Shown here piece by piece: positions 1-11,206 of a stretch of DNA of 11,206 nt. This stretch comes from a virus (lineage: Duplodnaviria; Heunggongvirae; Uroviricota; Caudoviricetes): positions 1 through 11,206 of IMG/VR virus record IMGVR_UViG_2630968808_000005; one strand, 5' to 3'. The notes beneath the pieces were generated by a model that saw only the letters and a program-made list of their open reading frames with translations, did no database searches and had not been told where the DNA came from. How positions within the stretch are numbered: position 1 is the first letter of the stretch; each line of letters starts with the position of its first letter. The translations under genes were made by a program, and so were the position numbers.

Positions 1-1383
1 AAAGGCGATTTCGCACAAAATGCAGCTAAAAATGCCGGAGTTAACCTTGCCGCTCAGGGTGTTCTTTCCGCAGCAGCAAAGGGAATAGGGCGTGGAATAA
101 CGGCTATAAAAGGTGATATTGCGCCAGAAGTGGCGAAGAAAATTGCCACATCAGAATCGATGGGCGTGACACCAATGACATCTGATGTTATCCCGCCGAA
201 AAATGCTTTCACTCGCGGCCTTACTCAGGATGCCGAGGGGGCTTTGCTCGGGACGGGCTCAAAGCGAGCAGAGCAATATGCAACGCGGAGTAAGCTGGTA
301 AGCAATTATTTTGACCGTTTTGGTGAGTACAACCCTGATGATGTGGTGAAATCTCTGACCACCACGTTAAGGGGGCGGAAGGATGCCGCTGGCGCTGTTA
401 TCAATGACGTCACCAATAAAATGGGTAATGCCGCAGTTGATACCACAAATACCATGAATGCTCTGAATACAGCGATCGCAAGACAGGAACGGCTTGGGAC
501 GTCTGCCAATCAAAGCCTGCTTACATCCTTGCGTAACCTACGTGAAGAATTAGCAAACCCTGCAACTGATTTGGATGTTACGTTTGATCTCTTGCGTCAG
601 CACAGAACAGCATTTAGATCTAATGTTCAGGGAGATGCTATGGTCTTCCCCAACCAGGCAAAAGCAGCTACCAATATGGTAGAGAATGCAATGTCAAAAG
701 ACCTTCGTAACGCAGTTGCTAAAAACCTCGGTGCATCAGACGCAGCAAAATACCTTAAAGCAAATTCCGATTATGCAAACGTTTATAATAAGGTGCTTAA
801 TAAAAACATTGCCAACAAGCTCAACAAGGCAAGCAGTGAAGCCAGTCCTGAACTTATAAATACCGTTGTATTAAGCAGAAAACCATCTGACGTGAAACGA
901 ATCTGGAGCGCACTGGATGATAAGGGGAAAGAGGCTATGCGTGCAGCTTACGTCAGCAAAATAGCGGAAAAGGCCGGGGACTCTCCAGCCAAGTTCATCA
1001 CTGAAGTTAATAAGCTGAAATCTCAGTCAGGCGGTGAAATTTACAACACTATTTTTTCTGGAAAGCACATGAAAGAGCTTGATGCTCTTCATGAAGTTCT
1101 ACAGCAAACAGCAAGGTCAGACACCGCAAATGTAGTAACTCAGACGGGGCAATCGCAAGCCAACAGGATAAGGACGATTGGCGCAACTGCGACCCTTGGC
1201 GTATCAATGGGGCTTGAGGCTGGTTTTGGTGCAATGATGCGCTTGTATGAGTCCAAAGCAGCAAGGAATATGCTTCTTCGTTTGGCAAACACCAAAGCAG
1301 GAACACCAGCCTATGAAAGAGCGATAAATAACGCTGCGAATGCCATCAGACCGCTGTTTGCTACTGAGGCAACACAGCAGTAA
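1..1383 (+). CDS. Phage DNA ejection/injection protein, P22 gene-16-like (5'-partial; the frame is open from nt 1)
   Basis: Frame 1 has no stop between nt 1 and the TAA at 1381-1383, so the GTG at 130 in the ORF track is only the first in-frame start, not necessarily the real one. The protein is low-complexity and Ala/Lys/Asn/Thr-rich, typical of podovirus ejection proteins. It is the last gene before the immI/sieA slot, where P22 has gene 16. Assignment is by synteny and composition, not verified homology. Confidence 0.5.
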
Positions 1384-1407
1384 CGTATGGGAAATTGGAT
1401 TCAATCG

Positions 1408-1797
1408 CTAACATTTTCTTTTTACTTTTCCAACAAAAGCTTTGGTTGAATCCATATTTCCATAACCGGAAATGGTTTTTGACATTAAAACTGTTCCAGT
1501 AGGATGTATTACCCATGAGTCGATAACGCGTTGAGTTTCGCCATTCGCGCCGATTCCTATGATGGAGTTTTTAGACAATGCTTTGTAAGCCATGCCGCCC
1601 GCATCTGTCCCAGAATATGTGATGCTGGCATCTTCACCGTTTGTCTTAATGATGAATGTTCCACTAAAACCATCTTCTTCCGGATGGAAATTATTTCGTT
1701 CTGAATAGCTTATTCCGCGCATATCTCCAACGACCCAGCACTCTGCTGTAGCCCCAAAAGATATGAATAAGAACATAGCAGTAAGAAATTGCTTCAC
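1408..1797 (-). CDS. Hypothetical secreted/periplasmic protein (129 aa) with an N-terminal signal peptide; function unknown
   Basis: GTG start (plus-strand 1795-1797) preceded on the minus strand by a near-perfect Shine-Dalgarno TAAGGAGGT (plus-strand 1802-1810 complement) with ~5 nt spacing. Hydrophobic N-terminus MKQFLTAMFLFISFGATA followed by a predicted cleavage site before ECW. Two Cys in the mature part, one right after the signal peptide and one as the C-terminal residue. No family recognised. Confidence 0.6.
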   Translation of the reverse strand: MKQFLTAMFLFISFGATAECWVVGDMRGISYSERNNFHPEEDGFSGTFIIKTNGEDASITYSGTDAGGMAYKALSKNSIIGIGANGETQRVIDSWVIHPTGTVLMSKTISGYGNMDSTKAFVGKVKRKC

Positions 1798-1914
1798 GCC
1801 AACCTCCTTAGTTTTGAGCAGGATACCATGAAAAAAGTAAACATCTTTTGCCTACTTCACATTTGAATGGTTTGTCATTAGGATGTTTCCGGTTTTTTAA
1901 ATATGGAAATTGAT

Positions 1915-2334
1915 ATGAAGAGGATTATTGGCGTCGTTGCTGGCGCTATATTGTTATCTGGGTGCGCAACTATTGTTGGTGACGAAACGCAGCTTGTGCA
2001 AGTGAACAGCAATCCTTCCGGTGCGAGCTTTAAGGTAAAAGACGAATCAGGCGTGATTGTTGCGCAAGGTAAGACCCCGCAAGGAGTAACTCTTGCCAAG
2101 TCAGATGGTAGTTATTTTGGCAAAAAGAGCTACCAGATCACTATGGAAAAGGATGGGTACGAACCAGTTACCCTGCCAATCAAAGCCAATGCTAATGGCT
2201 GGTATATTGGTGGAAACCTTGTGTTTGGTGGGTTAATTGGTTGGCTTGCTGTAGATCCTTTTAATGGTGGGATGTATACCTTGAAGCCAAAAGAGGCAAA
2301 CGCATCTCTTATACCATCAACAAAGCAAGACTAA
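1915..2334 (+). CDS. Hypothetical lipoprotein (~139 aa from the ATG at 1915; the ORF track start at 1903 is an alternative) with a PEGA-like beta domain and a C-terminal glycine-zipper hydrophobic segment
   Basis: Signal peptide plus lipobox MKRIIGVVAGAILLSG|C. The middle region (GASFKVKDESGVIVAQGKTPQGVTLAKSDG...YQITMEKDGYEPVTLPIKAN) resembles the PEGA-domain pattern. The C-terminus WYIGGNLVFGGLIGWLAVDPFNGG is Gly-rich and hydrophobic. A hairpin plus T-tract terminator follows directly at 2343-2366. Confidence 0.6.
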   Translation: MKRIIGVVAGAILLSGCATIVGDETQLVQVNSNPSGASFKVKDESGVIVAQGKTPQGVTLAKSDGSYFGKKSYQITMEKDGYEPVTLPIKANANGWYIGGNLVFGGLIGWLAVDPFNGGMYTLKPKEANASLIPSTKQD

Positions 2335-2342
2335 TAAATAGG

Positions 2343-2366
2343 ACCCACCTTCAGGTGGGTTTTTTG
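2343..2366 (+). terminator. Rho-independent terminator after the lipoprotein gene; the mnt stop codon sits in its loop
   Basis: ACCCACC (2343-2349), loop TTCA, GGTGGGT (2354-2360), followed by TTTTT (2361-2365). Confidence 0.65.
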
Positions 2367-2602
2367 TACAAAACCTTCAGCGTATCAAACACCATCTTCT
2401 TAACAAGCTCTGACTGCTCATCAGCGAGTCGTTCTGCATCGTCGCGATATCCAGTCACAGGCGATGGTTTTGATAGAGCATCTTGGACGATTTGTAACAA
2501 CTCGGAGTTCATTGATCTCCCATTCGCCTCCGCCCTGAATTTTAATTTCTCCCTTACTTCCATAGGCATACGGAAGTTAAAGTGCGGATCATCTCTAGCC
2601 AT
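2351..2602 (-). CDS. mnt: Mnt repressor (immI maintenance repressor), 83 aa
   Basis: The translation MARDDPHFNFRMPMEVREKLKFRAEANGRSMNSELLQIVQDALSKPSPVTGYRDDAERLADEQSELVKKMVFDTLKVLYKKPT matches P22 Mnt (ribbon-helix-helix N-terminus plus C-terminal tetramerisation helix) at near identity as I recall it. It is divergent from arc across the operator region. Confidence 0.92.
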   Translation of the reverse strand: MARDDPHFNFRMPMEVREKLKFRAEANGRSMNSELLQIVQDALSKPSPVTGYRDDAERLADEQSELVKKMVFDTLKVLYKKPT

Positions 2603-2624
2603 GCCATCACTCCAAGTTAGTGTA

Positions 2625-2653
2625 TTGACATGATAGAAGCACTCTACTATATT
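2625..2653 (+). promoter_or_regulatory. Pant promoter (-35 TTGACA 2625-2630, 17-bp spacer, -10 TATATT 2648-2653) with the Arc operator (2630-2650) between the hexamers; the divergent Pmnt overlaps it on the minus strand
   Basis: Read directly: TTGACATGATAGAAGCACTCTACTATATT. ATGATAGAAGCACTCTACTAT is the 21-bp Arc operator known from P22. On the minus strand, TTGAGA (plus 2653-2658) and TATCAT (plus 2630-2635) with a 17-bp spacer form a plausible Pmnt. Confidence 0.8.
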
Positions 2654-2657
2654 CTCA

Positions 2658-2678
2658 ATAGGTCCACGGTGGACCTAT
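2658..2678. promoter_or_regulatory. Mnt operator (Omnt), a perfect palindrome centred on the Pant start region
   Basis: ATAGGTCCACGGTGGACCTAT, with symmetric half-sites GGTCCAC/GTGGACC, matches the P22 mnt operator and lies just downstream of the Pant -10. Confidence 0.8.
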
Positions 2679-2692
2679 ATTGTGAGGTGAAT

Positions 2693-2854
2693 ATGAAAGG
2701 AATGAGCAAGATGCCGCAGTTCAATTTGCGGTGGCCTAAAGAAGTATTGGATTTGGTCCGCAAGGTGGCGGAAGAGAATGGTCGGTCTGTTAACTCTGAG
2801 ATTTATCAGAGAGTAATGGAAAGCTTTAAGAAGGAAGGGCGCATTGGCGCGTAA
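2693..2854 (+). CDS. arc: Arc repressor, 53 aa
   Basis: [53 protein letters not shown] is near-identical to P22 Arc as I recall it. The start is the ATG at 2693 preceded by GAGGTG; the upstream 21 codons in the ORF track (from 2630) overlap the operators and promoter and are not coding. Confidence 0.92.
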
Positions 2855-2923
2855 AGTTGAAGCCCCAACTGCGGGAACAGTCAGGGCTTCGGTTGTCAGT
2901 AAATCCGTGGAGAAAAACCAACA
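2855..2923 (-). ncRNA. sar: Probable sar antisense RNA (small antisense regulator of ant translation)
   Basis: In P22, sar is a ~68-nt RNA transcribed leftward from a promoter inside the 5' end of ant, across the ant ribosome-binding site into the arc-ant spacer. Here a minus-strand -10 TATACT (plus 2930-2935) lies at the ant start, and the 69-bp interval back to the arc stop fits that size. Ends are inferred, not mapped. Confidence 0.45.
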
Positions 2924-3825
2924 TGAATAGTATAGCAATTTTAGAAGCAGTGAACACCTCTTATGTACCATTCAACGGTCAGCAAATTATCACCGCCATG
3001 GCTGCCGGAGTTGCATATGTTGCGATGAAGCCAATCGTTGAAAACCTTGGAATGAGCTGGTCAACGCAGCAAACAAAACTCATGAAGCAGATTAGCAAAT
3101 TCAACTGTGTTCATATGAACATGGTTGCCGCTGATGGGAAGCTTCGTAAGCTACTCTGCCTTCCTTTGAAGAAGTTAAATGGATGGCTGTTCAGCATCAA
3201 CCCTGAGAAAGTTCGTGCTGACATCCGTGATAAACTGATTCAGTACCAGGAAGAATGCTTTACTGTACTGCATGACTACTGGACAAAGGGAAAGGCAGAA
3301 AATGCACGTAAGAAAACATCTGTTGATGACAGGACTCCGCTTCGTGATGCTGTAAATATGCTAGTCAGCAAAAAGCATCTAATGTACCCAGAAGCTTATG
3401 CAATGATTCATCAGCGTTTCAATGTGGAAAGTATTGAAGAGCTTGATGCATCTCAGATACCGCAAGCCGTAGAGTACATCCACAGGGTAGTGCTTGAAGG
3501 TGAATTTATCGGCAAACAAGAGAAGAAAACCAACGAGCTTTCTGCAAAAGAAGCAAACAGCCTTGTATGGTTATGGGATTATGCCAACCGCTCACAGGCA
3601 TTATTCCGCGAACTGTATCTGGCGCTAAAACAAATTCAATCGAACTATTCCGGCAGATGCTACGACTATGGCCATGAGTTCTCGTATGTTATCGGAATGG
3701 CGAGAGACGTTTTAATCAATCACACACGAGATGTTGATATTAATGAGCCAGACGGACCAACGAATCTTTCCGCATGGATGAGACTTAAGAATAAAGAATT
3801 ACCTCCTTCAGTACATAACTACTGA
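2923..3825 (+). CDS. ant: Antirepressor Ant, 300 aa
   Basis: ATG at 2923 preceded by GGAG (2909-2912). The position directly downstream of arc, the 300-aa size and the N-terminus [21 protein letters not shown]... match P22 Ant as I recall it. The N-terminal extension from 2857 in the ORF track is rejected. Confidence 0.88.
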
Positions 3826-3842
3826 CAGATAACCAACGCAAC

Positions 3843-3868
3843 GACCCAGCTTCGGCTGGGTTTTTTTA
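3843..3868 (+). terminator. Rho-independent terminator downstream of ant
   Basis: CCCAGC (3845-3850), loop TTCG, GCTGGG (3855-3860), followed by a 7-T run (3861-3867). Confidence 0.7.
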
Positions 3869-3925
3869 TGCCCAAAATTCATCGTAGCCATGCTTCGGTG
3901 ATTCCTTGTATCTGGAGCAAATTAA

Positions 3926-6094
3926 ATGACAGACATTACAGCCAATGTGATCGTATCAATGCCTTCGCAACTCTTCACTATGGCGCGTTCTTTTAAAGCC
4001 GTAGCTAATGGCAAAATTTATATCGGTAAAATTGACACTGACCCGGTAAATCCAGAAAACCAGATTCAGGTTTATGTGGAGAACGAAGACGGCTCTCACG
4101 TTCCTGTTTCGCAACCAATCATCATTAACGCTGCCGGCTATCCGGTATACAACGGACAGGTGTCGAAATTTGTCACCGTTCAGGGCCACAGCATGGCTGT
4201 ATACGATGCGTATGGCGTGCAGCAGTTTTACTACCCTAACGTGCTGAAGTACGACCCGGATCAGTTCAAAACTCAGTTAGAAGCCGCACAAGGGGCGAGC
4301 CTGGTAGGGTATCGCTATAAAGACGCTCCTAACGCTACTGTGCGTAAAGTCTCTGACGTTCTGGACGAGCGTGTAAGCCTTTGGGATTTCCACTGTGACT
4401 CAAGCGGCAACGTCATCCAGCCCGGCCCTAATGTAGACAGTCGTCAATATATTCAGAATGCCATTGATTATCTGAATGCACATGGTGGTGGGACTCTGGT
4501 TATCCCACCAGGGAAGTGGTGGCTGAATTCGTATGGCCGTCCAGAAAAGATTTCCAGCTATGCTGGAGTTATCCAGCTACTCAGTAATGTTGACATCTAC
4601 TTTGAAGCGGGCAGCACCGTCGCTCTGACTACGTTCTTTAATGAAAAAGCGTATTGCGTTTTCTGTGGTTTTAATGGGAACGACCCGGCAACGTCTGCAT
4701 CGCTGAATAACTGCCATATTTATGGTTCGGGCATTATCGACTGCGGGCCTACAAACAAACAACCAATCGGTAGCGCCCTGTGCTACGCCATTGGTACAGG
4801 TAGGTCTTATGATTGTAGCATCCGTGGCATTACCATCACTAATGGAGACCTTACCTGGGCGGCAACTCTGGGCTGGAATGGCTACGGCAATAACACAGTA
4901 GTAGATGGGGTGACGGTAACTAGCTGCAAAAAGACTGATATTGATCGCAACGTGGATCAGTCGTTGTTTTATGTAGGTTGCCCTTATTCTGGTGTCAGAA
5001 ATTGCTACATGAACCCGTCGGCAGATACTGGTTTCGCAAACAGGGTCTCTGCTGGTGTAGAGCTACATCAACATAATACATTCTGCGATAACAATCACAT
5101 GACTGGGTTGATGCGCGGTGTCTATGTGGTTATGCACGGTGCAGAAGCGGCTGGACAAGGTTTGTACATGTACAATATTAGCGTGTGCAATAATACCGCA
5201 AGTGTCGCGGGGCAATTTGTCACCCTGACAGCAGACCAGAAGGTGGCGATCACCCATATACATAACGTGATTATTGCTAATAATATCGCTGTTATTGAAC
5301 CGCCTAAAGATCCAAATCAGGAAATAGGCCGAATATTCGTTAACAGCGAGATGTGGAAGGACACTCCCAGGGACTCTAACACAGAGCGGGTGCTCGTGAC
5401 TGGTAACATTTTCCATTGCCCGATAACTCTGCCAGGGAGCGTCTTCTTTGCTTATAGAATTAGTACCCGTAACTACCAATTCTCAGGGAACATGGTGGAT
5501 GCTCAAAAAATCATGTCAGGGGACGGGCTTGGGGTAACAGATCAACTTGAGCTTCGCAATATCATATGGGATTCATCGAATAGCCTGGGGAACTCATGGC
5601 TCGGCCAGCGGGGTAAAAACACCAACCTATTTGATATTTATGCAGCAGCGGTAGTTAGCTGCCATTTTGATATTACATTGCCGTATGAGGATAGCTCAAT
5701 TGCTCATGTGTTTTACACGCCTGATGGCTGTAGTGTGGATTATACCGTGGTTAAGGTTAATGCTGAGCGAGTGCCGGAGGGCGTCGTAGGTGTAAGGATG
5801 TCTCAAGCAAACCTGGAGAAGGTTTCTAACCATGTGAGTTATCCAGTCACGATTAGCTTCGGAAGTTACGACGCAAATGGCGCTACGTTGTGTTTTAGCG
5901 TAGATACTACATATGGATGGGTAGGTTCTGCTACTGCGATAAGTCACAGTGACAACACAAACATAACGCCTCCTGGTTGTTATGCCGCTACAGAAACCGA
6001 TCAACTTCAAGGAGTGGGTTGGTCGCATACGAGTGGGGCTAAGTCATACAAGCAGAGGGTGCTATTACGTAGCCGATCAACCCTTCCTGTCTAA
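3926..6094 (+). CDS. Tailspike protein, 722 aa: P22-type N-terminal head-binding domain fused to a different beta-helix receptor-binding/depolymerase body
   Basis: Residues 1-~120 ([78 protein letters not shown]...VLKYDPDQF) match the conserved head-binding domain of P22 gp9 and relatives. The remainder does not match the P22 endorhamnosidase as I recall it, and the protein is longer (722 vs 667 aa). GGAG Shine-Dalgarno at 3914-3917. Confidence 0.9.
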
Positions 6095-6146
6095 GGCGTG
6101 ATGGATAGTTTATTGTAGCAGCTTGTTTTACTGAGAATCTTCACGT

Positions 6147-6177
6147 AATAAAAAATCCCCGCTAGGCGGGGATTTTC
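6147..6177. terminator. Bidirectional rho-independent terminator between the convergent tailspike and gtrC genes
   Basis: ATCCCCGC (6155-6162), loop TAG, GCGGGGAT (6166-6173), flanked by AAAAA upstream and TTT downstream; the U-tract is better for the minus-strand (gtrC) transcript. Confidence 0.65.
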
Positions 6178-6194
6178 AATCTTTTATAACACAA

Positions 6195-7658
6195 TTAATT
6201 CATGCAATCTTTTTTGCTAAAATCAACAACTATATTTACCCCTTCATGGTATAGCTTATAGTCTTGATTACTGGTTACTAACTTATAATTGCAAAAGTCC
6301 CTGAGTGAGCTATTGACTATTTCACTATTATACCCAGGGTCCATTTGCTTCAAACCGTTTATTCCCATGTAATAATGCGCCCACATCCAGTTTCCAAAAT
6401 AACTAACTACTAGCCCATTTAGCAATGGGAAATTCTTGGATGAGTTTGTAAGTATGCTTGATCTGGGTGGCTCACCATTAAAAATAATATAGTTTGTATT
6501 GTAATCGAATTCTTTCGTATCTTCTTTTATTGAATCTATTATTTGTTTATCAACAGAGGATTGATGCTTGCTGGAATTAGCATATGCGCATGTAAAAATA
6601 ATCATGTATGCATACATCGGCAGAACAACCAATGACGGTACTTTGCTTTCTTTGCACGCCAGAGTCGCCAGGAATAAGACAAAAAGCAAATAGGAGCCAA
6701 CGCCTATGTACAACCGTGAAAAACCTACCATTGGGTTATCAAGTGGTAAAAGAGATCCTATCGTGGCGACTGGAGTCACAATTATTACAAGTAAAGAAAC
6801 AACAAAAATAAACCAACCAAACTTACCTTTATATCCTCTTAAATACCTATAAGAAATTACCAAAGCGGAAAGTAAGGAGATTGCAATAAGAACTGGCATG
6901 ATGAATTCCCCCATGCCATTAGGTAGTATTACCCCTTCTATATGATAGTAATAGGATTTTAAGTTACTGATTACTGTGTTCAGAAGATCAGCAGAAACCC
7001 TTGGGTGGTTAGCACTGTGAGAGGACTCCAAAGTCAAAGGCAATATCACCTTCATATAGAGAGCCAGCCCTAACAAAGTGCTTAAAACGCGTATAAACGA
7101 TAATTTTATTATTTCAAAAGGAGATGCCAGCTTATAAACATCATAAAAGAATAGCAGAGATGTAAAAATAAGTATTATATTTACAGATGCTTGATATAAA
7201 CACATTACACCAACCACTAAAGCCACCTTAATTAAAAGGTTGATATAATGATTATTTGATAAAGTAAATAAAAAAGAAAAAGACAGAACAGCGGAAAACA
7301 GGATTGTCAGGCTATCAAACCTGTAACTAACAACCTCAACAATAAATGGATTTATTAAAAAAGACAAAGGGAGCAGGAAAAGCCCTTTTTTGTTATTGAA
7401 AAACTCTTTGCCAAATCTATAAAAAACCCATGACAGCATGGCACAAGCAACAAGGAGCGGAGCAGGGGCAATGTCTGCCATTGTGCCACTAAACATAATA
7501 ACAGACATCAATATATCAGACAGAGGACGCCCATCTTCCCACCAAAATCTGTAACCTAGCGTAGACCGCCCAATATCGTCAATGTAATAAATGTTTGCTA
7601 ATATGATGGGGGCCACCAGTAGCAAAATAATGATGAAATATTCCTTTATTTGTTTCAC
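6195..7658 (-). CDS. gtrC: GtrC-type serotype-specific O-antigen glucosyltransferase (polytopic membrane protein, 487 aa); specificity unknown
   Basis: Third gene of the gtr operon, with its start overlapping the gtrB stop (ATGA). Highly hydrophobic with many predicted TM segments and a C-terminal soluble domain. Visibly AT-rich compared with its neighbours, as is usual for gtrC genes. Assignment is by synteny and topology; GtrC proteins share little sequence similarity. Confidence 0.7.
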
Positions 7659-8578
7659 GCTTCATCCCCATTTTTTAAAATATATCTAGGCCTGTTCTTG
7701 GATTCGGTGTAAATCCTCCCGATGTACTCACCAAGCACCCCAATGCCAATAAGTTGTACGCCACCAAGAAACAGAATAGAAACCAGCAATGAGGGGTAGC
7801 CTCGCACCGGATTGCCAAAGGCGATAGTGTCTATAATCATCCATGCACCATAAATGAACGACAGGCCTGCTACCAACAATCCAATATAAGTCCACATGCG
7901 CAGAGGGAAGGTAGAGAAACTGGTTATCCCCTCAAGGGCAAGGTTCCATAACTTCCAGCCATTGAATTTTGAATCACCGGCAATCCTTTCAGCCCTGGTG
8001 TATTCAACGATATCAGTGTTCCCGCCAACCCAGCTAAGAATGCCTTTCATAAAGAGGTTGCGCTCAGGAAGAAGCTTGATGTTTTCCACCACCGCTCGGG
8101 ACATCAGGCGGAAATCACCTACATTCTCCTCAATTTTAGGATTGCTTATTTTATTGTGGAGCTTATAGAACCACTCAGCCGTTTTTCGCTTCAGTCTGCC
8201 ATCCGTTGAGCGGTCAGATCGTTTAGCAAGCACCATGTCAGCACCTGCTAGCCACTTTTCAATCAGATGAGGAATGACCTCAATCGGGTCTTGCAGGTCA
8301 ACATCAATAGGAATAACGGCATCACCTGTTGCATGGTCTAACCCTGCAAACAATGCGGGTTCTTTACCAAAGTTTCGTGTAAATGACAGCGGAACAACTA
8401 GAGGATCTGAAACAGCCAGAGCGTTAATGATTGACTCCGTAGCGTCTTTGCTGCCGTCATTTATGAAAACAATTTCCACTTCGTATGGCTTCAACTCTTC
8501 GAATTCACGTACCGTTTTATAAAAAATTGGTATTGCTTCTTCTTCATTGAAGACAGGAACTACAAGAGATATCTTCAT
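7655..8578 (-). CDS. gtrB: GtrB bactoprenol glucosyltransferase (GT2 family, UDP-glucose:undecaprenyl-phosphate glucosyltransferase), 307 aa
   Basis: N-terminus [20 protein letters not shown], the DxD-type motif in [10 protein letters not shown], and two C-terminal TM helices are typical of GtrB/DPM1-like enzymes. The start overlaps the gtrA stop. Confidence 0.9.
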
Positions 8579-8937
8579 TTCGCATCCCTAAAGACAATGA
8601 ACTTTGAATAGACGAAACCGCACACCAGGCTGATGGCGGAGAAGGTGACAAGAGTGACAATTGGAGGAAGTGAACATCTATCAGCAGCCCATCCAACAGT
8701 AGCACTCAGTGTTCCCATGAACCCGACATATAACATGTAGCGCATCGTTGTAGTTGATGCTTTGAATGTGAATTTTGCATTCGCGAAGAAGCTAAAACTC
8801 ACAGCCACAACAAAACCTGCGAAGTTTGCAAGAGCTTGGTTTGTATGCGCGGCATAGATACAAACACCAAAAACCACCCAGTGTATAAGGGTGTTCAGCA
8901 CTCCAATCGAGGTGTACTTTGCAAATAGCTTTAACAT
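8575..8937 (-). CDS. gtrA: GtrA flippase (small 4-TM membrane protein, 120 aa)
   Basis: 120-aa hydrophobic protein with four predicted TM helices; first gene of the gtrABC operon, with the size and position typical of GtrA. Confidence 0.85.
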
Positions 8938-9649
8938 TTCTTCTATCAGCTAATAATCAAAGGCATGAAGTCTATCATCCAAGTCTCAATCGATCGATAC
9001 TTGCGTTAGTTGATGAGAAAAAACTCTGGCACACAAGGCTTTGCAATGGCTTGCAAGGTTTTGTTTCTATCAGATAGTGGTTAAGGTGGATCACTCCACC
9101 TTTTCATCAAGCCAATCCGCCCACCACTGCATCATTTCTCTGCGCTTAACGTAGTGGATGCATCACTATCACCCTGTAATGGCTTATTACTGGTTTGCAG
9201 ACAGGTAGGCATGAACATATGCCTGCGCATGAAGATGGAACTAGTCCGGATGCGATATTTTTGGTGATCACGTACATCATCAACGAAGTGCGTTATGGTG
9301 AGTTTGATGACTACCCGCTGAAGTGAAAATTGTGTTGTGTACCAAATTGCGTACCAAACTAAAATCACAAATCATGAAACCCTTGTTCATGGCGGTTCTC
9401 AGGGGTGTTGCGCGTAATCGTGAAACAAAAAGGTAGATTGTTGCTTACCGTCATTCATCATTAGGTTAAATCCGTTATTTCTGCTGTCTGCCAGAGTATC
9501 AAATATCACCGTACTAATCAGCTTTAGCGCCACAAGATCATGTCAGATAAAAATGAGAGGGTAGTCACATTTTCTTGCACTTTATTCCAGCCAGTTCATA
9601 AGTATTTCCGTAAAAAGAACAGCTATTTGAAACTCCTGAGGGTTTGCTG

Positions 9650-10816
9650 TTGAAACGCCGACTTATTATTGCTGCTTCTTTGTTCGTTTTTAACTTATCG
9701 TCTGGTTTTGCGGCGGAAAACATTCCTTTTTCACCTCAGCCTCCAGAGATTCATGCCGGGTCCTGGGTACTGATGGATTACACCACCGGACAGATCCTCA
9801 CCGCGGGTAATGAGCATCAACAGCGCAATCCCGCCAGCCTGACAAAGCTGATGACGGGTTATGTCGTGGATCGCGCTATCGATAGTCATCGCATTACGCC
9901 AGACGATATTGTCACCGTGGGGCGCGATGCGTGGGCGAAAGATAATCCGGTGTTTGTCGGTTCTTCACTGATGTTTTTGAAAGAGGGCGATCGCGTATCG
10001 GTACGTGATTTAAGCCGTGGTTTAATTGTGGATTCCGGAAATGACGCTTGTGTTGCACTGGCTGACTATATTGCCGGTGGGCAACGGCAGTTTGTTGAAA
10101 TGATGAACAACTATGCCGAGAAGCTGCATCTCAAGGATACGCATTTTGAAACAGTGCATGGTCTGGATGCACCTGGCCAGCATAGCTCGGCTTATGATTT
10201 AGCTGTGCTTTCTCGCGCTATCATCCACGGCGAGCCCGAGTTTTATCATATGTACAGTGAGAAAAGCCTCACCTGGAACGGTATCACTCAGCAAAACCGT
10301 AACGGGTTATTGTGGGATAAAACCATGAATGTTGACGGCCTGAAAACGGGTCATACTTCTGGTGCCGGGTTTAATCTCATTGCTTCGGCTGTAGATGGGC
10401 AGCGTCGTCTCATTGCAGTGGTAATGGGGGCTGACAGTGCAAAAGGTCGTGAGGAAGAGGCAAGAAAATTACTACGTTGGGGGCAACAAAACTTTACTAC
10501 GGTGCAAATTTTGCACCGTGGGAAAAAGGTCGGAACGGAACGCATCTGGTATGGCGATAAAGAAAATATCGACCTGGGAACGGAACAAGAGTTCTGGATG
10601 GTGCTACCGAAAGCCGAAATTCCACATATCAAAGCCAAATATACCCTTGATGGTAAAGAACTCACCGCGCCAATTAGCGCCCATCAGCGGGTAGGGGAAA
10701 TTGAACTTTACGACCGTGATAAACAGGTGGCGCACTGGCCGCTGGTTACCCTGGAATCTGTCGGGGAAGGCGGCATGTTTTCCCGCCTGAGTGATTATTT
10801 CCACCATAAGGCCTGA
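9650..10816 (+). CDS. dacD: D-alanyl-D-alanine carboxypeptidase DacD (PBP6b), host chromosomal gene
   Basis: Signal peptide, the SxxK active-site motif (ASLTKLMTGY), SGN (DSGND) and KTG (LKTGHTSG) motifs of class-C low-molecular-weight PBPs. The sequence matches E. coli DacD as I recall it. Start chosen as the TTG at 9650 (GAGG at 9638-9641, ~8 nt spacing, 388 aa); the ORF track's TTG at 9644 is the alternative. Confidence 0.9.
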   Translation: MKRRLIIAASLFVFNLSSGFAAENIPFSPQPPEIHAGSWVLMDYTTGQILTAGNEHQQRNPASLTKLMTGYVVDRAIDSHRITPDDIVTVGRDAWAKDNPVFVGSSLMFLKEGDRVSVRDLSRGLIVDSGNDACVALADYIAGGQRQFVEMMNNYAEKLHLKDTHFETVHGLDAPGQHSSAYDLAVLSRAIIHGEPEFYHMYSEKSLTWNGITQQNRNGLLWDKTMNVDGLKTGHTSGAGFNLIASAVDGQRRLIAVVMGADSAKGREEEARKLLRWGQQNFTTVQILHRGKKVGTERIWYGDKENIDLGTEQEFWMVLPKAEIPHIKAKYTLDGKELTAPISAHQRVGEIELYDRDKQVAHWPLVTLESVGEGGMFSRLSDYFHHKA

Positions 10817-10900
10817 CCTTTCTTTTGCAGCAGACTGGCAGGAGTGCGAGTCTGCTCGCATAATCAACACTCATTCCTTGTGGTTTTAATATTGCAACTA

Positions 10901-10920
10901 TACTGTATATAAAAACAGTA
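10901..10920. promoter_or_regulatory. LexA box (SOS operator) in the sbmC promoter
   Basis: TACTGTATATAAAAACAGTA is a near-consensus CTGT-N8-ACAG LexA site, 15 nt upstream of the sbmC start; sbmC is a known SOS-regulated gene. Confidence 0.8.
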
Positions 10921-10934
10921 TTAATGGAGGCGTC

Positions 10935-11206
10935 ATGAACTACGAGATTAAGCAGGAAGATAAACGTACCGTTGCAGGTTTCCATCTCGTTGGCCCGTGG
11001 GAACAGACGGTAAAGAAAGGTTTTGAGCAGTTGATGATGTGGGTAGATAGCAAAAATATTGTGCCGAAGGAATGGGTTGCTGTCTATTACGACAATCCAG
11101 ATGAAACACCCGCCGAAAAATTACGCTGCGACACCGTCGTGACGGTGCCGGGTTACTTTACGCTTCCCGAAAACAGTGAGGGCGTCATTCTGACAGAAAT
11201 TTCAGG
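10935..11206 (+). CDS. sbmC: DNA gyrase inhibitor SbmC/GyrI (3'-partial; runs off the window end)
   Basis: [72 protein letters not shown]... matches E. coli SbmC as I recall it. GGAGG Shine-Dalgarno at 10926-10930. Conserved synteny dacD -> sbmC. Confidence 0.9.

What the first reader, a model, noticed from the sequence alone, without database searches (positions are those of the whole stretch)
1384..2350. Uncharacterised pair of divergently transcribed exported proteins in the sieA slot
Between the ejection-protein gene and mnt, where P22 carries sieA, this prophage has two small genes that I cannot place in any characterised family. One is a 129-aa secreted protein (minus strand, near-perfect Shine-Dalgarno, signal peptide, Cys just after the signal peptide and as the last residue). 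The other is a ~139-aa lipoprotein (lipobox LLSG|C, PEGA-like beta domain, C-terminal glycine-zipper hydrophobic tail). They share a ~100-bp divergent promoter region and the lipoprotein gene has its own terminator, so they look like an autonomous lysogen-expressed cassette rather than virion genes. Envelope-targeted prophage morons at such positions are typically superinfection-exclusion or defence factors (for example blocking DNA entry or masking a receptor) or host-fitness factors. The combination seen here may be an undescribed envelope-level exclusion module.
Basis: partly seen in the sequence, partly recalled or inferred. Interest (0 to 1): 0.7.

Follow-up and report, generated by a model that had tools for sequence, protein, structure and literature searches.

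The report
Hex-like exclusion gene plus lipoprotein moron
Two small exported-protein genes in a P22-like prophage are independent accessory genes: one is a distant relative of phage 434's Hex exclusion protein sitting exactly where P22 keeps sieA, and the other is a roving prophage lipoprotein of unknown function.

Summary
Both genes are real and conserved, and their described features hold. These are the signal peptide, the Cys pattern, the lipobox, the PEGA-like domain, the 117-bp divergent spacer and the terminator.

Two claims fail.
- orfA (1408-1797, minus) is not unplaceable. It belongs to phrog_2651 together with phage 434 Hex ("heterologous exclusion") and Sf6 gp38 (hhalign probability 99.9%). 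Lambda-imm434 lysogens of Salmonella exclude P22 in a hex-dependent way.
- The two genes are not a module. They are adjacent in only about 30% of elements that carry either one, and each occurs with other partners.

orfA replaces the sieA reading frame exactly at its GTG start codon. It keeps about 47 nt of the sieA upstream region, including the Shine-Dalgarno sequence. At least four unrelated gene families occupy this slot.

The Hex family is predicted to be Sec-exported, disulfide-bonded, soluble beta-barrels. That fits envelope-level exclusion and sits badly with the published cytoplasmic RecA/repressor role of Hex.

orfB (1915-2334, plus) is epsilon34 gene 15 (phrog_6823). It is a gene-plus-terminator moron also found in siphovirus tail clusters, in an immunity region and in one non-phage chromosomal site. 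Its function is unknown.

The variable region itself is the published "ant moron". Verdict: a new member of a known kind, of moderate interest.

The parts
130..1383 (+). 3' part of the P22 gene-16-type DNA ejection protein gene (left flank of the slot)
   Evidence: It is annotated 'P22-gp16 family phage DNA ejection protein' in the identical E. coli E9 prophage. Its stop codon lies 24 nt from the orfA stop codon, and the two genes converge.
1408..1797 (-). orfA: a Hex-family (phrog_2651) exported protein of 129 aa. The signal peptide is residues 1-18 (ATA|EC) and the mature protein is 111 aa, predicted to form a soluble closed beta-barrel. Cys20 and the C-terminal Cys129 are conserved.
   Evidence: - phrog_2651, E 2.9e-61. 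434 Hex and Sf6 gp38 fall in the same phrog.
- hhalign of the family profile against Hex: probability 99.9%, E 2e-31. BLASTP: 27% identity over the full length.
- Family-wide leader and Cys statistics.
1798..1844 (-). Conserved sieA-type 5' region driving orfA. It contains the SD AAGGAGG (1803-1809), an extended -10-like TGGTATCCT (1820-1828) and a GTG start.
   Evidence: The four-way alignment covers the window, epsilon34 hkcB, Emek orfA and P22 sieA. About 47 nt upstream of the GTG are roughly 94% identical to P22. A P22 fragment with 85 bp upstream of sieA, holding the putative PsieA, is enough for exclusion (PMC10883804). Promoter activity here is inferred, and the consensus scan found no minus-strand site.
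1856..1884 (+). Candidate sigma-70 promoter for orfB (TTCACA-17-TAGGAT)
   Evidence: The site matches 9 of 12 consensus positions. The TAGGATGTTTCCG-TTTTTTAAA stretch recurs upstream of the Pseudescherichia siphovirus-prophage homologue. Promoter function is inferred.
1915..2334 (+). orfB: a lipoprotein of 139 aa, equivalent to epsilon34 gene 15 (phrog_6823). It has the lipobox LLSG|C, Ala at +2, a PEGA/transthyretin-like beta-sandwich (about residues 25-93), a conserved Gly-rich hydrophobic helix (94-113) and a C-terminal hairpin.
   Evidence: - phrog_6823, E 6e-86.
- 97.8% identical to epsilon34 gp15.
- 728 homologous clusters.
- Conservation pattern in the family alignment.
- Model pLDDT 77.
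2343..2366 (.). Rho-independent terminator hairpin ACCCACC-ttca-GGTGGGT followed by TTTTTT. It ends orfB transcription and overlaps the 3' end of mnt.
   Evidence: Sequence and scan results. It is annotated as a terminator in epsilon34. An equivalent hairpin follows orfB homologues in all 7 other contexts shown.
2351..2602 (-). mnt repressor gene (start of the immI region; right flank)
   Evidence: Pfam Arc and Repressor_Mnt domains. 98% nucleotide identity to P22.
2693..3825 (+). arc (2693-2854) and ant (2923-3825), with the antisense sar RNA at 2855-2922 on the minus strand
   Evidence: Pfam Arc and P22_AR_N/C domains. Rfam sar RF00262 at 95.6 bits.

Best explanation
The interval holds two independent prophage accessory genes inside the known variable 'ant moron' of a P22-like prophage.

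**(a) orfA**
- orfA is a Hex-family protein. The sieA reading frame has been swapped for it exactly at the GTG start codon.
- It therefore sits behind sieA's own upstream region and ribosome-binding site, and is probably made at a low level in the lysogen.
- The protein is exported through Sec, loses an 18-residue signal peptide, and folds in the periplasm. The product is a soluble 12-kDa beta-barrel, probably closed by a Cys20-Cys129 disulfide.
- Its most likely job is superinfection exclusion of P22-like or other incoming phages, acting in the envelope.
- The likeliest step is DNA delivery. It could bind the ejection-protein conduit or a periplasm-facing host factor.

**(b) orfB**
- orfB is a self-contained gene-plus-terminator moron, probably with its own promoter.
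- It encodes a lipoprotein that the +2 rule (Ala at +2) predicts is sorted to the outer membrane. It has a PEGA-like sandwich and a conserved Gly-rich hydrophobic segment.
- It moves between podovirus and siphovirus prophages.
- It probably changes the lysogen's envelope, either by phage exclusion or by a host-fitness effect. Which of these applies is unknown.

**Shown here:** homology, slot replacement, independent assortment, predicted export, and folds.

**Inferred:** expression in lysogens, periplasmic site of action, the exclusion phenotype and its target.

The confidence of 0.55 applies to the whole statement including the exclusion function. The structural and evolutionary part alone I put at about 0.9.
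For: **orfA is Hex family**
- orfA and 434 Hex/Sf6 gp38 fall in the same PHROG.
- Profile-profile probability is 99.9%.
- The BLASTP alignment is full length.
- The shared pattern is a leader, then A-x-A|x-C-W, then ETW, then FVG-V-G-C at the C-terminus.

**Hex has a genetic exclusion phenotype**
- Hex is co-transcribed with cI from PRM.
- Lambda-imm434 lysogens of S. Typhimurium exclude P22, and hex mutants do not (PMC3564112).

**Slot replacement**
- About 47 nt upstream of the GTG are shared with P22 sieA and epsilon34 hkcB.
- 85 bp upstream of sieA suffice for sieA function in single copy.
- orfA lies next to the end of gene 16 in nearly all of 79 viral loci, and none of them carries sieA.

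**Export**
- 95 of 101 full-length family representatives have a hydrophobic leader followed by C[WYF].
- Ala is at -1 in 73 of those 95, and 98 of 101 have a Cys in the last 12 residues.
- The mature protein has GRAVY -0.33.
- The experimentally found N-terminus of the stable Hex fragment (E43) is exactly the predicted signal-peptidase site.

**Other homologues sit in accessory positions**
- Downstream of cI in 434, Sf6, HK446, HK633 and Sf101.
- Next to the integrase and a Panacea-domain gene.

**orfB is an independent moron**
- It occurs in epsilon34, Gally and 720R6 with other slot genes.
- It occurs between the tail chaperone T gene and the tape-measure gene in E. coli prophages, and just upstream of the tape-measure gene in Proteus prophages.
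- It occurs between the genes for tail proteins I and J in Pseudescherichia.
- It occurs after the N antiterminator gene in Arsenophonus.
- It is always followed by its own terminator.
Against: - There are no expression or phenotype data for either gene here.
- The consensus promoter scan found no minus-strand promoter upstream of orfA. The orfB candidate is weak, at 9 of 12 positions.
- orfA is only 27% identical to Hex, so the function may have diverged.
- The mechanism of Hex exclusion of P22 is unknown. The only published biochemistry places Hex in the cytoplasm, where it blocks RecA-stimulated repressor cleavage (PMC3564112).
- Both folds are generic: an 8-stranded barrel and a transthyretin/PEGA-like sandwich. 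They give no functional lead.
- No PADLOC model matches either protein.
- orfB also has non-phage chromosomal copies in Enterobacter, and a distant orfA homologue is chromosomal in Pectobacterium. A host-physiology role is therefore possible.
Confidence: 0.55

Rival explanations
1. The two genes form one co-acting envelope exclusion module. A periplasmic partner and a lipoprotein partner are expressed from a shared divergent promoter region.
For: - The genes are adjacent and divergent, with a 117-bp spacer.
- The exact pair recurs at 99.8-100% identity in 42 complete E. coli genomes.
- Both products go to the same compartment.
Against: - Only 23 of 79 orfA loci have orfB.
- orfA is in 147 E. 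coli genomes, orfB in 124, and both are adjacent in 42.
- orfB pairs with hkcB in epsilon34 and with a phrog_6067 gene in Gally and 720R6.
- orfB also sits alone in siphovirus tail clusters.
- orfA occurs alone in Emek and ST-35.
- Mosaic breakpoints fall between the two genes, at window positions 1795-1828.
Confidence: 0.08
2. orfA works as published for 434 Hex. It is a cytoplasmic factor that protects the prophage repressor from RecA-stimulated autocleavage. On this view it stabilises lysogeny rather than blocking incoming phage at the envelope.
For: - Deleting hex raises spontaneous induction about 30-fold in recA+ cells but not in recA- cells.
- A Hex fragment inhibits cleavage of the 434 and P22 repressors in vitro (PMC3564112).
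- orfA sits in a P22-like prophage.
Against: - The whole family carries a conserved cleavable signal peptide and conserved Cys pairs, which are typical of periplasmic disulfides.
- The paper never considered export: the words signal, periplasm and membrane have no occurrences.
- The active fragment was expressed without the leader, and it starts exactly at the predicted signal-peptidase site.
- The in vitro effect needed micromolar amounts of a 6-kDa fragment.
- This model does not explain the hex-dependent exclusion of P22.
Confidence: 0.12
3. One or both genes are host-fitness or virulence conversion factors rather than anti-phage factors. Examples are serum or antimicrobial-peptide resistance (as for Bor/Iss), envelope-stress buffering, or ligand binding by the barrel.
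For: - Non-phage chromosomal copies exist for orfB in Enterobacter and for a distant orfA relative in Pectobacterium next to a haem-uptake operon.
- From general knowledge, several prophage lipoproteins (Bor, Iss) act in serum resistance.
Against: - For orfA, the one family member studied genetically is an exclusion gene, and orfA sits in the sieA slot behind sieA signals.
- For orfB there is no homology to Bor, Iss or Cor beyond the lipobox.
- orfB recurs beside tape-measure, tail-tip and ejection-protein genes. From my own knowledge, phage HK97 keeps its exclusion moron gp15 in the same place.
Confidence: 0.2
4. The ORFs are chance reading frames or decayed remnants with no function.
For: None beyond their small size. 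PGAP calls orfA from a different, internal ATG.
Against: - Both families are large, with conserved motifs across 25-99% identity.
- The structure models are confident.
- The reading frames are intact in hundreds of genomes.
Confidence: 0.01

Closest known systems
Phage 434 Hex ('heterologous exclusion', annotated 'repressor protection protein'); also Sf6 gp38 and the HK446, HK633 and Sf101 homologues
   Same: - Same protein family: phrog_2651, hhalign probability 99.9%.
- Same length.
- Same signal-peptide / ECW / C-terminal Cys layout.
- Encoded at a prophage position expected to be expressed in the lysogen.
- Carried by lambdoid and P22-like temperate phages of enterobacteria.
   Different: - Only 27% identity.
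- Hex lies directly downstream of cI in the PRM operon. orfA lies in the sieA slot between gene 16 and mnt, on the opposite side of the genome.
- The exclusion and repressor-protection phenotypes have not been tested for orfA.
P22 SieA (inner-membrane superinfection exclusion protein)
   Same: - Identical genomic slot and orientation.
- The stop codon is about 22-24 nt from the gene 16 stop.
- About 47 nt of upstream sequence, the SD and the GTG start are shared.
- Both are expected to act on incoming phage at the envelope.
   Different: - No sequence similarity (BLASTP E 0.99) and a different PHROG.
[quoted passage not shown]
Epsilon34 gene 15 (phrog_6823) and the published 'ant moron' of P22-like phages
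   Same: - orfB is 97.8% identical to epsilon34 gp15.
- It sits at the same place, just left of mnt, with the same terminator.
- The hotspot is the one described by Villafane et al. 2008.
   Different: - In epsilon34 the left neighbour is hkcB, not a Hex-like gene.
- No function has been published for gene 15.
HK97 gp15 and outer-membrane lipoprotein exclusion factors (Cor, T5 Llp); comparison from my own knowledge
   Same: - orfB homologues occupy the moron position just upstream of the tape-measure gene in E. coli and Proteus prophages. From my own knowledge, HK97 gp15 sits in the same place.
- Like Cor and Llp, orfB is a small prophage lipoprotein.
   Different: - No sequence relationship. 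The only Cor matches cover the signal peptide and lipobox.
- From my own knowledge, HK97 gp15 is an inner-membrane protein and not a lipoprotein.
- No receptor or target is known for orfB.

Membership tests
Hex family (phrog_2651; phage 434 Hex) | Significant full-length sequence homology to 434 Hex | tested here: met
   - phrog_2651: E 2.9e-61 for orfA and 1.4e-58 for Hex.
- hhalign: probability 99.9%, E 2e-31.
- BLASTP: 27% identity over 133 columns.
Hex family (phrog_2651; phage 434 Hex) | Family sequence signature: N-terminal hydrophobic leader, a small residue at -1, C-W at the mature N-terminus, and Cys at the C-terminus | tested here: met
   orfA has ATA|ECW and ends in Cys129. The pattern holds in 93-98 of 101 family representatives and in Hex itself.
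Hex family (phrog_2651; phage 434 Hex) | Gene located directly downstream of cI in the PRM operon | tested here: not met
   orfA lies between gene 16 and mnt. It uses the sieA upstream region instead. This concerns locus context only and does not affect protein-family membership.
Hex family (phrog_2651; phage 434 Hex) | Prophage-dependent exclusion of superinfecting P22 | not testable with these tools
   The phenotype is known only for lambda-imm434 hex (PMC3564112, citing Susskind & Botstein 1980).
Hex family (phrog_2651; phage 434 Hex) | Inhibition of RecA-stimulated autocleavage of 434/P22-type repressors | not testable with these tools
   This biochemical activity is reported for the sHex fragment. 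The predicted export of the family argues against it being the native role.
SieA (phrog_7745) | Sequence homology to P22 SieA; integral membrane protein with three predicted transmembrane segments | tested here: not met
   BLASTP E 0.99. SieA falls in a different PHROG. Mature orfA is hydrophilic, with GRAVY -0.33.
SieA (phrog_7745) | Position between gene 16 and gene 9, convergent with gene 16 | tested here: met
MliC/PliC periplasmic lysozyme inhibitors | Match to the MliC Pfam model, or a close structural match to an MliC barrel | tested here: not met
Outer-membrane beta-barrel proteins (NspA/OmpW/OmpA-like) | Lipid-facing hydrophobic belt, about 150 or more residues for 8 strands, and a C-terminal aromatic beta-signal | tested here: not met
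PEGA domain (PF08308) | Score at or above the Pfam gathering threshold | tested here: inconclusive
   17.6 bits against a cut-off of 20.8, E 0.0037. The modelled fold is a transthyretin/PEGA-like sandwich.
Bacterial lipoprotein (orfB) | Lipobox [LVI][ASTVI][GAS]C at the end of a signal peptide | tested here: met
   orfB has L-L-S-G-C, with Cys17 invariant in 32 homologues. Lipidation and outer-membrane sorting (Ala at +2) are inferred from the +2 rule and were not tested.
Cor / Llp / Bor prophage lipoproteins | Homology beyond the signal peptide | tested here: not met
   The Cor models match only residues 1-20 and 1-30. No Bor or Llp PHROG match was found at E<=1.
Moron (independently expressed insertion in a phage operon) | Presence/absence polymorphism among related phages, plus an own terminator and promoter | tested here: met
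   - Polymorphism.
- A terminator follows the orfB homologues in all contexts examined.
- Promoters are only consensus-level candidates.
Known anti-phage defence systems (PADLOC-DB) | Match to any PADLOC model | tested here: not met
   No PADLOC family matched either protein at E<=1.

The most novel reading that the evidence does not exclude
**Hex proteins work outside the cytoplasm.** The whole family, including the classic phage 434 Hex, would consist of Sec-exported periplasmic beta-barrels that block phage infection in the envelope. The published cytoplasmic 'repressor protection' mechanism would then not be their native role.

**The sieA position is a plug-in expression socket.** It has a fixed upstream region, SD and GTG. 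P22-like phages swap at least four unrelated exclusion candidates into it: SieA, hkcB, a phrog_6067 protein and the Hex-like protein. These may be tuned against different ejection-protein types.
Probability: 0.45. Interest if true: 0.6.

Novelty: new member of a known kind. Interest (0 to 1): 0.42.

Why it matters
- **It links two old observations.** P22's sieA locus and 434's hex gene turn out to be alternative occupants of lysogen-expressed positions in the same phage group.
- **It makes Hex testable.** It gives a concrete prediction about where Hex acts, and Hex's mechanism of excluding P22 has been open since 1980.
- **It offers a swap series.** If the slot really is a swap-in socket for unrelated exclusion proteins, it is a natural series for dissecting how P22-like ejection proteins cross the envelope.
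- **It flags a widespread lipoprotein.** orfB has 728 clusters across Enterobacterales prophages and no known role.
- **The practical stake is modest.** Such genes shape which phages can infect lysogenic E. coli and Salmonella strains, including O111 STEC.

Tried and rejected
**Searches that led nowhere**
- Pfam, NCBIfam and PADLOC scans of orfA found nothing.
- A Pfam scan of 61 family members gave only scattered single chance hits.
- Profile searches of PDB sequences found nothing credible for either family.
- The Foldseek search of BFVD viral models was uninformative, with a best E of 3e-3 to unnamed proteins.
- The afdb50 library was unavailable.
- The search for related loci with the divergent alignment A3 failed for lack of a conserved stretch.
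- A third protein search with the family profile added few named proteins.
- Literature searches for PEGA-domain prophage lipoproteins found nothing relevant.
- The original 1980 hex paper is not held in the library.

**Ideas considered and rejected**
- *Lysozyme inhibitor (MliC/PliC):* no model or fold support.
- *Outer-membrane beta-barrel porin-like protein:* the mature chain is too short and hydrophilic, and it ends in Cys.
- *o-Spanin (Rz1-like) for orfB:* it is not in a lysis cassette and is far larger than an Rz1-type protein.
- *Cor-like exclusion lipoprotein:* only the lipobox matches.
- *orfB hydrophobic segment as a clear transmembrane helix:* by my hand calculation the mean Kyte-Doolittle value is about 1.4 over 18 residues, which is borderline. 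The model also packs the C-terminal hairpin at high confidence, so the topology is left open.
- *Co-variation of orfA subtype with gp16 C-terminal subtype:* none is evident.
Full report
**Setting**

The window is the right arm of a P22-like (Lederbergvirus-type) prophage in E. coli. The layout is as follows:

| Coordinates | Strand | Feature |
|---|---|---|
| 130-1383 | + | 3' part of the gene-16-type ejection protein gene |
| 1408-1797 | - | orfA |
| 1915-2334 | + | orfB |
| 2351-2602 | - | mnt |
| 2693-2854 | + | arc |
| 2855-2922 | - | sar antisense RNA (Rfam, 95.6 bits) |
| 2923-3825 | + | ant |
| 3926-6094 | + | tailspike |
| 6195-8937 | - | gtrC/gtrB/gtrA-type cluster |
| 9644-10816 | + | host D-Ala-D-Ala carboxypeptidase gene |

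The stretch between gene 16 and the tailspike gene is the published variable "ant moron" of P22-like phages. P22 carries sieA there (PMC2629481).

**Checking the observation**

Both ORFs are present as described.

- *orfA.* It starts at a GTG five bases after AAGGAGG. The protein has a hydrophobic leader ending A-T-A|E-C, and it ends in Cys.
- *orfA start codon.* PGAP calls a shorter 122-aa form from an internal ATG. However, the GTG and its ribosome-binding site are conserved in Emek, epsilon34 and P22. Emek is also annotated at 129 aa.
- *orfB.* It has the lipobox LLSG|C. Its PEGA match is sub-threshold: E 0.0037, 17.6 bits against a cut-off of 20.8. It also has a strongly conserved Gly-rich hydrophobic stretch, NGWYIGGN-FGG-IGW-VDPFNGGMY.
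- *Spacer and terminator.* The two start codons are 117 bp apart. A GC hairpin with a T-run follows orfB at 2343-2366.
- *Not chance ORFs.* An exhaustive profile search found 119 family representatives for orfA. A word-indexed search found 728 clusters for orfB.

**What orfA is**

Curated libraries gave nothing except phrog_2651, of unknown function. A relaxed tblastn against phage genomes then found full-length matches of about 27% identity. They lie directly downstream of the cI repressor gene in phages 434, lambda-imm434, Sf6 (gene 38), HK446, HK633 and Sf101.

In phage 434 that gene is hex, annotated "repressor protection protein". Three results establish the relationship:

- The family profile aligns to Hex with 99.9% probability, E 2e-31.
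- Hex and Sf6 gp38 score 1e-58 against the same PHROG.
- The pairwise alignment spans both proteins end to end.

According to Shkilnyj, Colon and Koudelka (PMC3564112), hex is co-transcribed with cI from PRM. They also report that S. Typhimurium lysogenic for lambda-imm434 excludes superinfecting P22, while hex mutants do not. That is the origin of the name "heterologous exclusion". So orfA has a genetically characterised relative, and that relative's phenotype is exclusion of P22.

**orfA sits in sieA's socket**

I aligned the 150 nt upstream of four leftward genes that follow gene 16: window orfA, Emek orfA, epsilon34 hkcB and P22 sieA. The last roughly 35 nt before the start codon are shared by all four. 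They read TGGTATCCTG-N2-CAAAACTAAGGAGGTTGG-(C/T)-GTG.

About 47 nt are roughly 94% identical between the window and P22. The sequences become unrelated exactly at the start codon.

Leavitt et al. showed that sieA with only 85 bp of upstream DNA, containing the putative PsieA, is enough for exclusion in single copy. They also note that sieA is weakly transcribed in lysogens (PMC10883804). orfA is therefore a precise replacement of the sieA reading frame behind sieA's own signals.

In 79 IMG/VR loci with orfA, the gene lies next to the gene 16 terminus in nearly every case. None of the loci carries sieA.

The same socket holds at least four unrelated families:

| Occupant | PHROG | Example |
|---|---|---|
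| SieA | phrog_7745 | P22 |
| hkcB | phrog_5962 | epsilon34 |
| unnamed protein | phrog_6067 | Gally, 720R6 |
| Hex-like (orfA) | phrog_2651 | this window, Emek, ST-35 |

orfA itself has no similarity to SieA.

**Predicted biology of orfA and the Hex family**

- The AlphaFold model is confident (pLDDT 85.7) and all-beta.
- It is unlikely to be a membrane barrel. The mature chain is 111 residues, has GRAVY -0.33, and ends in KVKRKC.
- Across 101 full-length representatives, 95 have a hydrophobic leader followed by C[WYF].
- Ala is at -1 in 73 of those 95.
- 98 of 101 have a Cys in the last 12 residues, and 55 have a further internal Cys pair.
- This is the signature of a Sec-exported, disulfide-bonded periplasmic protein.

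The Hex paper does not mention a signal peptide, periplasm or membrane. It reports three things:

- Full-length Hex was toxic on induction.
- A stable fragment, "sHex", began at E43 of their 158-aa reading frame.
- That fragment, expressed without any leader, inhibited RecA-stimulated cleavage of the 434 and P22 repressors.

Translating the locus shows that E43 is the residue immediately after ...TSANS. That is exactly the predicted signal-peptidase site. This coincidence is my inference, not a demonstration.

An exported Hex fits P22 exclusion at the envelope better than a cytoplasmic role does.

My preferred mechanism for orfA is a periplasmic block of DNA delivery by P22-like phages. That step is inferred. 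Neither the target nor the phenotype is known.

**What orfB is**

- orfB is 97.8% identical to epsilon34 gene 15. It is also present in phages Gally and 720R6.
- It belongs to phrog_6823, of unknown function. Matches to Cor models cover only the signal peptide and lipobox.
- The model (pLDDT 77) has three parts: a transthyretin/PEGA/CnaB-like sandwich, a low-confidence hydrophobic helix at residues 95-112, and a confident C-terminal hairpin.
- Ala at +2 predicts outer-membrane sorting by the +2 rule. This rests on established knowledge and was not tested.

Genomic contexts of orfB homologues:

| Host | Position |
|---|---|
| E. coli siphovirus prophages | between tail chaperone T gene and tape-measure gene |
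| Proteus prophages | just upstream of the tape-measure gene |
| Pseudescherichia | between the genes for tail proteins I and J |
| Arsenophonus lambdoid prophage | after the N antiterminator gene |
| Enterobacter | non-phage chromosomal site |

In every context examined, a rho-independent terminator follows the gene. Part of the upstream sequence, TAGGATGTTTCCG-TTTTTTAAA, recurs in Pseudescherichia.

This is the classic behaviour of a moron. The function remains open, between phage exclusion and a host-fitness effect.

**Are they a pair?**

No.

- In complete E. coli genomes, orfA is found in 147, orfB in 124, and both adjacent in 42.
- In IMG/VR, 23 of 79 orfA loci have orfB. The others have P22 orf59a, other genes, or mnt directly.
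- orfB occurs with hkcB in epsilon34 and with the phrog_6067 gene in Gally and 720R6.
- Megablast breakpoints fall between the two genes: Emek homology ends at window position 1828 and epsilon34 homology begins at 1795.
- The terminator hairpin is also the left edge of the conserved mnt module. P22 homology begins at 2343.

**Verdict**

The sequence features are confirmed. The exclusion idea is supported for orfA, through homology to Hex and the shared sieA socket. The "uncharacterised, co-acting module" reading is not supported.

- orfA is a new, divergent member of the Hex family in a new genomic position.
- orfB is the known but unstudied epsilon34 gene-15 lipoprotein.
- The most interesting by-product is the prediction that Hex proteins are periplasmic. 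It conflicts with the published mechanism and can be tested directly.

Noticed in passing
L100:2429-2905 (phage 434 hex); compare window 1408-1797: The N-terminus reported for the stable 'sHex' fragment is E43 in the 158-aa numbering. It falls exactly at the predicted signal-peptidase cleavage site (TSANS|ECW) of 434 Hex. The Hex paper never mentions a signal peptide, so the protein may be exported.
   Followed up: partly
window 1798-1844 (minus strand); L013:1821-1870; L001:2504-2550: About 47 nt upstream of the slot gene are conserved between P22 sieA, epsilon34 hkcB and orfA. They include the SD and the GTG. Homology breaks exactly at the start codon, so this is a fixed expression socket with exchangeable reading frames.
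   Followed up: yes
L102:1591-2106 (phage Gally) and L103:1591-2076 (720R6): A fourth, unrelated occupant of the sieA slot was found. It is a 161-171-aa protein of phrog_6067 with unknown function and no similarity to SieA.
   Followed up: partly
window 1408-1797: RefSeq/PGAP annotates orfA as 122 aa from an internal ATG (WP_001334102.1). That start removes the charged N-region of the signal peptide. The upstream GTG with AAGGAGG is conserved across phages and is the better start.
   Followed up: yes
window 2855-2922 (minus strand): An intact sar antisense RNA lies between arc and ant (Rfam RF00262, 95.6 bits). The immI region (mnt, arc, sar, ant) looks complete.
   Followed up: yes
window 6195-8937 (minus strand) and 8938-9643: A gtrA/gtrB/gtrC-type O-antigen glucosylation cluster is followed by about 700 bp with no tRNA gene and then a host PBP5/6-type carboxypeptidase gene. 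The prophage right end (attR) should lie in this gap. It was not mapped.
   Followed up: no
L003 (E. coli E9, NZ_CP104500.1), locus 12001-13401 and 16897-18000: A 100%-identical orfA-orfB-mnt segment sits in a different prophage. That prophage carries an O-antigen polymerase gene instead of gtrABC and is integrated next to ybhB/bioA. The cassette therefore moves between P22-like prophages.
   Followed up: partly
L004-L008, about 10261-11424: The E. coli siphovirus prophages that carry the orfB homologue upstream of the tape-measure gene also carry a porin gene (Porin_1/Porin_4). It is inserted between the minor tail genes M and L and is a second envelope-targeted moron in the same tail cluster.
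   Followed up: no
L091:6069-6536 and L092:5677-6561: The roughly 45%-identical orfA homologues lie near an integrase. Their neighbours are a SocA/Panacea-domain gene, DUF6387 and a P63C-domain gene. This looks like an accessory or defence hotspot of another integrative element.
   Followed up: partly
window 3926-6094: The tailspike combines a P22-type head-binding domain (residues 1-113) with an HK620-type C-terminal domain. The central receptor-binding part matches no Pfam model.
   Followed up: no

Follow-up and report, generated by a model that had tools for sequence, protein, structure and literature searches.

A predicted periplasmic relative of phage 434 Hex occupies the sieA slot in the accessory arm of a P22-like prophage

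Results

The window (the whole stretch of 11,206 nucleotides that was analysed) contains, at positions 1384–8937, the accessory right arm typical of P22-like (Lederbergvirus) prophages, here one integrated at a 2851-type attachment site beside dacD. This arm is made up of the 'ant moron', as the variable region was named in 2008 (PMC2629481), the tailspike gene and the gtrABC operon. The genes listed in a first-pass annotation of this DNA, that is, two exported-protein genes, immI, the tailspike gene and gtrABC, were all found where it had placed them or a few bases away. Ahead of the arm lie the 3' two-thirds of a gene for a gene 16-type DNA-ejection (DNA transfer) protein (1–1383, plus strand), the last late-operon gene before the moron region, whose product is 73% identical to residues 154–609 of P22 gp16 over window positions 1–1380 (tblastn) and matches phrog_770, DNA transfer protein, at 8e-176. 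Synteny is shared with P22 (16-sieA-orf59a-mnt-arc-ant-9-gtrCBA-int) and with epsilon34, and no PADLOC model matches any gene of the region.

Beginning 24 bp past the gene 16 stop, ORF-A (1408–1797, minus strand) is placed and oriented like sieA in P22. It starts with GTG, with a Shine-Dalgarno sequence (AAGGAGG) 5 nt ahead, and encodes a Hex-family secreted protein of 129 residues with a predicted signal peptide, MKQFLTAMFLFISFGATA/ECW. The protein contains Cys20 and Cys129 and is predicted to form an 8–9-stranded β-barrel (AF2 model, pLDDT 94.1); the fold is generic, and a search for structural neighbours returned none that was informative. At E ≤ 0.01 no family member matched any Pfam family, including the lysozyme inhibitors MliC/PliC. 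ORF-A matches phrog_2651 at 2.9e-61 and the Hex protein of phage 434 matches the same PHROG at 1.4e-58; the ORF-A family profile aligns with 434 Hex at an hhalign probability of 99.8% (E 1.8e-28), with 27% identity over the full length in BLASTP. Homologous ORFs lie downstream of cI in 434, Sf6 (gene 38), HK446, HK633 and Sf101 (tblastn); this ORF carries the annotation 'repressor protection protein' and corresponds to the Hex ORF of 158 aa in PMC3564112. By sequence comparison, then, ORF-A is a full-length homologue of the 434 gene downstream of cI, i.e. Hex; since identity is only 27%, its specificity, and even its phenotype, may differ from those of Hex. Within the family, 70 of 81 members pass a test for a hydrophobic N-terminus plus Cys-aromatic, Ala stands at –1 of the cleavage site in 55 of the 76 that could be scored, and the C-terminal Cys is present in 79 of 81. 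The conserved signal peptide, the terminal Cys pair and the confident β-barrel model together predict a periplasmic protein. Close relatives (96–97% identity) are found in the sequenced Salmonella P22-like phages Emek and ST-35, and a member in Vibrio parahaemolyticus sits in an array of small cassettes, adjoining a T6SS_Tdi1_C immunity gene, with no lambdoid repressor nearby.

ORF-B (1915–2334, plus strand), an orthologue of epsilon34 gene 15, encodes a lipoprotein of 139 residues with the lipobox LLSGC/A; Cys17 with Ala at +2 assigns it, by the +2 rule, to the outer-membrane type. An ATG at 1903 is probably not its start, because the homologues begin at MKK. The mature part consists of a PEGA/transthyretin-like β-sandwich followed by a Gly-rich hydrophobic helix. 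The family recurs in phage tail or ejection gene modules and is also present at ordinary non-phage chromosomal loci in Enterobacter and Kosakonia. A bidirectional intrinsic terminator at 2343–2360 (terminator scan), with an annotated equivalent in epsilon34, separates ORF-B from mnt.

Between ORF-A and ORF-B, the divergent intergenic region (1798–1914) holds the ORF-A Shine-Dalgarno sequence, promoter-like sites and the recombination breakpoints by which the two morons are separated. TTCACA-17-TAGGAT (1856–1884) may serve ORF-B, and a possible extended –10 on the minus strand, TGGTATCCT, may serve ORF-A; in a promoter scan, matches of this kind in 1798–1914 did not exceed shuffled expectation. 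Partial E. coli matches end at query positions 365–461 for the ORF-A part and 406–522 for the ORF-B part, corresponding to about 1748–1905 in the window and mostly inside 1798–1914. Only 45 of the 311 E. coli genomes having either gene have both. At this attachment site, other E. coli prophages have, beside ORF-A and in place of ORF-B, a gene annotated 'Rap1a/Tai family immunity protein' (RefSeq). Being divergently transcribed and independently assorting, the two genes are two unlinked morons and not the single exported-protein cassette of the first-pass annotation.

The immI region is complete and of the P22 type (mnt, arc, sar, ant). The maintenance repressor of Pant is encoded by mnt (2351–2602, minus strand; Pfam Arc 4.1e-30, Repressor_Mnt 1.2e-17; 96% identical to P22 Mnt). 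The divergent, overlapping promoters Pant (TTGACA-17-TATATT) and Pmnt (2625–2681) match at 11/12 and 10/12 positions in a promoter scan, and the surrounding operator region (2595–2700) is identical to P22 at 105 of 106 positions; from established P22 knowledge we take 2630–2650 to be the Arc operator and 2660–2676 the Mnt operator. There follow arc (2693–2854, plus strand; Pfam Arc 2.7e-30; 98% identical to P22 Arc), the sar antisense RNA (2855–2922, minus strand; full-length match to Rfam RF00262, 95.6 bits against a gathering score of 43, E 5.4e-20) and the antirepressor gene ant (2923–3825, plus strand; Pfam P22_AR_N 3.3e-45, P22_AR_C 2.6e-28; 86% identical to P22 Ant), with a terminator at 3843–3862 (terminator scan). 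The longer mechanical ORFs for arc and ant are not the genes, whose true starts are 2693 and 2923.

The tailspike gene (3926–6094, plus strand; Pfam Head_binding 3.5e-66, HK620_9_C 1.5e-15) is, as previously noted, the only virion gene inside 1384–8937. It combines a conserved head-binding domain with a divergent receptor-binding domain, only 41% identical to that of the HK620 tailspike, and is followed by a bidirectional terminator at 6152–6176 (terminator scan). The next three genes, all on the minus strand and overlapping by 4 bp, encode a GtrC-type serotype-specific glucosyltransferase (6195–7658; Pfam Glucos_trans_II 3.1e-16; phrog_4829, GtrC-like, 1.1e-84; 26% identical to P22 GtrC), the bactoprenol-phosphate glucosyltransferase GtrB (7655–8578; Pfam Glycos_transf_2 1.9e-30; 89% identical to P22 GtrB) and the flippase GtrA (8575–8937; Pfam GtrA_DPMS_TM 1.8e-13; 79% identical to P22 GtrA). 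The G+C content of gtrC is low, at 33–39%. In the upstream regulatory region (8938–9150, minus strand), aligned with those of P22 and the E. coli 2-1 prophage, a segment of about 87 bp is missing which in P22 contains three of the four GATC sites of the Dam/OxyR switch, the gtr phase-variation switch treated in PMC2909390. The prophage ends in attR (9194–9442), a '2851 type' attachment-site repeat at the sbcB-dacD locus that was recognized by sequence matches to the annotated mEp234 attP and to Stx-phage ends labelled 'duplication due to insertion'. Similarity to prophage-free K-12 begins at window position 9413, and dacD (9644–10816) lies past attR.

Discussion

The first-pass annotation read this interval as a concentration of three modules protecting the lysogen. 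On balance we favour an arrangement of four separate functional units, gtrABC, immI, ORF-A and ORF-B, and find nothing special in their density: this is the standard P22-like layout, the gene order being already known from P22 (sieA-mnt-arc-ant-9-gtrCBA-att) and the variable part from the 'ant moron' description. The novelty lies in ORF-A, which sits in the sieA slot and is recognizable by homology as a relative of 434 Hex. In P22, the anti-superinfection systems expressed by the prophage are c2, gtrABC, sieA and sieB (PMC10883804). The gtrABC operon, previously proposed to modify the receptor, retains that role: from its domain content and the 79–89% identity of GtrA and GtrB to P22, it is an O-antigen glucosylation operon and, by homology, a genuine receptor-modification layer. 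GtrB would put glucose onto bactoprenol phosphate, GtrA would flip it and the divergent GtrC would transfer it to the O-antigen, altering the receptor on whose binding and cleavage phages with tailspikes depend. The immI region is no exclusion layer, as near-identity to P22 shows its role to be immunity maintenance: Mnt from the prophage would repress Pant, keeping ant silent both in the prophage and in a homologous phage that superinfects, and Arc and sar RNA would limit Ant during infection. A superinfecting phage with the same operators would therefore make no antirepressor and could not induce the lysogen. Ant, for its part, acts against immunity.

An exclusion context was also suggested for the exported-protein genes. 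For ORF-A it gains real support from the sieA slot and the homology to Hex; for ORF-B, whose family also occupies ordinary chromosomal sites, it is not supported. Hex stands for 'heterologous exclusion', and in lysogens hex is co-transcribed with cI (PMC3564112). Reportedly, imm434 lysogens need it to exclude P22; both this phenotype and the assignment of hex to the ORF come from one paper's account (PMC3564112) of a 1980 study. Beyond the homology and secretion signals documented above, we infer that the lysogen produces ORF-A and that the Sec pathway exports it; once cut behind ATA, it would fold into a disulfide-closed periplasmic β-barrel and block superinfecting P22-like phages at an envelope step. 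Its target would most likely be the gp7/gp20/gp16 DNA-delivery conduit, in assembly or function, which would make ORF-A a periplasmic functional substitute for the inner-membrane SieA.

A periplasmic ORF-A is at odds with the published mechanism, in which Hex acts in the cytoplasm, binding the prophage repressor (C2/434 type) and blocking its RecA-stimulated autocleavage; ORF-A would then protect repressor, and lysogeny would therefore be stabilised rather than phages excluded at the envelope. In its favour, ORF-A belongs to the same family, and three results are reported for Hex: when hex is deleted, spontaneous induction goes up about 30-fold, an increase that depends on recA; a leaderless fragment (sHex) partly complements the deletion in trans; and in vitro sHex keeps the repressors of 434 and P22 from being cleaved (PMC3564112). 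Nevertheless, we consider a cytoplasmic action of ORF-A improbable. Over-expression of full-length Hex halted growth, and the fragment recovered starts at Glu43 (PMC3564112), which is exactly the predicted signal-peptidase site; sHex (residues 43–103) is only the first half of a confidently modelled closed β-barrel, and PMC3564112 at no point takes export of Hex into account. The conserved Sec-type signal peptide with its AxA-like cleavage site and the near-invariant Cys pair at both ends of the mature protein also argue against this reading, as do family members in settings such as the Vibrio cassette array, with no lambdoid repressor nearby.

It is unlikely, too, that the two genes are morons which benefit the host or serve competition between bacteria and have no connection with phage exclusion. 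In that case ORF-A could be, for instance, an inhibitor or immunity protein of the periplasm, and ORF-B a lipoprotein that stabilises the outer membrane or is of the serum-resistance type. The Rap1a/Tai-type gene that takes the place of ORF-B in other prophages and the T6SS immunity gene beside the Vibrio member point in this direction, as do the Enterobacter and Kosakonia loci of the ORF-B family. Against it stand the phage phenotype of 434 Hex, the sole family member with genetics; the phage slots of the ORF-A family, which are both classical places of exclusion genes (downstream of cI and the sieA position); the repeated occurrence of ORF-B within prophage tail/ejection modules, as with Cor and Llp; and the absence of Pfam matches, lysozyme-inhibitor families included, among family members. 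That the two genes encode virion or assembly components is suggested by their location between ejection gene 16 and the tailspike gene and by the late-operon strand of ORF-B, but seems exceedingly improbable: P22 and most phages like it lack the genes, unrelated genes fill the slot, ORF-A lies on the strand opposite the late operon, both products bear export signals, and the gene 16-tailspike region is described as having no function in morphogenesis or lysis (PMC2629481). For ORF-A we retain envelope exclusion as the likelier role, and regard ORF-B as an independently acquired outer-membrane-type lipoprotein moron that may mask a receptor, like Cor and Llp, or serve host fitness.

Comparison with known systems

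The P22 right arm has the same gene order and orientation (sieA-(orf59a)-immI-gene 9-gtrABC-att), with identities from 73% (gp16) to 98% (Arc) and a full-length sar. The arm described here differs in that ORF-A and ORF-B replace sieA and orf59a, GtrC is only 26% identical, the tailspike receptor-binding domain is unrelated to that of P22 and most of the GATC/OxyR switch is missing upstream of gtr. Integration is at the sbcB-dacD site and not at thrW, the site of P22. SieA and ORF-A share a slot that directly follows gene 16, with convergent orientation. Each is placed in the envelope (ORF-A by prediction), and for each an action on P22-like phages entering the cell is proposed; they have no sequence similarity (PHROG 7745 versus 2651), and SieA is a multi-pass inner-membrane protein whereas ORF-A is a predicted soluble periplasmic β-barrel. 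434 Hex resembles ORF-A in its signal peptide-X-Cys-Trp start, C-terminal Cys, length of about 130 aa and PHROG, which also includes Sf6 gene 38, but its gene follows cI within the PRM operon, whereas ORF-A, placed behind gene 16 in the ant moron, needs a promoter of its own. In epsilon34, gp15 of the 'ant moron' (PMC2629481) is 97.8% identical to ORF-B; at the DNA level, the terminator beside it and immI are 95% identical to those here. The neighbouring epsilon34 gene 14 (hkcB-like, phrog_5962) is unrelated to ORF-A, with 17% identity in alignment. The exclusion lipoproteins Cor (phi80/N15/HK022) and Llp (T5), encoded in phage tail or ejection modules, are, like ORF-B, small and of the outer-membrane type. 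The match of ORF-B to the Cor PHROG is confined to its signal peptide and lipobox (residues 5–24, E 0.0036), the mature domains being unrelated, and the ORF-B family, unlike these, also lives outside prophages.

A Hex-family gene in the sieA slot

The main result is the assignment of ORF-A (1408-1797, minus strand), a formerly 'hypothetical' gene whose 129-residue product carries a signal-peptidase-I type leader, to the family of Hex, the 'heterologous exclusion' protein of phage 434. Pfam holds no family for ORF-A or any of 52 relatives and NCBIfam none for the window's ORF-A protein; a PDB sequence search with the ORF-A family profile gave nothing meaningful, and Foldseek against BFVD returned no match to ORF-A at E ≤ 0.001. 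Three very large proteins with several domains (Big_1, Calx-beta, Big_3_5) also matched, apparently through composition, and were discarded. A word-indexed search recovered close relatives only, while an exhaustive search of representatives yielded 89 clusters of about 125-135 residues. Using tblastn against phage genomes, full-length 27% matches were found in 434, Sf6 (gene 38), HK446, HK633 and Sf101, and in 434, Sf6 and the other phages the matched ORF lies immediately downstream of the cI repressor gene. Extended to its 5'-most ATG, the 434 ORF is the 158-residue ORF of Shkilnyj et al. (PMC3564112), with an exact fit to the published numbering of Glu43 and Asn103. Comparison of phage 434 hex (2429-2905 of the 434 locus) with window 1408-1797 gives an hhalign probability of 99.8% (E 1.8e-28) for the ORF-A family profile and 3e-12 in BLASTP for ORF-A itself, and both proteins match phrog_2651 at about 1e-58 to 1e-61. 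Homology over the full length places ORF-A in the Hex family. The ORF-A orthologue of phage Emek is already noted as similar to Sf6 gene 38 in that phage's GenBank record; no link of ORF-A to Hex or to exclusion was found in the literature searched. A few percent of complete E. coli genomes carry ORF-A, partly or wholly, as do the Salmonella phages Emek and ST-35.

As PMC3564112 relates from Susskind and Botstein 1980, superinfecting P22 is excluded by Salmonella carrying a lambda imm434 prophage but not by hex-minus lysogens; within the family, the phenotype is reported for 434 only. In lysogens, hex is co-transcribed with cI from PRM (PMC3564112). The 434 and Sf6 genes follow cI in the PRM operon; ORF-A is not downstream of cI but has gene 16 on one side and ORF-B/mnt on the other, on the strand opposite to the late operon. 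It lies 24 bp past the stop codon of gene 16 and shares slot and orientation with sieA of P22. The SieA family comprises multi-pass inner-membrane proteins with the motif FxRYPxEAxxFNK, divided into types A-C (PMC10883804); ORF-A shares the position of sieA but differs in sequence family (phrog_2651 versus phrog_7745) and in its predicted soluble periplasmic state, and tblastn with P22 SieA (type A) against the window gave nothing at E ≤ 1. The adjacent gp16 is 73% identical to that of P22, in which SieA-escape mutations map (PMC10883804). By its homology to 434 hex, ORF-A is related to a gene genetically tied to P22 exclusion, and it occupies the P22-type place normally taken by the P22-specific injection blocker SieA. 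The first-pass annotation had proposed that the moron genes of this region be read in a phage-exclusion context, a proposal that gains support for ORF-A from this homology link but not for ORF-B (1915-2334, plus strand), the neighboring lipoprotein gene.

Predicted location and action of Hex-family proteins

Several features of the Hex family point to export. A hydrophobic N-terminus followed by a Cys-aromatic pair is found in 70 of 81 members, alanine occupies position -1 in 55 of the 76 that could be scored, with mainly Ala, Ser or Val at -3, and a cysteine falls among the last 14 residues of nearly all members (79/81). In the alignment of the ORF-A family, Cys20 and Gly123 alone are invariant, with Cys129 nearly so. 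The AlphaFold2 model of ORF-A, based on 52 sequences, is a confident 8-9-stranded barrel (pLDDT 94) that places the two cysteines on the first and last strands. Based on the signal peptides, the cysteine pair and the barrel model, we predict that Hex-family members are Sec-exported, disulfide-bonded periplasmic proteins; the ORF-A leader would be cut between ATA and E. The Hex paper (PMC3564112) makes no mention of signal peptides, periplasm or membranes, and export was not considered there.

The mechanism proposed for Hex is cytoplasmic, a block of the RecA-stimulated cleavage of repressor (PMC3564112), and we retain such repressor protection, as published for 434, as a rival explanation for the family: the recA-dependent destabilization and the partial trans-complementation described in that work (PMC3564112) are left unexplained by action at the envelope. 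The published mechanism depends, however, on a leaderless fragment that spans half of the barrel. Over-expression of full-length Hex halted growth, and the sole fragment that could be recovered (sHex, residues 43-103) began at Glu43 of the 158-residue ORF (PMC3564112), which is the residue right after the predicted Hex cleavage site, between ANS and ECW. Given the leader, the cysteine pair, the barrel and this half-barrel basis of the published model, we favor exclusion at the level of the envelope. Hex-family proteins might interfere with the gp7/gp20/gp16 DNA-delivery conduit or with another periplasmic step; phages would then have put genes of this family at each of the two classical exclusion positions, in the cI operon and in the slot of sieA, and the RecA/repressor effect would be incidental, or an artefact produced by the leaderless half-barrel fragment. 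In its complete form, with 434 Hex, Sf6 gp38 and ORF-A all being Sec-exported, disulfide-closed periplasmic β-barrels that exclude P22-like phages at the envelope from either slot, we consider this proposal tentative and give it somewhat less than an even chance.

A less likely possibility is that ORF-A-type genes provide periplasmic protection against attack by agents other than phages. This reading draws on the genomic contexts of other members. In Vibrio parahaemolyticus, the gene (6001-6378 of its contigs) belongs to a long same-strand array of small cassettes and sits beside a T6SS_Tdi1_C immunity gene, a Microbulbifer member is located in an integrase-terminase element, and a Rap1a/Tai gene lies beside ORF-A in E. 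coli strain 2-1. The Vibrio array, which encodes acetyltransferases, NUDIX and T6SS_Tdi1_C immunity proteins, resembles a superintegron. The family-wide signal peptide and terminal cysteine pair conflict with the sole mechanistic account of Hex. Envelope-level action, if confirmed, would introduce injection blockers of a periplasmic kind and help to explain an exclusion phenotype first described 45 years ago.

Two independent morons and their expression signals

Part of the stretch 1384-2345 is carried by 311 of 5,426 complete E. coli genomes, but only 45 of these carry both ORF-A and ORF-B, and the remaining matches end in or close to the divergent intergenic region that separates the two genes. 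The stretch is thus polymorphic for presence and absence among syntenic phages, as expected of morons, and what had been described as one 'cassette' of exported-protein genes resolves into two independent ones. The partners vary accordingly: in a prophage of E. coli strain 2-1 at the same attachment site, ORF-A adjoins a gene annotated in RefSeq as a 'Rap1a/Tai family immunity protein', while ORF-B adjoins an unrelated hkcB-like gene in epsilon34 and yet another unrelated gene in phage Gally. The strain 2-1 gene (3313-3648 of its locus, phrog_3870) takes the position of ORF-B; a P22-like ant moron would here contain an orphan immunity gene of the T6SS type. At least four unrelated families are found in the opposite-strand slot directly after gene 16: sieA (phrog_7745), ORF-A (phrog_2651), the hkcB-like gene (phrog_5962) and phrog_6067. 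The hkcB-like product, epsilon34 gp14, was rejected as a relative of ORF-A (17% identity and a different PHROG), and the gene in the sieA slot of Gally was tested and rejected as a SieA. Coding capacity for SieA, orf59a, hkcB-like or Rap1a-like proteins is absent from the window.

Being antisense to the late operon, ORF-A needs a promoter of its own; it has a strong Shine-Dalgarno sequence and a possible extended -10 element, and no terminator was seen after it. ORF-B is preceded by a promoter-like site that matches at 9 of 12 positions (1856-1884) and followed by a bidirectional terminator (2343-2360). Promoter-like sites are not enriched in the region, with 13 found versus 19.6 expected from shuffled sequences.

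ORF-B is 97.8% identical to epsilon34 gp15; its family is large, with 728 clusters. It has a lipobox with an invariant cysteine and alanine at +2, which by the +2 rule predicts an outer-membrane lipoprotein. In the model, a PEGA/transthyretin-like sandwich precedes a hydrophobic helix that is rich in Gly and conserved (NGWYIGGN-x3-GG-x2-G); a structure search retrieved generic sandwiches only, a PDB sequence search with the family profile nothing meaningful, and a literature search no characterized lipoprotein of this type. Relatives of ORF-B lie between the tail-assembly-chaperone and tape-measure genes in Proteus prophages and in E. coli ED1a, and, in the contigs read for a Pseudescherichia vulneris-type protein cluster, just before a gpJ-like tail-tip gene, so that the tail modules of siphoviral prophages harbor them at two different positions. 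ED1a also has a porin moron a few genes away from the ORF-B relative. The exclusion lipoproteins Cor and Llp are encoded at similar tail-module locations. A relationship to Cor was rejected, since only ORF-B residues 5-24, the signal peptide and lipobox, match phrog_1119 (E 0.0036), and ORF-B shows no homology to the mature domains of Cor or Llp. Close relatives also occupy ordinary positions on the chromosomes of Enterobacter and Kosakonia, which indicates that the family is, as judged from gene context, a cellular envelope lipoprotein captured repeatedly by phages; it may mask a receptor or serve the host in some other way.

Immunity region, tailspike and gtrABC

The immI region has all the elements of its P22 counterpart. 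The gene mnt (2351-2602, minus strand) encodes an Arc-like RHH domain (PF03869, 4.1e-30) and the Mnt C-terminal domain (PF11423, 1.2e-17) and is 96% identical to P22 Mnt; divergent from it are arc (2693-2854, 98% identity to P22 Arc) and ant (2923-3825, P22_AR_N and P22_AR_C domains, 86% identity to P22 Ant). The antisense RNA sar (2855-2922, minus strand), at the arc-ant junction, covers positions 1-68 of the 68 in Rfam RF00262 and scores 95.6 bits, compared to a gathering score of 43. The Pmnt/Pant region (2595-2700), which contains the Arc and Mnt operators, is identical to that of P22 at 105 of 106 positions, one base differing, and the hexamers of the overlapping promoters Pant and Pmnt match at 11/12 and 10/12. 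A strong intrinsic terminator follows ant (3843-3862) and is annotated likewise in epsilon34. The first-pass annotation had counted immI among three anti-superinfection layers. Mnt silences the antirepressor, both that of the prophage and that of an incoming phage sharing its operators, and Ant is an anti-immunity weapon; immI is an immunity-control module and should not be counted as an exclusion layer.

The tailspike gene (3926-6094) encodes a conserved head-binding domain. For its receptor-binding part (4286-6091), the nearest phage tailspike is that of HK620, at only 41% identity, which leaves this domain with no close relative among sequenced phages. A strong bidirectional intrinsic terminator with an 11-bp stem (6152-6176) separates it from gtrC. 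In O111 strains with this ORF-A/ORF-B pair, the tailspike is another one and a frameshifted acyltransferase stands in place of gtrABC.

The genes gtrA, gtrB and gtrC run from 8937 down to 6195 on the minus strand with successive 4-bp overlaps, a single operon in the order A-B-C for a flippase (PF04138), a bactoprenol glucosyltransferase (GT2, PF00535) and a GtrC-type transferase (PF14264 and phrog_4829). Identity to P22 is 79% for GtrA, 89% for GtrB and 26% for GtrC. The G+C content of gtrC (6195-7658) is 0.33-0.39, lower than in gtrA, gtrB and the tailspike gene (0.42-0.49), and this low G+C together with the divergence of gtrC alone is consistent with a specificity gene swapped by itself. 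Domains, operon order and P22 identities bear out the proposed receptor-modification layer at the level of sequence. In P22, gtr phase variation depends on a Dam/OxyR switch with four GATC sites (PMC2909390). The region upstream of gtrA (8938-9150) aligns with P22 minus about 87 bp, a segment that in P22 holds three of the four sites; the GATC sites left are TATCGATCGAT, at about 8990, and a more distal one at about 9090. The same short form is found in the E. coli 2-1 prophage. With this segment missing, the window's operon lacks most of the P22 switch and probably does not vary in phase the way P22 does, which does not affect its membership among gtr operons because the switch is not universal among them.

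Attachment site and overall layout

The window comprises the right end of a Lederbergvirus (P22-like) prophage and its chromosomal flank, with epsilon34 (95%, 1795-4269) and P22 (90%, immI) as top phage matches. An attachment-site repeat of the '2851 type' (~9194-9442) marks the end of the prophage, homology to prophage-free K-12 starts at 9413, and dacD follows at 9644-10816 (NCBIfam equivalog, 4.7e-256); no tRNA gene was found at the site. The repeat 9194-9442 is common to Stx phages 1717 and 2851 and is also present in mEp234, so the sbcB-dacD site serves both the P22-like prophage here and Stx-converting lambdoid phages. The layout recurs beside dacD in complete E. coli genomes, none of which reaches ≥80% coverage of the window. 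PADLOC models gave zero matches among the window genes.

The features and coordinates listed in the first-pass annotation are all present, with gene calls far beyond chance. Their interpretation as three stacked anti-superinfection layers survives in part: gtrABC is, by homology, one real receptor-modification layer, while immI was mislabelled as exclusion and the two moron genes are unlinked. Nor is the arrangement special. In P22 the order is 16-sieA-orf59a-mnt-arc-ant-9-gtrC-gtrB-gtrA-int, and the window has the same order and orientation. The variable stretch from gene 16 to the tailspike was named the 'ant moron' in the epsilon34 genome paper, which distinguished ten types among sixteen genomes and gave 'unknown function' for genes 14 and 15 of epsilon34 (PMC2629481), and the SieA paper lists c2, gtrABC, sieA and sieB as the anti-superinfection systems expressed by the P22 prophage (PMC10883804). 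That lysogen functions gather at this genome end is thus textbook for the P22-like group, and the three-module layout, as the standard build of such prophages, adds nothing new. Within this already known layout, ORF-A adds a member to the known, if poorly understood, Hex family.

Follow-up and report, generated by a model that had tools for sequence, protein, structure and literature searches.

A tailspike gene at the right end of a P22-like prophage raises two linked questions: what kind of enzyme, if any, its receptor-binding body represents, and which glycan that body would recognize. The body of a tailspike determines the O-serogroup open to a P22-like phage; such bodies also serve as reagents for serotyping and diagnostics and as swappable parts in engineered phages and tailocins. 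We addressed both questions by comparing the gene, its product and its neighbors with characterized phages, protein structures and complete Escherichia coli genomes.

Genomic context of the tailspike gene

The window, meaning the whole stretch of 11,206 nucleotides analyzed here, takes in the right end of an E. coli prophage of the P22-like type. A gp16-type DNA-transfer protein is represented by its C-terminal part, followed by two small open reading frames (ORFs) at the position of P22 sieA, for which PADLOC returned no match. The features that frame the tailspike gene are the following:

2351 to 3825: immI region (mnt, arc, sar and ant), upstream of the spike
2351 to 2602, minus strand: mnt (Pfam Repressor_Mnt)
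2625 to 2658: divergent promoter-like sites
2693 to 2854, plus strand: arc (Pfam Arc)
2855 to 2922, minus strand: sar antisense RNA (Rfam RF00262, 95.6 bits)
2923 to 3825, plus strand: ant (Pfam P22_AR_N/C)
3843 to 3862: ant terminator, just downstream of ant
3926 to 6094, plus strand: tailspike gene, the gene 9 equivalent of the P22-like prophage (ORF with ATG start, 722 aa)
9413 to 9459, minus strand: prophage/host junction (attR side), first 16 sbcB codons (MMNDGKQQSTFLFHDY), then phage DNA

The spike occupies the position expected of a P22-like tailspike: it closes the late operon, with immI before it and the O-antigen conversion genes and the attachment site beyond it. The same gene order (ant, tailspike, gtrC-gtrB-gtrA) is found in P22, and in phage HK620, which is also P22-like, the spike gene likewise closes the late operon. 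HK620 is annotated with remnants of mnt and ant only, whereas immI is intact in the window prophage. On the host side, the empty sbcB-dacD site of E. coli isolate 602 gave a BLAST match that starts at 9413, where host DNA resumes, and dacD and sbmC follow the junction with 97 to 98.5% identity to E. coli. The prophage is integrated in the 5′ end of sbcB. This gene, rather than a tRNA gene, holds the attachment site, and the window contains no tRNA. An earlier note, made from the sequence alone, had judged the context to look like Escherichia/Shigella, and mnt-arc-sar-ant upstream with gtrCBA and dacD/sbmC downstream bear this out as a P22-like prophage in E. coli.

Two further observations concern the chromosome around this site. 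Among complete genomes, JBEHAAB-19-0176 has the nearest dacD flank, and the same site in sbcB is occupied there by a lambda-like siphophage, unrelated to the window prophage, with sbcB annotated as full length beside the integrase; this genome is uninformative on host lineage. From the gene layout of the empty site, we estimate that the host O-antigen cluster lies ∼55 kb from the spike on the sbcB/his side; the longest contig that encodes an identical spike is 39.6 kb.

The ORF itself is real, with an ATG start and 722 codons, and the earlier estimate that its product is about 55 residues longer than P22 gp9 proved exact (722 versus 667 aa). Over its full length the protein matched the PHROGs family phrog_20900, “tail spike protein,” while an NCBIfam search gave no match for either the spike or the neighboring GtrC.

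A P22-family anchor joined to a body unrelated to P22 gp9

Domain searches, alignments and a structure model divided the spike into an N-terminal anchor, a neck and a C-terminal body:

3926 to 4264, plus strand: head-binding (tail-anchor) domain, aa 1 to 113 (PF09008, E value 3.5e-66)
4265 to 4525, plus strand: linker and conserved neck/beta-helix cap, aa ∼114 to 200 (66% identical to HK620)
4526 to 5836, plus strand: predicted specificity-determining right-handed beta-helix body, aa ∼201 to 637 (AlphaFold2, Foldseek; 38% identical to HK620)
4955 to 4957, plus strand: D344 codon, equivalent to HK620 catalytic D339 by pairwise alignment
5060 to 5062, plus strand: E379 codon, equivalent to HK620 catalytic E372 by pairwise alignment, inside the VELHQH motif
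5837 to 6070, plus strand: C-terminal beta-sandwich domain, aa 638 to 715 (PF22424 HK620_9_C, E value 1.5e-15; pLDDT ∼95)

Residues 1 to 113 covered the Pfam PF09008 model over its full length. This segment is 94% identical to the anchor of HK620 and 76% identical to the homologous anchor of P22, and groups with the E. coli branch of P22-like anchors. The anchor had been described in the earlier note as almost the same as that of P22; its P22-family origin holds, but the near-sameness is to HK620. Past the linker, the departure from P22 gp9 that the note had described was evident. Matches to P22 gp9 in the PDB covered residues 1 to 121 only, identity beyond aa 120 was 15 to 20%, and no homology to the gp9 body (residues ∼125 to 666) was detected. 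The spike is thus mosaic as proposed, its anchor being of P22 type and its receptor-binding body not. Bodies of the P22, Sf6, CUS-3 or epsilon34 type were rejected, as only the N-terminal 113 to 196 residues are held in common with them. The match to the Sf6 tailspike extends to aa 194 to 196, that is, through a neck segment shared with the Sf6 spike.

Two recurring junctions bound this neck. Megablast matches to other E. coli prophage spikes, in ∼1,100 genomes, end at nucleotides 339 to 357 of the gene, an endpoint that marks a recombination junction at the end of the head-binding domain. The second junction falls at about aa 200, after the conserved neck, which is 55 to 85% identical across all members of the family described below, irrespective of anchor type.

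The body is predicted to be an HK620-type hydrolase

In a phmmer search of PDB sequences, aa 110 to 715 aligned to residues 1 to 597 of the HK620 tailspike (2vji) with an E value of 3e-142. HK620 was also the sole full-length match by tblastn among 50,697 phage records (49% over aa 1 to 717). Identity to HK620 falls along the protein, from 94% in aa 1 to 113 through 66% in aa 114 to 200 to 38% in aa 201 to 722, with 42% over the whole body, which is 12 residues longer in the window. Among the characterized tailspikes compared, HK620 alone matched over the full length, and none was nearly identical.

The earlier note had proposed structure prediction of the trimer; we built an AlphaFold2 model of the monomer on a 54-sequence family alignment. 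The pLDDT was mostly >90 over the body, and the model adopted the HK620 beta-helix fold: the best 26 matches of a Foldseek search against the PDB were all HK620 tailspike (target-normalized TM score, 0.90 to 0.92; 40% identity), with the next fold at a TM score of ≤0.65. The catalytic residues of HK620 are D339 and E372 (PMC8217332). The equivalent residues of the window spike, D344 and E379, were invariant in 53/53 natural family members, the sole exception at these positions being the engineered D339A/E372Q HK620 crystal construct in the PDB; the VELHQH motif around E379 was likewise invariant in the family alignment. In architecture, catalytic pair and VELHQH motif, the protein therefore resembles HK620 gp9, an O18A1-specific endo-N-acetylglucosaminidase represented by PDB entry 2VJI and ∼30 related entries.

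Taken together, the end-to-end homology to HK620, the predicted fold, the HK620_9_C domain and both carboxylates make the enzyme class readable as a hydrolase. The body is clearly predicted, by sequence and model, to be an HK620-type O-antigen endoglycosidase, and a lyase or deacetylase is unlikely. This narrows the earlier view that neither activity nor specificity could be read from the gene and that both might be new: for the class this view did not hold, and for the fine glycan specificity the family association described below points to the O18 group.

The spike falls in a distinct clade of the HK620 family

A protein search recovered a broad family graded from 98% down to ∼35% identity. 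The nearest clade consists of the window protein, P0003 and P0004 (86 to 87%) and P0005, P0006, P0008 and P0016 (70 to 81% over the body). In a neighbor-joining tree of the bodies, this clade formed a distinct deep branch, sister to the clade of the spike of isolate 602. The window clade holds ∼28 member sequences versus ∼200 in the isolate 602 clade, which is itself represented by only one complete genome. Relatives at 50 to 55% identity occur in Enterobacter roggenkampii and Enterobacter chengduensis, and Enterobacter and Citrobacter members are nested in the family at 34 to 55% identity.

The last four of these clade members (P0005, P0006, P0008 and P0016) bear another anchor, Tail_spike_N (PF18668). 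Since bodies of the same clade carry different anchors, the body has moved between phages of different tail types. In addition, the identity profiles of P0005 and P0006 are patchy, with 100% blocks in a 75% background, a pattern that indicates recombination inside the spike gene.

We then searched 5,426 complete E. coli genomes. Megablast of the gene returned matches to the head-binding domain only and none to the body, and a sensitive blastn search with the body gave one partial match of 67%, in isolate 602. A spike of the window clade was absent from all 5,426 genomes, including 69 of serogroup O18. The spike of isolate 602 (NZ_OW968111.1; 716 aa; represented by P0010 to P0015), uncharacterized and from an O18 strain, is thus the closest in any complete E. 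coli genome. It is 62% identical over its full length, has the same domain order and catalytic residues and also belongs to a P22-like prophage; that prophage, however, is integrated at argW instead of sbcB and lacks a gtr operon, and its spike falls in the other clade.

HK620-family bodies with the same catalytic pair are also found in TSP1 (gp167) of Kuttervirus EP75 and in Kagunavirus K1ind1, which are virulent phages with other N-terminal anchors. The window body is 34 to 36% identical to these two, and no spike of known specificity reaches 40% identity to its beta-helix (aa 201 to 637). By these comparisons, the protein is a new and so far uncharacterized member of the HK620 family in a distinct clade. 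Module swapping among such spikes and the link of the HK620 family to O18 are already in the literature (PMC10408124, PMC8217332).

HK620-family bodies are associated with O18 hosts

Because no characterized spike is close enough for direct transfer of specificity, we approached the substrate by association in complete genomes. The HK620 tailspike acts on O18A1/O18A (PMC6024685). Activity on O18A has been demonstrated experimentally for EP75 TSP1, which is 45% identical to HK620 and retains both catalytic residues (PMC8217332). Hosts of serotype O18:K1:H7 support the growth of K1ind phages. EP75 TSP1 and K1ind1 show that O18-group antigens can still be targeted at 35 to 45% body identity to HK620.

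The O18ab/ac wzy gene was present in 69/5,426 complete E. coli genomes. An HK620-family spike body was found in 16 complete genomes by searches with the HK620, LR-31 and window bodies. Of these genomes, at least 15 are O18ab/O18ac hosts as confirmed by wzy; the sixteenth, CFSAN051542, may be the same as the one unlisted O18 record. The O-antigen cluster of isolate 602 has an “O18 family” wzx, and LR-31 has the same O18 cluster.

A further signal came from the genes next to the spike:

6152 to 6176, plus strand: strong stem-loop terminator separating the tailspike gene from the convergent gtrC (11-bp stem, 6 GC pairs, flanking A/T runs)
6195 to 7658, minus strand: gtrC, serotype-specific O-antigen glucosyltransferase, 487 aa, 35 to 37% GC (PF14264, phrog_4829)
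7655 to 8578, minus strand: gtrB, bactoprenol glucosyltransferase (PF00535)
8575 to 8937, minus strand: gtrA, Und-P-glucose flippase (PF04138)

The three gtr genes form one operon, with stop and start codons overlapping at 7655 to 7658 and 8575 to 8578. P22 has a terminator at the same position between tailspike and gtrC, but its GtrC is 26% identical to that of the window, and the paired GATC phase-variation sites upstream of its gtrA are absent from the window. In HK620, a different O-antigen modification gene, not gtrABC, lies downstream of the spike. Across sequenced phages, GtrC proteins were at most 26% identical to window GtrC. By megablast, relatives of gtrC occurred in only four complete E. 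coli genomes, all of them O18. The GtrC of LR-31, which adjoins another HK620-family spike, is 76% identical to window GtrC at the amino acid level, a match to an O18-associated protein that points to a tight relationship. The window gtrC itself was found in none of the 69 complete O18 genomes.

On these associations, the substrate of the spike is somewhat more likely than not to be an O-antigen of the O18 group (O18ab/O18ac type) or one close to it. The earlier note had already doubted that the target is the Salmonella O-antigen cleaved by P22, and such a target is very unlikely. The most serious competing explanation keeps the enzyme class but holds that the window clade has been retargeted to a non-O18, probably rare, E. 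coli O-antigen or to another polysaccharide, and we give it appreciable, though less than even, weight. The clade is a separate deep branch missing from all 5,426 complete genomes, O18 strains included; the family extends into Enterobacter and Citrobacter; and the helix that carries the substrate groove shares <40% identity with every spike of known specificity. Moreover, window GtrC differs by 24% from the O18-associated GtrC, and GtrC is typically serogroup specific according to a review (PMC7685785). However, all E. coli members whose host is known or can be inferred are linked to O18, namely HK620 (O18A1), EP75 TSP1 (O18A), K1ind (O18:K1:H7 hosts) and at least 15 of the 16 prophage copies, and the neighbor-joining tree spreads these O18-linked members over three deep clades that lie to either side of its midpoint root. 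Absence of the clade from complete genomes carries little weight, because it is expected of a clade so rare relative to its sister.

One further observation counts against an O18 target. The stretch from aa 441 to 480, aligned to HK620 residues ∼440 to 480, shows 20% identity with insertions and deletions and includes the 470 to 472 region. According to PDB entry titles, structural work on HK620 targeted D470, N471 and S472 with deletion mutants, and that region is not conserved in the window spike. This divergence would bear on fine specificity, not on family membership. It is conceivable, although on balance unlikely, that the spike together with its private GtrC marks an O18-related O-antigen variant not yet described, or that the pair underlies the glucose-branched O18 subtypes (A1/B1). 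If so, the spike would tell glucosylated from unglucosylated O18, and lysogenic conversion would block superinfection.

The spike is identical on 12 contigs, and its neighbors are intact

The 722-aa spike was identical on the 12 contigs read, which include JAQA01000030.1 (GCA_000809145.1, E. coli), the contig that corresponds to the window, and the same gtrCBA genes adjoin it on every one of the 12. The downstream flanks of these contigs vary, with pdu genes in some and cobU in others. Among the six identical-spike contigs listed, four come from NCBI assemblies and two from ENA metagenome assemblies. The 722-codon ORF has no frameshift and its own terminator, and the neighboring ant, arc, mnt, sar and gtrABC are all intact. 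A gene decaying in a defective prophage, without current function, is accordingly very improbable; the window does cover only the right end of the prophage, but an intact gene that is 100% identical in differing chromosomal flanks, among intact neighbors, argues against decay.

A model for spike function

Sequence, structure model and analogy with HK620 together support, with good confidence, a gene in which a P22-family anchor is joined to a diverged HK620-type O-antigen hydrolase body in a P22-like (Lederbergvirus-type) prophage. Residues 1 to 113 would dock the spike, presumably a trimer, onto the phage tail. The body, a predicted right-handed parallel beta-helix followed by a C-terminal beta-sandwich, would bind O-antigen along a groove of each subunit. 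The D344/E379 Asp/Glu pair would then hydrolyze the O-antigen as the virion moves down to the outer membrane, and by analogy with HK620 the O-repeat would be cut by endo-N-acetylglucosaminidase chemistry. A receptor binder without hydrolytic activity, or a body with lyase or deacetylase chemistry, is extremely improbable: beta-helix spikes of similar shape do include lyases and esterases, such as that of G7C (PMC8217332), but the end-to-end homology is specific to the HK620 hydrolase, the carboxylates and VELHQH are invariant, and no esterase or lyase family was detected in the spike by Pfam, PHROGs and PDB searches. In the lysogen, the adjacent gtrABC genes would glucosylate the O-antigen, probably the same polymer that the proposed hydrolase attacks.

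The HK620 family is among the best-studied models of protein-glycan recognition, to which the window spike adds a distinct clade; this result is useful but incremental to a known system. In complete E. coli genomes, prophage-borne bodies of this family occur almost exclusively in O18 strains, and a specific GtrC family travels with them. The pairing of spike and GtrC may therefore serve as a testable lead on the origin of O18 sub-antigens that have or lack the glucose branch.

Tailspike bodies across anchors and phages

The receptor-binding body of the window tailspike was found on a second type of anchor. In four relatives from metagenome contigs that belong to the window clade of the HK620-family tree (P0005, P0006, P0008, and P0016), a body 70-81% identical to that of the window spike is fused to Tail_spike_N (PF18668), an anchor of the TSP1/Gp66 type; the contig bearing P0016 is 105 kb long. 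The window clade therefore also extends to phages whose spikes attach through another type of anchor.

A junction at another position was detected in an O18 strain:

L011 (E. coli LR-31 locus, NZ_AP027520.1), 4721-6853: LR-31 prophage tailspike

This protein is essentially identical to HK620 gp9 over the first ~250 residues and divergent beyond (63% overall). The end of near-identity marks a clear recombination junction inside the beta-helix, well beyond the anchor domain.

Regions flanking the window tailspike

The following features are located upstream and downstream of the tailspike:

Window 1408-1797 (-): 129-aa ORF; phrog_2651, unknown function
Window 1915-2334 (+): 139-aa ORF; phrog_6823, unknown function; weak PEGA match
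Window 2855-2922 (-): sar antisense RNA, between arc and ant; Rfam RF00262, 95.6 bits
Window 6195-7658: gtrC; 35-37% GC

The sar RNA between arc and ant matches RF00262 over its full length, and the window prophage therefore has a complete immI region. In contrast, mnt and ant are annotated only as remnants in HK620. Where P22 has sieA, the window carries the two small ORFs. Inspected by eye, the 129-aa protein has a signal-peptide-like hydrophobic stretch at its N-terminus, and the 139-aa protein contains an LSGC motif resembling a lipoprotein lipobox. Neither ORF had a PADLOC match or an NCBIfam match above the cutoff. Both are candidate superinfection-exclusion or moron genes.

The GC content of gtrC is below that of the tailspike (45-49%) and host DNA (about 50%), which suggests that gtrC was acquired horizontally from a donor distinct from that of the remaining prophage. 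P22 has two pairs of GATC sites ahead of gtrA, and these pairs are linked to Dam/OxyR phase variation. The corresponding window region (8938-9100) lacks them and contains only single GATC sites, at 8992 and 9089; its first ~65 nt also occur in the LR-31 gtr cassette. The window gtr operon may lack phase variation of the P22 type.

Prophage end and integration site

Two features mark the right end of the prophage, where phage DNA ends with 8938-9412:

Window 9132-9368 (-): degenerate ORF, between gtrA and the host junction
Window 9413-9459 (-): host sbcB 5' end at the prophage junction

DNA matching the degenerate ORF is annotated in other genomes as a frameshifted fragment, either of an "S24 family peptidase" or of HumD, so the ORF looks like a decayed umuD-like gene. 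The integration site lies inside the 5' end of sbcB. On the attR side, just the first 16 codons of the gene are left; they run into AQHP and then a stop codon. At the same site in JBEHAAB-19-0176, we observed an unrelated lambda-like siphophage; the integration module thus appears to be common to different phage types. A full-length sbcB is annotated next to the siphophage integrase, and sbcB therefore appears to be reconstituted on the attL side.

O18 wzy lesions

Signs of O18 wzy disruption were observed in two strains, the first at the following locus:

L020 (E. coli KL53 locus, NZ_CP030919.1), 47994-49138: O-antigen and spike observation

An HK620-like prophage spike (91% at the nucleotide level) is present in KL53, where the annotation marks O18 wzy as a pseudogene with a frameshift and an internal stop. 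The O18 wzy match of QL57EC falls into two parts, under which an IS1 transposase is annotated. These wzy lesions could represent O-antigen loss under phage pressure.

Follow-up and report, generated by a model that had tools for sequence, protein, structure and literature searches.

The gtrABC operon at the end of this prophage is very probably (we put it at about 0.88) a canonical three-component Gtr serotype-conversion cassette, in its identity as well as in its mechanism. It is the ordinary three-gene set of phages in the usual location at a prophage end, and it would add a glucose side-branch to an Escherichia coli O-antigen. By itself such an operon is routine, and its modest value lies in a rare GtrC clade, in the coupling of the cassette to one tailspike family and in a link to serogroup O18. 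In particular, the sequence comparisons indicate that a 5.2-kb host-range and serotype-conversion module, comprising the tailspike and the cassette, is transferred whole by recombination among P22-like prophages, which is new here.

A Gtr cassette in a P22-like prophage

The window analyzed is the whole 11.2-kb contig JAQA01000030.1 (Table 1); the rfb cluster lies some 20 kb beyond the prophage, off the contig. The prophage is P22-like (Lederbergvirus-type); in the E. coli draft genome it occupies a site flanked by sbcB and dacD. Its markers in the window are gp16, mnt/arc/ant, the sar RNA and a P22-type tailspike, and the gene order matches that of P22 (9-gtrC-gtrB-gtrA-attP). The cassette is thus borne by a temperate phage and adjoins the attachment site, forming the attR-proximal end of the prophage with the chromosome junction ~260 nt past gtrA. 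The chromosomal match starts at 9194, both in other E. coli and in the sequence flanking Stx2 phage 1717 in its record. The prophage arm ahead of this junction was found only in prophages at the same site (90.8% identity in locus L001 and 100% in L004, L005 and L009) and is missing from the module copies at other insertion sites. No tRNA that could serve as integration site was found within the window. The chromosomal genes dacD and sbmC are annotated in 5,419 E. coli genomes; the dacD-sbmC allele of the window is rare (its best match reaches 99.1%), and its nearest neighbor carries a different prophage at the same site.

Table 1. Features of the window and their coordinates.
Feature	Position	Strand	Description
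Tailspike + gtrCBA + gtr upstream region module	3883..9064		Recurs as a block in other P22-like prophages
P22-type tailspike	3926..6094	+	722 aa; head-binding domain and HK620-family beta-helix receptor-binding/endoglycosidase domain
Bidirectional intrinsic terminator	6152..6176		Common to the convergent tailspike and gtrC
gtrC	6195..7658	-	487 aa, GTG start; serotype-specific glucosyltransferase of predicted GT-C fold
gtrB	7655..8578	-	307 aa, ATG start; undecaprenyl-phosphate glucosyltransferase, GT2 domain and 2 C-terminal TM helices
gtrA	8575..8937	-	120 aa, ATG start; small membrane protein, putative Und-P-glucose flippase
gtr upstream (promoter/regulatory) region	8938..9064	-	Travels with the module
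Prophage arm	9065..9193		Specific to dacD-site phages; ends at the attR junction near 9194
dacD (PBP6b), chromosomal	9644..10816	+	Pfam Peptidase_S11 (9.5e-105) and PBP5_C; bacterial side of the insertion

The three genes are co-oriented in the order gtrA-gtrB-gtrC on the minus strand (8937 to 6195) as one operon with a terminator after gtrC, and the Pfam matches of all three products exceed the gathering cut-offs. GtrA is a small multi-pass membrane protein (~120 aa) of the GtrA/DPMS family (GtrA_DPMS_TM, PF04138, 1.8e-13, profile positions 1-117 of 117), and the identical 120-aa protein is present on at least 1000 contigs, where its source names are GtrA or bactoprenol-linked glucose translocase. 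GtrB is a GT2 polyprenyl-phosphate glucosyltransferase (Glycos_transf_2, PF00535, 1.9e-30) with C-terminal TM helices, seen as two hydrophobic segments, and it matches the structure of Synechocystis GtrB (5EKP, E 5e-89, residues 2-302). Together with the amino-acid identities of GtrB given below and the P22-like context, these matches confirm that the window carries a gtrABC O-antigen glucosylation operon at a prophage end, as originally predicted from the letters of the sequence.

Both gene junctions are overlaps of 4 nt and SD-like sequences precede the gtr genes, whose starts are coupled. An ATGA had been described at both junctions, which is correct for gtrA/gtrB, while gtrB/gtrC reads GTGA owing to the GTG start of gtrC; in close relatives this junction is either GTGA or ATGA. 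The GTG was preferred over the next in-frame ATG (codon 51), since the latter would remove TM1 and the invariant residues D27 and D28; a TGA stands two codons upstream of the GTG in the same frame. From this start the reading frame of gtrC is intact over 487 aa, without internal stops. The similarity to other gtrAB operons ends at 7674, at the gtrB/gtrC junction and 16 nt ahead of the gtrC start, bearing out the expected division into conserved gtrA and gtrB and a variable gtrC.

According to the established Gtr model, the cytoplasm-facing GT2 enzyme GtrB would convert UDP-glucose into undecaprenyl-phosphate-glucose, GtrA would carry this intermediate over the inner membrane and GtrC, with its invariant DD motif in the first periplasmic loop and its soluble C-terminal domain, would act in the periplasm to place the glucose on a single specific sugar of the O-unit. 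All three genes would be read as a single operon that ends at the terminator common to the convergent tailspike gene.

The cassettes of the Shigella flexneri phages SfI, SfII, SfIV and SfV share the gtrA-gtrB-gtr(type) order beside the phage attachment site, an AT-rich third gene (0.32-0.33 GC) and a GtrB 92-93% identical to that of the window, suggesting the same mechanism, and SfV and SfII also share the 4-nt gtrB/gtr(type) overlap. In contrast, their GtrI, GtrII, GtrIV and GtrV show no significant BLASTP similarity to the window GtrC (E > 1), SfI and SfV carry tail-fiber genes beside gtr where the P22-like carrier in the window has a tailspike, and the insertion site differs, being dacD in the window. 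The layout of Salmonella phage P22 is identical, with the tailspike (gene 9), terminator, gtrC-gtrB-gtrA, promoter and attP in succession, and its GtrB is 88% identical. However, the P22 GtrC, which confers O:1, is only 25-26% identical, and the receptor domain of the P22 tailspike is unrelated to that of the window, which belongs to the HK620 family.

The tailspike and gtrCBA recur as a block

The tailspike combines a P22-type head-binding domain (Head_binding, 3.5e-66) with a homologous beta-helix of the HK620 endoglycosidase family (HK620_9_C, 1.5e-15), and matches the HK620 tailspike structure 2vji over residues 110-715 (E 3e-142). An Asp and a Glu, in the motifs NVDQS and VELHQH, align with D339 and E372, to which catalytic roles are assigned in the HK620 tailspike (PMC8217332). 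HK620 gp9, an endo-N-acetylglucosaminidase acting on O18A1/O18A, has the same architecture, with 50% identity overall, and keeps the Asp/Glu pair and VELHQH; its specificity cannot be transferred to the window protein, since identity falls to 41.5% in the receptor-binding domain. HK620 also differs in having a Wzy-like O-antigen modification gene in place of gtrABC. Between the convergent genes stands a terminator with an 11-bp stem (AAAATCCCCGC-TAG-GCGGGGATTTT) and T/A runs on both sides, and the whole spacer (6095-6194) is 100% identical in every locus carrying the gtrC of the window.

When the window was compared by blastn with the fetched loci, three of them (L003, L006 and L011) matched it over 3804/3883-9064 at 98.7-99.1% identity and three others (L008, L007 and L010) at 88.8-95.5%. 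The match ends on the right at 9064 wherever the locus reaches that far (the contig of L010 stops at 7777). These copies lie in three or more genomic contexts, including dacD, bio/ybhB and two different integrases, and the locus is a clean example of a tailspike and gtr module that would have been swapped between phages with different integrases. The predicted linkage between tailspike and gtrC is real, as the exact GtrC always stands beside the same tailspike type across the differing contexts, and gtrC with its terminator is 99.9-100% identical across the ten contexts returned. More generally, the GtrC clade adjoins HK620-family tailspikes in the phage-context copies examined, wherever the tailspike is retained, which is also new here. 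The partners of one gtrC allele (100% in DNA) include tailspikes whose receptor domains diverge by up to ~30% in DNA and 14% in protein.

The original prediction had read this linkage as a matched pair, in which the tailspike recognizes the O-antigen that GtrC then masks against phages using the same receptor. There are precedents for such masking. In BTP1, the GtrC of the prophage is reported to guard against both the phage itself and its tailspike (PMC4413052), and the HK620-like tailspike TSP1 of phage EP75 cuts O18A while being inactive on the glucosylated O18A1 (PMC8217332); for TSP1, a "Gly to Phe" position relating to the glucose pocket has been described. The linkage itself, kept in all copies of the clade examined in a phage context, also fits such a pair. 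However, masking is not to be assumed for the HK620 tailspike family, since the HK620 tailspike, the closest characterized one, cleaves O18A and O18A1 alike (PMC6024685), and HK620 itself infects a host with the glucosylated O18A1. The linkage could instead reflect a host-range module fitted to one O-antigen backbone, whose glucose leaves its own tailspike unblocked and serves, for example, antigenic variation or defense against other phages. The association of a single gtrC allele with divergent receptor domains favors this reading, to which we give somewhat less than even odds.

Upstream region and expression

All module copies that extend over the upstream region share it at 92-100% identity, and it aligns with its P22 counterpart around the conserved GTATCGATC, which holds the one GATC conserved in all four aligned upstream sequences. 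Two GATC sites precede gtrA in the window (8992 and 9089, the former inside the upstream region) against four in P22. The Salmonella Dam/OxyR signature (four GATC in two pairs) is thus only half present, judged by the count of GATC sites, and for this reason we make no claim of phase variation.

The cassette could also be silent or non-functional in this host, either as cargo of a defective prophage, or because it is switched off, or for want of a suitable acceptor sugar. Of the prophage, no more than the final ~9 kb is on the contig, a consensus scan revealed no sigma-70-like promoter directly upstream of gtrA, and in the O18 strains MB19, E3 and JSMCR1 the related operon lies in a degraded prophage that carries an IS1 and whose tailspike is truncated. 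This reading is nonetheless improbable, given three intact ORFs with SD-like sequences and coupled starts, an upstream region conserved with other gtr operons, the preserved invariant residues of the predicted catalytic loop and the near-identity of gtrC and its terminator across contexts; moreover, degraded prophages have kept an intact gtrABC, which points to selection for the operon.

GtrC belongs to a rare clade

GtrC matches Glucos_trans_II (3.1e-16) and is predicted with confidence to be a glycosyltransferase of the GT-C fold, with a polytopic topology of 10-11 TM segments followed by a soluble C-terminal domain. The conserved acidic residues lie in the first putative periplasmic loop, and D27, D28, R31 and D115 are invariant among 80 homologues. 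A search of the PDB with the GtrC sequence gave no match, and no NCBIfam model matched GtrA, GtrC or the tailspike. It is highly implausible that GtrC is some other O-antigen modifier, be it an acyltransferase, as with the family-2/BTP1 GtrC of Salmonella, or a protein resembling a polymerase, as at this position in HK620: although the proteins at this genomic position are heterogeneous, the tailspike gene of HK620 is followed by one for a Wzy-like "O-antigen modification protein" and the BTP1 GtrC is reported to function without GtrA/B (PMC4413052), the Pfam matches of GtrC include no acyltransferase family, its similarity to P22 GtrC is significant (25%, E 7e-32), its model has the GT-C fold with the DD motif, and its gene shares translational coupling with an intact gtrA and gtrB.

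The low GC content of gtrC had been taken as a sign of a separate origin. The gene is indeed AT-rich (0.359, GC3 0.359) compared with gtrA (0.444) and gtrB (0.448). However, GC contents of 0.31-0.33 were also obtained for gtrI, gtrII, gtrIV, gtrV, the gtrC of P22 and a further two gtrC genes from E. coli, next to gtrA/B at 0.42-0.455. Since all typed gtrC genes compared are as AT-rich or more so, low GC is a family trait, and its use as an indication of something unusual in this gene is ruled out.

GtrC is neither identical nor close to any typed GtrC compared by BLASTP and in searches of phage records, a comparison whose individually covered members were GtrI, GtrII, GtrIV, GtrV and P22 GtrC. 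The P22 protein is its best phage-borne match; in 50,697 phage records gtrC had no megablast match, and the best tblastn match there reached 26%. Identity with a typed GtrC is therefore ruled out within this set, and linkage specificity cannot be transferred from the typed families.

On these comparisons, GtrC is a member of a rare, untyped clade. None of 5,426 complete E. coli genomes has the exact gtrC and only four of them hold a relative (76-78% identity, at two insertion sites), and the exact GtrC is carried by the assemblies GCA_000809145.1, GCA_038073555.1, GCA_040146085.1, GCA_017729455.1, GCA_019702025.1 and GCA_042713615.1. Enterobacter roggenkampii and Pseudescherichia are reported to have proteins at least 90% identical to it.

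A possible O18 acceptor

The target of glucosylation, which according to the original prediction could not be told from the sequence, may be narrowed slightly further than that, as the comparative context points to an O18-type O-antigen. O18 wzx/wzy genes are present in all four complete genomes with a 76-78% GtrC relative, against 69 of the 5,426 overall, although three of the four share an insertion site and may be clonal, so that they amount to effectively two independent observations. The two sites are bio/ybhB, with a prophage remnant in MB19, E3 and JSMCR1, and argW, with a prophage in O18 strain LR-31, each with an HK620-like tailspike beside gtr. These closest complete-genome relatives align with the window GtrC over its full length, and their gtrAB genes are 84-98% identical in DNA. 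They differ in their insertion sites, in the ATG start of gtrC, against GTG in the window, and in the tailspike receptor domain, which is only about 36% identical; their gtrC is annotated only as "glucosyltransferase domain-containing protein" and is untyped like that of the window. The sole complete genome with DNA similarity to the tailspike receptor domain of the window is also O18; as to cleavage of O18A/O18A1 by the tailspike, a 62% relative in an O18 genome is suggestive only. Within GtrC, loop 1 and the C-terminal domain, both putatively periplasmic, are 82-83% identical to the O18-linked relative, compared with 65% for TM7-11.

Tentatively, therefore, the acceptor could be an O18-type O-unit that would gain a glucose side branch resembling the alpha-Glc-(1->6)-GlcNAc by which O18A1 differs from O18A, although we hold this to be distinctly short of an even chance. 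Against it stand the distances from the O18-linked relatives, both in GtrC (only 76-78% identity) and in the tailspike receptor domain (only 36-41%). Furthermore, the close proteins in Enterobacter roggenkampii and Pseudescherichia mean that the acceptor may be a motif of several O-antigens, or not O18.

A glucose branch is ascribed to prophage gtr genes in many E. coli O-antigens (PMC7685785). ExPEC conjugate vaccines include O18A, and a vaccine-coverage study of 2025 could not separate O18A from O18A1 in genomes, for which there is at present no genomic marker (PMC12274568). We consider it doubtful, though worth stating, that the GtrC clade (the window allele and its 76-90% relatives) is the genetic determinant of the glucose that sets O18A1 apart from O18A and, possibly, O18B1 apart from O18B. 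P22-like phages would then carry it in one cassette with tailspikes of the HK620 family that recognize this same O-antigen. If so, the presence of gtrC would distinguish O18A from O18A1 in genomes, and with the tailspike and GtrC of the window one could study, in a natural setting, if a single glucose governs the entry of the phage. Among O18:K1 ExPEC strains, UTI89 and IHE3034 for example have the O18 cluster without a gtrC relative.

Organization of the prophage end and of the gtr operon

The window is 100% identical to the entire contig JAQA01000030.1 (locus L012) of the E. coli draft assembly GCA_000809145.1 and runs from the right end of a P22-like prophage into bacterial chromosome. As in P22, the gene order is exactly tailspike, terminator, gtrC-gtrB-gtrA and attachment site. 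The P22-type immI region is complete (mnt, arc, sar RNA and ant), and two small accessory genes occupy the interval between the gp16-type gene and mnt; the equivalent position in E. coli strain 2-1 is taken by a "Rap1a/Tai family immunity protein".

Features of the prophage end and adjoining chromosome, in window order
Feature	Position	Strand	Remarks
P22 gp16-type DNA-transfer gene			First feature
129-aa protein gene	1408-1797	-	Signal-peptide-like N-terminus; no Pfam match
143-aa protein gene	1903-2334	+	Lipoprotein-like N-terminus (LSGC); weak PEGA match
mnt	2351-2602	-	immI region
arc	~2693-2854	+	immI region
sar antisense RNA, full-length	2855-2922	-	Rfam RF00262, 95.6 bits (gathering score 43); arc/ant interval
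ant	~2923-3825	+	immI region
Tailspike gene	3926-6094	+	722 aa
Bidirectional terminator	6152-6176
gtrC-gtrB-gtrA	6195-8937	-
gtrC	6195-7658	-	487 aa, intact
gtrB	7655-8578	-	307 aa, intact
gtrA	8575-8937	-	120 aa, intact
Phage arm			About 260 nt, beyond gtrA, up to chromosome
78-aa ORF	9132-9368	-	Crosses phage-arm/chromosome junction region
dacD and beginning of sbmC			Chromosomal end of the window

The operon is an ordinary gtrABC and was correctly recognised in the original prediction, whose coordinates and gene calls hold. The three reading frames are intact, and each product matches its expected Pfam family above the gathering threshold. ATGA had been proposed at both gene junctions. Both are indeed 4-nt overlaps and gtrA/gtrB is ATGA, but gtrB/gtrC is GTGA, as the start codon of gtrC is GTG; in relatives, this junction is either GTGA or ATGA. 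In the frame of gtrC, a stop precedes the GTG by two codons, and no in-frame ATG follows before codon 51, where a start would cost TM1 and the invariant DD motif.

The GC content of gtrC is 35.9% (GC3 35.9%), against 44.4% in gtrA and 44.8% in gtrB, and the homology with other gtrAB operons (P22 and strain 2-1, the latter at the same site) ends at position 7674, 16 nt before the gtrC start. Therefore, the separate origin proposed for gtrC is a fair reading. Its low GC, however, is not a peculiarity of this gene, as the typed and other gtrC genes compared (gtrI, gtrII, gtrIV, gtrV, P22 gtrC and two from E. coli) have 30.8-33.4% GC, with gtrA/B at 42-45.5%; AT-richness is generic across them.

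The 127 nt upstream of gtrA travel with the rest of the module (positions 3883-9064, tailspike, gtrCBA and gtr upstream region). This region aligns with its P22 counterpart around GTATCGATC. A signature sequence tied to phase variation is present in most Salmonella gtr operons (PMC4413052). P22 has four GATC sites upstream of gtrA, whereas the window has two, at 8992 and 9089; with the arrangement so reduced, phase variation cannot be inferred for this operon.

Gtr proteins and predicted mechanism

GtrB shares 92-93% identity with its counterparts in Shigella phages SfI, SfII, SfIV and SfV and 88% with that of P22, and matches the solved Synechocystis GtrB over its full length (5EKP, E 5e-89), while the exact GtrA protein is present on at least 1000 contigs. 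GtrC has about 10-11 hydrophobic segments within residues 1-360, followed by a soluble domain (361-487). Homologues down to about 22% identity share the invariant residues D27, D28 and R31 (YYIDDxGRS, right after TM1), D115, Y155 and Q156. A sequence search among solved structures found no relative of GtrC, and a Foldseek search with its very confident AlphaFold model (80 homologues, pLDDT 96, pTM 0.94) returned nothing significant. The established Gtr model has GtrB as the producer of Und-P-Glc, GtrA as its flippase and GtrC as the periplasmic glucosyltransferase (PMC7685785). The features of the three proteins fit this model, in which the window GtrB would produce Und-P-Glc, GtrA would flip it and GtrC would carry out the periplasmic transfer of glucose.

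GtrC families and the association with the tailspike

A megablast search with gtrC against 50,697 phage records gave no match, and tblastn with GtrC retrieved from phage records P22-type GtrC alone, at about 26% identity, and no Shigella phage. In direct BLASTP comparisons, GtrI, GtrII, GtrIV and GtrV had E > 1 and P22 GtrC had 25% identity (E 7e-32). GtrC is thus none of the typed proteins compared (P22 GtrC, at 25-26%, is the best phage-borne match), and the unassigned linkage specificity of the original prediction stands. Among complete E. coli genomes, 4 of 5,426 carry a gtrC relative, at 78% DNA identity. The exact protein is found among draft E. coli genomes and metagenomes; its cluster at 90% comprises 31 members, some of which are labelled Enterobacter roggenkampii and Pseudescherichia. 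The wider family numbers 1,038 members (E up to 0.001) in a library of 1.84 billion representatives, with a single representative above 50% identity and the next at 38%. Relatives at 83-90% and 45% lie on Salmonella and unidentified enterobacterial contigs (L015/L016, L017, L018, L022).

The window tailspike combines a P22 head-binding domain with a receptor-binding part homologous to the tailspike of HK620 (PDB 2vji, E 3e-142), a phage acting on O18A1/O18A; identity is 50% over the whole protein and 41.5% within the receptor part. At the positions aligned to D339 and E372, catalytic in HK620 (PMC8217332), the residues are conserved. The exact GtrC adjoins a tailspike of this type in 10 of the 10 loci returned, although the surroundings vary (dacD, bio/ybhB, two different integrases), and by blastn the block 3883-9064 is common to them at 88.8-99.1%, where the locus reaches that far, and differs outside. 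More distantly, a 90% GtrC relative adjoins a tailspike 69% identical to that of the window, and the tailspikes beside 76-78% relatives are almost identical to HK620's until about residue 240, clearly similar until about residue 420 and diverged beyond. Two relatives have no tailspike beside them and belong to chromosomal islands (e.g., L022, between flagellar genes), and a third is cut off by the end of its short contig, so that only one flank is readable. As the tailspike, where present in loci of the GtrC clade, is of the HK620 type, the pairing with this tailspike family is real at the level of families.

Within the module copies, gtrC and the terminator spacer have 99.9-100% DNA identity. 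In the diverged copies (L008, L010, L007), this near-identical stretch (window ~5880-8080) stands beside diverged tailspike beta-helix and gtrA/B sequences: gtrA/B identity is about 79-92%, and the L008 beta-helix has 64-76% DNA identity, yet 86% in protein. This pattern suggests that the gtrC block may have spread recently by recombination, or that tailspikes were replaced mosaically around it.

The matched pair of the original prediction, in which the tailspike recognises the O-antigen that GtrC then masks, is thus supported as genetic linkage. For masking itself, precedents point both ways. In Salmonella BTP1, the prophage GtrC shields the O-antigen against the tailspike of the phage itself and prevents superinfection (PMC4413052), and the HK620-like EP75 TSP1 is active on O18A and inactive on glucosylated O18A1 (PMC8217332). 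The tailspike of HK620, by contrast, cleaves both (PMC6024685), as would be expected if gtrC and tailspike travel together simply since both must fit the same O-antigen backbone. Therefore, this explanation is kept as a serious rival to masking. In HK620 (L013), a Wzy-like "O-antigen modification protein" (4984-6210, minus strand) lies where the window prophage has gtrCBA; hence, the slot after the tailspike holds differing O-antigen modifiers in related phages.

A possible O18-type acceptor

The acceptor had been considered impossible to tell from the sequence, and comparative context now narrows it to a candidate. All four complete genomes with a GtrC relative (MB19, JSMCR1, E3 and LR-31) carry the O18 wzx/wzy cluster, found in 69 of the 5,426 genomes overall. 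These four genomes reflect two or more independent insertion events, with a degraded prophage at bio/ybhB (truncated tailspike, IS1) and a P22-like prophage at argW (full-length tailspike). Isolate 602, the only complete genome with DNA similarity to the receptor domain of the window tailspike (62% identical tailspike), is likewise O18; gtr genes are missing from its prophage. HK620 infects an O18A1 strain. The sole difference between O18A1 and O18A is that the reducing-end GlcNAc of O18A1 bears an alpha-Glc-(1->6) branch (PMC6024685), exactly the type of change made by Gtr systems. When the window GtrC is compared with its O18-linked relative, conservation is 82-83% in the putative first periplasmic loop and in the C-terminal soluble domain and 65% in the later TM region, the pattern expected if the reaction is conserved. 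From these observations together, we infer that the window GtrC may decorate an O18-type or closely related O-unit, with a probability of roughly one in three.

The O18 wzx-wzy DNA is 100% identical in six genomes (B1S11, MB19, JSMCR1, LR-31, E3 and isolate 602), which include all four gtrC-relative carriers. Their wzy is annotated generically, and that of other O18 genomes (99.5-99.9% identical) as "O18ab/O18ac family". In O18:K1 ExPEC strains (e.g., UTI89 and IHE3034), the O18 cluster is present, but a gtrC relative is absent.

Insertion site

The sbcB-dacD interval, with the attR junction of the window at ~9194, is a prophage hot-spot, occupied in strain 2-1 (L001) by a P22-like prophage with another tailspike/gtrC pair, in JBEHAAB-19-0176 by a lambdoid prophage and in O157:H7 by Stx2c phage 1717. 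The dacD-sbmC allele of the window is unusual, its best match among 5,419 genomes being 99.1% and the others at most 98.4%. Some genomes have an annotated "S24 family peptidase/HumD" pseudogene remnant directly upstream of dacD.

What the first reader, a model, noticed from the sequence alone, without database searches (positions are those of the whole stretch)
8938..9643. Prophage-host junction without a tRNA; attachment site unresolved, next to dacD
gtrA is the last phage gene and dacD the first host gene, so the att site must lie in this ~700-bp interval. I see no tRNA gene or tRNA 3' fragment, so this is not the tRNA-type integration of classic P22. In the E. coli K-12 gene order as I remember it, dacD is divergent from sbcB, and the sbcB locus has been reported as an integration site for some enterobacterial prophages; sbcB is not in this window, which fits a prophage sitting between the two genes. 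The interval also contains a perfect 8-bp-stem hairpin with an embedded Dam site (AAGGTGGA-TCAC-TCCACCTT, 9083-9102) followed by T residues. It could be a plus-strand terminator insulating dacD from phage transcription, or an att-associated inverted repeat. Its arms share pentamers with the Mnt operator half-sites (GTGGA/TCCAC), which is probably coincidence.
Basis: partly seen in the sequence, partly recalled or inferred. Interest (0 to 1): 0.45.

Follow-up and report, generated by a model that had tools for sequence, protein, structure and literature searches.

The report
Known sbcB prophage attachment site (attR)
The interval is the right-hand junction of a P22-like prophage inserted in the first codons of the host gene sbcB, at a 13-base attachment site already described for phages 2851 and Sf101, so it is ordinary; the hairpin is a leftover from a dead integrase gene.

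Summary
The junction is real and I located it exactly. Host DNA starts at 9413. The crossover core is CGTAATCGTGAAA (9413-9425), identical to the published 13-bp attP core of Stx2c phage 2851 and the P22/Sf6-like Shigella phage Sf101, both of which integrate in sbcB. There is no tRNA and no Rfam match.

It was wrong that sbcB is absent. The core lies inside sbcB (codons 13-17), and the gene's first 16 codons remain in the window (9461 to 9413, minus strand) as a truncated 20-codon ORF.

In E. coli F1005, which has the same gtrA-attR arrangement, a 39.7-kb prophage sits between sbcB and dacD. It has the core at its other end, an integrase 99% identical to those of mEp234 and Sf101, and a phage-supplied replacement N-terminus for SbcB.

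The rest of the interval is a patchwork of gene remnants: a hairpin annotated as a terminator in HK620 and SfII (9033-9064), the last 18 codons of an IntS/HK620-type integrase (9091-9147), a UmuD-like remnant (9142-9326) and tandem arm-type repeats (9335-9358).

It lies 311 bp from the core and is broken without compensation in 4 of 7 relatives. This is already known biology and of low interest.

The parts
8575..8937 (-). gtrA, the last intact prophage gene (context)
   Evidence: Pfam GtrA_DPMS_TM, E=1.8e-13. About 88-91% DNA identity to gtrA of HF4s and of phages SfI, SfII, SfIV and SfV.
8938..9032 (.). gtrA upstream region, shared with other gtr-carrying phages. It contains TCTATCA-type repeats and a CGATCGAT palindrome.
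   Evidence: Alignment with HF4s. The Sf phages match up to window 9062. Repeat family D1.
9033..9064 (+). Hairpin 1: a 14-pair stem (3 G-U pairs) with a T-rich 3' side. It corresponds to the feature annotated as a terminator in HK620 and SfII.
   Evidence: Folds at -15.7 kcal/mol, z=-3.1 on the plus strand and -7.9 on the minus strand. HK620 'terminator' at 38289..23 and SfII 'putative rho-independent terminator' map here. 10-12 Watson-Crick pairs are kept in 5 relatives.
9083..9102 (.). It straddles the stop codon of the integrase remnant.
   Evidence: The stop codon TGA is 9091-9093 on the minus strand. The stem is broken in mEp234, 1717, F1005 and HF4s with no compensatory change.
9091..9147 (-). 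3' remnant of an IntS/HK620-type tyrosine integrase gene: the last 18 codons (KRREMMQWWADWLDEKVE) plus the stop.
   Evidence: 18/18 aa identical to the HK620 Int C-terminus. Hits to the intS 3' end in many E. coli genomes. Aligned with HF4s and HK620.
9142..9326 (+). C-terminal remnant of a UmuD/HumD-like S24 peptidase gene. The open part is 9195-9326.
   Evidence: 48% identity to the last 44 aa of the HK140 UmuD-like protein, E=4e-12. PGAP annotates the homologous stretch in strain JBEHAAB-19-0176 as a frameshifted S24 peptidase lacking its N-terminus. No Pfam hit for the 43-aa piece.
9194..9412 (+). P arm of the 2851-type attP. With sensitive search the shared module extends back to about 9016.
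   Evidence: 92-93% identity to mEp234, Stx2 phage 1717 and other sbcB-integrating phages from 9194. blastn extends the match to 9016 in mEp234, Sf101, 2851 and 1717.
9335..9358 (+). Tandem arm-type repeats TTGTGTACCAAA / TTGCGTACCAAA, presumed integrase arm-binding sites.
   Evidence: Repeat family D2. GTACCAAA occurs only at these two places in the window. In F1005 its only 4 copies in 48.5 kb are two near each prophage end. Protein binding is inferred, not shown.
9413..9425 (+). attR core CGTAATCGTGAAA, the crossover sequence shared by attP and attB.
   Evidence: Unique in the window, with 0 expected by chance. It is the only block identical in the window, mEp234 attP, 1717 attR and K-12 attB. 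It matches the annotated 13-bp features in JQ182732 and FJ188381 and the published core of 2851 and Sf101 (PMC4159516).
9399..9461 (-). Orphan 5' end of sbcB: 16 native codons (9461 to 9414) fused to 4 phage-derived codons and a stop (MMNDGKQQSTFLFHDY|AQHP*).
   Evidence: Translations of the window and of K-12. The K-12 sbcB annotation maps its start codon to window 9461.
9462..9649 (.). Host sbcB-dacD divergent intergenic region, left intact by the insertion.
   Evidence: Collinear with K-12 and with thousands of E. coli genomes. 100% identical to F1005 and JBEHAAB-19-0176.
9650..10816 (+). dacD, the first intact host gene (context)
   Evidence: Pfam Peptidase_S11, E=9e-105, plus PBP5_C. RefSeq annotation of the homologous gene.

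Best explanation
The interval is the attR junction left by site-specific integration of a P22-like, gtrABC-carrying prophage into the 5' coding region of the host exonuclease I gene sbcB. The integration uses the already described '2851-type' integration module.

Shown:
- The 13-bp core CGTAATCGTGAAA (9413-9425) is the only block common to phage attP and bacterial attB. Left of it the sequence is phage P arm. Right of it the sequence is host: the sbcB start, the sbcB-dacD intergenic region, then dacD.
- In a genome with the same right end, the same core recurs at the other prophage end. There it sits next to a tyrosine integrase 99% identical to those of mEp234 and Sf101, and the phage's P' arm supplies a new start codon and 15 codons that keep the sbcB frame open.

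Inferred:
- The integrase (outside this window) binds the GTACCAAA arm repeats and exchanges strands within the core.
- The hybrid sbcB is expressed.

The remaining roughly 470 bp between gtrA and the core is non-coding debris that travels with this att module. It holds an IntS-type integrase 3' end with its downstream terminator hairpin, and a UmuD-like gene 3' end. At most, together with hairpin 1, it weakly terminates plus-strand transcription.
For: Boundary and core:
- Prophage-free E. coli, including K-12, match only from window 9413 onward, across sbcB and dacD.
- The four-way alignment of window, mEp234 attP, 1717 attR and K-12 attB shows a 13-bp common core at 9413-9425, unique in the window.
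- Depositors annotate the same 13 bp as attP or as an insertion duplication. The Sf101 paper gives the same sequence for 2851 and Sf101 and shows integration in the 5' end of sbcB.

sbcB fragment: orphan sbcB translation.

Whole prophage in E. coli F1005:
- attL core at L006 6441-6453.
- Hybrid SbcB N-terminus MTDTDKQPTFLFHDY|ETFG.
- Integrase 99% identical to mEp234 and Sf101.

Frequency: 49 E. coli genomes carry the gtr-attR-dacD arrangement, and 223 carry at least 80% of the interval.

No RNA gene: no tRNA and no Rfam family.

Gene remnants.

Hairpin not conserved.
Against: - The window ends before the left prophage end. The cognate integrase and the second core copy are seen only in related genomes, not in this one.
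- Two exact-pattern scans of species-representative genomes did not find the source genome.
- In F1005 the attR core differs at its first base (TGTAATCGTGAAA), so the strictly repeated block there is 12 bp.
- No consensus promoter was found for the hybrid sbcB, so its expression is unproven.
- Integrase binding to the arm repeats is inferred from position and repetition only.
Confidence: 0.93

Rival explanations
1. The hairpin at 9083-9102 is a working plus-strand intrinsic terminator. Alone or in tandem with hairpin 1, it insulates attR, sbcB' and dacD from phage transcription.
For: - Perfect 8-bp stem followed by TTTTC when the stem is read as GGTGGA/TCCACC.
- -14.2 kcal/mol, z=-3.0 on the plus strand.
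- The two hairpins together fold at z=-4.4 on the plus strand.
- The segment is kept in every 2851-type att module examined. In phages such as mEp234 it lies downstream of plus-strand tail-fibre genes.
Against: - Not called by the terminator scan.
- The T-run is short.
- The inner three pairs are broken without compensation in 4 of 7 relatives. Only the outer 5 pairs are invariant, and the right-arm variation is a synonymous change in the integrase codons of intact genes.
- In this window the plus strand upstream is antisense to gtrCBA, so there is little to terminate.
- A strong terminator already lies after the tailspike gene at 6153-6175.
Confidence: 0.2
2. The junction was not made by integration of this particular P22-like phage. 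The P22-like genome instead acquired its right end (9012-9412) by homologous recombination with another prophage, or a remnant, already sitting in sbcB. The att site would then be inherited rather than used by this phage.
For: - The segment 9012-9643 is 97.8% identical to the right end of a lambda-like prophage with Lom and tail-fibre genes in strain JBEHAAB-19-0176.
- The interval is visibly mosaic.
- The Sf101 paper reports frequent IS-disrupted remnants and Sf101-like int at sbcB in Shigella.
Against: - F1005 has a complete 39.7-kb P22-like prophage with this right end, a matching integrase and an attL.
- Sf101, a P22/Sf6-like phage with this module, was isolated as a free phage and shown to integrate at sbcB.
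- Either way, the identity and position of the att site are unchanged.
Confidence: 0.15
3. The prophage uses a tRNA-type attachment site, as P22 (thrW) or Sf6/HK620 (argW) do, and a tRNA fragment is hidden in the interval.
For: The interval contains the 3' end of an IntS/HK620-type integrase gene, whose family targets argW.
Against: - No tRNA found by ARAGORN and no Rfam tRNA at E<=1.
- Only 18 codons of that integrase remain.
- In HK620 the attP core lies upstream of int, 1.3 kb away, and that region is absent here.
- The flanking host genes are sbcB and dacD, not argW or thrW neighbours.
Confidence: 0.01

Closest known systems
Shigella flexneri phage Sf101 (KJ832078), a P22/Sf6-like serotype-converting phage that integrates in sbcB
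   Same: Same podovirus (Lederbergvirus) architecture: tailspike, then an O-antigen modification gene on the opposite strand, then attP and int. Same 13-bp core CGTAATCGTGAAA, and integration in the 5' end of sbcB. Its P arm matches window 9011-9442 at 86%. Its integrase is 99% identical to that of the F1005 prophage, which shares this window's right end.
   Different: The cargo is oacB (an O-acetyltransferase) rather than gtrABC. Sf101 has about 70 bp more in the P arm. The host is Shigella.
Stx2c phage 2851 / Stx2 phage 1717 and lambdoid phages mEp234, HK544 and HK140 ('attP type 2851')
   Same: Same core, same P arm including the IntS and UmuD-like remnants, and the same target sbcB. The sbcB site is a standard Stx-prophage locus in O157 (PMC8309913).
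   Different: These are lambda-like siphoviruses or Stx phages with unrelated structural genes and cargo. Only the integration module is shared.
HK620 / HF4s / CPS-53 (IntS) int-gtrA junction
   Same: Window 8938-9148 is collinear with the gtrA-int junction of HF4s. Window 9042-9151 is 95.5% identical to HK620 1-110. The same hairpins follow the int stop codon.
   Different: Here only the last 18 codons of int survive. The IntS attP and the argW specificity are gone, replaced by the 2851-type module.
Classic P22 attP/thrW integration
   Same: A P22-like prophage with conversion genes next to att.
   Different: No tRNA is involved. The target is a protein-coding gene, and the phage replaces its 5' end rather than the 3' end of a tRNA.

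Membership tests
2851-type (sbcB) phage attachment site, attR form | 13-bp core CGTAATCGTGAAA at the phage/host boundary | tested here: met
   Exact match at 9413-9425, unique in the window. Same as the annotated and published cores.
2851-type (sbcB) phage attachment site, attR form | The core lies in the 5' coding region of sbcB, with host sequence continuing into the sbcB start and dacD | tested here: met
   K-12 homology starts at 9413. The sbcB start codon maps to 9461. Translation gives MMNDGKQQSTFLFHDY, matching K-12.
2851-type (sbcB) phage attachment site, attR form | The phage-side arm is homologous to attP of 2851-type phages | tested here: met
   92-93% identity to mEp234 and 1717 over 9194-9412. 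86-89% over 9011/9016-9442 for mEp234, 1717 and Sf101, and 87.5% over 9016-9425 for 2851.
2851-type (sbcB) phage attachment site, attR form | Cognate 2851-type tyrosine integrase and a second core copy (attL) at the other prophage end | not testable with these tools
   The left end is outside the 11.2-kb window, and the source genome was not found. In E. coli F1005, which has the same right end, both are present: attL core at L006 6441-6453 and an integrase 99% identical to those of mEp234 and Sf101.
tRNA-type prophage att site (P22 thrW, Sf6/HK620 argW) | A tRNA gene or tRNA 3' fragment at the junction | tested here: not met
   ARAGORN finds 0 genes. Rfam finds 0 matches at E<=1.
Rho-independent terminator (for hairpin 9083-9102) | G+C-rich stem directly followed by a U-run | tested here: inconclusive
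   Stable stem (-14.2 kcal/mol), but only TTTT then C after a shortened stem. Not called by the scan.
Rho-independent terminator (for hairpin 9083-9102) | Stem conserved or compensated in homologous sequences | tested here: not met
   4 of 7 relatives have 1-2 broken pairs, and there are no compensatory changes.
IntS/HK620-type integrase gene | A complete tyrosine recombinase ORF of about 385 aa | tested here: not met
   Only the last 18 codons and the stop remain. Homology to HF4s and HK620 ends at about 9148-9151.

The most novel reading that the evidence does not exclude
Integration rewires transcription on both sides of the core.
- The displaced host sbcB promoter and its first 16 codons now point, on the minus strand, into the prophage towards gtrABC, 476 bp away. 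Host-driven read-in could therefore contribute to expression of the O-antigen conversion genes.
- The body of sbcB now depends on a phage-supplied start codon and on whatever promoter the P' arm provides, which would put exonuclease I under phage-linked control.

Neither effect appears in the two papers I read, PMC4159516 (Sf101) and PMC8309913 (O157 integration sites). I could not read the original phage 2851 paper.
Probability: 0.12. Interest if true: 0.35.

Novelty: already known. Interest (0 to 1): 0.12.

Why it matters
It matters little beyond correct annotation. The site, its 13-bp core and its use by both Stx phages and a P22-like serotype-converting phage are published.

The practical value is an exact coordinate for the prophage end (9412/9413), and recognition that the annotated 'intergenic' 700 bp holds an sbcB 5' fragment and two gene remnants. 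It also shows that gtrABC O-antigen-modifying P22-like prophages occupy the same locus as Stx2c phages in E. coli, so they could compete with them for it. The hairpin should not be annotated as an att element.

Tried and rejected
- tRNA and tmRNA search and Rfam at a permissive threshold: nothing.
- Two exact-pattern scans of species-representative genomes, one for the source genome and one for the attR junction: nothing. The left end of this very prophage therefore could not be examined.
- Pfam on the 43-aa UmuD-like remnant: no hit. Its identity rests on BLASTP to HK140 gp28 and on PGAP's pseudogene call.
- One Pfam call failed because the frames contained stops.
- Consensus promoter scans found no promoter for gtrA, none for the orphan sbcB within the intergenic region, and none for the hybrid sbcB in F1005. 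The only promoter-like site (9693-9665, minus strand) lies inside dacD and is also present in K-12.
- Link to the Mnt operator: rejected.
- A Dam/OxyR-type phase switch upstream of gtrA: considered, then dropped. Only one GATC lies within 150 bp of gtrA. The comparison with Salmonella P22 gtr is from memory.
- Hairpin as an att-associated inverted repeat: rejected because of its distance from the core, its origin as coding sequence, and the lack of covariation.

Full report
**What is there**

The window carries the right end of a P22-like prophage:
- P22-type antirepressor (2857-3825).
- Tailspike with the P22 head-binding domain and an HK620-type C-terminus (3926-6094).
- gtrC, gtrB and gtrA on the minus strand (6195-8937).
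- After the interval, the host gene dacD (9650-10816).

All of these were identified by Pfam. ARAGORN finds no tRNA or tmRNA anywhere in the window. Rfam gives no match at E<=1 in 8800-9750.

**Locating the breakpoint**

Megablast of 8500-10200 against 5,426 complete E. coli genomes shows that prophage-free strains, including K-12, match only from window 9413 onward. Those matches are annotated 'sbcB | dacD'. In K-12 the sbcB CDS starts 48 nt inside that match, which puts its start codon at window 9461 on the minus strand.

On the phage side, Stx2 phage 1717, mEp234 and other phages match from 9194 up to the boundary. Their depositors annotate a 13-bp 'duplication due to insertion' or 'prophage attachment site (type 2851)'.

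A four-way alignment of the window, mEp234 attP, 1717 attR and K-12 attB shows one block common to all four: CGTAATCGTGAAA at window 9413-9425. It occurs once in the window, with 0 expected by chance.

The Sf101 paper (PMC4159516) gives exactly this 13-mer as the attP core of phage 2851 and of Sf101. It also shows by junction sequencing that Sf101, a P22/Sf6-like serotype-converting phage, integrates in the 5' end of sbcB. sbcB is also one of the four standard Stx-prophage loci in O157 (PMC8309913).

**The core lies inside sbcB**

On the minus strand the core reads TTT CAC GAT TAC G, which is F13-H14-D15-Y16 and the first base of E17.
- The window keeps sbcB codons 1-16 fused to four phage-derived codons and a stop: MMNDGKQQSTFLFHDY|AQHP*.
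- K-12 reads MMNDGKQQSTFLFHDYETFG.

From memory and not tested here, D15 and E17 are catalytic residues of exonuclease I. That would explain why this attB is so conserved.

**The other prophage end, seen in a relative**

The window stops short of the left end, and two exact-pattern scans of species-representative genomes did not find the source genome.

E. coli F1005 (NZ_OY754353) matches 8500-10200 over its full length at 95.8%. It carries a complete P22-like prophage of about 39.7 kb between sbcB and dacD, with these features:
- The core recurs at its left end, L006 6441-6453.
- Next to the core lies a 392-aa integrase 99% identical to those of mEp234 and Sf101.
- The phage's P' arm supplies a new ATG and 15 codons, so sbcB stays open: MTDTDKQPTFLFHDY|ETFG. 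PGAP annotates this hybrid as intact exodeoxyribonuclease I.
- The attR core in F1005 differs at its first base.
- No consensus promoter for the hybrid gene was found, so its expression is unproven.

49 genomes have the gtr-attR-dacD arrangement, and 223 have at least 80% of the interval.

**Anatomy of the rest of the interval**

- 8938-9148 is collinear with the gtrA-int junction of the P22-like phage HF4s.
- 9042-9151 is 95.5% identical to HK620 positions 1-110.
- 9094-9147 on the minus strand encodes KRREMMQWWADWLDEKVE, 18/18 identical to the C-terminus of HK620 Int. The stop codon is at 9091-9093. Many E. coli hits to this stretch are annotated as the 3' end of intS.
- 9142-9326 on the plus strand is the 3' remnant of a UmuD/HumD-like S24 peptidase gene. 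It is 48% identical to the last 44 residues of HK140 gp28. PGAP calls the homologous stretch a frameshifted, N-terminally truncated S24 peptidase pseudogene.
- 9335-9358 holds tandem TTG(T/C)GTACCAAA repeats. GTACCAAA occurs nowhere else in the window. In F1005 its only four copies are two in the P arm and two in the P' arm just upstream of int. This is the layout expected of arm-type integrase sites, but binding is inferred.

With sensitive blastn, the whole stretch from about 9016 to the core is shared by mEp234, Sf101, 2851 and 1717, and by a lambda-like prophage in strain JBEHAAB-19-0176. The remnants therefore travel with the integration module, whatever the phage type.

**The hairpin**

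The hairpin is real: -14.2 kcal/mol, z=-3.0. Several observations argue against a function of its own:
- Its right arm is the last three integrase codons plus part of the stop, and its loop contains that stop.
- It lies 311 bp from the core.
- Among seven homologous sequences the outer five pairs are invariant, but the inner three change without compensation. Four relatives have broken stems, and two have a G-U pair.
- The homologues in HF4s and F1005 fold at only -7.6 and -3.3 kcal/mol.
- The terminator scan does not call it.
- Perfect 8-bp hairpins are not rare here: four loci in the window against about 1.3 hits expected per shuffle.

The feature annotated as a terminator by the HK620 and SfII depositors corresponds to a different hairpin, 9033-9064. 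That one folds at -15.7 kcal/mol on the plus strand and is better conserved.

The resemblance to the Mnt operator is coincidental. The true operator is at 2658-2678 and has the pentamers in the reverse order.

**Verdict**

This is a correctly spotted but ordinary prophage-host junction. It is an attR of the published 2851/Sf101 type in sbcB, now placed to the base. Its statement about sbcB and its reading of the hairpin are not.

The only reading with some novelty is that integration re-aims the host sbcB promoter at gtrABC and puts sbcB under a phage-supplied 5' end. I could not test this. Hairpin 1, annotated elsewhere as a minus-strand terminator, lies in the way of any read-in.

Noticed in passing
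window 9415-9660: The host sbcB-dacD intergenic segment is 100% identical to two E. coli strains that also have occupied sbcB sites (F1005 and JBEHAAB-19-0176). Most E. coli genomes match the interval's host part at only 90-95%. A divergent flanking allele may be spreading together with the prophage end.
   Followed up: no
window 2658-2678: Perfect palindrome ATAGGTCCACGGTGGACCTAT, the P22-type Mnt operator, next to the antirepressor gene at 2857-3825 (Pfam P22_AR_N and P22_AR_C).
   Followed up: partly
window 6153-6175: Strong hairpin AAATCCCCGC-TAG-GCGGGGATTT between the convergent tailspike and gtrC genes. It looks like a bidirectional terminator.
   Followed up: no
window 8942-9084: Three TCTATCA-type repeats (8942, 8971, 9066) and a CGATCGAT palindrome (8990-8997) upstream of gtrA. 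Only one GATC lies within 150 bp of gtrA, so a four-GATC Dam/OxyR phase switch like that of Salmonella P22 gtr (recalled from memory) is not evident.
   Followed up: partly
window 9016-9150; phage 434 (OL657226) 24657-24777: The IntS 3' remnant with its hairpins is part of every 2851-type att module examined. A copy also sits in phage 434 and in lambda h434 hybrids. This points to an old recombination joint at about 9148-9151 that has been inherited widely.
   Followed up: partly
window ~9205 versus L002 (mEp234), L009 (Sf101), L003 (1717): The window, F1005 and JBEHAAB-19-0176 lack a stretch of about 70 bp (GAATGGATAGAGAACTGAGGATAAAAAGATATCCC...) that is present in the P arm of mEp234, Sf101 and 1717.
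   Followed up: no
L006 6486-6668 (E. coli F1005): The hybrid sbcB start and the integrase start are divergent and only 181 bp apart, with the P' arm repeats between them. No consensus sigma-70 promoter was found on either strand.
   Followed up: partly
window 3926-6094: The tailspike combines the P22 head-binding domain with an HK620-type C-terminal domain. No E. coli complete genome covers more than 59% of the whole window, so the tailspike/gtrC combination appears uncommon.
   Followed up: no
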